DNA of 64,000 nucleotides, from assembly GCA_947631295.1 (NCBI GenBank), contig CANRKU010000003.1, forward strand, positions 4,313-68,312. The letters run 5' to 3'. Positions 1-64,000 of this stretch are shown in pieces. The number at the start of each line of letters is the position of its first letter. The stretch's first letter is position 1. The position numbers were made by a program, and so were the translations under genes. The notes beneath the pieces are model-generated. The model was not told where the DNA came from, made no database searches, and saw only the letters and a program-made list of their open reading frames with translations. This DNA comes from an uncultured Bacilli bacterium. GTDB taxonomy: Bacteria > Bacillota_I > Bacilli_A > RF39 > UBA660.

Positions 1-823
1 CTTCAGTATCTTCAAATAAACCTAAAGCAAGTCCTGCAAAATAATCAGCTGATGTTTTTTCCCAAAATGGATCAGCATTTCCTGATTTTTCTTCATATAG
101 AATATTAGCAGCCAAATCATCTAATAATTCGATAGCTTTATCAAAATTACCATTTTTATACATCCTATAAGGAAGAGATAATGGATTCCAAGCACTACCT
201 TCTTGCGGATCACGGAAATTTAAAACTAACACTTCATATCCTTTATCACGTAACATATTAGAGGTTTGTTCATAAATCTCACCTTTAGGATCAGTAATAA
301 TCATAGATTCTCTATTTTTAGCTAAAATTTCTACAGTTGGAAAAATAATTGTTTGTGTCTTACCAGAACCAGTAGCACCAATAACTAAGTTATGATATTC
401 ACCATTATCAACCCATACTTGGTTATTTTTCATAAACAAAGGAACCCCACCAGCATTAGACTTATCATCATTAATATTAATCATTTCTACTTTTGATTCT
501 GCTTTTATTTCTTTTTCTTTTGCCCATCTACTGTATCCTTTACTAGATTTCTCTCCAATAGAAAAACCTAAACCACTTTCTCTTTCAAAGAAATAAGATG
601 AAACAGACATAAATATACCTGCTAAAAACAAGAAATAAAAAACTAAAGTTGTAACAATCCTATCAGGCGCTAAAGCAGGAAGCGGATTCAATCCATAAAA
701 ATGACCATTAATAGCAAGTTCAGGAAAATTTAAAATTCCTAAACAAACAATATAAAATAAAAATATGGAAAATATAACAAATATTAATACATCTGTAGCA
801 TCTGCTTTAAATTTCAATTTCAT
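1..823 (-). CDS. Type IV coupling protein (VirD4/TraG-like), N-terminal part; C-terminus lies beyond the window start
   Basis: Minus-strand translation from ATG at 823: MKLKFKADATDVLIFVIF... has two N-terminal TM helices, then the Walker A motif NLVIGATGSGKTQT typical of TraG/VirD4 T4CPs. The ORF is open to position 1. Confidence 0.75.
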   Translation of the reverse strand, partial: MKLKFKADATDVLIFVIFSIFLFYIVCLGILNFPELAINGHFYGLNPLPALAPDRIVTTLVFYFLFLAGIFMSVSSYFFERESGLGFSIGEKSSKGYSRWAKEKEIKAESKVEMININDDKSNAGGVPLFMKNNQVWVDNGEYHNLVIGATGSGKTQTIIFPTVEILAKNRESMIITDPKGEIYEQTSNMLRDKGYEVLVLNFRDPQEGSAWNPLSLPYRMYKNGNFDKAIELLDDLAANILYEEKSGNADPFWEKTSADYFAGLALGLFEDTE

Positions 824-880
824 ATTCCCAACTCCAATACGTCTATATTATATACAAAAAATTTATGAAACACAATAAAC

Positions 881-1660
881 TTAATCACAAAAATTAGCAA
901 TTTCTTTTCTTTTTCCAGATAATTCATATAAAATGGCACATTCTTTTTCAGGTTGTCCAAAATAATTCTGTGTAAATAATATTTCATATTTTTTATCATT
1001 TCTAATATCTAGTATCTTATGAATCTCAAATGATGGTTCATCATATATCTGATCCATAGAAATAACTTTAGATGCTAAAATAGTATTAGTATTATTTTTA
1101 TGAAGGAAAATAATAGAAAAAACTTTATCAGAAATATTATCAACATAATAATTATTGATACAATAAATAGTTTCTAAACCACCATCATTATCCAAATCTA
1201 AATCAACTTTTTGAAAAAGATTAAAATTATCAGTATAAGAAATATCTAAAGAAGCTAATACATTTTGAATAATATAAATATCAGATTCACTCATTTCATT
1301 ATTGTGATCAATTCCTATCACATTTAATTTCAAAGTTCCATTATAGGCAAACAATGGACCAGTATAATCAACTGCCTTAGAAGAAAAATCATATAAATAA
1401 AAACGATTAGAAAATAATAATTTATAAACTCCTTTGTATTCATTATCATCATATACAGTAAATTCTTTTAATTTATAATCTTTACTATCACTTATATTAG
1501 ACCATGTACCATTTTCATATTTAATTTTTACAAAATTACCAGATAAAATATATAAATTATCATATTTATTACGCAAATAATTAGGTAAAAATAAAATAAG
1601 CATCACAACAAAATATAAAATGAATATAGATAAAATAATTTTTACATTTTTATTTTTCAT
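881..1660 (-). CDS. Hypothetical membrane-anchored extracytoplasmic protein (N-terminal TM). A VirB8-like scaffold is possible but unproven
   Basis: 259-aa ORF with a single N-terminal hydrophobic helix (ILSIFILYFVVMLILF). It sits between the T4CP and hydrolase genes. Confidence 0.45.
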   Translation of the reverse strand: MKNKNVKIILSIFILYFVVMLILFLPNYLRNKYDNLYILSGNFVKIKYENGTWSNISDSKDYKLKEFTVYDDNEYKGVYKLLFSNRFYLYDFSSKAVDYTGPLFAYNGTLKLNVIGIDHNNEMSESDIYIIQNVLASLDISYTDNFNLFQKVDLDLDNDGGLETIYCINNYYVDNISDKVFSIIFLHKNNTNTILASKVISMDQIYDEPSFEIHKILDIRNDKKYEILFTQNYFGQPEKECAILYELSGKRKEIANFCD

Positions 1661-1663
1661 ATA

Positions 1664-4159
1664 CTAAACCTTCCTATAATATGCATAACCAACAATAGAA
1701 CCTAAACCATATGTTTCTCCAACCTCAGTTCCCTCAGATCCAGGATCGAGCATATATATCTTATTATTTTCTACTCTATCTACTGCAACCCAATGTCTAC
1801 CATTTTTAACATTTAATATTACATAATAACCTTGATCTACTAAATTAGATATCTCAGAAGGTTGTGCATTTTTAGTAACTCTATTTACAAACTGAAAATC
1901 TGGAGCAATAGAAGAAACTTTATCCCAATAAATATTCCCAATTCGATCAAAACCATTAATAGCTGTCATTCTTTGAGCAAAAGTTCCAGGATTAAATTCT
2001 TCATCGAGTAAAATAGAAGCACCAGATCGCATAATTTGAATACAAACGGAAGTCATTGCACATCCTATTTCACCTACTGTTTTATTTCCTAAAGGCACAT
2101 TGGACCATGCTTTATTATATTGTTTCCAACTAGAAAATTCACCCGCTACTGAAACACCATTACTATAACATAAATTATTACTATACTGACTTTCACTAAC
2201 AGGAACTATAGTACCATCCCAAGTCCCAATATCATAATCAGCTAAATTATATTTGTGAATAACACTAGCAACTTTACTAGCATAACTAGTATCTGTAGCA
2301 TAACCATGATCAACAAGACAATTTAATTGTTCCTCATAAGAGCCATAGACATTACAATTATAAGAGTCAGCTAGCAAACGTGAATGATCACGAGCAGAAT
2401 TTGCAAAAGAATCATAAATACGATACCATTGACAATCTCCACCAGATTTATTACACATAGCTACTACAGAACCATTCCAGAATGCATTACCTTGACAAGA
2501 ATTGCCTCCTTCCCCAGCTTGATAAACAACACCAGAACTATTATCAGGAGAACTAGGCGGTGCACAATTTCCAGCTGTCATTCCATAATAATTAGAATAT
2601 TGAGCACTTAAAGTACTAGAACCATTTCCACTTTCCAAGGCAGCCTGTGCAAGTGTAATTGAAGCAAAAACACCAGTTCTAGTCATCTCTTCTATGGCAA
2701 CAGGAGAAGCATTTTCTAAAAATTGCGTTCTTGATTGACTACTTTCTCCACCACCATAAAATTCTGCTCCTTCATCACTACGGCAAATATAAGAACTAGT
2801 CATAGAACAAGATTGACTAGGTCCTATATCATTATATAAAAGATATATTTCTTCAGCAATTTCTTTGGCTTTTTCTTTCTTTTCTGCCTCATTGCTTGGT
2901 AAATATTCAGCATAATATTCAGGAATAAAACTATTTACCAAATTCCAATAAAAGACAGAATCCTCCATTGTAGATAAATCACCAATACTAAGTTCTGCTT
3001 GTTCACTAGGTAAGTTTCCACATGTAAGTACTTTCTTTTTCCCACCATGATCATCAGGAATTTCTATTTCATAGGGTGCCGGTTGATATAAATGAAATTC
3101 ATAATTTCTCTCTTCATCTGTCTTTTTAGTAAAAAATGCACTAAAACCAGTTAAATCATGTTGTGCTACTAATTCAGGAGTAGAACTATCCAACCCATTA
3201 GAAGAAAAATAAGAAAATGAATTTTCATCATATGAATCGGCATTATCTGCAGTTACTAAAACATCATTTGCAGTACCAGCATCACAACGACCACTATAAC
3301 GAGAAGTTAAATTTTTATTCCAACCATATCTTTTTCTTTTAATCTGCATATTTGCCAATAATTTTACCTGTTTTATCATCTTTTTATAAGGAATATTATT
3401 AGTATCAATTTCTCCACTTTCATCAGGACTTTGTCCTTCCGTCAAGAAATCATCCATAGACATATCAACAGTTAAAGATGCAGTAATTAAGTTAACATCT
3501 ACACATACACGAGTGCTTCTACTAATTTGAGATTGAACTTTTTCTAATTCTTCATAATATTCTTGTTCCCATTCCTGTAAATCTTTTGTAAAAAGACCAA
3601 TAAAGAAATCACCAACATCTGTAAAAAAATTATGTACTGCTGTAACAGGACTAATAACTATAACTAAAATCAAGATAATAAAAAGTAACATTAATAAAAA
3701 ACTACCACCGATAGTAATGAACAAAATCTTATGATTTTTAGCATAAGAGAATATTGCATTAAAATAAGAAACACCATTAGATTCTTCACTATCAGCTTCT
3801 GTAGAATTAGAAGAAGGGACATTGAGTTTAGTAGGTAAAGAAGAACCAGATGATTTCTCATCTTTCTCACTATTTTCTTTTTCTTCTTTTCCATCATCTA
3901 AATCATTCTCCGACTTACCAGTACCAGTTACAGTTTTTTCTTGATTCAATGGATTTGTTTTCTTTCCCATTGCAGGATTAACAGGGTTTAATGCTTTTGA
4001 TCCTGCATTTAATAAGGAATTTCCAACTTTTGTTTTATTAGCAAGATCAACTGCTTTACCAGCAAATGGACCAGCAACTGCATTAGCACCAGCTTTTAAA
4101 CCAGTTGTGGCTGTTTTTTTGGTTGATTCTTGTTCTTTTTGCTTGTTTTCATCATCCAT
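1664..4159 (-). CDS. Bifunctional cell-wall hydrolase of a Gram-positive T4SS (CwlT/TcpG/VirB1-like): glucosaminidase/lysozyme-like domain plus C-terminal CHAP/NlpC-P60-like domain
   Basis: 831 aa with a low-complexity N-terminus and one TM helix. The motif ITLAQAALESGNGSS matches the FlgJ/glucosaminidase AQAALESGWG signature. The C-terminal Cys/His region (GEIGCAMTS ... GRHWVAVD) is consistent with a CHAP/NlpC-P60 peptidase. Confidence 0.7.
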   Translation of the reverse strand: MDDENKQKEQESTKKTATTGLKAGANAVAGPFAGKAVDLANKTKVGNSLLNAGSKALNPVNPAMGKKTNPLNQEKTVTGTGKSENDLDDGKEEKENSEKDEKSSGSSLPTKLNVPSSNSTEADSEESNGVSYFNAIFSYAKNHKILFITIGGSFLLMLLFIILILVIVISPVTAVHNFFTDVGDFFIGLFTKDLQEWEQEYYEELEKVQSQISRSTRVCVDVNLITASLTVDMSMDDFLTEGQSPDESGEIDTNNIPYKKMIKQVKLLANMQIKRKRYGWNKNLTSRYSGRCDAGTANDVLVTADNADSYDENSFSYFSSNGLDSSTPELVAQHDLTGFSAFFTKKTDEERNYEFHLYQPAPYEIEIPDDHGGKKKVLTCGNLPSEQAELSIGDLSTMEDSVFYWNLVNSFIPEYYAEYLPSNEAEKKEKAKEIAEEIYLLYNDIGPSQSCSMTSSYICRSDEGAEFYGGGESSQSRTQFLENASPVAIEEMTRTGVFASITLAQAALESGNGSSTLSAQYSNYYGMTAGNCAPPSSPDNSSGVVYQAGEGGNSCQGNAFWNGSVVAMCNKSGGDCQWYRIYDSFANSARDHSRLLADSYNCNVYGSYEEQLNCLVDHGYATDTSYASKVASVIHKYNLADYDIGTWDGTIVPVSESQYSNNLCYSNGVSVAGEFSSWKQYNKAWSNVPLGNKTVGEIGCAMTSVCIQIMRSGASILLDEEFNPGTFAQRMTAINGFDRIGNIYWDKVSSIAPDFQFVNRVTKNAQPSEISNLVDQGYYVILNVKNGRHWVAVDRVENNKIYMLDPGSEGTEVGETYGLGSIVGYAYYRKV

Positions 4160-4194
4160 ACTGCTAGTCCACCTACCTTTACCTCAAAATAATC

Positions 4195-5982
4195 CTATAA
4201 TCCTCCACCAGAACCAAAAGATTCTAACTCTTCAGGAGTAACGATTACATTAATTCTCATACGTCTATTTCCACAAACAAATAATGCTTCTCCTTGGGAA
4301 TAACGCTTAATACTTTCTTTTTCACTTTCATTTAAATCAATCAAACGGCTTAAATCATCAACAGCCTGTTTTTTAAGTCCCATTACCAAGTAATAAGACG
4401 CATTATCAAAAATTGCCTTACCATGAACAATTACACTAGGAGCTGCAAAATCACTAGGTTGTTGCGTTATAATAATAGAACCAGTATTATATTTACGAGC
4501 ACGACGTTGTACTTGTGCTAAAAACTCTGCACCAAGTGCATTGCTTCCAGAAAGTAATACATGAGCTTCATCTACCATTAAACAAGTATTAATACTTTTA
4601 TCTAAACATAAACCCCAAGCATATTTTAAAATATTAAAAAATAAGGCATTACGAATATTATCAGCTGAATTCATCAACTCTTTAATATTAAATACTATAA
4701 AATCAGTATTTGGATTAACAGTTGTATGACCATCAAAATAATATTTTAATTCTTGTGTCAATGGTCTAATCTTTAGTTCCAATTTTTCCATAATTGCACG
4801 TTCCTGAGTTTGTTCTGTCATTGATAAAAGTCTACCTTTAATAGTTTCATATACATCAGAAAAAGTTGGATAATCATTCGCTTGATAATGATAAAAATTA
4901 CTATTAAAATCAATTCCAAACCTTCTATAAGTATCCTGAACGATTTCACTAAACATCGTAAGAACATCTTCTTCAATAGATGGATCATAATATCTCATAA
5001 AACCTTTTAAAAATTGAAGTGTTCTAGTCAAAACAGTATATCCCAATCCTTCTTTAATTTCATCTTCATCAGCATCAATTACGATCTGTAATGGATTAAC
5101 CATACCATATTCTCCACCTTTACCAAGATCGATAGATTCTCCACCAAAATTAGATGCCATTTCAAAAAGTTCATTTTCTGGATCTATCGCAACAATTTGA
5201 TATCCATTACGAATATGGCTTCTTACCATTAATTTAGCAGCTGTAGATTTACCAGATCCAGAAGTACCTAAAATAACCAAATTTGCATTATTTCGATTAT
5301 TCTCTTTCTTTATTTGATATAAAAATTGGTTAAATAAAATAACTCCTCCTGAAAAATCTACTCCAAGTAGAGTGGATAATCCTGGATCCTTAATACTATC
5401 AAAAATAAAGGGATACATAGCTGCAATAGTTGGTGCAGGAATTGGTGTACCAATTCTCTGTTCTACATCTTGTTTTGGAAAAATAGGAACAATAGATTTT
5501 AATACTTTTTCTTGTTCAAAACGAAGAGCAACGCCTTTCATTTCCATCGCATCTAAATAATTTTTTACATTAATTTTCTTTAAATCTAACTCTTCTCTAG
5601 AATCGGCTGTAATCATAATATGCATCTGATAATCAAAAATTTTAGATTGGCTTCCTGCTAACATAGTAATAAAGGATTCCAAAGATTCATAATCTTGTCG
5701 AATTCTCTCTCTTGCAGTATTATCTCTTTCATCTTGATATCTAGTTTTTAAATCTGCAATTTGTTTATTAATCATTCTAGACATAGTTGAAAAAGGAATA
5801 GGAATATGTTTCGCAACTACTTTAACACCAGACATACTAGTTAATGATGACAAATATCCTGGATAAATATATTTAGGATAGGATACTACTGTTAAAATAG
5901 TTGCATATTTTCCACTGACAACAAAGTCACTTGGATTAAATTGTAGCCCCTTTGGAGCAACCTCGGACTTAAAAATACTCAT
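4195..5982 (-). CDS. VirB4/TraE-like T4SS ATPase (ATPase domain)
   Basis: Walker A LVILGTSGSGKSTAAK and Walker B CLMVDEAHVLL. Size and motif layout match the CagE/TrbE/VirB4 family. Confidence 0.8.
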   Translation of the reverse strand: MSIFKSEVAPKGLQFNPSDFVVSGKYATILTVVSYPKYIYPGYLSSLTSMSGVKVVAKHIPIPFSTMSRMINKQIADLKTRYQDERDNTARERIRQDYESLESFITMLAGSQSKIFDYQMHIMITADSREELDLKKINVKNYLDAMEMKGVALRFEQEKVLKSIVPIFPKQDVEQRIGTPIPAPTIAAMYPFIFDSIKDPGLSTLLGVDFSGGVILFNQFLYQIKKENNRNNANLVILGTSGSGKSTAAKLMVRSHIRNGYQIVAIDPENELFEMASNFGGESIDLGKGGEYGMVNPLQIVIDADEDEIKEGLGYTVLTRTLQFLKGFMRYYDPSIEEDVLTMFSEIVQDTYRRFGIDFNSNFYHYQANDYPTFSDVYETIKGRLLSMTEQTQERAIMEKLELKIRPLTQELKYYFDGHTTVNPNTDFIVFNIKELMNSADNIRNALFFNILKYAWGLCLDKSINTCLMVDEAHVLLSGSNALGAEFLAQVQRRARKYNTGSIIITQQPSDFAAPSVIVHGKAIFDNASYYLVMGLKKQAVDDLSRLIDLNESEKESIKRYSQGEALFVCGNRRMRINVIVTPEELESFGSGGGL

Positions 5983-6524
5983 GCAGGCATCACCGTCCCG
6001 AATGTAGTGGTAGAACCACCATTTAAGAAATTATCTAAAATAATTCTTAAATCTTCATTATTTGTTTGACTAGCAATCAATCCTGCTGTTGATAAACCGC
6101 TAATAAGAGAACGCACTTTCTTTTGAAGAAGATCTACGTTTTTCTCTTTAAATAGTATAAAGTATTCCGTATCAACAACATTATTATTCATAAAGTAATT
6201 TCCTTTCTGAATATCTTGATTCAATAATTTACGAATCTGTGGATTTTGTTGATTTTGATATTGTAACTGTAATTGTGATAAATACACAGATATATCAACA
6301 GGTCTATCAGCAACTACTAACCAAAATTCATAATCAATAGTATTGTAAAAATTTCGAAGTGCAATTAATACATTATTTTGTGCATCATCATCTAAAATGA
6401 AGATATTTCTAGGAGTTACTTTCACTCCAGATACTTTTTCTTGATTAGGTAATATAATCATACCATTAGATATTGATTGAATATTAATCCAATCCTCTGT
6501 CCATTTACTTTGAGTCTGATTCAT
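5979..6524 (-). CDS. Probable N-terminal domain of VirB4, either a separate ORF or a split gene
   Basis: 181-aa soluble ORF whose stop overlaps the VirB4 ATPase start (ATGA overlap). 181+595 aa approximates a full-length Gram-positive VirB4. Confidence 0.4.
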   Translation of the reverse strand: MNQTQSKWTEDWINIQSISNGMIILPNQEKVSGVKVTPRNIFILDDDAQNNVLIALRNFYNTIDYEFWLVVADRPVDISVYLSQLQLQYQNQQNPQIRKLLNQDIQKGNYFMNNNVVDTEYFILFKEKNVDLLQKKVRSLISGLSTAGLIASQTNNEDLRIILDNFLNGGSTTTFGTVMPA

Positions 6525-6822
6525 CTAAAAAACACCAACCCTTCCATACATAACGATTCCTGCTAGTAAAATATTTATAAATTTCTACAAGTAATTGCCT
6601 AATGTTATGGTAATAGGCAACAGGAGTTACTAATAATGCACTAACAATTCCAGGCATAATAGCTAATACTGCTACCCATGTAATTGACATTGGTAAAATC
6701 ATTACCAAAATCAAAGTAGTAGTAATTCCAATTCCAAAAATGGCTAAATCAATGGGCATAAACCACCCAAGTATTAGCTGTCCTCTTTTTGTATTAGCAG
6801 GTATTAAATAATTATTATTCAC
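6505..6822 (-). CDS. VirB3/ConD-like small two-TM T4SS membrane protein
   Basis: 105 aa with two hydrophobic helices, immediately upstream of VirB4 as in ICEBs1 conD-conE. Confidence 0.4.
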   Translation of the reverse strand: MNNNYLIPANTKRGQLILGWFMPIDLAIFGIGITTTLILVMILPMSITWVAVLAIMPGIVSALLVTPVAYYHNIRQLLVEIYKYFTSRNRYVWKGWCFLDESDSK

Positions 6823-6850
6823 TTATATCACACATTCCTTTCTAAATCTT

Positions 6851-8764
6851 TTATGATTTTCCACCACTACCGCTAAATCTATCATTTTGTTCTTTTTTTG
6901 CATTTTCACGTTTAGCAGTAGCAATTTCAATAGATAAATTATCGATTGCACCATTAACAGAATCTCTATTAGTAACATGCAATCCAAGAGCCTCGGCTTC
7001 ACCAATATTAGCAGCTAAAATCTTATCTTGACTAGCTCCACGAATTAAATAATCCTCTTCATTTCCTTTTTGGATTAATCCTTGATATCTTTCTGCATCC
7101 GCCATAGAAATTTCTTGCGCACCATCAGAAGTCATAATAACAAATGATTTTTCACCAGCTGCTGCAGCAGCATTTTTACGTGCCATAAAGTCTTTATAAT
7201 TAATAGATCCTGTAACACCTTCACCCGCAACATCTGTCATTAAAGCATTACCATCTTTATCCAATAGAAAAGCTTGAGTCCAATCTTGTTTTACCATTTC
7301 TCCACTTACACGTGATTTAATAGTTTCAAGAGAACTCTTTTGAGCTTCAAGTGCTGCAATATTCCTTTTTCCTCTATTTGCCGCAGTTTCGCCTCCAACT
7401 AATCCTGATAAAGAAGAACCAGCCCTTCCCAATAAAGTTGATCCCGCAGCACCTGCTGCCAATACTCCAGAATTTCTTTTAGCTAAAGCATCCATTACAG
7501 CTTTTGTATTATGATCCTTTGCATTTACTGCTGCAGATACCCCAGCACCCAAACCACTAGCTGCTCCAAAAAGCCCAGCACCAACATTCTTCATTCCACG
7601 AAGAACATTATGATCCTTACCATTAGCCTCATCAGCAAGATAACTTGCTCTACCTGAAGCAATAGCTGAACCGAGTGCACCAAGACCGAGTGCACCAGCA
7701 GACATAACTTTACTTAACCCTCCAAATAACTTACCATTTTCATTTCTTTTAATTCCCATGGCATCACAAATAAACTTTGGAGCATCTTTAGCGAAGAATA
7801 ATAAACCAATAATAAGAGCTAATATTACTAATCCACCACGAACGCCACTATTACCAAATAGCTCACTAGTTAAATTGCCAATGACATTACTTTGGAATAA
7901 CTCATAAATGACTAAAAATATAAAATAAATACAACCCAATTTAATAAATAATTCTGTCCATACACTAATTACCATTTTTATCCATTTAGAAAAAGCTCCA
8001 TCTTTTGAAGATTTAGGATCAATATAACTAATAATAGGTATGGGAGCAATCAATTGTAATATAATGAGTTTAAAAACACGTACCGCAATATCAATACAAT
8101 ATCCAAGAATAATTAATGTCATTACAATAGCAGTAATCATTCCAACAATTGGTATATACTCATATTTATAGCTATTATTATCACCATCGACAGGTTCATT
8201 TATATAATCCGTTGCCTGAGAAACTGTATGGACCCCCTCTGGTAAATTTTCCCGATTGGTATTAAAAAACACACCATTATAAGTACTAAATGCAATATCA
8301 GAACCCATAGTAGATAAAGATTGACCTAAATTATCACCTGAATTAACATTTTTTTGTAATATTATTCTTGGTAATGCCTCAATAATATGAGGTTGCACAG
8401 TATTTAAGAAATGAAATCCTGTTGGGAAGAAAATTAACATTGCTAAAGCTACAATCACTCTCGTTGACATCTTTCCAACACCACGTTCTTTATCGTTAAT
8501 ACTATCTGGGTTCACTAAATAAGACAACATAGAAATGGTAATTTTAAATAGCATATAAATTGTAATTATGACATATATTCTAGACTGTATTCCTGTATAA
8601 AAAGTACTAAATGCATCGCTTGTACTAACTTGCGCAATATCAAAAACTAATTGCATTACCCAACCGAATAGAGTATAAGCCATAGAATCTAGCCATGAAA
8701 ACATTCCCCTAATAGCGTTCCAAATAAGACCTCTATTATACATAGTAAAAATTAATTTATTCAT
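6851..8764 (-). CDS. VirB6/TrbL-like polytopic membrane protein with a C-terminal Gly/Ala-rich repetitive tail
   Basis: 637 aa. The N-terminal 400 aa carry at least 6 TM helices. The C-terminal 230 aa are Gly/Ala-rich (GALGLGALGSAIASG, GLFGAASGLGAGVSAAV). Position and architecture resemble ConG/TcpH. Confidence 0.5.
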   Translation of the reverse strand: MNKLIFTMYNRGLIWNAIRGMFSWLDSMAYTLFGWVMQLVFDIAQVSTSDAFSTFYTGIQSRIYVIITIYMLFKITISMLSYLVNPDSINDKERGVGKMSTRVIVALAMLIFFPTGFHFLNTVQPHIIEALPRIILQKNVNSGDNLGQSLSTMGSDIAFSTYNGVFFNTNRENLPEGVHTVSQATDYINEPVDGDNNSYKYEYIPIVGMITAIVMTLIILGYCIDIAVRVFKLIILQLIAPIPIISYIDPKSSKDGAFSKWIKMVISVWTELFIKLGCIYFIFLVIYELFQSNVIGNLTSELFGNSGVRGGLVILALIIGLLFFAKDAPKFICDAMGIKRNENGKLFGGLSKVMSAGALGLGALGSAIASGRASYLADEANGKDHNVLRGMKNVGAGLFGAASGLGAGVSAAVNAKDHNTKAVMDALAKRNSGVLAAGAAGSTLLGRAGSSLSGLVGGETAANRGKRNIAALEAQKSSLETIKSRVSGEMVKQDWTQAFLLDKDGNALMTDVAGEGVTGSINYKDFMARKNAAAAAGEKSFVIMTSDGAQEISMADAERYQGLIQKGNEEDYLIRGASQDKILAANIGEAEALGLHVTNRDSVNGAIDNLSIEIATAKRENAKKEQNDRFSGSGGKS

Positions 8765-8768
8765 ATAA

Positions 8769-10127
8769 TCACCATAACCTTATATCACATGCGGAATCAA
8801 ATAATGTATCAACAGAACTTAATATCAACATAATTATAGTTGGAACAAAGAAAATTGCTACAGCTATAACACAACGTTTAATAAATCTTCCTGTAGATTT
8901 TTGTAATTCTTGTTGATCATCTGATAATAATGGTTTAATAAAGTCTACACTACCTAATATAATTAATAGTATTGGAACAGCAATTCGAATCCAAGTTAAA
9001 ACAGTTGATAGATCATTAAGTAAATCAGGTCCTAATAAACCTTGACAAGAAGTATCACTTAGGTTTGTACCCATGTTCATTTCATCAAAATATTGATTAG
9101 TATCAGATATAGAATTTTCAATTTCCGTTTTCTGTTCAGAAAGTTGCTGTAAATCATCCTCTAATTCACTTCTACCAGAAGCAACTGCTTGAGAAACACT
9201 TTCATGAAATGAGTCAAAATAACCTTTTCCTGTTTCAAGAATACGTTTTAATACTCGCTGCAAATCTTGATATTTATCTGCTAAACCATTTTCGCAATTT
9301 GAAACAGAAAATCCATTGGAATCATCTGAAGCAGTAGTCAAATGTAAATTATCTAAATCTGTTAGGAGAGATCCCTGCCAACTTTTTAGGTTTGCCCATG
9401 CTTCTTGCATCGCAGCAGCATCACTATCATCAACAATCTCATTTGCATTTTTACTACCTAATTCTTTCATAGGGCTTAAATAACTTTCATATTCATTTGA
9501 ATACTTAGCACTTATCATATTTAAACTAGTTAAATAAGTACTACATGCCATTGCATCAGATACTTTATTTTTTCCTTTATGAATACCAGCAACTTTTAAA
9601 GTAGAATCTTCATACAGAGGAAGCCCTAAGCCTTTAGTATCAATGCCAATTTTCAAATCGTGACTTTTGTCAAGAAACATAAGTTCTTTACATGATAGTA
9701 CCCCATCTTGTACTAAATAATCTTTAATATCAGATCCAAATGATATTTTTTGATTGAGACCAGATCTATCCCAAGTATAATCAACCGTACTATTAACTAT
9801 TTGCCATTTATCCCCATTAGATGCTATAAAATATAAATTATTATTTTTAGAATCGTACATAAAAGCATAAATACCATTACTATAATATTGACTAATTACA
9901 TCATCCATTTTTCCATTCACATGAACCCCACCTGGTTCATAAAAACAATATTCATATTGATTATCAACAACTATATCTGACTCATCTTTATAAGGCCAAA
10001 CTTTCTCTGCCGCAAATACAGTAGGATTACAAATAAAAAAATAAACAAATACAAAAGTAAAGCAAATAACTTTTTTGAATACAAATAATGATTTCATAAA
10101 AACACTCCTCGTGATACAATAAACCAA
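8769..10127 (-). CDS. Secreted protein with a C-terminal pilin/VirB2-like two-helix hairpin
   Basis: Signal peptide (likely true start at internal MKSLFVF) and a 380-aa extracytoplasmic domain. The C-terminal AVPILLIILGSVDFIKPLLSDDQQELQKSTGRFIKRCVIAVAIFFVPTIIMLILSSV is paralogous to the downstream 113-aa protein. Confidence 0.5.
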   Translation of the reverse strand: MVYCITRSVFMKSLFVFKKVICFTFVFVYFFICNPTVFAAEKVWPYKDESDIVVDNQYEYCFYEPGGVHVNGKMDDVISQYYSNGIYAFMYDSKNNNLYFIASNGDKWQIVNSTVDYTWDRSGLNQKISFGSDIKDYLVQDGVLSCKELMFLDKSHDLKIGIDTKGLGLPLYEDSTLKVAGIHKGKNKVSDAMACSTYLTSLNMISAKYSNEYESYLSPMKELGSKNANEIVDDSDAAAMQEAWANLKSWQGSLLTDLDNLHLTTASDDSNGFSVSNCENGLADKYQDLQRVLKRILETGKGYFDSFHESVSQAVASGRSELEDDLQQLSEQKTEIENSISDTNQYFDEMNMGTNLSDTSCQGLLGPDLLNDLSTVLTWIRIAVPILLIILGSVDFIKPLLSDDQQELQKSTGRFIKRCVIAVAIFFVPTIIMLILSSVDTLFDSACDIRLW

Positions 10128-10140
10128 TATAATTATAGCA

Positions 10141-10174
10141 CAAAAAAAATAATAGCAAAACCTATTTTGCTATT
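10141..10174 (-). terminator. Rho-independent terminator or attenuator after the pilin-like gene
   Basis: Perfect 10-bp inverted repeat aatagcaaaa-cc-tattttgctatt, followed on the minus strand by a T-run (RC of caaaaaaaat). Confidence 0.55.
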
Positions 10175-10191
10175 ATTTTTATTTTTTGTAA

Positions 10192-10533
10192 CTAATCACT
10201 TAAATTGATCCAACAATCTTCCCAACTATAATCACCTGTACTAGTTTCTACGTCAGAACCACTAGTAGAGAACATTCCCATTAACAATGAAACTATGGTA
10301 GTAATAAAGAAAATTGCAATAGCGGCAATAGCACGTTTAATTAATTTACTAGTTGCCCCCTTAATTTCTTTATCATCGCTTGATAAAACAGCCTTACCTA
10401 AATCAATAGATCCCATAATAATTAAAATAATGGGAATACCAATTTGAATAATTGGATAAATACCATATTTTAGAAATCTAAAAACAGGTACCAAATGATC
10501 TGGACAAGTCATAATTTGTATTAAATTATTCAT
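10192..10533 (-). CDS. VirB2/TrbC-like or pilin-like small two-TM protein
   Basis: Likely start at MNNLIQ (ATG 10533). The upstream ATGAGGAGG reads as the SD sequence GAGGAGG. Helix-loop-helix motif IGIPIILIIMGSIDLGKAVLSSDDKEIKGATSKLIKRAIAAIAIFFITTIV. The gene has its own promoter and terminator. Confidence 0.5.
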   Translation of the reverse strand: MNNLIQIMTCPDHLVPVFRFLKYGIYPIIQIGIPIILIIMGSIDLGKAVLSSDDKEIKGATSKLIKRAIAAIAIFFITTIVSLLMGMFSTSGSDVETSTGDYSWEDCWINLSD

Positions 10534-10558
10534 AAACTTCCTCCTCATCTACAAAACA

Positions 10559-10587
10559 ATCATATAATAAATTGTTTATTTAGTCAA
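10559..10587 (-). promoter_or_regulatory. Sigma-A-like promoter for the pilin-like gene
   Basis: On the minus strand: TTGACT, a 17-nt spacer, then TATGAT, about 25 nt upstream of the SD. Confidence 0.4.
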
Positions 10588-10622
10588 TTACTTATAAACT
10601 TATTGACAATTTTTTACATATT

Positions 10623-11591
10623 TTAATAATTATTAATTCCAACCTTATTTAATAAGTTCTGTAACACTTCAGAATTATTCATTCTTTCATCTAAAGGTGG
10701 CAAGACGAAGAAAGTTTTTATATTAGCTTCATATTCAAATTCCCTAATATCACTATCTGATAAAATGCTTTGAGCTAAAACCACTTTTCTACCAGCAAGT
10801 TTTTCAAATATCTTGCGATCTCTCCTCATCAATTTATTTAATTTAATAGTAGATGGTTCTATTAAATACAAAACTTCAGTACATACATCAATATTACCAT
10901 CTTTATTTAAATCAATCAATATAACACTAACATCTTTATGCCTTAATAATTCATTTGCTAACTGATCATGATTAACAGATAATAATTCTTTATCATTAAA
11001 ATATAGAAAATCTTTTTTATCAACCTCAATAGCCAAAACACTTTTTCCCATATTTTTTAATTCCTGTTTTAACATATAAGTTAACATAGTAGCACCAGAA
11101 TGATCGGTAATATTTTTGATTCCTAGGATAAAAGTACCTGTTGAAATAATATTATTAATAACAGTATTTCCACCCTCTGTACTAGTAGTCGTTGTAGTAC
11201 TATCGATATCATCAATTTGATGCAAATGAGCTACATCACGGTAAGTATTAGGATTAGTTAATAAATAATTAACGCCGTCTAAATTAGTAGTAAAATTATA
11301 AATTCCCATTGAAATTAATCTAGACAAAAATCTTGGAGATAAGCATTCAGGAGTATCAGGAAGTAAAACTATTATCTTTTCAACATCTAAAGACATAGAC
11401 AATTTCTGAAGATTACGAACATCCTGATAATTCTTTAAAGCAGTTAAATCCAATATCATTCTTCCAAAAAAGAAATTACTAAACATTTGAATTAACTCAT
11501 CTGCTTCAAAAATACCATGAATAGACTTAATAATTTCAATATCTAAATTTGATAATTCTGTTTGTCTTTCATTTGATATAATTACATTCAT
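10623..11591 (-). CDS. TadZ/CpaE-like ParA/MinD-fold protein with a degenerate P-loop
   Basis: 322 aa. The segment ILGIKNITDHSGATMLTYMLKQELKNMGKSVLAIEVD aligns to the deviant Walker A/ParA pattern (xGaKGGvGKTT ... rVllvDlD) but lacks the lysines. Confidence 0.35.
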   Translation of the reverse strand: MNVIISNERQTELSNLDIEIIKSIHGIFEADELIQMFSNFFFGRMILDLTALKNYQDVRNLQKLSMSLDVEKIIVLLPDTPECLSPRFLSRLISMGIYNFTTNLDGVNYLLTNPNTYRDVAHLHQIDDIDSTTTTTSTEGGNTVINNIISTGTFILGIKNITDHSGATMLTYMLKQELKNMGKSVLAIEVDKKDFLYFNDKELLSVNHDQLANELLRHKDVSVILIDLNKDGNIDVCTEVLYLIEPSTIKLNKLMRRDRKIFEKLAGRKVVLAQSILSDSDIREFEYEANIKTFFVLPPLDERMNNSEVLQNLLNKVGINNY

Positions 11592-11615
11592 AATTTCACC
11601 CTATTCTATTGATTA

Positions 11616-12110
11616 CTAGGAACAACTGCTAGGAAGTGCATCTACAGCTCCTGATGAAAATATTAAAGCAGTCTCTCCCTTTACTAAAAATAAATTTCCA
11701 GCAAATGGTAGCACATTATTAACCAATGGCAAATCTACATTAACAAAAGTTGCAACTGTATAATAAGCACCCTTATATAATGAATTATCATTTGAAGTTC
11801 CAGTTACATCAACTTTTGAATATTTATAGCAAAAGCTTCCTGCATCTAATCTAGCAACTTGATAGCCATTATTAGTACACCAAGTTTCAAATTTAGAATT
11901 CATTTTATAATTATTTTTCAACATTAAATCATTAATCTGATCCTTTGCTGAACAAGTAAAACCTTCGTTTTTTTCAATAATACTACGTATCTCATTCTTT
12001 ACACGAAAAGCTTTAGTGTAATTAACACTAAAAGCTAAGTAACAATTAATAATAATCATAAAAATGACAATAATTTGCAGTGTCATTGCGCCACTTATAG
12101 CATCTCTCAC
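11616..12110 (-). CDS. TadE-like pseudopilin
   Basis: 164 aa with an N-terminal class-III-like signal/anchor MRDAISG|AMTLQIIVIFMIIINCYLAF followed by a soluble domain. Confidence 0.4.
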   Translation of the reverse strand: MRDAISGAMTLQIIVIFMIIINCYLAFSVNYTKAFRVKNEIRSIIEKNEGFTCSAKDQINDLMLKNNYKMNSKFETWCTNNGYQVARLDAGSFCYKYSKVDVTGTSNDNSLYKGAYYTVATFVNVDLPLVNNVLPFAGNLFLVKGETALIFSSGAVDALPSSCS

Positions 12111-12127
12111 ACTATCACCACACTATT

Positions 12128-12277
12128 CTATCGTTCAATACAATTACCATATTGATCTTTTTGACTACATTTTTCAATTGCATTCCATTGATCTGTAATT
12201 GTACCTCTTATCTGTGGCCACATAAACCAGAAAAATGCAATAATCGCACCAATAGCAATAATTGTTACAACAGTCAT
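12128..12277 (-). CDS. Small pilin-like (Flp-size) hydrophobic protein, not in the ORF track
   Basis: Minus-strand ORF MTVVTIIAIGAIIAFFWFMWPQIRGTITDQWNAIEKCSQKDQYGNCIER (49 aa). GGAG lies 9 nt upstream. It is preceded by an extended -10 (TGTTATAAT) and a 7-codon uORF with a strong SD. Confidence 0.35.
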   Translation of the reverse strand: MTVVTIIAIGAIIAFFWFMWPQIRGTITDQWNAIEKCSQKDQYGNCIER

Positions 12278-12404
12278 ATTTAATTCTCCAGTTGCCTCTT
12301 TCATTTTCTCATCCTCCTTTATTGTATATATTTATATTATAACACATATTTAAATGATTACTACTATTATTTTTATTAATTTACACAATATAACTAAAAT
12401 TTAT

Positions 12405-13763
12405 TTAATAACTAGTATATACTTTATCACCAGATGGTAATGTTTCTAGATAATTAGCATTTTCAAGAACCCAATCCTTATATATCAAAGATAATTGCGT
12501 ATATTTTTTATCATTAAAATAAGAATTATCCAATATAAATAAACATTTTTCATTTTTACACTGATTTTCTAATTGAAGAACATATTTTTTTTCATTTTTT
12601 CCCATATTTCCATCATTAATTAAATCATAAAAAGATAAAGTTTCATTGCGATAAAGCTTAATTAAGTATGAATTATCCAAAAATAAATATATTTTTTGAT
12701 TTTTATATTTATTTAAATAAGATGAATATTCTGGCAAATATATATCCATATTAGCAGTAACTCTCTGAAATTTTAAATAACTGTCAATCGGAAAAATTTC
12801 CGAATTAGGAATAGGAATAATTAGAATTGTTATAATGAATCCAATTAATAAAAAATATTTTGTAATAAATTTTCTATTGCTTTTATCCTGTGACAATATA
12901 TAATACACAATAGGAATTAACATAGTAATGATATGATGATTATCAACAATCGGAAAAACAATAATTGAAAAACCAATCATGTATAAAATATTATCATTTT
13001 TAGTTTGAAAATAATCTTTTATCAAAAGGCTATAAACAATCAAAAGAACGAATACCCCATAAATATCTATATATAAGTTATCCATAAAATTTGTAAGTCC
13101 CAAATAGCATAAATCAATATAAGAAAGTAATGAATGGTGTAATATCAGATAAATAAGTATAGGAATAATTGGAATAAAAATACTAAAAAACACCTTTAAA
13201 TTTCTTTTATTAATAAATAAATATATAAAAGCTAAAACAAAACCAATATTTTGTTTAGTCATAATAATCATACCAATAATAATACCAATAAGAAAATCTT
13301 TTATTTTAATATTGGTATCATTTAATATTAAAATTGCCAATACTAAAACAGCACAAAAAGTATTATAGGTAAACATACAGGGAGATAGACCAATTACCAT
13401 AATTAAATATACAAAATCTAATTTCTTTGGTAATTTATAAAATGCAAAAGTGAGTATTAAAGAACAAATAATACTATTAGCAAGATTAAATATTAGAATA
13501 TAATTTCCAAAAACTTTTATAAAATACGAAATTAAAATATTGTAAAAAGGACCCACAATCATATTAAAATCACGATAAGGAATTAACCCATTAGCAATAT
13601 TATAACTAAAACCAAAACTCCATATATCATCCATACTAATTAAGTGGAAAAATGAAGATATTAAAAAAAGCAAAAAAACATTAATTATATAGACTAATAA
13701 ATATTTTAAATATCGAGAATTATGAAACATTACTGTACACCTCATATAATAACATAATAGCAT
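12405..13763 (-). CDS. Polytopic integral membrane protein (at least 12 TM). A Wzy/O-antigen-ligase-like or glycosyltransferase-like role is possible
   Basis: 452 aa, almost entirely hydrophobic helices with one about 70-aa loop. No ATPase or peptidase motifs. Confidence 0.45.
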   Translation of the reverse strand: MLLCYYMRCTVMFHNSRYLKYLLVYIINVFLLFLISSFFHLISMDDIWSFGFSYNIANGLIPYRDFNMIVGPFYNILISYFIKVFGNYILIFNLANSIICSLILTFAFYKLPKKLDFVYLIMVIGLSPCMFTYNTFCAVLVLAILILNDTNIKIKDFLIGIIIGMIIMTKQNIGFVLAFIYLFINKRNLKVFFSIFIPIIPILIYLILHHSLLSYIDLCYLGLTNFMDNLYIDIYGVFVLLIVYSLLIKDYFQTKNDNILYMIGFSIIVFPIVDNHHIITMLIPIVYYILSQDKSNRKFITKYFLLIGFIITILIIPIPNSEIFPIDSYLKFQRVTANMDIYLPEYSSYLNKYKNQKIYLFLDNSYLIKLYRNETLSFYDLINDGNMGKNEKKYVLQLENQCKNEKCLFILDNSYFNDKKYTQLSLIYKDWVLENANYLETLPSGDKVYTSY

Positions 13764-13793
13764 ATTTCTACTTACAAGACAATTCGTTTTATG

Positions 13794-13823
13794 TCAAAAA
13801 AAATGTAAGTAAATAACTTACAT
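13794..13823 (-). terminator. Rho-independent terminator after the tadC-like gene
   Basis: Hairpin atgtaagt-aaata-acttacat, followed on the minus strand by a T9 run. Confidence 0.5.
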
Positions 13824-13877
13824 TATAATCTTTAACTTTTTTTATGTTGTCGCAATCATCTACTATGGAATATCATT

Positions 13878-14663
13878 TTAAATATTAGCAAACATATAAA
13901 TCATAGAAATCAAAATAAGTACCATAACACCAGCACCAGTTGCTATTAACATAACCATGGTTTGACTTTCCATATGAGCTAGTCTTTCTTTATATTTTTG
14001 ATCTCTCGCTTTAGCCTGCAAATTAGATACAGTTCTTGAGAACATTAATAATCTTTCCTGCTTATCTTCTTGTTTACCTAAACCTAGACGATATAAAAGT
14101 CTCATCATTCTCATAGAATCTCTAACAGGATATTGATTAGCAAATTCCATATAAGGATCAATACTATAATCACCAGCATCTATTTTAGCAATCATTTCTC
14201 TTAATCCTGGTTTAAAAATATCAGGAGCATCATCAATTGATTTAGCAAGTGCAACTGGTACAGTATAATGTTGTATCAAAATCTCTAATCCTTTTAAGTA
14301 ATAAGGAAGCATAACATCAATATCATGCAAATGTCTCTTATAATATTTTTTTAAAGACGTATAATTTGATTTAAAAACTAAATATCCAACAAAAATAGAT
14401 AACACAATATTAATAGCACTAAGCTCAGTCAAAAAAATAAACAAGAAAACTACAATAACTAGAAATGCCATTTTTATTCTTTTATTAAATAAAACATTAG
14501 GATCTACACTATCACCATATTTAGCTGCTACTAAGAAATCATAATCCTCTTCTTTTAACATTTGAAAGACAACTTGATTATCTTGAATAAATTTCTTACC
14601 ATCTACCGTTCTATTATAAAGTAATACCCCAAGAATTAACGCCCCACAAATAATTACTTCCAT
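13878..14663 (-). CDS. TadC-like inner-membrane platform protein (T2SS-F fold)
   Basis: 261 aa. Topology is TM1, then a TM2-3 hairpin, a cytoplasmic domain of about 130 aa, and a C-terminal TM. It is paired with the adjacent paralog downstream of the ATPase. Confidence 0.55.
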   Translation of the reverse strand: MEVIICGALILGVLLYNRTVDGKKFIQDNQVVFQMLKEEDYDFLVAAKYGDSVDPNVLFNKRIKMAFLVIVVFLFIFLTELSAINIVLSIFVGYLVFKSNYTSLKKYYKRHLHDIDVMLPYYLKGLEILIQHYTVPVALAKSIDDAPDIFKPGLREMIAKIDAGDYSIDPYMEFANQYPVRDSMRMMRLLYRLGLGKQEDKQERLLMFSRTVSNLQAKARDQKYKERLAHMESQTMVMLIATGAGVMVLILISMIYMFANI

Positions 14664-15556
14664 TACTCAGCACCTACATTCTCGTTATAATATTTTTCTC
14701 CTTTAAGAAGAAAATAACTATTTACTATTAATACACCATGCAATATTAATAACATTAACGGGTTTCCTAGTATCGCAATGTAGGTTTCTCTACCTAATAA
14801 ATACTGTACTAACATAACCATCAAATATAACATAACACCATATTTTAAGAAAGATTTGTGGAAATTAGCTCTATCTATTCTATCACGATATACACTTTCT
14901 ACAAGCATATCGATATCAAGTTGCATATTTTCTAAAGATTCTCCAGAATCCTTGGCACCCTCTTTAGTAATCTGTAAAAATAATTGATGCATATTTTTGA
15001 CAATATAATATGGATATTTACTGCTCATAAATTGAATAGATTCATCAATAGAACCATTTTGATAAGCTAAAGATATCATCATATTAACATCAGTTAATAC
15101 AGGATCTTCTAATACACCACTTGCTACAACTCCTTCTAGTGATTTAACAAAACTTTGAGTAGTAGCAAATTCCATAATAGTATTTGTTGTATAAACTTGA
15201 ACTTGTTCAAAAATAAATTCACTATATACTCTTTTACATCTTAGAAATGCTAAATAAGGTATACATGCATTAGCAAGTAAGATATAAATAATAGATATCA
15301 ATAAATTATAAAAATAAAGATAAGAAATAACACCAGCAAATATAGTAAAAACAATAGACTGTGTAATATACTGTTTTGGTGTATATTCCTGTCCTAGTTC
15401 TTTGGTTTTTTCTCTTACTACTTTAAAAGAGTAAGGAGCAAATTTATCATAGACAATACTTGCTTGTTCTGTAATAAATTTATATACGTTTTGTCCTCGA
15501 TATTGTCGATAAACTAATACAAATAAAGTAATTAATAATATAATAATTAATTCCAT
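14663..15556 (-). CDS. TadB-like inner-membrane platform protein (T2SS-F fold)
   Basis: 297 aa with the same topology as the neighbouring ORF. Start overlaps the upstream gene. Confidence 0.55.
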   Translation of the reverse strand: MELIIILLITLFVLVYRQYRGQNVYKFITEQASIVYDKFAPYSFKVVREKTKELGQEYTPKQYITQSIVFTIFAGVISYLYFYNLLISIIYILLANACIPYLAFLRCKRVYSEFIFEQVQVYTTNTIMEFATTQSFVKSLEGVVASGVLEDPVLTDVNMMISLAYQNGSIDESIQFMSSKYPYYIVKNMHQLFLQITKEGAKDSGESLENMQLDIDMLVESVYRDRIDRANFHKSFLKYGVMLYLMVMLVQYLLGRETYIAILGNPLMLLILHGVLIVNSYFLLKGEKYYNENVGAE

Positions 15557-15569
15557 AACTTACACCCCT

Positions 15570-16958
15570 TTACGAGTTCTCTGGATTATAACTCATATTG
15601 CCACTTGAAAAATTATGAGTCTGCGGATTAATAGAAGTTGGATTAGTTGCAATTGGAGAAGGTATTACATAAGGTGGTACTCTTCTAATTTCTCCTTCTG
15701 CAGAATTGACAGAATGAATTGCTGGATTAACAGGACTAGATATTACAGTAGAATTAGAATTAGAATTTACTGGAATATTAGGTACAGTATTTACAGTAGT
15801 AGTTGGAGCAACAGTAGGAACTTCTTCTATTTTATTTTCTTCTACAATTTTATCTAAATCAAATTCTTCATTTATACCACTTCCTACAGCATTTCCAGAT
15901 TCTGAAGAAAAAGTAGTATTTCCAACATCAATATTTTGACCTGCCAAATAATCAATTAAATGTTTACTAGGTTGTTTTTTAATAATTTTACCTGTCATAG
16001 TCTTTTGATAGATAACATTATAAACAGGTTCATTTGTCTCATCATCGATATAAAACTCTGTAATTTCATCAATCTCACGATGAAACTTGCCATACTTTGG
16101 ACTAAAATAAGCTTTTATATGCACAGCAAGCTGTACATAACGATAAATTGTACTTAAGAATTGATCAACATCCAAATCAGTTTCCATCAAAGAATACATT
16201 CTATGTGGAACTGCACTTGCTTTATCAGAATGGATAGTAGATAAGATATTATGTCCAGAAGATATGGAATTACGAACAGCACTAACTGCTTCAGCACTAC
16301 GAACTTCTGATAATAATATCCACTTTGGATTTTGTCGCATACAAGTAACTAATACATCAGAATAAGAAGCAATATTATTCGTCTTCATTGCTACAATATC
16401 ACGATGTGGATAAATACGATCCAAGTGAAGTTCCAAAGTATCCTCAATCGTAATAATTTTTTCATCTTCTTTAGTATGACTAGCCAAATATTTAACAAAC
16501 TCAGTTTTACCACTACCAGTCTCCCCACACACAATAATATTACAGTGGCCTAAAACACATTTTATTAAAAAATCATGAATGTCTTTAGTAACATAATCTT
16601 CTTGTAATAGATTTTCCTCTTTTAAACGAATCTTAGCTGGAGTCTTACGTATAACTAATGCAATTCCATTAGTTGCAATTGATTCATGCACAAAATTCAA
16701 ACGTAATTCTGGACTTTCAGCATCCAAGAAGGGGCTAGCATTATTGAAAGTAGTTCCCATAACATTTGAACATTGAAAAGCTAATTTCTCCACTACGCTA
16801 TTATTGATATTAGGATTTTCAACTCGGTAAGAACCTTTTTCCAAAGAACGAACCCAAATTTGTCCATTATTAGTATAAGAGATATCCGTAATGTCATCAT
16901 TGTCAATATATTCCTTAAAAGCTCCAAAATCAAGTTGCTCAAACATATTGTCTTTCAT
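15570..16958 (-). CDS. CpaF/TadA-type secretion ATPase (VirB11/GspE superfamily) with a Pro/Asn/Thr-rich C-terminal tail
   Basis: Walker A IVCGETGSGKTEF, Asp box KWILLSEVRSAE, His box GHNILSTIHSD. There is a low-complexity C-terminal extension of about 90 aa. Confidence 0.8.
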   Translation of the reverse strand: MKDNMFEQLDFGAFKEYIDNDDITDISYTNNGQIWVRSLEKGSYRVENPNINNSVVEKLAFQCSNVMGTTFNNASPFLDAESPELRLNFVHESIATNGIALVIRKTPAKIRLKEENLLQEDYVTKDIHDFLIKCVLGHCNIIVCGETGSGKTEFVKYLASHTKEDEKIITIEDTLELHLDRIYPHRDIVAMKTNNIASYSDVLVTCMRQNPKWILLSEVRSAEAVSAVRNSISSGHNILSTIHSDKASAVPHRMYSLMETDLDVDQFLSTIYRYVQLAVHIKAYFSPKYGKFHREIDEITEFYIDDETNEPVYNVIYQKTMTGKIIKKQPSKHLIDYLAGQNIDVGNTTFSSESGNAVGSGINEEFDLDKIVEENKIEEVPTVAPTTTVNTVPNIPVNSNSNSTVISSPVNPAIHSVNSAEGEIRRVPPYVIPSPIATNPTSINPQTHNFSSGNMSYNPENS

Positions 16959-16987
16959 AGGACCCCTCCATTTATTCTTTTTCTTAT

Positions 16988-17815
16988 TTACTGAATTGTT
17001 GTAGAAGTATCATCTGTCCATACAGTAACTCTATTAATGAAATCTCTTAATGCTTCATTAGCAACTGCTACTTCACCAGGATTTTCTTTCGTTGACTCAG
17101 CTGTTGGAACTGGTATTAAAGTAACTTCATATGTTCTTAAATACATAGCTTTACGAAGTAAGATATGATACTCTTCAGGTACTGCAAAGATAATCTGTGA
17201 AGGTGTTTTAATATCCTCAGGATTATCAAATACACTATCTCCATTTGCATCTACTACATCAAGTACTTTAACATTTTCTAATAGTTTTCCTACCATAATC
17301 TTATCTTGTGTATCACTTGTAATATTTGCTTCATCAATTCTATTAACTGCTTTTAGATAAATATCGATATAATTACCAGGAAATACTTTATTACCATATG
17401 TATTAGCAGTATTAACACTCATATTAACTAAAACATAACCTTCTTGATATTCATAGATAATAGAATCTGGTAAATCACTTTGTGATACGACGCTACTTTT
17501 ATAAAACAAACTACCTTGTGGAATAATTGTTTTTACATTTGTATATTTTCCCACAATTTGTGAAACCTCAGTAATAGGGCTTCCTTTTAACATAGCAGGA
17601 GGTACTTCGATACTTCCTATCATATCACTGGTAATTTTCGTTCTTGCTGGAATCGTCTGTGTTGCATATGGTACAGTAATTGGATTAATTGCTGATTTAA
17701 TACGGTAATTATATCCAACGTATAATACTACTACAGCAAGTAGTACTCCTACTATAGTAACTGTATTTTTATTAGTAAAAAATTTTTTGATTGTTATTGA
17801 CATATTTCCTTTCAT
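16988..17815 (-). CDS. CpaB/RcpC-like Flp pilus assembly protein (SAF domain)
   Basis: 275 aa with an N-terminal TM. The SAF-like segment is ARTKITSDMIGSIEVPPAMLKGSPITEVSQIVGKYTNVKTIIPQGSLF. Confidence 0.55.
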   Translation of the reverse strand: MKGNMSITIKKFFTNKNTVTIVGVLLAVVVLYVGYNYRIKSAINPITVPYATQTIPARTKITSDMIGSIEVPPAMLKGSPITEVSQIVGKYTNVKTIIPQGSLFYKSSVVSQSDLPDSIIYEYQEGYVLVNMSVNTANTYGNKVFPGNYIDIYLKAVNRIDEANITSDTQDKIMVGKLLENVKVLDVVDANGDSVFDNPEDIKTPSQIIFAVPEEYHILLRKAMYLRTYEVTLIPVPTAESTKENPGEVAVANEALRDFINRVTVWTDDTSTTIQ

Positions 17816-17829
17816 AACAATTCCCCTTT

Positions 17830-18258
17830 CTATTCATAAACTTCTTTTAGAAGTCTATCTTCCTCGTATTTTGTTTCTAATATTGCATCTATCTTATTTA
17901 CAATATCAAAATCTTCACCAGCAAATGTTGCAACTGTGCTAGATCCTACTTGAATACTTACTTTAGGTGGTGTTTCATTTAAATCCAAAATTCTAATTTT
18001 GTAATTACGATCACGATTAACATTTTGAGCAAATCTTCTAACAAAACTTTCTAAAAACTTTTCGCGATCCATTCTAATGACTCCACCAACACGATAATAA
18101 GAACTATCAACAGCATCTAGCATTGCCGCCTCTGTTGTTTCTTCTAATAAATAATAGTCTAGCTCATTTCCTGTCTGATAATTTTGTACAATATTAACAA
18201 CAGCTAATGTTAATACTCCCAAAATAATAATTCCAACTAACGCCATTCCCTTACTCAT
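17830..18258 (-). CDS. Small N-terminally anchored protein, possibly a TadE/TadF-like minor pilin
   Basis: 142 aa. MSKG|MALVGIIILGVLTLAVVNIV is a prepilin-like hydrophobic N-terminus, followed by a soluble domain. Confidence 0.3.
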   Translation of the reverse strand: MSKGMALVGIIILGVLTLAVVNIVQNYQTGNELDYYLLEETTEAAMLDAVDSSYYRVGGVIRMDREKFLESFVRRFAQNVNRDRNYKIRILDLNETPPKVSIQVGSSTVATFAGEDFDIVNKIDAILETKYEEDRLLKEVYE

Positions 18259-18267
18259 ACATACCTC

Positions 18268-21200
18268 CTAACGTCCACCAAATATACTGGTATCGCAATT
18301 TGTACCATTAATAGCATTATTACATCCTGCAAGAAGCTTTCTATTGTCCATACTATATCCAGTAACACTATAAGTAATAAATGAATCACTTTCCTCCGTA
18401 CCACTATTACCGTTCACATTATCTAAAAATCTACTTGTACAAACTTGCATTCCTTTACTATTTTCATGACAACTCATATTATAATCTAAATAGTTTCGAT
18501 TTCCATCATTGTTATAATCCTTTACGTGCTTATTATAATCACGAATATTACGAATATTTTCTTTCGTCAAAACAAACTCATAATCGACTTCTGAAGAATC
18601 AACTGTAACATCGTAAATAGATTTTCCTTTATTTTGAATAACTGAGGTCAAAGCATCAGGATTAACATCTTCAGCACCATAATAGAATGAACGACTACTA
18701 TTTTTCGAAATAGCTGCACCAGTTGCTGTATCATTGATGATAGTTCCCGTCCAATTAAATCTAGGATCTCTGTTATTTGGGAATACATCTGTTAACTCTA
18801 TTGGTCTAAAAATATATTGAATACCTCCTAAAGATTTATCATCATCAAATGGACAAATTAATCCACAATCATCTGGAGAAGTACCATAGAAACATTGAAT
18901 ATCTACGCTATCATTATTAGAAACTTTACCCCATTGATTCCAAGTACCAATATTCTGTAACTCAACTTTAATATTTTTCTCATACTCAGCAGTTGATTTT
19001 GATAGAGGGATAGTTTCATCATAATAAGGCCATGTTTTATAGTTATTGATACCTAGTTTAGTAGCAAAACTAGTAAAATATTTATTATAAGGTCCAAAAT
19101 ATAAATAATTTTTGTCTTTTTCAGTATCCGTAAGCTCAACCGTTGTATTATAAACTACATCTTTAGCAGAATCTAAAGCACCCTTATCATTATTAAATGA
19201 ACCATCTCTAGTAATATAAGCAGCACCAATCTTCAAATTGATTGTTCTAGTTAAAGTATAACTATCAGTAGATAACCCATCTCTAACCCCACTTCTCTCT
19301 TCGGAATTTAAGCCACTTAAATCAGTATCATTTGAAACAGCAGCTATCACAACATTTGTACCAGTATTTTCATTGCGTTTAACATCGTCCGTTTCAGAAG
19401 AATAAATTCTATTACCAGATCCTGTATTACTAAATACGGTCTGAATAATATCATTTGTATTATATTTTTCATCAATAGTCATTGTATATATTTCATTTTT
19501 AAGTTTATCAGGATCAACTTTTTGAATAGCAGATAAAACATCCTTGTATTCTAGATAAGAATCTGTTACCTCATTGTAAAATTCACCAGTAGGATCATCA
19601 ACACAATCAGTACCGCTTCTAAATACTTCATAACATTTTGTAGCTTCATCTTCACTTGTTCCATTACAACTATCTAAATATACAAAATTTACATCATGCT
19701 CGGAAGTACATGATGTAGCATCACAAGTAATGCCACAAGGCCCTTCACCTGTTTCATTGTTATGATTCTCCTGCCACCAACCAGAATTGCTATTTCCAGA
19801 AACAACACATTCGCTACTAACAGGATTTAAGGTATGTGGATTACCTCGATTTTCTTTGGTTCCTCCAATCTTTGTTCTAGAATTTTGAGCAACAAAAATA
19901 GCTTGATAAGATTCCGTATTCGTACTCTTTAAAAAAGTACTTTCTGGTTTAATAGAAATACTACTAAGTTTATTATTCTTATATACTTTTTGATAGCAGG
20001 AATTAATACATTCTTGTGTATATGTCCCCTGATCACAAGTATCAATACAATCATCAAAATCTTGATTTGGCCCAGCTCCTGATTGTCCAGTATGATTAGT
20101 AGGTCCACCCCAACACTCAATTCCATATTGACATTCATCTTTTAAAATCGGTTGAGAAATTTGAATTGGTTGACAAGTTCTTTTAACAATAGCAGTAGCC
20201 TCATAACTAAAACCAGCCCCCGCCTGAACAGCTTTCGGAGTATCATATTCTAAATAAAGTTCTTCAGTACACATTGCACTCCAATATTTACCTTCTCTTA
20301 AAACTGTTTTATATGTTGCTACTGGTGCATTAGTATCAGTCTTCTTGTTTTGAGTTGCATCAAACTGACAAGTAAAAGTATCTATAGAGGCATTATTGTC
20401 AGGATTAATGTCAGCATTTAATATTTCGTTAACTAAATTCCATTTTTCATTGATATGAGCATCAAGATAAGTTAGTTTACTTTTAGAAATAGTTTCAGAA
20501 TAACAATCATATAAAAAATTAGCCAACCAATTGTTTCTACCTGGAAATCTTTCACGCATCCATTTACATATATCACTATTATAAAGTCTATTAGATACAT
20601 TAGAAGGAGTTACTCCTTGATAATATCCTAAATATGCATTACCACAAGCACCACCCAAATCTCCTTTAAATACCAAATAATATACAGTATCAGCTGGAAT
20701 CGTCATGGTAAAAGTACTTTTTCCAGCATCTCTCTTAATTATTCTATCATATCTTCGTGGTAATCCAGTAGCATCATCTACATTACAATTATCTTCAGCA
20801 CAATATTCAACAGTAATATTATCTGCTAAACTTATATATTTTTCACTTAAATCCATCGTAATTGTATAGCTCTCACCATTTAATTTTTGGGTCATAGTAT
20901 TTTTTAAAGTTCCAGCTGCATCATTATAAGATGGATGATAACATATAGTATACGTATAATTATTACCCTCAACAGCATCAATAGCGCAAGAAGAAAGTGT
21001 AGCATTAGCATCAAAACTATTTGCACCATTACATATAGGATTTACTCCTACTCCATTTGAGCAGGCACCATTAAATTTAGAACAGAAACAATTTTTTGGA
21101 CTATTATTACCAAATACATCACTTTTGATAATTGAATTAAGTGAGACATTGCTTCCTGCCCCAGAAATATCATAAGTAGTTCCCATAGCACCTACATAAA

Positions 21201-21369
21201 TATCATCAACTAAACAAATTGTTTTTCTTCCATTTTTTTCATTAATAACAGTATCCTTAGTAACAGTAAATTGGTCCAATTCCACAGCATTCACATTTTC
21301 TATAGACAACAATATCAATAAAAAAAAGAAAATAAAAGAATTTAGTTTTCTAAATAATCGGCAATTCAT
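18268..21369 (-). CDS. Large secreted Cys-rich protein, candidate adhesin or pilus-tip component
   Basis: 1033 aa with a signal peptide (cleavage near VNA|VE) and dozens of Cys in CxC/CxxC clusters. Rich in N, G and T. No C-terminal sorting signal. Confidence 0.6.
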   Translation of the reverse strand: MNCRLFRKLNSFIFFFLLILLSIENVNAVELDQFTVTKDTVINEKNGRKTICLVDDIYVGAMGTTYDISGAGSNVSLNSIIKSDVFGNNSPKNCFCSKFNGACSNGVGVNPICNGANSFDANATLSSCAIDAVEGNNYTYTICYHPSYNDAAGTLKNTMTQKLNGESYTITMDLSEKYISLADNITVEYCAEDNCNVDDATGLPRRYDRIIKRDAGKSTFTMTIPADTVYYLVFKGDLGGACGNAYLGYYQGVTPSNVSNRLYNSDICKWMRERFPGRNNWLANFLYDCYSETISKSKLTYLDAHINEKWNLVNEILNADINPDNNASIDTFTCQFDATQNKKTDTNAPVATYKTVLREGKYWSAMCTEELYLEYDTPKAVQAGAGFSYEATAIVKRTCQPIQISQPILKDECQYGIECWGGPTNHTGQSGAGPNQDFDDCIDTCDQGTYTQECINSCYQKVYKNNKLSSISIKPESTFLKSTNTESYQAIFVAQNSRTKIGGTKENRGNPHTLNPVSSECVVSGNSNSGWWQENHNNETGEGPCGITCDATSCTSEHDVNFVYLDSCNGTSEDEATKCYEVFRSGTDCVDDPTGEFYNEVTDSYLEYKDVLSAIQKVDPDKLKNEIYTMTIDEKYNTNDIIQTVFSNTGSGNRIYSSETDDVKRNENTGTNVVIAAVSNDTDLSGLNSEERSGVRDGLSTDSYTLTRTINLKIGAAYITRDGSFNNDKGALDSAKDVVYNTTVELTDTEKDKNYLYFGPYNKYFTSFATKLGINNYKTWPYYDETIPLSKSTAEYEKNIKVELQNIGTWNQWGKVSNNDSVDIQCFYGTSPDDCGLICPFDDDKSLGGIQYIFRPIELTDVFPNNRDPRFNWTGTIINDTATGAAISKNSSRSFYYGAEDVNPDALTSVIQNKGKSIYDVTVDSSEVDYEFVLTKENIRNIRDYNKHVKDYNNDGNRNYLDYNMSCHENSKGMQVCTSRFLDNVNGNSGTEESDSFITYSVTGYSMDNRKLLAGCNNAINGTNCDTSIFGGR

Positions 21370-22142
21370 TATTTAACCTCCCTATTTTCTTTAATTATAT
21401 CATAATTTTCATTTATGTAAACGGAATATTTTTCAATATTCTCATTTTTTCTTAATTTTCTAGCATCAACTTTAAACTGTGTTTTCCCAAATCGACCAAA
21501 ATATCTCGTACAAGTAATCAAAGATATTAACTCATCACTACTATCTACATCAACATCATAATCATAAATACTAGCATCTTTTACATTATTTATATATTTT
21601 TTTAACTCATCTTTATCACGATAACTTTCACCGATATCATCATCAGAATATAAAAAAGTAACTGCATAAATTTTATAAATATCATCTTTCCCATCATGAG
21701 TATATTGAATATATAGATTTTCTTTAGCAAAATCTTCATAAACAAAACCCATCAATTGTTCAAATCTAGTATGTTCTTCTCCATTAATAATTGGATTACT
21801 ACTAACATTTAAGATATTATGTCCATAAATAGCAGTTCTATTTTCACCTTCTTTATAACTATTAGTTCTCCATACATAATCTATTCCAGTAGCATAAGCA
21901 TTATTAGTTTCACTAATTACAGGATAATCAATATTTGTACCTTGTACTTGAATCCACCCTACTGTCTCAGCATCAGCTATTTTATAAGTATTCGTTAAAT
22001 CTATCCTAGACTCAAAAGTATAATAATCCTCTTTTTTCACCAAATTAGAATTTTTTAAGAATAGAATAGAAATAACTAATCCGATTAATATAATAACTAG
22101 TAAACTAGCGCATAATATCATTCTTTTTATTGACTTCTTCAT
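21369..22142 (-). CDS. Sortase family transpeptidase (class B-like)
   Basis: N-terminal TM anchor. Catalytic His in AIYGHN, Cys in LISLITCTRY (TLxTC motif), downstream Arg (DARK). Confidence 0.7.
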   Translation of the reverse strand: MKKSIKRMILCASLLVIILIGLVISILFLKNSNLVKKEDYYTFESRIDLTNTYKIADAETVGWIQVQGTNIDYPVISETNNAYATGIDYVWRTNSYKEGENRTAIYGHNILNVSSNPIINGEEHTRFEQLMGFVYEDFAKENLYIQYTHDGKDDIYKIYAVTFLYSDDDIGESYRDKDELKKYINNVKDASIYDYDVDVDSSDELISLITCTRYFGRFGKTQFKVDARKLRKNENIEKYSVYINENYDIIKENREVK

Positions 22143-22152
22143 GTAACACCTC

Positions 22153-23997
22153 TTATTTTACATAGTATGGATCAACACTAGTACCATTACCACTAGAAAT
22201 TTTAGCTGTATTCTTTAAATAAAATACGATTTTAAATGCATTGGAATCATAAAATCCTTTACCAATATTAAAAGTTCTACCATTTGAGCTATTAATCATA
22301 AATGCATTTTGTTCATCAACATAATCTAATAACCAGTAATTAACTTGAGAATTATAAGATTCATTAACTCCAGAAAATAATTCAAAACTAGATGGAATAC
22401 TCAATTTACTTTTAAAAGTACTATCTACTTTATAATGAGTATAATCAACATTCTCATCATATTGATAAAGAGAATAATCGTGATTAACAATCAAACTATC
22501 ATCAATAAAATCAATATATTCATTATTTAATTGATAACCAATATTTCCTTCTTGTTTAGGATTAAATTTCATAATATTATCTTCATTTTGATAACTAGAA
22601 TAAAAATATTTTTGTGTTGAAAGATTACCTAAATAAAGAACAGATACCAATTTTGTATTATGGTCTTCATCAAAACCACCAATTCTAAATATCATACCTG
22701 AATAGTTAATATATTCTCCTACTAATCTAGAATTAACTAAATCATGAGTTTTTCCATAAGAATAATCACCTAATCGATAAGGATTACCACTAGTACCATT
22801 ACCAGAAGTAATATATAAACCACTCTTTAAATTTAGTGCAGGTTTAGCTCCATTTAAAGATGTACTTTTAACCTCATCAATTCCTCCAGACATCATACTA
22901 TGAATATAAACATAATGAGCATTTTGTCGTGTTAATAACCAATATTCCCCAACAGTATTTAAATACGTAGCCCCATTTTCCATACTCTTATTCCAATCAG
23001 ATAATGTCAATAAGCCGACTTTATTGGTAGTGGTTGTTGTACAAGTATCAGATACATAATTTTCAAAATCTGCATAATCTAAACACCATTTACTATCTTG
23101 AACAACATATTGATCAGGATTATTTAAAGAATTATAAAAAGCCTTATTTAACCATACAGGAATATTACTCTTATCATAATCTGTTTCTAATGGTCCATAT
23201 GGAATATTAGAGATATTATCATAAGATACAATTTTAACACTTCCATCTTCATTGACATTAACAATTCTAAAAAGCATACCAGAAAATAATAGATAATTAT
23301 TAGGATTAAGTCCTCTATAATAATTACTATCATCTGTATTATTACGTACAATATCTGTTAAGTTTTGTGCTACTGTTACATTTCTAGTAACAACTGTCTT
23401 ATTAAAAGAATGATCACGAACAGTATAAGTAACTGGATAAGTCCCTATTTTAGTAATATCTACACTACTAGAATCAATAGTAACCAAACTAGCATCTAAA
23501 TCTCCATCTTTTTTATCATAAACTTTACTAACTCCTAATTCCTGATATTCACTACCTAAAGGGATAATTATATCAATATCACCATTTAAAGTAATTTCTG
23601 GGCCATCATGATCAATATGAGATTGAAATCTTCCACATTTTAGATAAGTAGCATATTGATACTCTCCATCTTCATTTTGATATACTCTAACCCAACTTTG
23701 TTCACTATCGCAAGTTTTTCTAGTTTTAGGTATATATAATGTATTAATATGTTCAGAATCATATAAATTTTGAAGCGTAATTTCTCTAGTTTCTCCTTTC
23801 TTTGGCAAATACATTTCATTAAATTCATAATAACGCTTAGCAGCATCTAGAAAATCTTTTTCTTGATTATGAAAAATATAATAACGGGAGAAAAAGAAAA
23901 CCCAAGATAACCATCCAACCAAAATAAGAGCTAACCCAACCACAACAGCAAAAAAAGCTTTTTTATTTTTTCTTAACTTAAGTATTATTTTTTTCAT
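22153..23997 (-). CDS. Large surface protein with an N-terminal signal-anchor
   Basis: 614 aa. One TM near the N-terminus (FFAVVVGLALILVGWLSWVFFF), the rest is Asn/Tyr/Ser-rich extracellular sequence. No LPXTG. Confidence 0.5.
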   Translation of the reverse strand: MKKIILKLRKNKKAFFAVVVGLALILVGWLSWVFFFSRYYIFHNQEKDFLDAAKRYYEFNEMYLPKKGETREITLQNLYDSEHINTLYIPKTRKTCDSEQSWVRVYQNEDGEYQYATYLKCGRFQSHIDHDGPEITLNGDIDIIIPLGSEYQELGVSKVYDKKDGDLDASLVTIDSSSVDITKIGTYPVTYTVRDHSFNKTVVTRNVTVAQNLTDIVRNNTDDSNYYRGLNPNNYLLFSGMLFRIVNVNEDGSVKIVSYDNISNIPYGPLETDYDKSNIPVWLNKAFYNSLNNPDQYVVQDSKWCLDYADFENYVSDTCTTTTTNKVGLLTLSDWNKSMENGATYLNTVGEYWLLTRQNAHYVYIHSMMSGGIDEVKSTSLNGAKPALNLKSGLYITSGNGTSGNPYRLGDYSYGKTHDLVNSRLVGEYINYSGMIFRIGGFDEDHNTKLVSVLYLGNLSTQKYFYSSYQNEDNIMKFNPKQEGNIGYQLNNEYIDFIDDSLIVNHDYSLYQYDENVDYTHYKVDSTFKSKLSIPSSFELFSGVNESYNSQVNYWLLDYVDEQNAFMINSSNGRTFNIGKGFYDSNAFKIVFYLKNTAKISSGNGTSVDPYYVK

Positions 23998-24000
23998 ATA

Positions 24001-25563
24001 TTATTCTCCTTTCAAAGTATAAAAATACTGATAAGTACGGATAGTAAATACAAAATCTATCTTATTACTATTTTGAATTTCATCAGGAACGGTAAAATAT
24101 AAATAACCACCACGATAATTTTTATTAACAGCATTCTTTAAAGTTATCCATTTATATTCTCCATCAATTTCATAGCGGATTTTTCCATATTTGAGGAAAA
24201 AATTTAAAAATTCTTGTTTAGTTTCGCTTTCATAGGTTCCTTTAATATACAAAATCTTTTGTCCCGGAAGAGCATTTACTGTACCCTGATAGATAGGACA
24301 ACTATCAGGGCTACATTCTTGATAAGTATAATAAGCACTATCTAATAACTGATAACTAGAAAGTTGAAAAGTCATACTTTCTAATAAATTAATAGGAATC
24401 GTAAAAGTTTGATTGATACTAGACTGACCTTTTTCTTTAAAAGAACTAATATCTTGTACCTTCATTTTAACACGAATTAATTTTCCATCTCCACTTACAT
24501 CTTGATACTTTAATATAAAGTTAGCATCTTCTGAAGGTTTAGGAACCTCATAAATAAGTAGATAAGAGGTTTTTTCCTTTGCTTTTAAAGATTGTTCAAT
24601 AAATAAATTACCCATATCTGAAAAATAAGAATTAAATCTAGTAGTAGGAACATAATAATCATTATCCACAAACAATAACATTTTTTGAATATCAAAATCT
24701 CTAGAAATAGAAAGTAAATTTTCAATATTCAAATCTACTAAAATAAAATAAGTATTTTGAGTCGTAATAATATTACCGGTAAAATCTTTATCTGTTAAAT
24801 AGGTATGACTAACCTTAATTTTATAATTATTCGATTCAAATGTCTGATTCATGTTATAGATTTTATTTTCAACAAAGAAATATTGATATACATTAAAACC
24901 AAAGATTGCAAACACAATAGCAAAAACAATGGATAACGAAACAGTATGTTCTAAGAAAAAATATTTAAAGTAACGTAATCGATATTTTAATTTACGAAGA
25001 TAACGATCTTTATCAAAACCAACCTGTACCTCTATTTCTTCACGATCACTCTCGTTAATCTCTGCAAACTCTTTATCTTCTTGAAATCCAAAATTTTTTA
25101 AATCAATTCCAATGGAACGAATTAATAAAATGAAAAGCATTGGATAATAAAATAAAGTAGAAATAAATAACAAGTCATTCACAATTTTAATCGCAATTAA
25201 ATTATATCCTTCTACTACTTGATAAGTAAAATAATTATCAGTATATAGAAAGAAAGCAAAAGTAAGAAAATTAGCAACTAAAATATAAACATAACTAAGA
25301 TATGGTTTATCTTTATATCGAAGCAAATAAATTAAAATGCCAGAAATAACTATAGTAGCAATAAAAGCTAAATAAATATAGATATTAGCATAGTGCTGAA
25401 TAGAATCGATAGCAGGATTATAAATACTAGTTTCTAAATAAGTATTTACAAATTGATGAATTTGCAAGTTTTGATAAAAAATAATTCCAACAAGGAGTAG
25501 TAACAAAATATTAATTTTCTGAAAGTACTTAATTAAAAAAGCATATGGCTTTCTAAGTATCAT
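24001..25563 (-). CDS. Polytopic membrane protein with a large C-terminal extracytoplasmic domain. First gene of the array
   Basis: 520 aa. The N-terminal 220 aa have about 6 TM helices and the C-terminal 300 aa are soluble. Confidence 0.5.
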   Translation of the reverse strand: MILRKPYAFLIKYFQKINILLLLLVGIIFYQNLQIHQFVNTYLETSIYNPAIDSIQHYANIYIYLAFIATIVISGILIYLLRYKDKPYLSYVYILVANFLTFAFFLYTDNYFTYQVVEGYNLIAIKIVNDLLFISTLFYYPMLFILLIRSIGIDLKNFGFQEDKEFAEINESDREEIEVQVGFDKDRYLRKLKYRLRYFKYFFLEHTVSLSIVFAIVFAIFGFNVYQYFFVENKIYNMNQTFESNNYKIKVSHTYLTDKDFTGNIITTQNTYFILVDLNIENLLSISRDFDIQKMLLFVDNDYYVPTTRFNSYFSDMGNLFIEQSLKAKEKTSYLLIYEVPKPSEDANFILKYQDVSGDGKLIRVKMKVQDISSFKEKGQSSINQTFTIPINLLESMTFQLSSYQLLDSAYYTYQECSPDSCPIYQGTVNALPGQKILYIKGTYESETKQEFLNFFLKYGKIRYEIDGEYKWITLKNAVNKNYRGGYLYFTVPDEIQNSNKIDFVFTIRTYQYFYTLKGE

Positions 25564-25669
25564 AACACTACCTCCTATTTTACTCTAGTTACATTATAAC
25601 ATAAGTTCATGAAAAAAAAAGAAAAATTTTGATAGTTTTATGCTATACTGGAATAGACGAGGTGGGTAA

Positions 25670-26083
25670 ATGAAAAAATATATAAAATTATCAATAATTC
25701 TATTATGTTTATTTATGTTTACAGGATGTAAAAAAGATTATATGGTAGAAATTAATTATCAAGAATATCAAAATTTAATAAAAGAGAAAGAAACTTTTAT
25801 TTTAGAAATTATGAGAACAAAATGTAGTGCTTGTATTAGTTTTAAACCTAAAATTACACAAGTTGCTGAAGATTATAAAATAGAAATTAAATACATAAAT
25901 ACAGATCATATTACACAAAAAGAGAAAGATGAATTATTTGATAGCACAAGTATTAGTGGTACTCCCACTGTAATTTTCTATCATGATGGAATAGAAGAAA
26001 CAATATCATCTAGAATCAAAGGATCCGTATCTGTAGATAAAATTATTTCTAAGTTTAAAACAAATGGTTTTATAACAGAATAA
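25670..26083 (+). CDS. Thioredoxin-fold lipoprotein (thiol-disulfide oxidoreductase-like)
   Basis: Lipoprotein signal LLCLFMFTGC. CxxC in MRTKCSACISF within a thioredoxin-like context. SD gaggtgg. Confidence 0.6.
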   Translation: MKKYIKLSIILLCLFMFTGCKKDYMVEINYQEYQNLIKEKETFILEIMRTKCSACISFKPKITQVAEDYKIEIKYINTDHITQKEKDELFDSTSISGTPTVIFYHDGIEETISSRIKGSVSVDKIISKFKTNGFITE

Positions 26084-26105
26084 AGATTTAAATTTTTATT
26101 GAAAA

Positions 26106-26133
26106 AAGCCTCTAGAAAAAAATCTAGAGGCTT
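26106..26133. terminator. Bidirectional rho-independent terminator between convergent genes
   Basis: aagcctctag-aaaaaaa-tctagaggctt perfect hairpin, flanked by A/T runs on both sides. Confidence 0.6.
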
Positions 26134-26164
26134 TTTAATAGTAGAAAGAATTGGCTTGTTATCA

Positions 26165-27211
26165 TTAAAATAATTTTAAAATATCATTAAAGGTAATATA
26201 AATCATTAAAGCTAGTAATAAAATGAAACCAATTGTATGAATTTTATTTTCAGTTTCTGGTTTTACAGGGCTTCCTTTAATCTTTTCAATAATTAAGAAT
26301 AAGATTCTTCCCCCATCAAAAGCAGGAAATGGTATCAAATTAATAAATCCGACATTAACACTCAACAAAGCAATTAAATATAAAATATTTTCCAATCCTG
26401 AGCTAGCTTGCGTACCAATGATATTATAAATACCTACAGGACCACTTAATTGATTTACAGATAATCCTCCAGTAAATAATCCTTTTAAAGTAATTACCAT
26501 CTGTCTAAATAAAGCTCCCATTTTAATAAATGCATAACGAATAGCTGGTACAAATCCATGTTCAAGTTTTCCCTCAGAAATAATTCCAACTCGATAAATA
26601 GTACTTCCATCCACTTCTTCTTTGACTGGTGTTACATCAATATCAAGTTCTTTGTTATCTCTTTTTACCGTAAAAGTAATTGGTTTACTTTTATCTTCTA
26701 CTTGTAAATAAATAGAAACATCATCATTTGTTTTTACTTTATGACCATTAATTTCTAAAATATAATCTCCAACCTCAAGACCAGCTTTAATAGCAGGATT
26801 ATCGTCAACTAATTCAGAAATAATAGGTTTAGAAGAAACAGCACCCCAACCAAATGCAATCACAAAAAGTAAAATCAATGCCAAAATAAAATTATTACCT
26901 GCCCCAAAAAACATAACTAAAAATCTTTGCCATACAGGTTTAGACTGCAATCTTCGATCTAGTGGAATTTTCTCATGATCATCACTATCTAAATCCTCCC
27001 CAGCTAGTGAACAAAATCCACCAATAGGAATAGCACGAATAGAGTATTCCGTCTCTCCACTCTTACTCTTCCAATGAAACAATTTAGGACCCATTCCAAT
27101 TGCAAATTCATAAACATAAATCCCAAATATTTTAGCAAAGATAAAATGCCCAAATTCATGTACTAAAACAATTACTCCTAAAATAATAATAAAGTAAATT
27201 AAATTTAACAT
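26165..27211 (-). CDS. rseP: RIP (site-2) zinc metalloprotease RseP/RasP
   Basis: HEFGHFIFAK HExxH motif in TM1, a PDZ-like middle region and multiple TM helices. Confidence 0.8.
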   Translation of the reverse strand: MLNLIYFIIILGVIVLVHEFGHFIFAKIFGIYVYEFAIGMGPKLFHWKSKSGETEYSIRAIPIGGFCSLAGEDLDSDDHEKIPLDRRLQSKPVWQRFLVMFFGAGNNFILALILLFVIAFGWGAVSSKPIISELVDDNPAIKAGLEVGDYILEINGHKVKTNDDVSIYLQVEDKSKPITFTVKRDNKELDIDVTPVKEEVDGSTIYRVGIISEGKLEHGFVPAIRYAFIKMGALFRQMVITLKGLFTGGLSVNQLSGPVGIYNIIGTQASSGLENILYLIALLSVNVGFINLIPFPAFDGGRILFLIIEKIKGSPVKPETENKIHTIGFILLLALMIYITFNDILKLF

Positions 27212-27219
27212 ATTTCCTC

Positions 27220-28053
27220 CTATAAAATAGATATGAATAAAATAGATGTAATAATGACAAAAATTAAACTATCAAATAAATCTAAAATCCCACCATGACC
27301 TGGTATTAAATTAGAAAAGTCTTTTTGTTGATAATATCTTTTAATTTGAGAAAAGATTAAATCCCCTATTTGTCCAATTAAAGATAACGTAAATGTCGCA
27401 ATAAAAACAGGAATAAATAGAGCTTGACTATTAATAACAGCAAAATAATAATTGATTCCTGCGAAAGTCCCCACAATAGTACCACCAATAAATCCTTCAA
27501 TAGTCTTGTTAGGAGAAATATATTCTGCTAATTTATTTTTGCCAATTAACTTGCCTGTAAAAAAAGCAAAAATATCGGTAAAAAAAGTAATGACTACAAA
27601 ATAAATAAAATGATTAATAGAATAATTACGAATTAAAATGACTAAGTTAAAAGAAAGACCAATAAATAAAACACTACCTAATAAATAAAGAGCATCTTGT
27701 AAATTATACTTTTCATTATTCCCAACTAGTACCAATGGAATCATAAAAATAAAAATCAAAAAAGTTAAAATACGATAATCTAATACAAGCACAAATTCTT
27801 TACTTTGATAATTATTTAAAATTAAGAATCCAACTGCTAAATAAGCCAGTATTTCAATTAGTAAAGATAATTTCTTTTTCTTTAGTTTTAAATCAAATAA
27901 TTCTTTAAAAGCAATTAAACCAACTGTCAAAATCAATCCCGTAAAGTAAATATCCCCTTTTAGAATAAAAGGAACAAAAATTAATACTAAAATAATCGAA
28001 CTGATAATTCTATTTTTCAAGTTTAACACCTCCAAATTTACGATCTCGTTCAT
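27220..28053 (-). CDS. cdsA: Phosphatidate cytidylyltransferase
   Basis: 277-aa polytopic membrane protein in the conserved uppS-cdsA-rseP order. Confidence 0.65.
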   Translation of the reverse strand: MNEIVNLEVLNLKNRIISSIILVLIFVPFILKGDIYFTGLILTVGLIAFKELFDLKLKKKKLSLLIEILAYLAVGFLILNNYQSKEFVLVLDYRILTFLIFIFMIPLVLVGNNEKYNLQDALYLLGSVLFIGLSFNLVILIRNYSINHFIYFVVITFFTDIFAFFTGKLIGKNKLAEYISPNKTIEGFIGGTIVGTFAGINYYFAVINSQALFIPVFIATFTLSLIGQIGDLIFSQIKRYYQQKDFSNLIPGHGGILDLFDSLIFVIITSILFISIL

Positions 28054-28717
28054 AATAAGCTAAGATTGCTTTATCGAATTCTTCTTTATGAAAATCTGGA
28101 AATAAAGTATCTGTAAAATAAAACTCACTATAAGACATTTGCCATAGCATAAAATTACTAACACGGTACTCTCCACTAGTACGAATTAATAAATCAATCG
28201 GTGGTAAATCCTGGTATAATTCTTTAGAAAATAAATTATCATCAATATCATCTAAAGTAATTTTACCATCTATAACATTTTGACAAATTTTCTTAGTAGT
28301 ATCAATAATTTCAGTATGTCCGCCATAATTCAAACAAATATTGAATACTAATTTATCATTATCTTTAGTTTTTTCAACAATTTCATCCATACTAGCTAAC
28401 ACATCTTGACGCAATGGTTCTCTTCTACCTGAGAAAACAACTTTTACTCCATGTTTATGTAACTCTTTAAATTTTTTACGAAACATTTCAATAAAAAGAT
28501 TCATTAAAAAATCTACTTCTTCTTTACTTCGTTTAAAATTTTCAGTAGAAAATGCAAATACTGATAAATAAGAAATTTTTTTTGAAACTGCATGTAAACA
28601 TAATTCTTCCAATACTTTGCTTCCTTCTTTATGTCCCATGCTTCTATTGAGACCTCTTTTTTTAGCCCATCTACCATTTCCATCCATAATAATTGCAACA
28701 TGTTTTAATTCTTCCAT
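28010..28717 (-). CDS. uppS: Undecaprenyl-diphosphate synthase (isoprenyl transferase)
   Basis: N-terminal HVAIIMDGNGRWAKKRGL signature. 235 aa. Confidence 0.85.
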   Translation of the reverse strand: MEELKHVAIIMDGNGRWAKKRGLNRSMGHKEGSKVLEELCLHAVSKKISYLSVFAFSTENFKRSKEEVDFLMNLFIEMFRKKFKELHKHGVKVVFSGRREPLRQDVLASMDEIVEKTKDNDKLVFNICLNYGGHTEIIDTTKKICQNVIDGKITLDDIDDNLFSKELYQDLPPIDLLIRTSGEYRVSNFMLWQMSYSEFYFTDTLFPDFHKEEFDKAILAYYERDRKFGGVKLEK

Positions 28718-28875
28718 ACTAATCTCCTTAACATATAATTATTATAATATAATTTTTGAAATCCTACAACGAGAAAAGAAAAAAAGAACAATTCTTTCCC
28801 TATTCCAATGAAAATGAATCAATTACTTATTAAAATATTTTCGTTATTTTAGGACATGCTAATAAAGGTGATACA

Positions 28876-29364
28876 ATGTATTATATAAATTACTTTTTCC
28901 TATATGCTATTTTAGGACACCTAATAGAAACCTTCTTCGTATCTGGATTTACTAGTGGAATTCTCTATGGATGGTGGACACCTGTATATGGTTTTGGTGT
29001 AGTAATCATTCTATTAATAGGCAAATGGATAGATAATTTCGGTTGGAAAAAGAAAAAAATTTGGAAAATTTTTACTACTTATTTGTTATGCATGATTTTT
29101 CTTACCATAATTGAATTAATAGGAGGATATACAATTGAATTATTATTTCATAAAACATTTTGGAACTATGAAAAACATAAATTTCATATTGGACCCTATA
29201 TATCATTAGAAACCGCAAATATATGGGGAATTGCTAGCATTCTAGTATTATATGTATTAAAACCAATTACCGATAAAATAGTTATTAGAATACCAAAAAT
29301 GATAACCTATCTATTCATTATTTTAATGTTTATAGATGTAAGTACTACTATTTTCCTAAAATAA
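28876..29364 (+). CDS. Hypothetical integral membrane protein
   Basis: 162 aa with 4 to 5 TM helices. Confidence 0.4.
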   Translation: MYYINYFFLYAILGHLIETFFVSGFTSGILYGWWTPVYGFGVVIILLIGKWIDNFGWKKKKIWKIFTTYLLCMIFLTIIELIGGYTIELLFHKTFWNYEKHKFHIGPYISLETANIWGIASILVLYVLKPITDKIVIRIPKMITYLFIILMFIDVSTTIFLK

Positions 29365-29379
29365 AAATCAATACTGATT

Positions 29380-29628
29380 TTAAAAACTATCAATATTGAT
29401 TTTTACTTTTTTATTATCTTTAATATAACTACTTGCTTGAACTAAAGTCCTAATAGCATTGGCAAGTTTTCCACCTTTACCAATAACTCTTCCCATATCA
29501 TCATTATCAACTAATACTTGAATAAGAATAGTATTCTCTTCATCACTTTCAAACTCTTTTACTGATACATTCTCTTGATTCATAACAAGCGATTTTACTA
29601 AAAACTCTGTTAACTCCACTAAATTCAT
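29380..29628 (-). CDS. KH-domain RNA-binding protein (YlqC-like)
   Basis: VIGKGGKLANAIRTL KH motif. 82 aa, directly downstream of rpsP. Confidence 0.75.
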   Translation of the reverse strand: MNLVELTEFLVKSLVMNQENVSVKEFESDEENTILIQVLVDNDDMGRVIGKGGKLANAIRTLVQASSYIKDNKKVKINIDSF

Positions 29629-29630
29629 AA

Positions 29631-29897
29631 TTATTTACCTTGTTTTTCTTCAGCAAATTTTTTCATAATACCAGCTTTAGAAAATAAATTTCTAACGGTA
29701 TCAGAAGGTTGTGCACCAGTTCTTAACCATTTTAGTGCAACTTCTTCATTAATCTTTGTTTCATCTGCAATAGGATTATAAGTTCCTACTAATTCTAGAT
29801 ATTCTCCATCTCTTTTTTGTCTAGAATCACTAGCTACAATACGATAACTAGGTCTTTTCTTAGCACCCATTCTAGTTAATCTTAATTTAACTGCCAT
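29631..29897 (-). CDS. rpsP: 30S ribosomal protein S16
   Basis: [26 protein letters not shown] matches the S16 N-terminus. Confidence 0.9.
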
Positions 29898-29974
29898 AGT
29901 TCTCCTCCATTTCTAAATATAAATTCATTATACATATTTTTTTAACCACTGTCAACTATTTTTTATTAACACTA

Positions 29975-30478
29975 TTATTTTTCATATTCTACTAATAAAG
30001 TCTGAAAACATTGGATATGAATAATTTCATCTTCAATAATACGATTTAATAATCTTTTAATATAAGGATCATCAATCATAACAATATGACGTTGATAATT
30101 TAAAATTGTATTTTGTTCCATGCGAATATTATACTTGAGCATAGATATAATGTCCGTATGATAATAAATAAAACTACTATTCCAATTATGTAGTTGATTA
30201 CATGCATCAACAAACTGATACTTTGGTTTTGATCCCAATAAAGTAATGGTTTCTCCTAATAATGCTAAATGTTTCATTTCAACAATCGCTATTTTTAATA
30301 AAGTATCCGAAAATAGGATATTACTTTGAAAGTTTACCATTTTTTGATAAACATATTGGTAAATTGCTGTTGCTTCACTAATCACACCAGCATAATCTTC
30401 GGATAATAATTGTGCATAAAAAAGATTTTTTTCCTTTACTTCTATCTTTGGATAAGGTTTATTTGCTGCATACTCCAT
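29975..30478 (-). CDS. CotJC-like manganese-catalase/ferritin-fold spore coat protein
   Basis: 167 aa. KPYPKIEVKEKNLFYAQLLSEDYAG and VEMKHLALL (E-x-x-H metal ligands) parallel B. subtilis CotJC. Confidence 0.45.
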   Translation of the reverse strand: MEYAANKPYPKIEVKEKNLFYAQLLSEDYAGVISEATAIYQYVYQKMVNFQSNILFSDTLLKIAIVEMKHLALLGETITLLGSKPKYQFVDACNQLHNWNSSFIYYHTDIISMLKYNIRMEQNTILNYQRHIVMIDDPYIKRLLNRIIEDEIIHIQCFQTLLVEYEK

Positions 30479-30537
30479 ATTATCACCTAATTCATCCTAT
30501 GTAAGAAAAGAAAAATCTATTAAAAAAAGCATCTAGC

Positions 30538-31080
30538 TTAATCTAGATACTCTTCGTTCACTTCTTGTTCAATTTGCTCTTCTGCATTTTGGATGTCGCT
30601 ATCATCTACATCATCCATAATAACTTCCCAAGGATCTTCTTCCTCGTCATAAGCGATTTTTACTTTGACATCACCAACAATTTCGATACCAAGTTCTTTT
30701 TGAACAGTGTATTCAATTTTACCATCGACAATCTCTGCTCTTGTACATGATGGTTGTTTCAAACTACGAATAATGATATCTTCATTTGTGATATCAGTAC
30801 TATCCTGTCTTGGAACATTAACCTCTTCTAAATAATTAGTGGTTTCACGCACGACTTCTGTCTTTGTATCTCCTGAACAAGAATACCAGATATTAACGTC
30901 ATAACTACCTTCGATATTGATCTTATTACCAGTTCTATATCCTTTAAAATTATGATTAATAACCCAACATCCTAAAATAGTTGTTGGCACACATTCAGGA
31001 GTTACTGTTTTGGTTGTAGTAAAGCTTTTTTTACCTTTTCCAACAACTGCTTTTGTTACAATCTCTCGAGTATTTGCCAT
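30538..31080 (-). CDS. cotE: Spore coat morphogenetic protein CotE
   Basis: 180 aa. MANTREIVTKAVVGKGKK...ILGCWVINHNFKG...IEGSYDVNIWYS...DTKTEVVRE with an acidic C-terminus closely parallels B. subtilis CotE (181 aa). Confidence 0.8.
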   Translation of the reverse strand: MANTREIVTKAVVGKGKKSFTTTKTVTPECVPTTILGCWVINHNFKGYRTGNKINIEGSYDVNIWYSCSGDTKTEVVRETTNYLEEVNVPRQDSTDITNEDIIIRSLKQPSCTRAEIVDGKIEYTVQKELGIEIVGDVKVKIAYDEEEDPWEVIMDDVDDSDIQNAEEQIEQEVNEEYLD

Positions 31081-31224
31081 AATATCCCTCCTCTAATTTA
31101 ATGTATGCTAACTAGGTAAAATGTTTACAAAAATCCAGTTTTAGATGCAATATTGCTATCAACTAAAGTTTGACCTTTTAGGAAACAAAAATGACTCCTT
31201 ATGTCACAAAGAAAAAAAGAACAC

Positions 31225-32160
31225 CTAAATACGATGCTCTTTTCTAGCTACATTTATTTCTTTAGCATGTCTTTTAGAAAGACCTGTTATATCTCTGAAA
31301 TTTAAATTTCTTTCTTGATCCGTATGCGGAACTCTTCGTAATTTTTTCCTTTTAGCAACATAACCATTCGCAATATAATAATTACTACTTACATAGACAA
31401 GATCATTTTCTAATAAAAATTGAAGAATTCGTAATAGCTTCTCAAAATTTCTAGTAATATATTTAAAAGAATAAGTAATAAAAGAAATACGATGTTGTAA
31501 ATAGGATTGAAGCGCTTTCGTTAATTCTAAACCAATTTCTTTACTGTAGCCATCTTCTGTTACTAATTTTTCCCTATCACCAGTAGTATTTATTCCTTGA
31601 ATACAAAGATTGCTACATTTCGTTACTTTAATTTTTTCAAAATATTCTTCATTTTTTTTCGTATTTGCTAATATTTTTAATACCTGATAACTATCTGGAT
31701 ATTTAATAAAAATATTTTGATAATAATCTTCTTCAGGTTTTAGATGAATTTTTACAGCTAGAGTAGAAAAATCCAAATCCTTAAAATATTGAATAGCGCG
31801 GGAGGTGACTATTTTCATTTCATTTTTTAAATTGTTTGTTTCATCTTCACGATCAGAAATTTGCCTTTCAAAGCCATATTGTTTATAAGAAATAGAACCA
31901 GCTGATTCTAGATAACTATTACGAATAGTCACAACCACAAAACTTCGAATCAGATTATTTGCTTCCGGTAAATAATAGCATCCTTCTTCCAAACCTGTTA
32001 GTAAAATGGTATTTCTAATTTCTTCATCATTCCAATGAAATAATAAAGAATATATTTGATTACGAATATTTTCTAAAATAAGCTGATTATTTTGAATACC
32101 AAAATCTAATAATTGTTGTTTTAAAATTTGATCAAGATAATATTCTACTTCTTCTACCAT
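31225..32160 (-). CDS. Hypothetical protein
   Basis: 311-aa ORF, soluble, no recognisable motifs. Confidence 0.35.
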   Translation of the reverse strand: MVEEVEYYLDQILKQQLLDFGIQNNQLILENIRNQIYSLLFHWNDEEIRNTILLTGLEEGCYYLPEANNLIRSFVVVTIRNSYLESAGSISYKQYGFERQISDREDETNNLKNEMKIVTSRAIQYFKDLDFSTLAVKIHLKPEEDYYQNIFIKYPDSYQVLKILANTKKNEEYFEKIKVTKCSNLCIQGINTTGDREKLVTEDGYSKEIGLELTKALQSYLQHRISFITYSFKYITRNFEKLLRILQFLLENDLVYVSSNYYIANGYVAKRKKLRRVPHTDQERNLNFRDITGLSKRHAKEINVARKEHRI

Positions 32161-32168
32161 ATATACTC

Positions 32169-32519
32169 CTAATTAAAAACTTTATTAAAATAATCATCTA
32201 ATTGCTCTTTGATACTTTGATAGATTTCATTTAAGCTTCTTTGAGTATTTTTGAAATCTACATATAAAGGAATTTGATTTAATTTTTCTAAAAGATGAAA
32301 ATACTCTTTTTCTAGTTCGTTAATATCCTCTTTATTGGCCTCTTTTTTTACTAATTCTTTCTGAATTCTTTTAATGTTTTCAATTAAAGATGTTAATTCT
32401 ATATTTTTTTGAATTTTTTCTTTTAACATCATATATTGTTGATACTCTTCACTATTTTTAATGATAGAAACTAAGTCTTCTACTTTTTCTATAATAGGAT
32501 CATTCATAAATTTCTCCAT
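32169..32519 (-). CDS. Small coiled-coil protein, possibly YlbF/YmcA-family
   Basis: 116 aa, helical, overlaps the miaB stop. Weak resemblance to the YlbF/YmcA N-terminus. Confidence 0.3.
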   Translation of the reverse strand: MEKFMNDPIIEKVEDLVSIIKNSEEYQQYMMLKEKIQKNIELTSLIENIKRIQKELVKKEANKEDINELEKEYFHLLEKLNQIPLYVDFKNTQRSLNEIYQSIKEQLDDYFNKVFN

Positions 32520-33915
32520 CTAGACTCCAAGTTTTTGCATCAGTTACCTTTACAGAAACAATTTTCCCTGCTAAAGATGGATTTCCGATAAAATTAATTA
32601 ATTTATTAGTATCAGTATATCCATATAACCCATCTTTTCCATTGGTATTTTTACCTTCTACTAATACAGGCACTACTTTTCCTATCCATTTCTGATTATT
32701 TTCTAAGAAATATCGATTTACTATTTCATTTAAACGATATAATCTTTTTTCTTTTTCTTCTAAAGATACACTATCTTCTAATCTAGATGCAGGAGTATTT
32801 TCACGAGGAGAATAAATAAACGTAAAAGCATTATCAAATTTACATTCTTCTGCTAAAGAAAGAGTTTCTTCAAAATCATCTTCTGTTTCTCCAGGAAAAC
32901 CTACAATAATATCAGTAGAAACACTAACATTAGGAATCCTATCTTTAATTTTATGAAATAGTTCTAAATAACTTTCTTTGGTATAACGTCTACCCATTAA
33001 TTTTAAAATACGACTAGATCCAGATTGTACAGGTAAATGCACACTTGGCATAATATTAGGATACTTAGCAATTACTTCAATCATTTTATCTGTAAAATCC
33101 CAAGGATGACTTGTCATAAAACGCACACGTGGTATACCAGTTTTTGCTACATCTTCTAACAAGTTTTCCATAGTGTAATCATAATTAAAATCTTTCCCAT
33201 ATGCATTTACATTTTGACCCAATAAAGTTACCTCTTGATAACCTTCTTTCACTAAATCCTCTACTTCTGTTAAGATATCTTCTTTGCATCTGCTTCTTTG
33301 TTTTCCTCTAGTATAAGGAACAATACAATAAGTACAGAACTTATCACATCCATAAATGATATTTACATAAGCTTTATAAGAATTCTCTCTTTTAACGGGT
33401 AAACCTTCTATTAGATTCCCTTCTTTGCTATAAACCTCTATTTCTTGTTGATTATTTTTTAAATTTTCATTCAATAAAATTGGTAGACGATGTAAATTAT
33501 GAGTCCCAAATACAAAATTAACAAATTTATATTTATGTAAGATTTCATCAATAACTCCTTCTTCTTGAGCCATGCAACCACAAAGACCAACGATCAAATC
33601 TTTTTTTTCTTCTTTTAAATGTTTTAATCTTCCTAACATTCCAAATGCTTTATTATGAGCATTTTCACGTATACTACAAGTATTTAATAATACTAAATCA
33701 GCTTTTTCATAATTTTCTTCTTCTTGGAAGCCTAATTCTTCTAATAGAGCTTTGATATTTTCACTATCATGTTCATTCATTTGGCAACCATAAGTTTTTA
33801 CATGATAAGTTTTTCCTACCCCAATATTTTTTAAACTAGAATCAAATTGATATTCCTCACGAATCACTTGCTCTTTATTTCTTACTTTTGCTTCTTGATA
33901 ATTAGGTAATTGCAT
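32500..33915 (-). CDS. miaB: tRNA-i6A37 methylthiotransferase MiaB (radical SAM)
   Basis: HVKTYGCQMNEHDSE MTTase N-domain. Radical-SAM CxxxCxxC (CDKFCTYC). TRAM-like C-terminus. Confidence 0.8.
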   Translation of the reverse strand: MQLPNYQEAKVRNKEQVIREEYQFDSSLKNIGVGKTYHVKTYGCQMNEHDSENIKALLEELGFQEEENYEKADLVLLNTCSIRENAHNKAFGMLGRLKHLKEEKKDLIVGLCGCMAQEEGVIDEILHKYKFVNFVFGTHNLHRLPILLNENLKNNQQEIEVYSKEGNLIEGLPVKRENSYKAYVNIIYGCDKFCTYCIVPYTRGKQRSRCKEDILTEVEDLVKEGYQEVTLLGQNVNAYGKDFNYDYTMENLLEDVAKTGIPRVRFMTSHPWDFTDKMIEVIAKYPNIMPSVHLPVQSGSSRILKLMGRRYTKESYLELFHKIKDRIPNVSVSTDIIVGFPGETEDDFEETLSLAEECKFDNAFTFIYSPRENTPASRLEDSVSLEEKEKRLYRLNEIVNRYFLENNQKWIGKVVPVLVEGKNTNGKDGLYGYTDTNKLINFIGNPSLAGKIVSVKVTDAKTWSLDGEIYE

Positions 33916-33980
33916 AATACCACTTCCTTATGTCTTATATTATATAATAAACTGGATACAATTCAAAGAAAAACAATGCT

Positions 33981-34703
33981 TTAAGCATTGCTTTCCTGTA
34001 ATACATCATTAATAATGATATCAATTCTAGTAGATTTTTGACTACTTAATACCTCTTGTTTAATGATTTCAAAATTATTTTTTATAAATTCAATTAATTT
34101 TTGCATTCTTGGAAGTAATTGTTTTTCTGTTAAATTATTAACGATAATTTCTAGGTTTGTTAGTTTTGAATATTTCCCGTATTTATTACTCTTGATATAT
34201 GTATCATATAAATGTTTAAATGATACAACATCAATATTATTAAATCTAGAATCTTCTAATATTTTAACAGTAGTATAGATATAATTTTCATTAATTGATT
34301 TGTCTAAGATTGTTTCACCATTATTATTTTTAATATTAGGTAAAAAGCTTTTATTTTTTCTTAATTTATGAATAATATCGATAACATTTACATAATTAAT
34401 AGATACTAAAATATGAGCAAAGGTATTACCATCTAAATTTTGATGATTAACATCCCAATCTTTATTACTCATATGTTGCAAAACAACATCATAAGCCCCA
34501 CATTTTAATAGCCTAACTAATATATTATTACCTGCATCATCACAAATATTAATATCTACAATCTTTTTCTTTAATAAAGTATCTACAAACTCAATATGAC
34601 CCTCTTTTATCAGTTCAAATACCAGGGACGGATCTTCTTCCACTAGTTCCATTGTTTTTGTCTCATTATAAAACATTTTCACACCTCTTATAACACGGGA
34701 CAA
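33981..34703 (-). CDS. Ankyrin-repeat-like protein
   Basis: Two Dxxgn(t)xLhxxxxxxxxxvvxxLL-type repeats (DDAGNNILVRLLKCGAYDVV; DGNTFAHILVSINYVNVIDII). Confidence 0.35.
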   Translation of the reverse strand: MSRVIRGVKMFYNETKTMELVEEDPSLVFELIKEGHIEFVDTLLKKKIVDINICDDAGNNILVRLLKCGAYDVVLQHMSNKDWDVNHQNLDGNTFAHILVSINYVNVIDIIHKLRKNKSFLPNIKNNNGETILDKSINENYIYTTVKILEDSRFNNIDVVSFKHLYDTYIKSNKYGKYSKLTNLEIIVNNLTEKQLLPRMQKLIEFIKNNFEIIKQEVLSSQKSTRIDIIINDVLQESNA

Positions 34704-34805
34704 TTCATTATTCTATCAGAAAAGGAAGAGATTGTCAAATTTTTTACTAATGAAGATAACATTTATATTGTGGAAATTTTAAAAATAAAATTTAAGTTTT
34801 ATTAT

Positions 34806-36206
34806 TTATCGTTGTAAATACTGCTCATAATTATCCTTTAATTTTTGAAGATTAGCACTTGATGTGTAAATGATAATCTTGGTTTTATCATAATCAATAA
34901 TTTTTTTCTGATTAATATCCTGAATATTAGCACGAATTAATTCAAAAACATCAGTATCACTACTAGTAACACCTAAATGTAAAATATAGTCATGTTGATA
35001 TTTCTGTAAACGATAGTGATTTGTATGTTTATAAACAATTCGAATATCATCACGATTTTCTTCTTTGAATTCAATAGTATCACCATAAATAGGATAAATT
35101 ACCATATCTTGTTGCATAGGTATTGCGATTTCATCTTCTTGATAAATAGGATTATTAATATCACTAATATATTGGAAATGAGTTAAGCCAACAGGGATTA
35201 ATCCAACACCTATTCCTAATAGAATTAAAGATAGTAAAAATGCCCATAGTAAATTCTTTTTATGATTTTTGCGGCTAGTAATAAAGTGAAACAAAATTAC
35301 TAAAATAATCACATGAATGAAAATGGATGCTAATAAAGATAAAAAAATTCCTAAAAATAAAGTACCAGTTTTTATAATTAAAAATGAGATAACAAGAGTT
35401 GCTACGAACCCAATAAGACTAATACTGATACCTAGTGCTATCATCAAAGTAATGCCTTTTATCAAAAATAATAAACATTTTAACATTCCTGATATAAATT
35501 TATATTCAGAATGTTTAGGATCTCTGATAATAATTTTTTCTTGTTTCTTTTCTAAATAAATTTTATGATGTTTTTCCTGATCATGATCCAATAATTCATT
35601 TGTTTCTTGATCATTTTCTTTATCTTCTATTTTTTCTTGGTCAGAGTCTTGATTTTTCACGATAACATAGTAATCCAAATATCTAACTTTAAAAATATGA
35701 ATAAGTAAGATAAAACCGAAAACAAAAGCAATAATTAAATAAATACTTTCAAATATGGAATATATAGCATTTTGAATAGACAAAGGAATAGCAGATATTA
35801 TACCAGACAATATACTGTATCCTATTGCGCCAATTACTACATATAGAAATAATAGAATAAATAAAATGATACACTGTTCAAAAAGACACTTTAATTTACT
35901 TTTCCATTTCATACTACTAAACATATCAACTGTTTTCGTAATAAAAGAAAAGAAATCATCAATATATTTATTTATTAGTACTTTAGATTGTTTATCGCTA
36001 CTTACCTCCTTAATATCCTGATTTAACAGTTCATCAATGTTAAAATGAAACATTTTAGATAATTGCAAGACTTTATCCATTTCTGGATAGGCTAATCCTG
36101 ATTCCCATTTAGAAACCGCCTGCCTAGAAACTCCTAGTTGTTCTGCTAATTGTTCTTGTGAAAGATTATTTTCTTTCCGAATTCTTTTTAAATTTTCTGC
36201 AAAATT
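34806..36206 (-). CDS. XRE-family HTH protein fused to a multi-pass membrane domain
   Basis: HTH NLSQEQLAEQLGVSRQAVSKWESG. Likely start at MNFAENLKRI. At least 6 TM helices follow. Confidence 0.6.
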   Translation of the reverse strand, partial: NFAENLKRIRKENNLSQEQLAEQLGVSRQAVSKWESGLAYPEMDKVLQLSKMFHFNIDELLNQDIKEVSSDKQSKVLINKYIDDFFSFITKTVDMFSSMKWKSKLKCLFEQCIILFILLFLYVVIGAIGYSILSGIISAIPLSIQNAIYSIFESIYLIIAFVFGFILLIHIFKVRYLDYYVIVKNQDSDQEKIEDKENDQETNELLDHDQEKHHKIYLEKKQEKIIIRDPKHSEYKFISGMLKCLLFLIKGITLMIALGISISLIGFVATLVISFLIIKTGTLFLGIFLSLLASIFIHVIILVILFHFITSRKNHKKNLLWAFLLSLILLGIGVGLIPVGLTHFQYISDINNPIYQEDEIAIPMQQDMVIYPIYGDTIEFKEENRDDIRIVYKHTNHYRLQKYQHDYILHLGVTSSDTDVFELIRANIQDINQKKIIDYDKTKIIIYTSSANLQKLKDNYEQYLQR

Positions 36207-36424
36207 CATTTTTTTCCTCCTTACAGCTATCATTTTATAATTACAACTAGTTGCATTCTACCAATTTTTAGTTGTTTTTTGTTAATTTTTGGTTGCATTT
36301 ATCTATTTTAACATAGAAAAAAGAAAATTCAGAAAGAATTTTCTTAATTATCACATTTAGAAATTAAAATTATTTCAATAATAGGATAATAAAAAAGAAC
36401 CTGATTATCAGATTCTTTGTTTGG

Positions 36425-36826
36425 TTATTTTATTTCAATTGATTTTTTATTTGGTAATTTTTCTTGTTTAGGGATTACTAGTTCTAGGATACCATCTTTA
36501 AATTGTGCTTGTACTTGATCAGAATCTACTTCTCCTACATAGAACTTTCTAGTAGTTTTTCCATAGAATCTTTCACGTTTAATGTAATTTTTATCTTCGT
36601 CTTTTTCTTCTTTTTCATTCTTTTTTTCAGCAGTAATGGTAACATACCCATCTTCACATTCTACTTGAATATCCTCTTTTTTAAAACCAGGAACGTCAGC
36701 TTCGATATGATAAGCGCCATCCTTTTCGTAAATATCACATTTCATCGTATCAAAACTGCTATCACTATCCATAAAATTATCAAATATACTATCTAAATAA
36801 TATCTTCTGCTTGGTAACATATTCAT
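36425..36826 (-). CDS. Hsp20/alpha-crystallin small heat-shock protein
   Basis: Alpha-crystallin domain: DIYEKDGAYHIEADVPGFKKEDIQVE...GILELVIPK. Confidence 0.8.
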   Translation of the reverse strand: MNMLPSRRYYLDSIFDNFMDSDSSFDTMKCDIYEKDGAYHIEADVPGFKKEDIQVECEDGYVTITAEKKNEKEEKDEDKNYIKRERFYGKTTRKFYVGEVDSDQVQAQFKDGILELVIPKQEKLPNKKSIEIK

Positions 36827-36892
36827 TCCTCCCTTGTTACAATTATAGTTATATCACTATTATTAGCACTTGTCAATAGTGAGTGCTAATTT

Positions 36893-37327
36893 TTATAAAA
36901 ATTTTTTTAATCCGGTAATACTATCTTCCTGAAACTCTAAAAATTTCTTAGCAAACTTTAAAGCTTCCTTACTAGCATCCTTTTCATAATTACCAATTTT
37001 TTTCTCCATTTCTAAGCTTCCCATAGAAATACCTTGAATTAGCATCTCAGCAATACTAGAATCACTATTATCACTTTTTACTTCTTTTTTAATGCCCATA
37101 CTAGCACCCATCTTAGCCATCATACCATTTTCTTTTAAATCTTGATCATGTTCTAAGAGATAATTTTTTGATTCTTCATAATAAGATTCATACTGTTTTA
37201 GGATATCTTCAACAACACTTTTAATCTTATTATCTTTTTCTTTTAATTCTGCAAGTAATTTTGATATCGTATATTTACCCATTTCGGAATCTTGATAAAT
37301 ATGTTTATATAATTCAATATCTTCCAT
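36893..37327 (-). CDS. Hypothetical protein
   Basis: 144-aa helical ORF. Confidence 0.35.
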   Translation of the reverse strand: MEDIELYKHIYQDSEMGKYTISKLLAELKEKDNKIKSVVEDILKQYESYYEESKNYLLEHDQDLKENGMMAKMGASMGIKKEVKSDNSDSSIAEMLIQGISMGSLEMEKKIGNYEKDASKEALKFAKKFLEFQEDSITGLKKFL

Positions 37328-37409
37328 TTCATCCTCCCAATAATATTATGAGAAAAAAGATTCTTTTCTATACAAAAGAACCTTTAACTAATCTATTAGT
37401 AGCAATTTA

Positions 37410-38150
37410 TTATTTTTTAATCAATTGTTTATCATCCGGATTATTCAAACAAAAGTCAGAATCTGAACTCTTAAGAATTATTGGAATATTATGAAACTCT
37501 TTTTTTATTTCATTAGATACTAAAGATAAAGATTCTCTAATAAATCCATAGTATTTTTCCTCGACTAAAAGATTATTATCTATAGAAGAATTCTGATTTT
37601 TTCTTTGTAAAATTAGGGTTTCTTCCTCTGGCAAAGCAATAACGACATCTAAATAAAAGTAATTTGGTAATTGATATAAATATTCCATTAAATTTTGTTC
37701 ATAAATATGAACCAAATTATCAATAGATGAGAAATCAGATGTAGAAAAAGATAATTGTTTTAAAGAATTAACTATTTCCTGTAAAGTATATCCCCTATAT
37801 AAAGTATTTTTGCTTTCACGCAATGATTCATATAAAAATTGCAACTTTTGATGAAGATTAGCATCGAATATAGAACGAATAGAATCTAATAACAAAATAG
37901 TCTGTTGATAACTATATTCATAATATTTACTTACCTTATCTTGATTTGAAAACAAAACATAACCAATCCAATCATTAGAATCACCTACTAATAAATACAT
38001 ATGAAAAGTATATTCCAAATTTTGAAAAGATTGATCTTCTAAAAATTTACGTCGAATGCAATCATAAAAACTCTTTTGCTCATTAAAATCAGAAATTTTC
38101 ATCATCATTTTTTCAGTAAAAGGATTTTCAACATATTCTAAATGTACCAT
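37410..38150 (-). CDS. Hypothetical protein
   Basis: 246-aa ORF. Confidence 0.35.
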   Translation of the reverse strand: MVHLEYVENPFTEKMMMKISDFNEQKSFYDCIRRKFLEDQSFQNLEYTFHMYLLVGDSNDWIGYVLFSNQDKVSKYYEYSYQQTILLLDSIRSIFDANLHQKLQFLYESLRESKNTLYRGYTLQEIVNSLKQLSFSTSDFSSIDNLVHIYEQNLMEYLYQLPNYFYLDVVIALPEEETLILQRKNQNSSIDNNLLVEEKYYGFIRESLSLVSNEIKKEFHNIPIILKSSDSDFCLNNPDDKQLIKK

Positions 38151-38232
38151 TACACCACCCTAAAAAGAATCATATTATTTTCTAAACTTAGATAAAAAGA
38201 ATAGAATTCATATATTTCAATAGAAAAAAATT

Positions 38233-39519
38233 TTATTTTTTGGGTTGAATGATTTCAATTCCACCCATATATGGTTGTAAAGCCTTTGGTATCTTAATGC
38301 TTCCATCTTCTTGATAATTATTTTCTAAAAAGGCAATTAATCCACGAGGAGTTGCAAGGACTGTATTATTTAATGTATGAACTAAATATGTACCATTTTC
38401 ACCTTTTGTACGAATGCTTAATCTTCTTGCTTGCGCATCTCCCAAAGTAGAACAACTTCCTACCTCAAAATATTTCTGTTGTCTAGGGCTCCATGCTTCT
38501 ACATCACATGACTTTACTTTTAAATCCGCCAAATCACCGCTACAACACTCAAGCGTTCTAACAGGAATATCCAAACTTCTAAAAAATTCTACCGTATAAC
38601 TCCACATTTTATGATACCAATCCATCGAATCTTCTGGTTTACATAAAACTACCATTTCTTGTTTTTCAAATTGATGTACACGATAAAGTCCTCTTTCTTC
38701 AATTCCATGAGATCCCACTTCCTTTCGAAAACAAGGAGAATAGCTAGTTAAAGTAATAGGAAGAGCACTTTCATCTACGATTTGCCCTTTAAATTTACCA
38801 ATCATGGAATGCTCACTAGTTCCAATTAAAAATAAATCTTCTCCCTCTATCTTATACATCATAGCATCCATTTCTTCAAAGCTCATAACCCCATTAACAA
38901 CATCACTTCTAATCATAAATGGTGGAATACAATAGGTAAATCCTTTATTAATCATAAAATCTCTAGCATAGCTAAGCATAGCTGAATGAATTCGAGCAGC
39001 ATCTCCCATTAAATAGTAAAAACCATTTCCACTCGTTCTGCCTGCACTTTCCTTATCAAGTCCACTAATACTTGCTAAAATATCAGCATGATATGGTATT
39101 TCAAAATTTGGTACAACTGGTTCTCCAAATTTTTCAATTTCAACATTTTCACTATCATCTTTTCCTACGGGAACAGAATCATCGATGATATTAGGAATAA
39201 TCATCATTTTCGCTTTTAGTATAGATTTTGTTTCTTCTTCTTCCTTTTCTAATGAAGCAAGTCTTTCATTGATTTCCCCTACTCGTTTCTTCATTTCTGC
39301 AGCTTGTTCTTGTTTACCTTCACGCATTAAGGCACCAATCATACTAGAAGCAGTATTTTTTTCACTACGAAGATTGTCTCCTTCTAATTGTAAACTGCGT
39401 GCTTTTTCATCTAAAGCAATTACCTCATCTACCAATGGTAACTTTACCTCTTGAAATTTCTTCTTAATATTTTCTTTTACTTTTTCTGGATTTTCTCTTA
39501 CATATTTAATATCTAACAT
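38233..39519 (-). CDS. serS: Seryl-tRNA synthetase
   Basis: MLDIKYVRENPEKVKENIKKK coiled-coil N-terminus and a class II core, 428 aa. Start overlaps the upstream gene's stop. Confidence 0.9.
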   Translation of the reverse strand: MLDIKYVRENPEKVKENIKKKFQEVKLPLVDEVIALDEKARSLQLEGDNLRSEKNTASSMIGALMREGKQEQAAEMKKRVGEINERLASLEKEEEETKSILKAKMMIIPNIIDDSVPVGKDDSENVEIEKFGEPVVPNFEIPYHADILASISGLDKESAGRTSGNGFYYLMGDAARIHSAMLSYARDFMINKGFTYCIPPFMIRSDVVNGVMSFEEMDAMMYKIEGEDLFLIGTSEHSMIGKFKGQIVDESALPITLTSYSPCFRKEVGSHGIEERGLYRVHQFEKQEMVVLCKPEDSMDWYHKMWSYTVEFFRSLDIPVRTLECCSGDLADLKVKSCDVEAWSPRQQKYFEVGSCSTLGDAQARRLSIRTKGENGTYLVHTLNNTVLATPRGLIAFLENNYQEDGSIKIPKALQPYMGGIEIIQPKK

Positions 39520-40514
39520 AATTTTTGATTCCTTTCTTCGTTTACTTTTCTTAATTTTACTAACTGTTTTTCATATTTTTCTTGAAACCATTCTTGTTTT
39601 TCCATAGGAAGCTTTGATAATCTTTCTGGATTATAATTATCACTCATATCTGCTTCTTTCAATAACGAAGCTTCTTTTTTTCTACTACGAATTACATCAT
39701 TAATTTCTTGATCATACAAATCTAATTTGTCTGATTTTGTCATATGGGAAATATCTATCTTTTCCTTAGTAACGATAAACATCATTTCTAAAACATCATA
39801 ATCAAAATCCAATTCCAATAAATCTTTACAAGTAATTTCGGTATCTTCTACTGTATCATGTAATAATCCTGCTATTTGCATATTTCCTTCTAATTTATCA
39901 GATACTCTTTTTAAATGTTCAATATATGGTTTTCCTGCTTTATCTTGTTTCATCTCAAATAATTTTCTAACAAGAATACTTGCTTTTAGATATTCATCTT
40001 TACACTCTTTTAATTTCCATAAATCATCATAAGTAAAATAGTGTAATAGATGATTTTCTTTCGAAATTGTAGAATGATCATCATATTTTAAAATATCAAA
40101 TAACTTTTCTTTTAAAATGATTGATCCCATACCTTCTATTTCATCATATAACATTCCTTCCGGAATATCTCGATATAAGAAAATAGGATGATTTAATAAG
40201 TAAGAATCATACATTTCTAAAAAAGTAGCACCACCAATATAATTGGGATAGCACTTTCCATCTTTGATTTTATCCATATTTAGTACTAATATAGCATCAC
40301 TTTCTTTCGATTTTTGTCTACTTTCTAAAAAGGATTTTCTACAAAAATTTATATGCTCTAACGATGATTGTTCCTTTTTGATTTTTTCTTCTATCAATGG
40401 TTCCTCTATAAAATTAGGTAGGATTACTTCATATCCTAATTGTTCTAATCTATTTTGAACTTTTTCTACATAAGGATAATTCCATTTGCTACAAGCAATA
40501 AAGATTTTCTTCAT
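39513..40514 (-). CDS. HD-domain ((p)ppGpp-hydrolase-like) protein with a distinct N-terminal domain. First gene of the T-box-controlled serS operon
   Basis: HLKRVSDKLE...AGLLHDTVEDT HD motif. True start is probably MKKIFIACSK (SD caggaggg). The extra 20 codons in the track ORF read through the T-box terminator. Confidence 0.55.
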   Translation of the reverse strand: MKKIFIACSKWNYPYVEKVQNRLEQLGYEVILPNFIEEPLIEEKIKKEQSSLEHINFCRKSFLESRQKSKESDAILVLNMDKIKDGKCYPNYIGGATFLEMYDSYLLNHPIFLYRDIPEGMLYDEIEGMGSIILKEKLFDILKYDDHSTISKENHLLHYFTYDDLWKLKECKDEYLKASILVRKLFEMKQDKAGKPYIEHLKRVSDKLEGNMQIAGLLHDTVEDTEITCKDLLELDFDYDVLEMMFIVTKEKIDISHMTKSDKLDLYDQEINDVIRSRKKEASLLKEADMSDNYNPERLSKLPMEKQEWFQEKYEKQLVKLRKVNEERNQKLC

Positions 40515-40529
40515 ATTCCCTCCTGAAAC

Positions 40530-40740
40530 AAGAAAAAGGATGGTACTACTAAGGAGTGCAAAGCACGGTACCATCCTTTTATTTTCTTCATTTATGATAA
40601 CGGTCTCCCGGACCTGATTAGGGTCTCTATCAAGAAAGTAGATTAAATAGACTCTATCTTAGTTTCCACCGACCACTAAGTCTCTACACATAGATATTCT
40701 ATTATTAGTTTTCTTATCGATTTGACATTTTTATTATATG
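40530..40740 (-). ncRNA. T-box riboswitch leader upstream of the HD-gene/serS operon
   Basis: The minus strand contains AAGGATGGTACCGTG (T-box consensus AGGGTGGTACCGCG). A terminator follows: GCACTCCTTAGTAGTACCATCCTTTTT. Upstream are an AGAGA/GA motif and an AGTGGTCGGTGG stem-I element. Confidence 0.55.
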
Positions 40741-41131
40741 AAATAATTTAATCTTTATCAAGCATTTTTTGATATCTTTGATTAAATTTTTCAATTTGAT
40801 TCATTCCTTTAATTTTAAACTTAGAATATTCTACATTCTTTTGTGGGGTAATATCTCGATAAGGATAACTTTCTGTATTATGAACAGGATACATCGTAAT
40901 AATATCATTAGAATTTTGTCATGTGATAATTTCAATATAATTGGCATGTTTTCTATCAATTGTAAAACCATTATTATCATATTTAAAAATATATAAATTT
41001 TTAAAAATGCCATGAAACATCTTAGGATAATTTTCTAACGGTAACATTTTTCTAAGGGAATAATAACATTCCTCCAATGGAAAAGTATCTAAAAAGATTG
41101 ATTTTTTTCTTTATTTTATTAAAAAAAGCTA

Positions 41132-41398
41132 TTAAATAGCTTCTACAATTAACTTAATAGCAGTTCGTTCTTCCCCATCAATCGTAATATCGGTAAAGGC
41201 TGGGATACAAACTAAATTTTTTCCACTAGGTGCAACAAATCCTCTAGCAATAGCAATAGCCTTAATAGCTTGGTTTAATGCACCTGCTCCTACTGCCTGA
41301 ATCTCTACCGTTCCTTTTTCGCGAAATACATTAGCAAGTGCTCCTGCTACACTATTGGGATTAGATTTAGATGAAACTTTAAGTGTTTCCATATTCAT
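41132..41398 (-). CDS. spoVS: Stage V sporulation protein S
   Basis: METLKVSSKSNPNSVAGALANVFREKGTVEIQAVGAGALNQAIKAIAIARGFVAPSG...IPAFTDITIDGEERTAIKLIVE is near-identical in pattern to SpoVS. Confidence 0.9.
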   Translation of the reverse strand: MNMETLKVSSKSNPNSVAGALANVFREKGTVEIQAVGAGALNQAIKAIAIARGFVAPSGKNLVCIPAFTDITIDGEERTAIKLIVEAI

Positions 41399-41471
41399 TT
41401 TATCATTCCTTTCTACAATATAGAATATGTAAAAAAGAAAGAAAAAAGACCATAGTTTGGTCTTATAAATT

Positions 41472-42458
41472 CTATAGTTCTTCTACTGGGCCTAATACTG
41501 TCTGTTGTGGTGATTCCACAACTGGTGTAGGTACAGATTGATCTGATACTGTAGAATTTTCCTGGTTAACATTTTCCACACTAGGAATTTCAATCACAGA
41601 AGGTTGTGGTATTTGAACATCTTCAACTGGTATATCTATAGAGGCAGTAGAAATAGTCTCTTCCACTGGTGTTGGTATTTCAATAGGTTGATTAGGCTCA
41701 ACAATTTTGACCTCTGGATAAACTCCACCATATGGTTCATGATGCTCTTCAATTTTTGGTAAACTTTGAGTTGCTTCTAATGGATCATTTCCACCATATA
41801 TAGTAACAGGTGTTTCATTCTGAATAGAAAAATCAGGAACTGGACTTACCCCACCATAAACAGTAGGATTTGCTTCCGTTGCTGATGGAATATTTTGTTC
41901 ATTTACATTCGGAATATTTGCTACAGATGGCTCTGCTTGCATTTGTGGCATCACAATATTAGCTTGTGACAACTCATTAGTCGTCATTTCTGGTTCTGCA
42001 ATCGGAGTAGGCTCTGGCATTGTAAATATTGTAGGTGCTACACTATCTACAGTAGCAGTAGGTACTGGATTTACAGCAGTAAAAACATCATTACTAGCTG
42101 GAGTAATATTTAAATTTGGATTAGAAATCGTTGAATCAACAGCTGGTTCCGTAAATGAAACAGTCTGTGTTCCTGGCATTGCAGATACTGGTTCTGTAAC
42201 TGAAACAGTCTGTGTTCCTGGCATTGCAGATACTGGTTCCGTAACGGAAACAGTTTGTGTCCCTGGCATTGCAGAAATTGTAGGTGCTACACTATCTACA
42301 GTAGCAGTAGGTACTGGATTAACATTTGATGCATTAACTGCATTTTGATTCTTTTTAGATTTCTTACCTCCTAGAGTAAACATAACAATAGCAACAACTA
42401 ATAAAATTGCTCCACATATAATTAAAATACCTGGTATTGTAGTAAACCAATCTAACAT
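41472..42458 (-). CDS. Membrane-anchored Pro/Thr/Val-rich repeat protein
   Basis: N-terminal TM. Three tandem 13-aa repeats SAMPGTQTVSVTEPV. The duplicated block NPVPTATVDSVAPTI occurs twice. Confidence 0.5.
   Translation of the reverse strand: MLDWFTTIPGILIICGAILLVVAIVMFTLGGKKSKKNQNAVNASNVNPVPTATVDSVAPTISAMPGTQTVSVTEPVSAMPGTQTVSVTEPVSAMPGTQTVSFTEPAVDSTISNPNLNITPASNDVFTAVNPVPTATVDSVAPTIFTMPEPTPIAEPEMTTNELSQANIVMPQMQAEPSVANIPNVNEQNIPSATEANPTVYGGVSPVPDFSIQNETPVTIYGGNDPLEATQSLPKIEEHHEPYGGVYPEVKIVEPNQPIEIPTPVEETISTASIDIPVEDVQIPQPSVIEIPSVENVNQENSTVSDQSVPTPVVESPQQTVLGPVEEL
42147..42275. repeat. Three tandem copies of a 39-bp repeat, in-frame within the 41472..42458 CDS
   Basis: The unit gaaacagtctgtgttcctggcattgcagatactggttc(c/t)gtaac occurs three times in direct succession, with few mismatches. 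Confidence 0.7.
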
Positions 42459-42652
42459 TTCTTCATCTCCCTTATTTTATTCTATTAAAATAATAACAAA
42501 AAAAAACAATAATTGCAATTATTTTATTAAAATAAATTGCTAGTATTATTTTTCTAATTCTTTATTACTTTCGAATTTATAATGCTTCAAATAGAATGAA
42601 CATCAAAACTTGTTAACTATAAAAATCTTTATCTTCTATACATAAATTACTC

Positions 42653-43306
42653 TTATAAAAACAATTTCCAGTCATTTATTTTATCTGGATATTTTTCAAA
42701 TATTAATCTTTCTTTGGTGATAGGATGAAAAAAAGAAAGGTGGTAACTACATAAGCAAATTTGCTTATTATCTAAAATTCCATATCTTTGATCTCCAACT
42801 AATGGATATCCTCTACTAGCAAATTGTACTCTAATTTGATGATGTCTTCCCGTAATCAGTTCAATTTTAACTAAACTTTTATTTTGTTTTTCTTGCAAAA
42901 CCTCATATTTTAAAACAGACTTTTTACCATGTTTACTATCAGTCACAACTGTATTTCCATTTTCTTGTTTTTCTAAATAATCACAAAATTCTCCTTTTTT
43001 TTCAGGAAGAATTCCATTTATAATAGCCAAATACTGTTTTTGAAATTCATGGTTTTGGATTTGTTTCGTAAGACGAGAGGCTGCTTTGCTTGATTTAGCA
43101 AATATCATAATACCTTGTACAGGTCTATCTAATCTATGAACTAACCCTAAATAAACATTACCCGGTTTTCGATATTTTTCTTTAATATATTTTTTAACTA
43201 GAGTTAACATATCTACATCTTTTGTACTATCACTTTGACTTAAAATATTAGCAGGTTTAACTACCACAATCACATGATTATCTTCATATAAAATTTCCAA
43301 TTTATT
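42653..43306 (-). CDS. RluA-family pseudouridine synthase
   Basis: HRLDRPVQGIMIFAKSSKAASRL catalytic motif. Likely start at MNKLEILYED. Confidence 0.7.
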   Translation of the reverse strand, partial: NKLEILYEDNHVIVVVKPANILSQSDSTKDVDMLTLVKKYIKEKYRKPGNVYLGLVHRLDRPVQGIMIFAKSSKAASRLTKQIQNHEFQKQYLAIINGILPEKKGEFCDYLEKQENGNTVVTDSKHGKKSVLKYEVLQEKQNKSLVKIELITGRHHQIRVQFASRGYPLVGDQRYGILDNKQICLCSYHLSFFHPITKERLIFEKYPDKINDWKLFL

Positions 43307-44180
43307 CATAAAACTCCACTCTTCCTGTAATGCCACAAGGTAATACTAATTCTTTTTCACGAATTGGAAGCCCAATTTCATCTATTTCAACATGAGCGTG
43401 ATAGTGAGGCAAGATTCTTAATTTTATTAAATTGTGTATTACTTCTTTCGTAAGACCACCAGTATAAGAATTCACTAAAAAAAACAAAGGTTTTTTACTT
43501 AATAATTTTACACATAAAGAAATTAAATGATCCAAATCCTTTTCAATATCCCAAATTTCGCCATTAGCTCCTCTTCCGTAACTAGGAGGATCCATAATAA
43601 TAGCATCATATTGATTTCCCCTTCTAATCTCTCTTTCCACAAATTTTAAAACATCATCGACTAAATAACGAATTTGACCTTTTTCTAATCCACTAGCTTT
43701 GACATTTTCCTTAGCCCAATCGATCATTCCACGAGAACTATCTACATGAACAACACTAGCCCCTGCTTTCAAACAAGCAACACTAGCACCACCAGTATAA
43801 GCAAATAAATTCAACACTTTAATAGGTCGCTTACTATCTTTTATTTTTTGCATCATATAATCCCAATTTACTGCTTGTTCCGGAAATAATCCAGTATGTT
43901 TAAATCCCATTTGTTTAATACAAAAAGTTAAATCATGATATTTTACTTGCCAACTAACAGGAGTTTGTTTTAGATTATTCCAATGACCTCCACCTTTATT
44001 ATTACGATAATACACAGCATGAATATTCGGATATCTTTCTAATAAATTACCATTATCCCATATCACCTGTGGATCAGGTCTTAATAGATAAATATTTTTC
44101 CATCGTTCTAATTTCATACCATTAGAAGAATCAATAATTTCATAGTCTTGAAAATCTTTCACAACCCACATATCTTTCAC
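43302..44180 (-). CDS. SAM-dependent rRNA methyltransferase (RlmI/RlmK-like)
   Basis: YTGGASVACLKAGASVVHVDSSRGMIDWAKEN SAM-binding motif. DAIIMDPPSY. 292 aa. Confidence 0.6.
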   Translation of the reverse strand: MKDMWVVKDFQDYEIIDSSNGMKLERWKNIYLLRPDPQVIWDNGNLLERYPNIHAVYYRNNKGGGHWNNLKQTPVSWQVKYHDLTFCIKQMGFKHTGLFPEQAVNWDYMMQKIKDSKRPIKVLNLFAYTGGASVACLKAGASVVHVDSSRGMIDWAKENVKASGLEKGQIRYLVDDVLKFVEREIRRGNQYDAIIMDPPSYGRGANGEIWDIEKDLDHLISLCVKLLSKKPLFFLVNSYTGGLTKEVIHNLIKLRILPHYHAHVEIDEIGLPIREKELVLPCGITGRVEFYE

Positions 44181-44221
44181 CTATCACTTATTTTATCATA
44201 ATTAATAAAAAAGAAAAAGAA

Positions 44222-44545
44222 TTACTGAATGTATTCATCTTGAAGTTCATAACGTAATTCTTTTACCTTCTCTAAGACTTTTTTTTGTCTATCTTTTTCA
44301 TACTCCGGAATTTTCTTTTTAGGATTACCAAAGCGATTTACATACAATCTTAATGGTTTAATATGATTACTAGTAGATAGTAAAACAGGACATCCATTAC
44401 TAAAATCTTCTGCTGATATTTGCATAATTGCACCATCTACTACTAATTTTGATGTTCGACTAAGAATAATTTTTATTTCACCTTTTGGAAAGCTTCCAAC
44501 ATACAAATTACTATATTTTTTAATAATCATAGTACCCCTCCTCAT
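44222..44545 (-). CDS. Hypothetical small protein
   Basis: 107-aa ORF with a basic C-terminus. Confidence 0.35.
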   Translation of the reverse strand: MRRGTMIIKKYSNLYVGSFPKGEIKIILSRTSKLVVDGAIMQISAEDFSNGCPVLLSTSNHIKPLRLYVNRFGNPKKKIPEYEKDRQKKVLEKVKELRYELQDEYIQ

Positions 44546-44598
44546 TTATTGGGACGTATTATACCACATCTCTATCCAAAAAGCAAGCATTTTCAATT

Positions 44599-45309
44599 TT
44601 ATAAATCACTATGTTGGAAATATTCAAATAATTGTTGACACTTTTCTATATCCATCGCTTCTTTTTTTAAATAAGGATTAACAAGCCCTAAACTTTGATA
44701 TTTTTGATCTCCCATTTTATGATAAGGTAAAAACTCTACTTTTTCTACATTATTAATTTGTTTTAAAAATACTTTCAACCCATCTATATATTCTAAATTA
44801 TCATTTACACCTGGAATAATAACTTGACGAATCCATACTTTGGTATGACTTTGATTGAGAACATCTAAAAAAGTTAAAAACTCATCCATAGATTTTCCAG
44901 TTAAATCTAAATATCCCTCTTTCGTAATATGTTTGATATCTAAAAGAACTAGATCAACATAGGAAAGAATTTCTTGATATTTTCCAACACCAACTCCCGC
45001 AGTATCTAAAGCAATATGAATTTTTTCCTTTTTTAATTTTTGACACACTTCTAATAAAAAATCAATTTGTAGTAAAGGTTCTCCTCCTGAAAAAGTAACG
45101 CCACCTTGATTTCTTTGAAAATAAGGCTTATTACGAATGATTTTTTGAACTAATTCATCACTAGTATAATTTTCTTTTCCTTTTATCCACATTTCAGGAT
45201 TATGACAATATTTGCATCTTAATTGACATCCGCTTAAAAAAACAACAGTACGAATCCCTGGACCATCCACTAATCCAAAAGATTCAATAGAATCTACTGC
45301 ACCTTTCAT
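44599..45309 (-). CDS. pflA: Pyruvate formate-lyase activating enzyme (radical SAM)
   Basis: GCQLRCKYCHNP CxxxCxxC cluster. It sits directly after pflB. Confidence 0.85.
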   Translation of the reverse strand: MKGAVDSIESFGLVDGPGIRTVVFLSGCQLRCKYCHNPEMWIKGKENYTSDELVQKIIRNKPYFQRNQGGVTFSGGEPLLQIDFLLEVCQKLKKEKIHIALDTAGVGVGKYQEILSYVDLVLLDIKHITKEGYLDLTGKSMDEFLTFLDVLNQSHTKVWIRQVIIPGVNDNLEYIDGLKVFLKQINNVEKVEFLPYHKMGDQKYQSLGLVNPYLKKEAMDIEKCQQLFEYFQHSDL

Positions 45310-47537
45310 TATATCTTCTCATGAAAAGTTCTAGCAATAACTTCTTCTTGTTGCTTTCTTGTCAAACGATTAAAACGAACTGCATAACCCGAAACACGAA
45401 TTGTTAAAAGTGGATATTTTTCAGGATTTTCCATAGCATCTATTAAAGTTTCTCGGTTTAATACATTGACATTTAAATGATGTGCACCTTGTACAAAATA
45501 ACCATCTAATAGGCTTACTAAGTTTTCTATCTGATCTATCTTAGAATGACCTAAAGCACTAGGAATAATAGAAAAAGTATTACTAATTCCATCACGACAA
45601 CAATTTGCATAAGGAATTTTAGCGACACTATTTAAACTAGCAATAGCACCATTTATATCTCTTCCATGCATTGGGTTAGCACCTGGTGCAAAACTTTCTC
45701 CTTTTTTTCTACCATCAGGAGTAGCACCAGTCTTAGATCCATATACAACATTAGAAGTAATCGTTAAAACGGATAAAGTTGGATGACTATTACGATAGCA
45801 TTTATGACTAGACAATTCTTGATACATTTTTTCAAGTATTTCTACGGCAATATGATCTACTCGATCATCATCATTTCCATATTTAGGATAATCACCTTCT
45901 ATTTGAAAATCAATCATAATACCATCTTGATCACGAATTGGTTTTACTTTTGCATATTTGATTGCTGACAAACTATCAGCAACAACGGAAAGCCCTGCAA
46001 CCCCATAAGCCATTAGTCGGTTGACATTCGTATCGTGTAAAGCCATTTGTCCAGCTTCATAGGCATATTTATCATGCATATAATGGATAATATTCATGGC
46101 ATCAGAATAGATTTTAGCTACTACTTCCAACATTCTAAAATAGGATTTTTTTACTTTTTCATAATCCAAAATATCATCATCCATTTTGGTAAATCCATCG
46201 ATTATTAACTCTTTTTCTATTTCATCAACTCCGCCATTCATAGAATATAAAAGCGCTTTAGCCAAATTACAACGAGCTCCAAAAAATTGCATATCTTTTC
46301 CTTCACGCATTGCAGATACACAACAAGCAATTGCATAATCATCACCATAAATTGGTCTCATAACATCATCATTTTCATACTGAATAGAATCGGTTTCAAT
46401 TGACATTTTTGCACAATACTTTTTAAAAGATTCTGGTAATTTTTGACTCCATAAAACTGTCATATTAGGTTCTGGTGCAGGATCTAAATTTGTCAAAGTA
46501 TGTAAAATACGATAGCTAGTCTTCGTAACCATACTACGATGATCTTCTGTAATTCCTCCGATAGAACAAGTAACCCAAGTAGGATCTCCAGAAAATAATT
46601 CATCATACTCTGGTGTTCTCAAATGACGAACAAGTCTTAATTTAATTACGAATTGATCAATTAATTCTTGAGCTTCTATTTCTGTCAAAATTCCTTTTTC
46701 CATATCGCGTTTGATATAAATATCAAAAAAGGCATCTACCCTTCCCAAACTCATAGCAGCTCCATTATTTTCTTTTATGGCCGCTAAATATCCGAAATAA
46801 GTCCATTGAATAGCTTCTTTTGCATCTTTAGCTGGCATACTAATATCATAGCCATAAGAAAGAGCCATTTTCTTTATTTCTTCTAATGCACGATATTGCA
46901 TAGATACATCTTCTCTTAACTGAATTAATTCATCATTCATATCACCAGTTAAATGATCCCAATCCTCTTTCTTTTTTGCCATCAAATAGTCAATTCCATA
47001 TAATGCAATACGACGATAATCCCCAATAATTCTTCCACGACCATAACTATCTGGTAATCCTGTTAATAATCCTGCATGTCGTGCTTTACGAATTTCCTCT
47101 GTATAAGCATCAAATACACCTTGATTATGTGTTTTTCGAAATTCATTAAAATATTTATCTACAGTGGGATTAAGCTTATAATGATAAGAATCAAGTTCTG
47201 TATAAACCATACGAATACCACCATACGGATTCACTATTCTCTTCAATGGTTGATCTGTCTGTAGTCCAACAATAACCTCATTTTCTTTTTCAATATATCC
47301 AGGTTGATAAGCATTAATACCAGACATATGATCGGTATCAATATCAAGTACATGTTTCTTTAATTCTTCCTTTAATAAAGTACTACATTTATCCCAAAGT
47401 TTTTTGGTCTTTTCTGTTTTATCCTGCAAAAAGGATTCATCTAAATCATAAGAAGTATAATTTTTTAAGATAAAATCTCTAACATCGATTTCTTGTGTCC
47501 AATTACCATCCTGAAAATCTCTCCATTCTTCTCTCAT
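45309..47537 (-). CDS. pflB: Pyruvate formate-lyase (glycyl radical enzyme)
   Basis: 742 aa. Glycine-radical motif [11 protein letters not shown] near the C-terminus. Active-site Cys pair in the ACCVSA region. Confidence 0.9.
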
Positions 47538-47716
47538 AAAATCCTCCCATTATTTATATTGTATCAATGATTAAAAATAATAAGCAATACTATTTCAAAT
47601 ATTTGACAGTCCATCTTTGACGATTTTGTCAACAGAAAATAGAATAATAAATTTATGAATAAAAACTTAAAAATTTTTTCTTTTTTACATACACTATACT
47701 AGAATGGATGTGAATC

Positions 47717-48421
47717 ATGAATAATTCTGAATATTTAAATGAAAAAAATATTACTTATACAGTAAAAGAAGGGGATACTCTTTATAGTATAGCTAAAAAA
47801 TTTAATACTAGTATTAGTGATTTAATAACACAAAATCATCTCGACAATAATCTACTTGTACCGAATCAAATATTAACAATTCCAAAAAATTCTACTCCAA
47901 TAATAGAACATATTGGTAGTGATATCTGTGATATGGAAATCAAAGATAAAGATCCAATTTATGATACTTATATTGTGAAAAAAAACGATAATTTATATAC
48001 TATCGCCAAAAAATTTAATACAACAGTAGCAAAATTAATATATATCAACAATTTAAAAAATAATTTACTTTCTCTAAATCAAAAAATAAAAGTTCCACAT
48101 CATAGTGCAAATACAATAAACTATATCGTAAAAAAGCAAGACAATTTATATCAAATAGCATCTAATTATAATGTAACTCCTAAACAAATCATGGATTTAA
48201 ATAATCTAACATCAACCTCTTTAACAGTCGGACAGACTTTAAAAATTCCTACGTTTTCCACTAGTGATAGAAATTCTTATGAAATTTATATAGTCAAGAA
48301 AGAAGATAGTCTTTATTCCATTTCTAAAAAATTTAATACAACTGTTGCGATTATAAAAAAAGAAAATCATCTAGTAAACAATCTACTTACAATTGGGCAA
48401 TCCTTAATCATTCCAAAGTAA
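47717..48421 (+). CDS. LysM-repeat protein (4 LysM domains)
   Basis: Four repeats of YTVKEGDTLYSIAKKFNTxxxxLxxxNxLxxNLLxxxQxLxIP. Confidence 0.7.
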   Translation: MNNSEYLNEKNITYTVKEGDTLYSIAKKFNTSISDLITQNHLDNNLLVPNQILTIPKNSTPIIEHIGSDICDMEIKDKDPIYDTYIVKKNDNLYTIAKKFNTTVAKLIYINNLKNNLLSLNQKIKVPHHSANTINYIVKKQDNLYQIASNYNVTPKQIMDLNNLTSTSLTVGQTLKIPTFSTSDRNSYEIYIVKKEDSLYSISKKFNTTVAIIKKENHLVNNLLTIGQSLIIPK

Positions 48422-48446
48422 AAGATACCGAAATGTCTCGGTACCT

Positions 48447-49799
48447 TTATTTTTTTGCTTTTTCAACAATATGTTTCCATTCTATAGGTCCTACTCGACC
48501 TGTTTCATCTAATTGAAATTCTTTTTGAATTTCTTTCACTGCCATTTCCGTTTTAGTATTAAAGCATCCTATGATATCCACTTGAGGAAATTGATTATTT
48601 TTCTGATAAATATCATATAAAAATTCCTGTAAAGTAGTGACCTCATCACCTTTCATTCCCAGTGATAAAGAAATTCCCGGATAGATTTCATCTTTATGAG
48701 AGAGAGCTTCCTTTGGTAAATGGGATAATACCTCAAAGTAAATCTCTTTTAGTTTATTCCATGTTGTGATATCAACAATTCCATTAGCTGGTAAACCATA
48801 TTTTTTCTGAAAAGCAATAACCATTTTTTCTGTATTACTATCATAAATAGAATCAACGGATAAAAAAGGAATATCATTATCAAAATAAGCAATGACACGA
48901 ATAAAATAATGTAAACCTTGTACATGAGGTCCTTGGTCATTTTTTTTAAGTTCCAAACCAAATTTCATTTCAATATCTTCTTGTAATAACCCTTCCGTAT
49001 AAATATCTGATAATTTTTTAACCGCATTATATAAATATTTTATCTTATACCATGTTGCTTTATCTATCATCCCTGTGATTTCCAAATCAAATATATTTTG
49101 AAATTTTTGGATTGCTTGTTCCAAAACGACATCATAAAATTCATGAATCGTATCAAATTCTGGAATAGCTGGATAATTTACATGAATACGATTTAACTGT
49201 CTTTTAATAATACGAACATGTTCTGATACATCCCCTACTTTTAAAGGAACACCAGGATAAGAAGTAATAGGATCCGCTACTTCGGCATTTTGAATAATAG
49301 ATATATCGTTTCCATAATAATATTTTAAAATTTCAGTAGGTGTTTTACCCTGCTCAGCAAGATGAACAGTACCCCACTGTGACAATCCCTCACATAAAGT
49401 TTTTTTACCATCACAATAATTAGTAAAATAAGGCTCAATATGATTACCTTTGACAACATAATTATTAAAAATTTCATCCACAATTTTAATAATATTATCA
49501 AATAAATCTCTTCCCTTCACATAAGTCTGATCATAATTAGGAAGAGAAGTAATATCAAAAGAATATCCTTTACTTGGATAATATTCATTATAAATACGAT
49601 TTAGTGAAAAAGAGGTAATTGCTAAAATATTACTACGAAGAGCAGCATCAGGCCAGCTAGGATAAAGTTCACTACAAGCAACATTTTTAATATAATCAAT
49701 AAAAGAAATCGTAATTTCTTCACTAGCCTCATCGGGATTTCCTAAGTGAACAATAATGGTAGTTGGAATAATAGGTCTTCCGATTTGTCTATCTTCCAT
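48447..49799 (-). CDS. Peptidoglycan-binding-domain protein, possibly a SleC-like spore cortex-lytic enzyme
   Basis: Three PG_binding_1-like repeats at the C-terminus (AIQKFQNIFDLEITGMIDKATWYKI; AFQKKYGLPANGIVDITTWNKL; AVKEIQKEFQLDETGRVGPIEWKHI). A separate N-terminal domain. Confidence 0.4.
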   Translation of the reverse strand: MEDRQIGRPIIPTTIIVHLGNPDEASEEITISFIDYIKNVACSELYPSWPDAALRSNILAITSFSLNRIYNEYYPSKGYSFDITSLPNYDQTYVKGRDLFDNIIKIVDEIFNNYVVKGNHIEPYFTNYCDGKKTLCEGLSQWGTVHLAEQGKTPTEILKYYYGNDISIIQNAEVADPITSYPGVPLKVGDVSEHVRIIKRQLNRIHVNYPAIPEFDTIHEFYDVVLEQAIQKFQNIFDLEITGMIDKATWYKIKYLYNAVKKLSDIYTEGLLQEDIEMKFGLELKKNDQGPHVQGLHYFIRVIAYFDNDIPFLSVDSIYDSNTEKMVIAFQKKYGLPANGIVDITTWNKLKEIYFEVLSHLPKEALSHKDEIYPGISLSLGMKGDEVTTLQEFLYDIYQKNNQFPQVDIIGCFNTKTEMAVKEIQKEFQLDETGRVGPIEWKHIVEKAKK

Positions 49800-50339
49800 T
49801 TATAAATTCCCTTCACTTACATATTCATTTGGTATCATTTCAATTTTTTGAATAGATTTAATTCCATCATAAACATATACTTTTTCTATTTGCACAGTTT
49901 GATAATTAGGATGAGTAGCTTCAATTTGATAAATAGATGCTCCATTTAAGTAATCTTGACGCCTAACAGGTGTTGGTAAAAGAATAGAATCAATTAATCC
50001 ACTTTCTTCGGTATAACCAGAATAAAAAATTTTCTTTTCCTGATTAAATATTTTGTAAACTTGAATTTTGACATGAGAAATAGGAAAATAAGTATTTCCA
50101 ATCAAAGTTTGGACTTTCAATTTGCCAGTTCCCAAATTGGTATTTAAAAATTCCTGATAAGTCATCTCCTCATAGAAAGAATTAGAATTTTGACTAATAG
50201 TTAAAATTTGTCCTGGTAAAATTAAGGTATTCGTTAATTGATTTAATTCCATTAATTGTAGTACTGTTGTCTGATACTGTTTAGCAATACTATATAAAGT
50301 TTCTCCTTTTAAAACAGTATGGGTTACATTTTCTCTCAT
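49800..50339 (-). CDS. LysM-domain protein
   Basis: N-terminal LysM (HTVLKGETLYSIAKQYQTTVLQLMELNQL). 179 aa. Confidence 0.5.
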   Translation of the reverse strand: MRENVTHTVLKGETLYSIAKQYQTTVLQLMELNQLTNTLILPGQILTISQNSNSFYEEMTYQEFLNTNLGTGKLKVQTLIGNTYFPISHVKIQVYKIFNQEKKIFYSGYTEESGLIDSILLPTPVRRQDYLNGASIYQIEATHPNYQTVQIEKVYVYDGIKSIQKIEMIPNEYVSEGNL

Positions 50340-50449
50340 AAAATCACCTATTACATCGTATGAATGAGAAAAAAAATAGTGCGTAATGAAAACATATTAT
50401 TTCCTTTTTGTACTTTTTACATATATTATGTTAGAAAGGATAGAAGAAA

Positions 50450-51586
50450 ATGTTTTGTGATAATAATAAAAATAAGAAAGACTATCTTTCTCTATCAAAT
50501 GGATGTTATTTAATGGGACCAACAGGACCTACTGGACCTCAAGGACCTGCTGGTGGACCTACCGGACCTCAAGGAATAACGGGACCTACTGGACCAACAG
50601 GACCTACGGGTGAAACTGGACCAACTGGACCTACTGGACCTCAAGGAGAAATTGGTACAACTGAAACCATTCAAATTGGTAAAGTTGTGACAACAGATCC
50701 AGGTACACAAGTAGAAATTACAGATCATAAATATGGTTTCGAGCATATTTTTGATTTTTCCATTCCGAAAGGAGAAGATGGAAAAGATGGTATGGATGGA
50801 CAGCAAGGCGAAATAGGACCAACAGGGCCTACTGGACCAACGGGTGCTCCAGGTACTAGTGTTACTATCTTAGGTTCATATGACAGTATCGATGAATTAG
50901 AAAAAGAACATGAAACAGGTGAGCCAGGAGATTCTTATTTAGTAGGTGACAATTTATACGTTTGGTCAAATACAGAAAACACTTGGAAAGATGTTGGAAG
51001 AATTAGAGGACCACAGGGAATACCTGGTCCACAAGGAAATCCAGGACTTCCTGGAGAAATAGGACCTCAAGGAAAAGAAGGACCTACAGGTCCACCAGGA
51101 CCATTAGAAATTCCAAATGGCTATTTTGTATCTTTCAATAACAGTTATCCCGTTGGCGGAGTAAAAGTAGAATCCAATGCCAGAATACCTATTAGTCTAA
51201 AAGCAATGGATAATACTGGAATATATACCTTAGAGCAAAACGAATACTATATTCAATTTGATAAAGAAGGTGTCTACCAAATTACTTTTATCGTATCTGC
51301 TTATTGTAAATTTGATGAAAATGATACAGATGTCATTGCGATTGGTTTCAAGCAAGAAAACTCAGATATTGTTTATGCCGGTTCTAGTATTTGGAATGTA
51401 GCACATACTTCCGAAAAAATAATTGGTCAAGGAATGTTTGTAGTAGCAAGTACGGATGAAAAGTGGGAATTAGTTAATCTAAGTAAATCACCTATTTATT
51501 TAAATTCTCCAAGTATTGATGATATTACCTCGGATTCTTATTATGTAAATGCTCCAGTAAACATTATTATTCAATATTTAGGTTAA
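50450..51586 (+). CDS. BclA-like collagen-like (GxT triple-helix repeat) exosporium-type glycoprotein, apparently intact
   Basis: N-terminal [17 protein letters not shown], long G-P-T/G-P-Q repeat tracts in two blocks, and a non-collagenous C-terminal domain of about 150 aa. Confidence 0.75.
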
Positions 51587-51657
51587 AAATGACTATGTGT
51601 TTATAATTACTCCTTTTAAAAATAGAACATATATTATGAATGAAAGGAGGAAAAATT

Positions 51658-51816
51658 ATGTGTGGAGCTAATAACTTTCCCAATTTAGGAAGTGGATGTT
51701 ATCTTCTTGGACCCACTGGACCTATCGGACCTACTGGGCCTACTGGACTAACTGGACCTACCGGAGAAACGGGACCTATTGGACCTACTCATGCCCGTAA
51801 AAGTGAAAGTAATTAA
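51658..51816 (+). pseudogene. 5' fragment of a second BclA-like collagen gene, truncated by the inserted element
   Basis: [44 protein letters not shown], then non-collagen junk (HARKSESN*). The N-terminus is paralogous to the upstream gene. Confidence 0.55.
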
Positions 51817-51879
51817 AAAGTGCTTAAAATACTGATGAAACACTTTTAATATACTAATAATTTTTAAAGGAGTGAGATT

Positions 51880-52119
51880 ATGACAAAAAAGGTTGAAGAT
51901 TTATTACAATATGATGAGTTTAGAAAAATGAGATTTACTTTAACTAAAGAAATGCAAGGAATAATTATAAAATTGTTAGTATTACAACAAATGATAAATA
52001 AAGATGAAGAATTAAGTTATAAAGAATTAAAGTTATTAAAAAAAGAAAAAAATAAACTATTAGAAAATTTTGTAAAAGAGTTTCAAGCATACAACATTGA
52101 CAAAATAGCAATTTGTTAA
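51880..52119 (+). CDS. Hypothetical small protein on the element
   Basis: 79-aa ORF with an SD (aaaggagtgag). Confidence 0.3.
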   Translation: MTKKVEDLLQYDEFRKMRFTLTKEMQGIIIKLLVLQQMINKDEELSYKELKLLKKEKNKLLENFVKEFQAYNIDKIAIC

Positions 52120-52129
52120 AATAATTGCA

Positions 52130-52816
52130 TTATTTTTTTTCTTTGTGTCGAGGTTTATCTAAATCTTCTAAAACTTGTTTTTTCAAAAAATCTGTATCAA
52201 TGATATTTTCTATTCCGTTTATACTTTCTAAATTATAAATAACTGAACTAATTTCATCATAAGTTTCTTGTAATGATAAATCAAAAGTTCCCATACTAAA
52301 TAATCTATTTTTATCATAGTATCTTGTATAAAAAGTATCACCTGTTTTATCATGTTTTGCTTCAAAATAATGATATTCATTTTTATTTATTTTAAAAGTT
52401 ATAACTCTTTCTTCTGTTATGTTTTCTTTTTGTGTTTGCTCATCAAAATCTATTTTAGTTCTTTCATCTATCATTAGTTCTTCATCGGTAAATAAAATAT
52501 TAAAAAGACGATTACCAATTGATATAACATAATATGTTCCCTTATTAATTTTTTGCTTTTTACTATTCCATATTACACAATTACATAATAAATTTAATAT
52601 ATGTAATTCATCATTAGATTCCATTTTTTTTACATAATCACCAATAGAAATATAATCACTAATTGCTATTTTAAAAATATTATTCTCACTTGATATAGTT
52701 ATTTCAAAATCACTTTGTTTTGCAATAGGTTTGCTTTCAGTAGTTTCATTAGTTGTAGCGTAATTTTGTAATTGTTTTTTCTTTGCTTTTAATTTATCAA
52801 TTAGTTCACTAAGCAT
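52130..52816 (-). CDS. Hypothetical protein on the element
   Basis: 228-aa ORF, no motifs recognised. Confidence 0.4.
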   Translation of the reverse strand: MLSELIDKLKAKKKQLQNYATTNETTESKPIAKQSDFEITISSENNIFKIAISDYISIGDYVKKMESNDELHILNLLCNCVIWNSKKQKINKGTYYVISIGNRLFNILFTDEELMIDERTKIDFDEQTQKENITEERVITFKINKNEYHYFEAKHDKTGDTFYTRYYDKNRLFSMGTFDLSLQETYDEISSVIYNLESINGIENIIDTDFLKKQVLEDLDKPRHKEKK

Positions 52817-53285
52817 TGTATTTCACTCCTTTAAATTTTATAAAGTTATCAAGTTGGCAATTATAATAACACAAAATGCTCTAAAATACAATTTTACCCA
52901 ATTTATAAATTTATATATTGACGAAAGTGTTTTTTTCCTAAATTAGTATTATGCTCAAAAATTACATTCATGCCCTAAATTGTAATTGAAAAAATAATTT
53001 GTCGTTCAAGAATTTATGTTTTTAAATTGGTATTCTTAAGGTACTTGAACAAGAAAGGAAAGAAAAAACTAATTCGGCATAAGTTTAAATAGGTGAACTT
53101 ATGAAAATTACAAGTACATTTGATGAAAATGGCAAAACTTTACAAGAGATTATAGAACAATTTTTAATCATATTTTATAACGAAAATATTACTGAAAAAC
53201 AAGCATAAAATCGGCAAAAACCTTTAAAAAAATAAGAAAACATGCAATTAAAAATGTTTTGTCAGTAAGTGAAAGGATTTAAATT

Positions 53286-54869
53286 ATGAATACTAATAAA
53301 ATATACAAAGTTGGTATATATTTAAGATTATCTCGTGATGATGAGAAAGATGATGAAAGTCAAAGTATAAGTAATCAAAGAGATTATATAATGAATTATA
53401 TTATACGAAATAATTTAACGCTTATTGATGAGTATATTGATGATGGTGTAAGTGGTACAGAGTTTGATAGAAACGGTTGGAATAGACTAATTGAAGATAT
53501 AGAACGTGATCGAATTAATATGGTTATTACAAAAGATACAAGTCGTTTAGGTCGTAATATATCACAAAGTTTATACTATTCAACTGAATATTTCCAAGAA
53601 AAGAATGTAAGATATATTGCATTAACTGACGGAATAGATACATTTGATAAATTACAAAATACTGATATGTTAATGTTTAAAGCATTTTATAATGAAATGT
53701 ATGTAAAAGATATATCTACTAAAATTAAAGCAACTTTAAACTCTCAAAAAAGAAATGGCAAGTTTATGGGTGGCATAGCACCTTATGGATATGAAAGAAA
53801 CCTACCTTATGATAAGCACGAACTTGTTATAAATGAAGAACAAGCCGAAATCGTAAGAAGAATATATGATTTATTTATAAATGGTATGGGAGTTAAAAAA
53901 ATTGCTAACTTACTAACTGATGAAAATGTACCTATACCAAGCATACAAAAAAATCTTAATCGTGGTGTTAAATCAAGTATATATGGAATATGGCAAGAAA
54001 CAACCATAAGTGATATACTTACAAACCCTACTTATAAGGGAGATTTAACACAATGTCGTGAGTATAAAGTTAGTTATAAATCAAAGAAAAGAAGAAAAAA
54101 TGATAAAAAAAATTGGATTATAGCCAAAGGAGCTTGTCCCGCTATCATTGATGAAGAAACTTTTAATATCGTTCAAGATATGTACTCTAAAAATAAAAAT
54201 AGAACTGATAACTCACTAGAATATCTTTTAAGGGGCTTTTTAGTTTGTAAAGAGTGTGGGCATACCATTTCAATAGGTCAAGCGAAATGGTCTTGTAATG
54301 GAGTTAAGAAAATAAAAAACATTTGTTATTGCAACTTTTGGAAAAAGTTTTCAAGATATAATGTATGTACTCCCCATAAAATTGATTATAATGAGTTAGA
54401 AACTGAAATATTAAAAGATATTAGAAAGAAATGTAAATCATATTTAAAGACAAGTAATTTTGAAGATTTACTAAAAAACAATGATAAAATGAATAAGATA
54501 CAATTAGATTTAGAAAAACAACTAACTAAAATTAAAAATGATATAAAAGAGCAAACAATTTTTGTTGATAAACTATATAAAGATAAGTTAAAAGGTATAA
54601 TTGATGAAGAAATGTTTAGAAGACAATATAATAACCTAACAACTGAAACATTAAACTTAAAGAAAAAAGCAAACGAAATTGAAACAAAATTATATGCAAT
54701 TAAAAATAAGGTGGCTAATAAAGATAATATGAGATATACAAGCATAATTAAAGAGTTTTTATCTTTAAATAAACCTAGCAAAAAACTTTTATCATCACTA
54801 ATTGACAAAATAGTGATAGATGAAGAACAAAATGTTAATATATGTTATAAAATAAAACCATTATATTAA
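53286..54869 (+). CDS. Large serine recombinase (resolvase catalytic domain, recombinase domain and zinc-ribbon/coiled-coil)
   Basis: N-terminal IYKVGIYLRLSRDDEKDDESQSISNQRDY with the catalytic Ser. Cys cluster CKECGH...CNGVKKIKNICYC. Coiled-coil C-terminus. 527 aa. Confidence 0.85.
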   Translation: MNTNKIYKVGIYLRLSRDDEKDDESQSISNQRDYIMNYIIRNNLTLIDEYIDDGVSGTEFDRNGWNRLIEDIERDRINMVITKDTSRLGRNISQSLYYSTEYFQEKNVRYIALTDGIDTFDKLQNTDMLMFKAFYNEMYVKDISTKIKATLNSQKRNGKFMGGIAPYGYERNLPYDKHELVINEEQAEIVRRIYDLFINGMGVKKIANLLTDENVPIPSIQKNLNRGVKSSIYGIWQETTISDILTNPTYKGDLTQCREYKVSYKSKKRRKNDKKNWIIAKGACPAIIDEETFNIVQDMYSKNKNRTDNSLEYLLRGFLVCKECGHTISIGQAKWSCNGVKKIKNICYCNFWKKFSRYNVCTPHKIDYNELETEILKDIRKKCKSYLKTSNFEDLLKNNDKMNKIQLDLEKQLTKIKNDIKEQTIFVDKLYKDKLKGIIDEEMFRRQYNNLTTETLNLKKKANEIETKLYAIKNKVANKDNMRYTSIIKEFLSLNKPSKKLLSSLIDKIVIDEEQNVNICYKIKPLY

Positions 54870-54921
54870 GCAAAAATGGTTAAAAAATAGTTTACACTTT
54901 CACTTATAGTTGTATGAACCG

Positions 54922-55421
54922 GACCTATTGGACCAACTGGGCCTACTGGAGAAACGGGACCTACTGGACCTACTGGAGTAAATTTAGCTGCATATGGTGG
55001 CTTATACGCTAATACTCAACAAACAGAACCTCTATCAGATACAAGTCCAGTACCAATAGATTTAGGAAATAATATGCCTAGTGCTAGTGTAGAATATACT
55101 CCTGAAAACAGTATTACGATATCAGAAACTGGTGTTTATGAAATTGATTATTATGCAACGATATCAACAGAAGCTCAGGCAAATACAATTACGATGGCTG
55201 TAAGAAATGGTACAGAAAATATACCATCAACTGAAGTTGCCATCACAACAGGAAATAGTAATACTTTTACATATAGTGGTAGTACTATTGTTGATTTAAC
55301 AGAAGGCGATATTATTGATATGGCTGGTACTCCATCAACAGGTTCAGGTAATCTTGTAATTGGAAGTACAACATCAGACAGTGTAGGTGCACTACTTACA
55401 GTTAAAAAAATTAGCGAATAA
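54922..55421 (+). pseudogene. 3' fragment of the interrupted BclA-like gene (collagen repeats plus BclA-type C-terminal domain)
   Basis: [19 protein letters not shown] then VNLAAYGGLYANTQQ... A beta-rich C-terminal domain of about 135 aa, in the same frame as the listed ORF 55074..55421. There is no start codon of its own. Confidence 0.55.
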
Positions 55422-55636
55422 ATAATGGAATCGAAAATAAACTACTTTCATAAATTATCTACAAATTATAGGTTAACATTATGAGTAAATAGGAAGATTT
55501 TTCATATAGTATAATGAGTCAAGTTAATGATTACTCCTTGACCAAAATTATTATTATTATAAAATCTCCCAATAGTGATATAGATATAAAATTCTATATC
55601 ACTTTTATTTGGCATAAAATGTGTTAGAGGTGGTTT

Positions 55637-56722
55637 ATGAAAAAATATAAAGTATGTGTATATGCTATTTGTAAAAATGAAGAACAATTTGTCTCTCGCT
55701 GGGTAGAATCTATGCAAGAAGCTGATGAAATTTACGTCTTAGATACTGGTTCTTCAGATCATACTAGAAAAAAATTAAGAGAGTTAGGAGTTCATGTAAA
55801 AAAGAAAATTATTAAACCATGGCGATTTGATGTTGCTAGAAATGAATCTTTAAAATTATTACCCAAAGATACTGATATTTGCGTTTGTACGGATTTAGAC
55901 GAAGTATTTGTAAAGGGATGGCGTGATAATTTAGAAAAAATATGGGATCAAAATACTACTCGTCTTTCTTATAATTATAATTGGTATTTAGATGAAAATA
56001 ATAATCCAAAGGTTAATTTTTATATTGAAAAAATTCATACATTGGAAGATTACACATGGACGCATCCTGTTCATGAAGTATTAACTTATATAGGAAGAAA
56101 AAAAGAAAGAAAAAAAAGGACTGATGCAATTACATTAAATCATTATCCTGATCGTAACAAATCACGTGGAAGTTATCTACCACTACTAGAATTATCTGTG
56201 CAAGAAGATCCAAATGATGATAGAAATATGCATTATTTAGGAAGAGAATATATGTATTATCAAAAATGGAATGAAGCTATTGATACGCTAATTAAGCATT
56301 TGTCTTTACCACGTGCTGTTTGGAAAGATGAGAGATGTGCATCTATGCGATTTATTGCTAGATGTTATAAAAATTTAAATCGCTATGATGAAGCTAGAAT
56401 GTGGTTAGATAAAGCAATCGAAGAAGCTCCTTATCTAAGAGATCCTTATATTGAAAGAGCATTATTAGAATATCAGTTGGAAAACTGGGAAGCAGTGAAA
56501 AAATATTGTTTGCAAGCATTGGAAATTAATCATCATCAAAAAACATATATTAATGAAGTATTTAGTTGGGATAATACTGTTTATGATATATTATCCATTG
56601 CCTATTATCATTTAGGAGAAATAGAGTTAGCAATCAAAAATGTAGAAATAGCTCTATCGATGGATCTAAATAATGAGAGATTAAAAAAGAATTTAGATAT
56701 TTTATTAAGTTTAAAAAAATAA
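55637..56722 (+). CDS. GT2-family glycosyltransferase fused to TPR repeats
   Basis: N-terminal VCVYAICKNEEQFVSRWVESMQEADEIYVLDTGSSD...CTDLDE (GT-A DxD-like). TPR-like C-terminal helical repeats. Confidence 0.55.
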   Translation: MKKYKVCVYAICKNEEQFVSRWVESMQEADEIYVLDTGSSDHTRKKLRELGVHVKKKIIKPWRFDVARNESLKLLPKDTDICVCTDLDEVFVKGWRDNLEKIWDQNTTRLSYNYNWYLDENNNPKVNFYIEKIHTLEDYTWTHPVHEVLTYIGRKKERKKRTDAITLNHYPDRNKSRGSYLPLLELSVQEDPNDDRNMHYLGREYMYYQKWNEAIDTLIKHLSLPRAVWKDERCASMRFIARCYKNLNRYDEARMWLDKAIEEAPYLRDPYIERALLEYQLENWEAVKKYCLQALEINHHQKTYINEVFSWDNTVYDILSIAYYHLGEIELAIKNVEIALSMDLNNERLKKNLDILLSLKK

Positions 56723-57023
56723 AGATTATTTATGGTACATAATCTTCTTTTTTTGCCTAAATCTAAATATTTAATACCGCACTAATTATGAACTTTACTA
56801 TCTAAAAGTTGAAATCTTAAATTAATGATTTCTTTAATTAACTTTAATCTTACTTTTTCTAATCAATATCTTGGGTAATTTTCTTATTCTTCACATTGTT
56901 TACTCTTTTATTTTTTATATATAATATCAATATTTTCCATTTTCAAGCTTTCCTATTTTTTAAGCTATTATTCTATTTTTTTACAATTTACACTAAATTT
57001 ATAGTAGAATCTATTTTTTGCTC

Positions 57024-57055
57024 TGACAAAATATTTAACCCCCTAGGTATTTTGA
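57024..57055. repeat. 32-bp perfect direct repeat, copy 1 (TGACAAAATATTTAACCCCCTAGGTATTTTGA)
   Basis: Identical to 62420..62451. Similarity extends about 12 bp further upstream (ctattttttgctc vs cctattttgttta). Confidence 0.8.
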
Positions 57056-57288
57056 TAAGTTTATCAAAATCACATAGGAGGTTATTCTTTTATATCAATA
57101 TTCGAAAAATTCGAATAGATTTGTCACTGGTGCGAGTGTCGTAGATATCTACAACTCTTACACAAGTACGAATGATATAAATATCACTCACTAATTAAAT
57201 TATATCATCTTTTTATCAATAAGAAGCATTTATTTTTCATTTAACAAAAAATATTTATTCATTTACTGATAAAATTGATAAATACAAT

Positions 57289-57507
57289 TTAATACAAAAC
57301 ATCTTTTCTAGTATATGGCGAGGTAGTTTCTTCACCAACATTACCATTATCATTTTTATAATATCTTTCACATCTATTACAATATAAAGTTTTACCACTA
57401 GGCATTAAAAATGTAAGTGGTTCATAACAATTAGGACATTTTAATATATTTTTCTTTTTCGTTGCATTTTCTACTGTCTCTTTTTGATTATTATTTAATT
57501 CATTCAT
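57289..57507 (-). CDS. Small zinc-ribbon protein
   Basis: CPNC...CNRC four-Cys ribbon. 72 aa. Confidence 0.4.
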   Translation of the reverse strand: MNELNNNQKETVENATKKKNILKCPNCYEPLTFLMPSGKTLYCNRCERYYKNDNGNVGEETTSPYTRKDVLY

Positions 57508-57525
57508 ATTTATACCTCCTATTTT

Positions 57526-58419
57526 TTAACCATCTATAGAAATGTATGATAGTTCTAATCCATATAATTCAATAGTAATTAAATGATCGTCTAATTTATT
57601 GTTTAAATAGGTTAACTCACCGCAATTAACTTTACTAACATAAATAGTTGGTTTTCCTATTTTCTCAATAATTTCATCTTTTGTATGAGTTTTAACATAC
57701 CATTCATCTTTTTCAAATTTTTCAAATAAATGATTTATTACTCTATCTTTGTTTTTAAAATAATATTCTATTATTTCATCAGCATAATTAGTGAGTTCCT
57801 CTTTTACTTCATCAGCTGTAATAATAACTTTTAAACCTTTATACTTATATTCAAAGCCGTTTTTTGTTTTATAGACAGAATCATCATATAATTCTTTTAT
57901 AAAAGTATTCCAATCATCAGCAATTATATCAAAAGTATCTGCTTCGTGATTATAAATCCCTATTTTATTTGTTTCTCTTTCAAAACATAAAGTATCACCA
58001 AATTCTAATTCAGCAAAAGGTATAAGTTTATCTTTCAATTCAGAATCAAAACTTTGAAATTTTAAAATATAAGTTTTGCTATTGGGATCAATTGAATAGA
58101 AGTATCTAACTAATTTTTCTGTTCCATTTAATAGTCCTAAAATATTTTTTTCAGGTTTTAATGATGGATGTTTTAATAAGTAATCTTTGTATTCATTTAC
58201 AAAAGTATAATTAATTTCTTTTTCAACATTATTAATATATTCTAATATTCCAGAATCTAAGTTTTCTATTTTTTTATCAATACTTTTTAAAATTTCTTCC
58301 GTTTCTTCATTTGACACATTTAATTTTTTTAATTTATCTTGGTCCTTATTCGATAGAGCATCTATTATTTGTCTCACTCTTGGAACTGATTTTGAAAGTT
58401 CTGATTTATTATTTTTCAT
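57526..58419 (-). CDS. Hypothetical protein, possibly SMI1/KNR4 (SUKH)-like
   Basis: 297 aa. The SUKH resemblance is weak (EKEINYTFVNEYKDYLLKH; DDWNTFIKELYDD). Confidence 0.35.
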   Translation of the reverse strand: MKNNKSELSKSVPRVRQIIDALSNKDQDKLKKLNVSNEETEEILKSIDKKIENLDSGILEYINNVEKEINYTFVNEYKDYLLKHPSLKPEKNILGLLNGTEKLVRYFYSIDPNSKTYILKFQSFDSELKDKLIPFAELEFGDTLCFERETNKIGIYNHEADTFDIIADDWNTFIKELYDDSVYKTKNGFEYKYKGLKVIITADEVKEELTNYADEIIEYYFKNKDRVINHLFEKFEKDEWYVKTHTKDEIIEKIGKPTIYVSKVNCGELTYLNNKLDDHLITIELYGLELSYISIDG

Positions 58420-58436
58420 TTTTTCTTCTCCTTATT

Positions 58437-58946
58437 TTATCTAGTATAATTACTAGTAATATTTTTTTCTTCAATAGATTGTTTTAAATCTAATAATTCT
58501 TTTTTCATTTTTAATGTTTTTTTGGTATCTTTGACGGTTGATAATACAAATTTAATTGATTTTGTTGCTAAGATAATTCCCATTAATCCAATCTTATCTA
58601 TAATAAAATTAATTCCATCAAACATTTTTGTATAAACAGCTACCAATACATCACTTTTTGGCAGAGTAGAAACAGTTTGAGTTATATTATCAAAAATATT
58701 TGTTAAATCTTCTGTTCCAAAATTAGATATATTAGAATTTGAGTTTAGCACAATGCTGGCACATAGTAATATAATTGAGCCATTTAAAATTGCCTTTGTT
58801 ATTGCTTTTTGATTGTGCCTTTTATATTCTGTATCAATCTTTTTTATTTTTATAGGTATATTTTCTTCGAAATTATTGTTTTCTAATTGTTTAATTGCAA
58901 GTTCTTCTATTTCTTGTTGTGAGTAATCTTTTAATAAATCATTCAT
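58437..58946 (-). CDS. Hypothetical membrane protein
   Basis: 169 aa with one or two TM helices (AILNGSIILLCASIVL; GLMGIILATKSIKFVL). Confidence 0.35.
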   Translation of the reverse strand: MNDLLKDYSQQEIEELAIKQLENNNFEENIPIKIKKIDTEYKRHNQKAITKAILNGSIILLCASIVLNSNSNISNFGTEDLTNIFDNITQTVSTLPKSDVLVAVYTKMFDGINFIIDKIGLMGIILATKSIKFVLSTVKDTKKTLKMKKELLDLKQSIEEKNITSNYTR

Positions 58947-58947
58947 A

Positions 58948-59169
58948 TTACATATTCTGGCTTTCTTGAAATTTTGTTAATAATAACTGAAGAAATTCAC
59001 CATCATTTATAGTAGTTAACGTATCATTTTCAAGTAAGCATACAGCAACACCAGATATACCATCTTTTGTCACTAAGTAAACGTAATTTTTTCCATCAAT
59101 TTGAATTTGATTGATAACTATATATTCTTTTCCATTGCTTAATGTTAATAAATCACCTTTATTTAACAT
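58948..59169 (-). CDS. Hypothetical small protein
   Basis: 73-aa ORF, translationally coupled to its neighbours. Confidence 0.3.
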   Translation of the reverse strand: MLNKGDLLTLSNGKEYIVINQIQIDGKNYVYLVTKDGISGVAVCLLENDTLTTINDGEFLQLLLTKFQESQNM

Positions 59170-59662
59170 ATTTGCCTCCTTCTAATTTTTCATTACTTTG
59201 TTCCAATAATAATTGATTATCTAATTCATCATCATCAACAGAAGAAATAATTTCATAATCCTTTACTTCAATTATTCCCATTAATTCATCTTGTTTTGTT
59301 TTTAAATTTTCTAACTTATTTTCTAATGATTTTTTTCTTATTTTATAACTAAAGGAATTCCCTAAATGTAAAGAACTTGATAATGCAGAAATTGCAGCTC
59401 CTATGGGTCCTATCATTTCGATAGCTGAATCAGCAAAAGTTGGAGGATTGCTAGCTGTCAAATTACATATATAAGTTGCTAATGCAATTCCCAATGCTAG
59501 TACACCATCTTTAATTGCTTCTTTAACATCTTGTTTTCTATAAGTCTTGTAATTTTTATCTATACTATTTATTCTTAATGAAGTTTCCCAAATTTCTAAC
59601 CTAATTTCATCTTTTTCATTTAAGGAATCCTGATTATTTAAATTAATTCTCTTATTAAACAT
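59159..59662 (-). CDS. Hypothetical membrane protein
   Basis: 167 aa. Central TM/amphipathic region ALGIALATYICNLTASNPP. Confidence 0.35.
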   Translation of the reverse strand: MFNKRINLNNQDSLNEKDEIRLEIWETSLRINSIDKNYKTYRKQDVKEAIKDGVLALGIALATYICNLTASNPPTFADSAIEMIGPIGAAISALSSSLHLGNSFSYKIRKKSLENKLENLKTKQDELMGIIEVKDYEIISSVDDDELDNQLLLEQSNEKLEGGKYVK

Positions 59663-59874
59663 AAATTACTTTCTCCTATAATTGTTTTCTTCAGGTGTAT
59701 AATCATTATAACAATTATCAGAATTTTCTGCTAACGATTCGTCTTTATTTTTTATGATATTCTCATAATCCTGATAATAATTGTCATTATTATTATTTGA
59801 ACTTTGATCTTCATTGATATTCATAGTTGCATCATTAATATAAATATCATAAGCATTGTCATCTTTTTTATCCA

Positions 59875-60933
59875 TTACATCACCCTTCTTCCAGTGTGCT
59901 CAACAGTTTCAATATGTTCATTATCAAGATTATTTGCATCAGTGTTATCACTAAAAATTGCTTCTAAATCTAAAAATTCTGCATTTTCTTTTTTCATTTG
60001 CTCAATTCTTTTTTTAAAAGAATACAATTCTTCTTTTTTAGGATTAATTGAATCTTCTATAAGATGCTCTTGTTCAACTTTTGGGCTTAATGCACTTAAT
60101 TGTTGATTATTTTGATCTAATGCTTGAACACCAATTAATTTGTTTTTTATTATCCTATATTGTTGATGGTTATATTCTACAACTAACTTTTTCCAATCTT
60201 CATATTCTTTAATTACATTTAAAGTTCTAGGATTATTATTAAAATTGGGATTATCTTTTATTACCAAAATATATTTTAAATATTCGCTCATTCTTTCAGT
60301 ATTAGATAATATTTGATTTTTCATTTGTTCTATTTCTTCAGGTGTTTTTTCAGGGATATCCATTTCAACTAAATTAGCAATATATTCTTTTCCGTATTTT
60401 TTATCGGATGTTATATTAGTTTCAGTAATTTGTATTTTTGATGGAACAAACAATATTTCATCTTCAAATCCACCAAGCTCATTTTCAATATTAATCCATG
60501 GTACATTACTATTAATAAATAATACTGCTTTGTCTGTATCATCAGCAATATTGCTTCCTTTGTTAAATGTCCTAGAAAATGTTAAAGTCTGATTTATATT
60601 TGTAGTTGCTGATAAAAATGAACCAGTTGTATTATTCATTGATTCTATTAATGATTGCTTTGTTCCTCTATATAATTGTTTATTAGGCTTTTGACTTCCA
60701 TTTCTTACATATGATTTTATGATAGCAGAATACAAATTTTTAATATCATTCAAAGATTTTTCCATTAAATCTTTAGTCATAAAGGGATAATCTTTTCCAT
60801 TTCGACTATTAATTCTAATTTCACTTTCTATTCCTTCCCTCAATAAAGTATTTATTATTTTAAAGTCATTATCTTGATATCGTTCGATAGAGGATATTTC
60901 ATCACTTGTTAATTGATAATCCATTAGTATCAC
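59875..60933 (-). CDS. Putative mono-ADP-ribosyltransferase (R-S-E class)-like protein
   Basis: Ordered motifs LYRGTK (Arg), SFLSATTN (STS-like) and GGFEDEILF (ExE-like) in the N-terminal 170 aa. 352 aa total. Confidence 0.4.
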   Translation of the reverse strand: MILMDYQLTSDEISSIERYQDNDFKIINTLLREGIESEIRINSRNGKDYPFMTKDLMEKSLNDIKNLYSAIIKSYVRNGSQKPNKQLYRGTKQSLIESMNNTTGSFLSATTNINQTLTFSRTFNKGSNIADDTDKAVLFINSNVPWINIENELGGFEDEILFVPSKIQITETNITSDKKYGKEYIANLVEMDIPEKTPEEIEQMKNQILSNTERMSEYLKYILVIKDNPNFNNNPRTLNVIKEYEDWKKLVVEYNHQQYRIIKNKLIGVQALDQNNQQLSALSPKVEQEHLIEDSINPKKEELYSFKKRIEQMKKENAEFLDLEAIFSDNTDANNLDNEHIETVEHTGRRVM

Positions 60934-60998
60934 TTCCTATTATATTTTACCACAATTTTGTAAATACTTATAGATGCTTTACATATTTTTAATAAACT

Positions 60999-62381
60999 TT
61001 ACAAACTCATTTCAAAATCATCTTTTTCTTTGCCATTATCATGTTCATTAGCAAACTTATAGTCATCTTTAATATCTTCTATTGTTTCATCACCAAATAT
61101 TCCATGTTCATATAGTTCTTTTGAAAAATGCATATAATCTTCTCGATCTTTTTCTTTTCCAAATATTCTTTTCTTGATAAAACTAACCAATCTATCAAAT
61201 AAATTTTCAAAATAATTGATAGTTCTTTTTAATTTAGAGTTATCTTCTTTAAGGTCATGAATTTCATCTTTTTGTTTATCAATCTTCTTCTTTAATGATT
61301 TAACTTTAATATTTAAAGCATCATTATTTTCAGTTAGTATTTTAATTTTTTCTCTATTTTCTTTTAATTCAGTATCTACATCATTTAAAGTAATAGATAA
61401 TTTTTGCATTTTCTTATATTCATCATTAGTAGAATTAACTTGCTGAATAAAATTAACTATTTTATCTTTTTCATCTTGTTTTAAAACATATTTGTCTTTA
61501 TTCGTTATAGTAGTTTTTAAATTATCTATTATTTCTTTAATATCATTAGAATTATTATCTAATTCAAGTGATTTTTTATTGGCTATTTCTAATCTTTCTT
61601 GATTTTTAGATATTTCTTCTTTCATTTCAATATAGCCATCCATATCTTTAACATTTATATCTTTATTTCTACCTTTTTGTTTAGTCTTTAAAACATTATT
61701 TAAGCCATATTCTTTATTAAAACTAGCAATACATAATGCTCTCATTTTATCTTGTAGTTCAATTAATTTTACTTTAGTAAATACATCAGATTTACCAATT
61801 TGTTTAGACATACCATTTTTATTTTTATATTTAATAGGGACTCCTACAATATGCATATGTGGACTAGTTTCATCATAATGAATAATTGCACTAGCAACTT
61901 TAAAATCAGGTATTAAGTTTTCTAAATCTTTAACTTGTTCTTTATAAACATTAGACATTTTATGCTTAAAATTATCATCTTTGGTATCCCAATATTTTTT
62001 ATCTCCAAGTTCAATAATTATTTCACAAGCCAAATCATTTTTAGAATTATCACTAATCTTTTTAAAGTAGTCATCTATTTTTCTATCATCTCTTGTTTGC
62101 TTTGAATTATATTCAAGTCGTGCTTCTTCAAATTCTTCTTTATATAAATTCTTAACATCTTCATAAAGAGAAGTAGTCCCTCTAGCAATTTCAATTAAGT
62201 GCTGATTATCATCATATTTACGATAATTATGTTTATCAACACGAGATAGTTGCCGAGCATTTTGAATTGCATTATTTGACAAAGAAGTTGTTCCACTAGC
62301 ATTAGTTTTTGCTCTTGCTCGTGATACGTTTTTTCTATTTTTATCACTACCTAAATGTAGTGAATAAGCAAGTTCAGACAT
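60999..62381 (-). CDS. MobV/Pre-family mobilization relaxase
   Basis: AIIHYDETSPHMHIVGVP (HxDE...PHxH motif III of Mob_Pre). N-terminal relaxase domain and a long coiled-coil C-terminus. 460 aa. Confidence 0.8.
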   Translation of the reverse strand: MSELAYSLHLGSDKNRKNVSRARAKTNASGTTSLSNNAIQNARQLSRVDKHNYRKYDDNQHLIEIARGTTSLYEDVKNLYKEEFEEARLEYNSKQTRDDRKIDDYFKKISDNSKNDLACEIIIELGDKKYWDTKDDNFKHKMSNVYKEQVKDLENLIPDFKVASAIIHYDETSPHMHIVGVPIKYKNKNGMSKQIGKSDVFTKVKLIELQDKMRALCIASFNKEYGLNNVLKTKQKGRNKDINVKDMDGYIEMKEEISKNQERLEIANKKSLELDNNSNDIKEIIDNLKTTITNKDKYVLKQDEKDKIVNFIQQVNSTNDEYKKMQKLSITLNDVDTELKENREKIKILTENNDALNIKVKSLKKKIDKQKDEIHDLKEDNSKLKRTINYFENLFDRLVSFIKKRIFGKEKDREDYMHFSKELYEHGIFGDETIEDIKDDYKFANEHDNGKEKDDFEMSL

Positions 62382-62419
62382 CTATAAATCACATCCTTTC
62401 TTTAAGCCTATTTTGTTTA

Positions 62420-62451
62420 TGACAAAATATTTAACCCCCTAGGTATTTTGA
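62420..62451. repeat. 32-bp perfect direct repeat, copy 2, 39 bp upstream of the mobV start. A 15-bp palindrome CTAGGGATTCCCTAG follows at 62478..62492
   Basis: Exact match to 57024..57055. Palindrome ctaggga-t-tccctag, 26 bp downstream on the plus strand. Confidence 0.8.
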
Positions 62452-62616
62452 CGCAAGCATCAAAATTACCTTGTGGGCTAGGGATTCCCTAGAACCCTTT
62501 TAAGACTTATTCCATATTGTTTTAAAACTTCGTAATAAAACAAAATTACATAAGTCTTATAAAATGTTATCGCCACTTACAAAATTACTTCATAATTTCA
62601 TAACGTGCCACACATT

Positions 62617-64000
62617 TTATTCTTCTTCATAGAGCAATTCCTTTTTAACAGGTTTAACACCTATTTGGGTAGGAACAGGTTCTTTCATATAGATAACACT
62701 ATCATTGCTCTCATCAGGTATATAATCAAATGCTGAATTAACATCTTCCATTTGAAATTCATCTTTACCACGAATATAAATAATTCCATATCTATATTCT
62801 TTCATTTTTATATCAGGATCTATCTTACAATAATCTTCTAAAGGAAATACTCTAACAATAGCACGATTATCGTGTATAAAGTTGAAATAAAATATTCTAT
62901 CTTCTACATAATAAGTTGCTTCTTCAAAGCCAACATTATAGTATTGTCTTAATCTCATTATGTGTTTTCCAACTTCTTCTTCAGGAAGATAATTACTAAA
63001 TCTTAAATGACCCACTATATTACCAAATAATGCAGGACTTTTAACATCAATATAACCAGCATCAAATAATTCATTACAAGGTTTACAAATTGACTCTCTA
63101 AAATTGACATTATCTACATAGATATAATCATTCATCATACCTAGTTTTATATCATCAACATAATTCATAATTAGGTTTGCTTTTTCTTCTCTTGTGTAAT
63201 CTTTCCAAGTTTTAGTTTTTTCTTTGTATTCTTTTTCTAACTTAACTTTATTGATATAATCAATATCTCTTTTTAGAAGAATGTCCTGTGGAGTAAAGTT
63301 TAGTTCCTCGCTAGTTTCAGTATCATTTAATTCATCTTTTAACTTGTTGATAGCATCTTCAACTATTTTCTTTTCAGCATTATATTCCTTTAAATCAAAT
63401 GCACCCGAAATATATGCTTTTCTAATTCTTTCTAATCTATCATTTTGTTTTTTAATCTCTTTTTCTAGTTCTTCTTTTGGCTCATCAAATTTTTGTTTAA
63501 TCATTGGTAGAAAGAATTGATTAACAACACTATCATATTCAACTAATTCATCAATAAAGTTATTAAAGTATTCTTCAATAGTTTTTTCCTTAATAGTTAT
63601 TTTGCAATCATTACAATAATAGTAATAATAAGCATTTCCATTTTTCTTCGTAGTTGCTTTACCTCCTAAAATACGATTACATTTAGGACAACATAATTTT
63701 TGTAAGAATAAATAAGTTAAAGTCCTTTGATAACTTCTTGAATTTCTTTTCTTTTGTACTTGGCATTCTTCCCATTTATCTTTATCAATAATAGGTTCAA
63801 CTACATTAGAGTAATAAGTAGGATGTTTTGTCCTTTTTCCATGTACAAAATCTCCTTTATAAATTTCATTTTCAAGTATTGCTAGAATAGTAGAATCTCT
63901 CCAATTTGTTTTACCTAATACTTTTTCGCTATTTAAAAGATTACTAATTTTTTGATAAGAATAGCCATTATAATATAAATCAAATATTCTTTCTACAACA
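62617..64000 (-). CDS. Large serine recombinase, C-terminal two-thirds; N-terminus lies beyond the window end
   Basis: The minus-strand frame is open to 64000. Recombinase-domain and zinc-ribbon motifs (CCPKCNRILGG...YYYCNDCK, CKPCNELF) and a coiled-coil C-terminus. The listed 295-aa ORF is only its tail. Confidence 0.8.
   Translation of the reverse strand, partial: VVERIFDLYYNGYSYQKISNLLNSEKVLGKTNWRDSTILAILENEIYKGDFVHGKRTKHPTYYSNVVEPIIDKDKWEECQVQKKRNSRSYQRTLTYLFLQKLCCPKCNRILGGKATTKKNGNAYYYYYCNDCKITIKEKTIEEYFNNFIDELVEYDSVVNQFFLPMIKQKFDEPKEELEKEIKKQNDRLERIRKAYISGAFDLKEYNAEKKIVEDAINKLKDELNDTETSEELNFTPQDILLKRDIDYINKVKLEKEYKEKTKTWKDYTREEKANLIMNYVDDIKLGMMNDYIYVDNVNFRESICKPCNELFDAGYIDVKSPALFGNIVGHLRFSNYLPEEEVGKHIMRLRQYYNVGFEEATYYVEDRIFYFNFIHDNRAIVRVFPLEDYCKIDPDIKMKEYRYGIIYIRGKDEFQMEDVNSAFDYIPDESNDSVIYMKEPVPTQIGVKPVKKELLYEEE

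Follow-up and report, generated by a model that had tools for sequence, protein, structure and literature searches.

Two identical 32-bp repeats in an uncultured Bacilli genome as probable transfer origins of tandem units at a tRNA-Leu(CAA) gene

Why does an uncultured Bacilli bacterium carry the same 32 bp twice, on either side of a relaxase gene and its cargo? In the window analyzed here, a stretch of 64,000 nucleotides, the sequence TGACAAAATATTTAACCCCCTAGGTATTTTGA occurs at 57024–57055 (copy 1) and at 62420–62451 (copy 2), 5,396 bp apart and on the same strand. An exact-match search finds both copies where a first-pass annotation had placed them, and there is no third copy in the window, even when 3 mismatches are allowed; 100 dinucleotide-preserving shuffles gave 0 matches to the 32-mer, and none is expected by chance. 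The same annotation had described copy 2 as lying just before the relaxase start, a 15-bp palindrome and weaker similarity next to the repeats, all of which hold. Copy 2 ends 38 nt upstream of the mob ATG, the palindrome, CTAGGGATTCCCTAG, is present at 62478–62492, and the similarity reaches beyond the 32-mer in both directions, with 57011–57084 and 62408–62480 being 79% identical over 76 bp. This flanking similarity includes a hairpin whose arms are kept in both copies, while none of its 7 loop positions agrees between them.

Perfect identity over 32 bp of AT-rich intergenic DNA could mean a recent local duplication or an assembly artifact without function, and metagenome contigs often break here (L013, L014, L016–L018, L072 and L073). 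However, independent assemblies show the same arrangement: one metagenome contig (L015) shares 18,364 bp with the window at full identity, and three more places beyond it resemble the window arrangement, so that the pair is not an assembly oddity. The adjoining sequence of the two copies has diverged, as the loop and the 79% identity indicate, and the identical 32-mer also stands in elements whose flanks are 60–90% identical. We find this explanation barely credible. A recent duplication of the pair is contradicted by the diverged flanks together with the presence of the same 32-mer in dozens of diverse elements.

The element that carries copy 2

We think it likely, as part of the tandem reading developed below, that copy 2 belongs to an integrative mobilizable element (IME) of ~8 kb at the 3' end of tRNA-Leu(CAA). 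It spans 57128 to about 65106 (window-equivalent coordinates); the tRNA gene is ~1.1 kb past the window end, and the contig that is identical to the window runs on through the recombinase gene to tRNA-Leu(CAA). The element consists, in order, of a small ORF, a large serine recombinase gene, an oriT-like site (copy 2), a MobV relaxase gene, a cargo operon and a conserved end, ...CGACACTCGCACCA; the parts for which window coordinates are given below all lie on the minus strand, as do both copies of the 32-mer.

The C-terminal two-thirds of the recombinase is encoded at 62617–64000, in a frame open to the window edge. In full, the gene extends to 64536 (window-equivalent coordinates) and encodes 639 amino acids with Resolvase and Recombinase domains, as seen in L015, and the protein is similar to XisF/Ccr recombinases. 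The relaxase gene (60999–62381; 460 amino acids) passes the family threshold of Mob_Pre, Pfam PF01076 (E = 4.3e-15; 56.5 bits against a cut-off of 25.5). Its score against the NCBIfam MobV equivalog is 35.7, below the cut-off of 100, which makes it a distant MOBV member, and its best identity to any plasmid Mob in PLSDB is at most 37%. This distance from characterized relaxases was counted against the oriT model. The protein contains H51-N-Y-R54 (HxxR) and H168-Y-D-E...P174-H-M-H177 (HxDE..PHxH), both invariant across 8 relatives that are 71–87% identical (alignment A2); the N-terminal HxxR motif and the metal-binding HxDE..PHxH motif are signatures of MOBV relaxases.

The cargo operon (57289–60933), delineated by domain searches and comparison with relatives, encodes a 352-amino acid protein that matches no family, four small proteins, a SUKH/SMI1-KNR4 immunity-type protein (57526–58419) and a zinc-ribbon protein (57289–57507). 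Two relatives have the same cargo (L001 and L002), and six others have different cargo between the same ends (L003, L004 and L011–L014). The conserved distal end (57128–57214), defined by the limit of homology in relatives and an exact motif, closes with GTTGTAGATATCTACGACACTCGCACCA (57155–57128), the attR-side arm. In seven relatives (L001, L003, L004 and L011–L014) homology ends at 57124–57128, and the flanks are unrelated. Thus, the ends of the element are the tRNA-Leu junction (about 65106) and ...CGACACTCGCACCA at 57128, rather than the 32-mers, which the first-pass annotation had considered as possible terminal repeats. Nor do the repeats, which it had described as bracketing the cargo and mobV genes, enclose a mobile unit: copy 1 lies outside the element, in the head of a second, gene-less unit.

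The element has its own recombinase and att junctions at its target gene, as expected of an IME, and these junctions (tRNA-Leu(CAA) and ...CGACACTCGCACCA) are common to relatives at other tRNA and tmRNA genes. It combines a relaxase and an oriT-like site with an absence of conjugation pore domains among its ORFs (the recombinase, mob, seven cargo ORFs and a 90-amino acid ORF).

Conservation and structure of the core

On the minus, mob-coding strand, copy 2 reads TCAAAATACCTAGGGGGTTAAATATTTTGTCA. It forms part of a larger oriT-like region (62401–62492), delimited by DNA folding, covariation and a peak of identity. This region contains the palindrome CTAGGGAATCCCTAG; a long hairpin, in which the 5' half of the core serves as the right arm; TTAAA, a short piece left unpaired; and a small hairpin, TATTTTGTC/ACAAAATA. 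The region folds as DNA at −18.9 kcal/mol (z = −5.0), and the corresponding z-score for copy 1 is −4.6.

Of 72 loci chosen by their Mob protein only, 29 have the exact 32-mer, 21 have it with one mismatch (50 of 72 at this level or better) and 7 with two, and its center, CTAGGGGGTTA, is still present where Mob identity has fallen to 54%. The identical 32-mer is shared by dozens of elements with relaxases only 60–87% identical and flanks 60–90% identical; between the recombinase and mob genes, identity peaks in the core region. In about 85 loci found by pattern (among the matches listed) and 71 found through the protein, the core ends 35–80 nt upstream of mob, or 250–275 nt in one subgroup; a place upstream of mob, on the coding strand, is that of a MOBV1-type oriT. 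The hairpin arms covary, as in ATCTTGA/TCAAGAT and ATTTTGT/ACAAAAT. In the IR1-like stem 96.5% of cells are paired, with compensatory changes; changes on both sides affect 17 cells, versus 5.0 ± 2.1 in shuffles, and 0 of 500 shuffles reached 17. The IR2-like stem is 87.5% paired and covaries more weakly. As in MOBV1-type origins, these overlapping inverted repeats would place the nick 3' of a hairpin. The putative nick region, TAGGGGG/TTA, agrees with TAGTGTG/TTA of plasmid pMV158 at only 8 of 10 bases, compared by eye.

By position, conservation, structure and analogy, the core is best read as the oriT of the MobV relaxase, with a predicted nick at GGGGG/TT (G62435/T62434 in copy 2 and G57039/T57038 in copy 1). 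The earlier suggestion of a duplicated oriT is thus right in that both copies are best read as MobV oriT-type sites, but the adjoining sequence has diverged too far for a recent duplication.

The second unit and its relatives

Copy 1 lies 72 bp past the distal end of the intact element, inside a 123-bp head (57005–57127, minus strand) that we recognize by its similarity to the heads of small, non-autonomous mini-elements elsewhere (82–90% identity in L083, L059, L023, L130, L110, L132, L063 and L074). The head consists of a start motif, the hairpin, the core and ~19 nt; sequence to the left of 57005 matches no locus compared. Motif comparison identifies the att-type start motif, GTGACAAATCTATTCGAATTTTTCGAAT (57100–57127, minus strand), which differs from the family consensus, GTGACGAATCTGTTCGAACTATTCGAAC, at 5 positions. 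In other loci this consensus comes immediately after a tRNA or tmRNA 3' end. Here, the end motif of the intact element (57155–57128) abuts the start motif (57127–57100), forming a hybrid att junction (57128/57127) between units in tandem at one target. The same type of junction is found in L059, L077, L079, L104, L117 and L123. The first-pass annotation, which had offered a tandem element as one option, was essentially right on this point.

The head contains no cargo ORF, tblastn finds no mob remnant near copy 1, no recombinase gene is attached to this copy, and there is no second end motif anywhere in the window. Lacking a cargo ORF and a distal end motif, the second unit appears truncated or decayed; it has only the start motif, rather than the attL and attR flanks of a cis-mobilizable element (CIME). 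We take it to be the head of a non-autonomous relative; the missing distal end and cargo, which keep it from being shown as once complete, count against the tandem model. Complete att-flanked units without recombination and transfer genes do occur at other loci.

These units emerged from a scan of species-representative genomes for further copies, a search that had been proposed earlier: the window has no more, and at least 118 genomes carry a 30-mer of the repeat. Among the matches listed, about three quarters of the copies lie between a serine recombinase gene and mob, and about a quarter are accompanied by neither gene and lie within units of 0.5–2.8 kb. In these mini-elements, present in many gut Bacilli genomes, a tRNA or tmRNA end, or the end of a previous element, leads into the start motif; the hairpin and core come next, then as a rule a single cargo gene, and finally the end motif. 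They have att-like ends and the same core and no recombinase or relaxase. All insertions examined either are at a tRNA or tmRNA 3' end or adjoin the end of an earlier unit. Mini-elements spread horizontally: one unit of 1.16 kb is 97–99% identical across five species, at tRNA-Leu(CAA), tRNA-Leu(TAG) or tmRNA, with unrelated flanks. The near identity of units in different species and sites is only indirect support for excision and mobilization by helpers.

The core is the only internal sequence common to autonomous and non-autonomous units, which, together with its strong structure, might suit a role other than that of nick site, either as an accessory site for the serine recombinase or as a single-strand origin for replication following transfer. 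We consider this very unlikely, as the att junctions are conserved separately at the ...CACCA ends, the distance from start motif to core varies from about 70 to 430 nt, and the core has a fixed place just upstream of mob in autonomous elements and resembles the MOBV nick region.

Could the 32-mer instead be an operator or promoter shared by mob and cargo transcription, as the first-pass annotation had also allowed? The site always precedes the cargo in mini-elements, and in pMV158 the oriT overlaps the mobM promoters, where MobM represses its own gene (PMC5863519), so that a dual role is conceivable. However, copy 2 lacks any promoter-like site and copy 1 has a single weak one, fewer than in shuffles, and the cargo genes of mini-elements begin at variable distances after the site. 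Moreover, covarying arms around an invariant center fit a structured DNA site, and the site is retained in units without a regulator gene. A purely transcriptional role, in place of a transfer origin, therefore strikes us as most improbable.

Origin of the pair and comparison with known systems

Probably, then, the two 32-mers are copies of a conserved transfer origin, one in a mobilizable element and the other in the stub of a gene-less neighbor, and there is a good chance that tandem site-specific insertion of two units at the 3' end of tRNA-Leu(CAA) explains the pair. The repeats are direct because integration at a tRNA end fixes the orientation of both units, and they are identical because the core is under extreme purifying selection across the family, not because of recent duplication. 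Large serine integrases normally recombine attP with attB only, so the entry of a second unit beside a resident one is left unexplained and counts against the tandem model.

For transfer, the MobV relaxase would bind the hairpin and nick the mob-coding strand, probably at GGGGG/TT, and once the recombinase had excised the element, the single strand would be exported through the conjugation pore of a helper element. Non-autonomous relatives, which retain only the att ends and the core, would be supplied with recombinase and relaxase in trans.

Alternatively, the copies could be a working recombination pair that delimits a relaxase-defined unit, with Mob/Pre excising, or transferring and re-circularizing, the 5,396-bp mob-plus-cargo segment. 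The core and hairpin are kept in both copies, which are in direct orientation with mob between them, as a substrate would be. There are precedents: in Bacillus, a relaxase excises its own chromosomal Mob cassette, which has a 24-bp oriT core on either side in direct orientation, and the Mob proteins of pE194 and pT181 recombine oriT-type sites (PMC4902927). Furthermore, recombinase and Mob identities are uncoupled across relatives, and one locus with a start motif, core and mob but no recombinase (L098) looks as an exchange at the core would leave it. Against this, of 212 other loci only 3 have two cores within the 8–13 kb fetched, so the family as a whole does not share the paired layout, and recombinase-type ends already account for the mobility of the element. 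Circular intermediates across the repeats had been suggested as something to look for; no fetched contig contains the predicted circle junction or the reciprocal deletion (L002 is a linear fragment covering 57139–62685), but this absence says little because contigs break at the core. On balance, we regard a working recombination pair as unlikely.

A broader possibility, which we put forward tentatively as less likely than not, is that the core, besides being a transfer origin, is where a cassette-like system of gut Bacilli makes its exchanges, with the relaxase recombining or terminating between cores in tandem arrays. Autonomous elements and many single-gene mini-elements do pile up at tRNA and tmRNA 3' ends. 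If so, the window would release a recombinase-less circle of 5,396 nt containing the cargo operon, mob and, at 57128/57127, a reconstituted attP-like junction, and relaxase-driven shuffling of modules would be a regular part of the life cycle of the family, in which mini-elements would need recombinase and relaxase in trans plus a helper's conjugation pore.

Several characterized systems share parts of this organization. In pMV158, whose MobM is the MOBV1 prototype, one oriT hairpin lies 5' of the nick, an extended hairpin reaches up to the nick and a second repeat spans it, and MobM acts at AAGtaTAGTGTG, nicking TGTG/TTATAC on the mob-coding strand (PMC5863519). The site here likewise occupies the coding strand shortly before mob and has three overlapping inverted repeats in the matching arrangement around the predicted nick, and its putative G-rich nick region resembles that of pMV158; both relaxases have HxxR and HxDE..PHxH. 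In contrast, the relaxase here is only distantly related (at most 37% identical to any PLSDB plasmid Mob), and pMV158 is a rolling-circle plasmid, whereas we describe an integrative element with a predicted nick.

The layout is also that of Tn4451/Tn4453 of Clostridium (TnpX; TnpZ, a Mob/Pre protein; upstream RS_A), small integrative mobilizable elements with one large serine recombinase, one MobV-type relaxase, a site upstream of the relaxase and no genes for a conjugation pore. Insertion of Tn4451 is of low specificity, at GA-dinucleotide sites (PMC5704250), and targets in that family resemble the circle joint, whereas the present family targets tRNA and tmRNA genes at their ...CACCA 3' ends. 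In oriT–oriT recombination (Mob02281 of pBMB0228, Pre/RS_A of pT181 and pE194, TrwC and MobA), direct oriT cores flanking mob and cargo in a chromosome, as here, are the substrate used experimentally for Mob-driven excision; in the window no product is seen, and the layout comes from tandem integration. The mini-elements recall the iOriT elements (Ares-Arroyo et al. 2026 preprint), which are integrated, widespread, have an oriT without relaxase or pore genes and are related to their putative helpers mainly at oriT. That survey covered att-delimited islands of >2 kb in six nosocomial species, whereas our units are 0.5–2.8 kb, usually have one gene and no integrase, and come from uncultured gut Bacilli.

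A further parallel is the tandem accretion of an integrative element with a CIME known from ICESt1/ICESt3 and streptococcal IMEs, in which two units, one complete and the other without recombination and transfer genes, share one tRNA-end target in the same orientation with a hybrid att between them. Those systems use tyrosine integrases rather than a serine recombinase, and the partner here keeps an oriT-like site within a 123-bp head that has no distal att. An IME in tandem with a decayed partner is an established model (PMC5704250), and the arrangement is probably of this known kind, IME/CIME-type tandem accretion, rather than a novel type of repeat.

The repeat pair and the two units that hold it

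The 32-mer TGACAAAATATTTAACCCCCTAGGTATTTTGA, referred to here as the core, occurs as two exact copies in the window, at 57024–57055 (copy 1) and 62420–62451 (copy 2), as the first-pass annotation had claimed and an exact search bears out. Both copies lie in the same strand, with a spacing of 5,396 bp; no third copy is present in the window even at three mismatches, and none was found in 100 shuffles of it. The palindrome that the annotation had placed at 62478–62492 is likewise there, and copy 2 does sit upstream of a MobV gene. It ends 38 nt before the minus-strand ORF 62381..60999, whose product (Mob) matches Pfam Mob_Pre at 56.5 bits against a cut-off of 25.5.

The surrounding DNA is chromosomal and of the low-GC Firmicute type, with genes including pyruvate formate-lyase, LysM proteins, and collagen-like exosporium proteins. 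An ORF that ends at 62617 and stays open to the window edge encodes a large serine recombinase. The metagenome contig L015, which matches the window perfectly over 18,364 bp, extends beyond it and there carries the full 639-aa recombinase, then a 90-aa ORF, and then tRNA-Leu(CAA). On the minus strand, tRNA-Leu is followed by the small ORF and the recombinase, then by the palindrome with copy 2 and by mob; seven cargo genes in an operon, one of them for a SUKH immunity-type protein, come next, and the last part is a conserved end of ~90 bp. A protein search for relatives of Mob recovered contigs with the same cargo (L001 and L002) and with quite different cargo (L003, L004, and L011–L014), and the homology of Mob-relative contigs to the window stops each time at 57124–57128, beside unrelated flanks. 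One terminus of the element is GTTGTAGATATCTACGACACTCGCACCA (57155..57128); the other, GTGTCGAATCTGTTCGAAC..., lies directly behind the ...CACCA end of the tRNA. Because the homology of the relatives stops at 57124–57128 and the ends are conserved, we place the element, from sequence comparison, between 57128 and about 65106 (window-equivalent coordinates), a length of roughly 8 kb. When its ends are joined, CGACAC...GTGTCG forms a short inverted repeat with GCACCA in between, the expected layout of a serine-recombinase attP. With the limit at 57128, copy 1 falls outside the element. The 32-mers are thus not its termini, and the option of terminal repeats raised in the annotation falls away, as the element ends at 57128 and on the tRNA side.

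An integrated or circular small plasmid, a reading prompted by the many Mob-bearing contigs of about 5.3–5.6 kb, was rejected: L002 is a linear fragment covering 57139–62685, and L003 and L004 bear different cargo, the contigs merely breaking at repeats. A megablast of 56500–63600 against plasmids and phages and an exact 32-mer scan of viral contigs gave no match. The Mob motifs HxxR and HxDE..PHxH are invariant among relatives, the closest plasmid Mob in PLSDB has at most 37% identity, and the relaxase of the window appears to be without a close characterized relative. The cargo operon (57289–60933) encodes a 352-aa protein and small membrane-like proteins alongside the SUKH/SMI1-KNR4 immunity-type protein, and a SUKH protein is found too in a relative with different cargo (L012–L014). 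Comparison of the 352-aa protein with Pfam, NCBIfam, and PDB sequences gave nothing convincing, a first impression of ADP-ribosyltransferase-like motifs in it had no tool support and was dropped, and profile and sequence searches matched no toxin family among the cargo proteins. The SUKH-bearing cargo hints at a toxin-immunity function.

Directly after the end of the element, 57127..57100 (minus strand) is a copy of the start motif of the family, with 5 mismatches in 28, followed by a hairpin and then by copy 1 of the core. This 123-bp head (57005–57127) shares 82–90% identity with the opening ~120 bp of small units found in other genomes, and the sequence to its left matches no fetched locus. 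No cargo ORF was found in this second unit. Its distal end was sought with a motif search allowing up to 8 mismatches, which found none, and by listing all ...CACCA sites between 40000 and 57200, none of which was suitable. A decayed mob downstream of copy 1 was also considered and rejected; tblastn of Mob against 56600–57200 returned nothing with E below 0.99, and a 62% nucleotide match to mob looks like AT-rich noise. Because the head resembles the small units and has no mob remnant, cargo ORF, or second end motif, we read the window as two units in tandem, a complete element and a non-autonomous relative of which the truncated head is present. The head could be the remains of a full unit that decayed, or it could always have lacked a tail. 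Entry of a unit beside a resident one would formally confront the serine recombinase with attP versus an attL- or attR-like site. End-to-start junctions like that of the window also occur at six fetched loci (L059, L077, L079, L104, L117, and L123).

Similarity between the two copies extends past the 32-mer (79% across 76 bp), and in the hairpin loop beside the core 7 of 7 positions differ, with the stem arms retained. Since the sequence around the two copies has diverged, and since elements with 60–90% identical neighboring DNA have the same 32-mer, the identity of the pair is put down to selection on the site and not to recent duplication. The cores of both units point the same way because both were oriented alike by site-specific insertion at a tRNA 3' end. 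Of the oriT and tandem-element readings in the annotation, two oriT-type sites and a tandem layout hold up, and repeats bracketing a unit do not, copy 1 being outside the element. The pair appears to be explained by known biology, the tandem integration of a mobilizable element and a decayed relative, each with a putative oriT.

A bclA-like collagen-repeat gene nearby (51658–55421) appears to be split. Its N-terminal piece (51658 to about 51790, MCGANN...GPTGPIGPT) and its C-terminal piece (about 54915–55421, with the BclA_C domain) are separated by about 3.1 kb holding a 527-aa serine recombinase (53286–54869) and two small ORFs. The insert resembles the gene-intervening elements of the sporulation "skin" type.

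The core as a candidate transfer origin

Because a scan with the central 30-mer is biased to exact matches, a second sample was drawn via the Mob protein alone, giving 72 loci in which mob is preceded by 120 bp or more of sequence. The 32-mer is exact in 29 of these, has one mismatch in 21, and has two in 7, and its center, CTAGGGGGTTA, is still present at a Mob identity of only 54–60%. Around the center the arms covary: ATTTTGA/TCAAAAT becomes ATCTTGA/TCAAGAT, ATTTTGT/ACAAAAT, or TTTTGG/CCGAAA, the downstream arm changing along with the upstream one. In an upstream, IR1-like stem, 96.5% of cells are paired (36–48% in slid controls), and 17 cells changed on both sides versus 5.0 ± 2.1 in shuffles (0 of 500). 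In an IR2-like stem spanning the center, 87.5% of cells are paired, and the covariation score is 0.073 versus 0.046 in shuffles (1 of 500). As single-stranded DNA, the two window copies form much more stable folds than shuffled sequence does (z = −5.0 and −4.6), and in pairwise comparisons identity across the stretch between the recombinase and mob genes is highest at the core region. Scans for a promoter-like site or terminator at the core gave nothing above chance, which speaks against the shared operator that the annotation had offered as an option, and Rfam has no match for the core at E up to 1.

The origin of pMV158 lies just upstream of mobM, with the coding strand as the transferred strand, and contains three overlapping inverted repeats: IR1, 8 nt ahead of the nick; IR3, which stops at the nick; and IR2, which extends across it. 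The contact site of MobM is AAGtaTAGTGTG, and its cleavage site is TGTG/TTATAC (PMC5863519). Here, the mob-coding strand carries a short hairpin, ATTTTGAT...GTCAAAAT, which can be extended to CCC...GGGGG and then ends at GGGGG/TT, and a repeat, CAAAATA...TATTTTG, spans that point. TAGGGGG/TTA of the family and TAGTGTG/TTA of pMV158 are alike at 8 of 10 positions. From this layout and sequence resemblance and the presence of the relaxase motifs, we infer nicks in the minus strand at G62435/T62434 and G57039/T57038. By this analogy, the 32-mer copies are probably two oriT-type sites.

The palindrome upstream of the core, CTAGGGAATCCCTAG (62478–62492), has compensatory variants, such as CTAAGGTGTCCTTAG and CTAGGTACTCCTAG, in autonomous elements (alignment A1) and is missing from the small units. 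Because of this distribution, it may have a role in the recombinase-mob version alone, as a terminator for the recombinase gene, for instance, or as an accessory binding site.

The element family and its mini-elements

A search for further copies in relatives, suggested in the annotation, found the central 30-mer by exact scan in at least 118 species-representative genomes. Among the matches listed, the carriers are nearly all uncultured gut Bacilli, "Tenericutes," Erysipelotrichaceae, or Clostridium sp. CAG-type MAGs, about three-quarters of the copies have a serine recombinase gene on one side and a mob gene on the other, with Mob identity to the protein of the window down to 52%, and about one-quarter have neither gene nearby. 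These last are housed in compact units of 0.5–2.8 kb, here called mini-elements. Each unit follows a tRNA or tmRNA 3' end, or the end motif of another unit ahead of it, and opens with the start motif, often with a terminator-like hairpin behind it; the hairpin with the core, usually one gene, and the end motif complete it. The gene has its own ribosome-binding site; products include a HAD hydrolase and an N-formylglutamate-deformylase-like protein. The targets of the family are the 3' ends of tRNA-Leu(CAA), tRNA-Leu(TAG), tRNA-Thr, tRNA-Gly, tRNA-Arg, and tmRNA genes. One 1.16-kb unit has 97–99% identity across five species, at three different targets and with no detectable similarity in the flanks, which points to recent movement between species of units lacking recombinase and relaxase genes; if so, such units must be mobilized in trans.

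Several further features were observed at family loci. The terminator-like hairpin cagtctgaaatatgactgattttt is conserved between start motif and core in many mini-elements, ~30–70 nt past the start motif (L027, L040, L042, L049, L050, L061, L082, L117, and L127), and possibly keeps transcription of the tRNA or tmRNA gene from running on. Positions 1–11400 of L005/L006, beside LeuRS/ArgRS genes, contain, within about 11 kb, three Mob_Pre genes (one of a different type, encoded by the opposite strand) along with a serine recombinase gene in fragments, apparently a larger array of related and unrelated mobilizable units. Metagenome contigs often begin or end inside or right at the core (L013, L014, L016–L018, L072, and L073), as expected if a single community contains many near-identical copies, at which assemblies break.

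The family is very widespread, mostly in uncultured gut Bacilli, and the 32-mer is a practical marker for locating its members. Searches of one paper library found no description of this serine-recombinase/MobV family with its insertion at tRNA and tmRNA 3' ends, which is not proof of novelty. The mini-elements, in which just the two ends and the origin-like core are retained, would, if confirmed, be among the smallest integrative units moving by conjugation and would show a route by which single genes spread in organisms not yet culturable.

Possible exchange at the core and relation to known systems

Several Mob/Pre proteins recombine oriT-type sites, and in Bacillus the relaxase of a chromosomal mob cassette excises that cassette, which has a direct oriT core on either side (PMC4902927). 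By analogy, were the relaxase to nick copy 2 and terminate at copy 1, the product would be a 5,396-nt circle carrying mob, the cargo, and the attP-looking junction 57128/57127. Exchange at or near the core would fit L098, which has start motif, core, and mob and no recombinase, and would fit the uncoupling, across relatives, of recombinase and Mob identities to the proteins of the window. Against it, no recombination product was seen, and paired cores are rare, two occurring in one fetched stretch at 3 of 212 loci (direct in every case). We consider it rather unlikely that relaxase-driven exchange between the two cores releases such a mob-plus-cargo circle.

In L098, the end of tRNA-Leu(TAG) (2175–2259) is followed by start motif, core, and mob (84% identity), and the serine recombinase gene is absent from the unit, which makes it a recombinase-less, relaxase-bearing intermediate form. 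As for the uncoupling, a recombinase of ~82% identity occurs with a Mob of 84%, 63%, or 68% (L028, L041, L109, and L108 among the loci), pointing to an exchange of modules somewhere between these genes, close to the core. Against L108, the identity profile declines from about 96% to about 87% close to the core, a change that is suggestive and not decisive for a breakpoint.

For the window itself, tandem integration of a complete element and a truncated relative remains our preferred reading. Tn4451-type elements are alike in gene content (serine recombinase and MobV) and differ from the family in target choice. The mini-elements share some traits with CIMEs and others with the oriT-only islands proposed recently; compared with the latter they are much smaller and also without integrase (preprint 10.64898/2026.01.13.699239). 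The arrangement of the window matches the published model of tandem accretion, in which an IME is joined to a decayed partner or CIME (PMC5704250).
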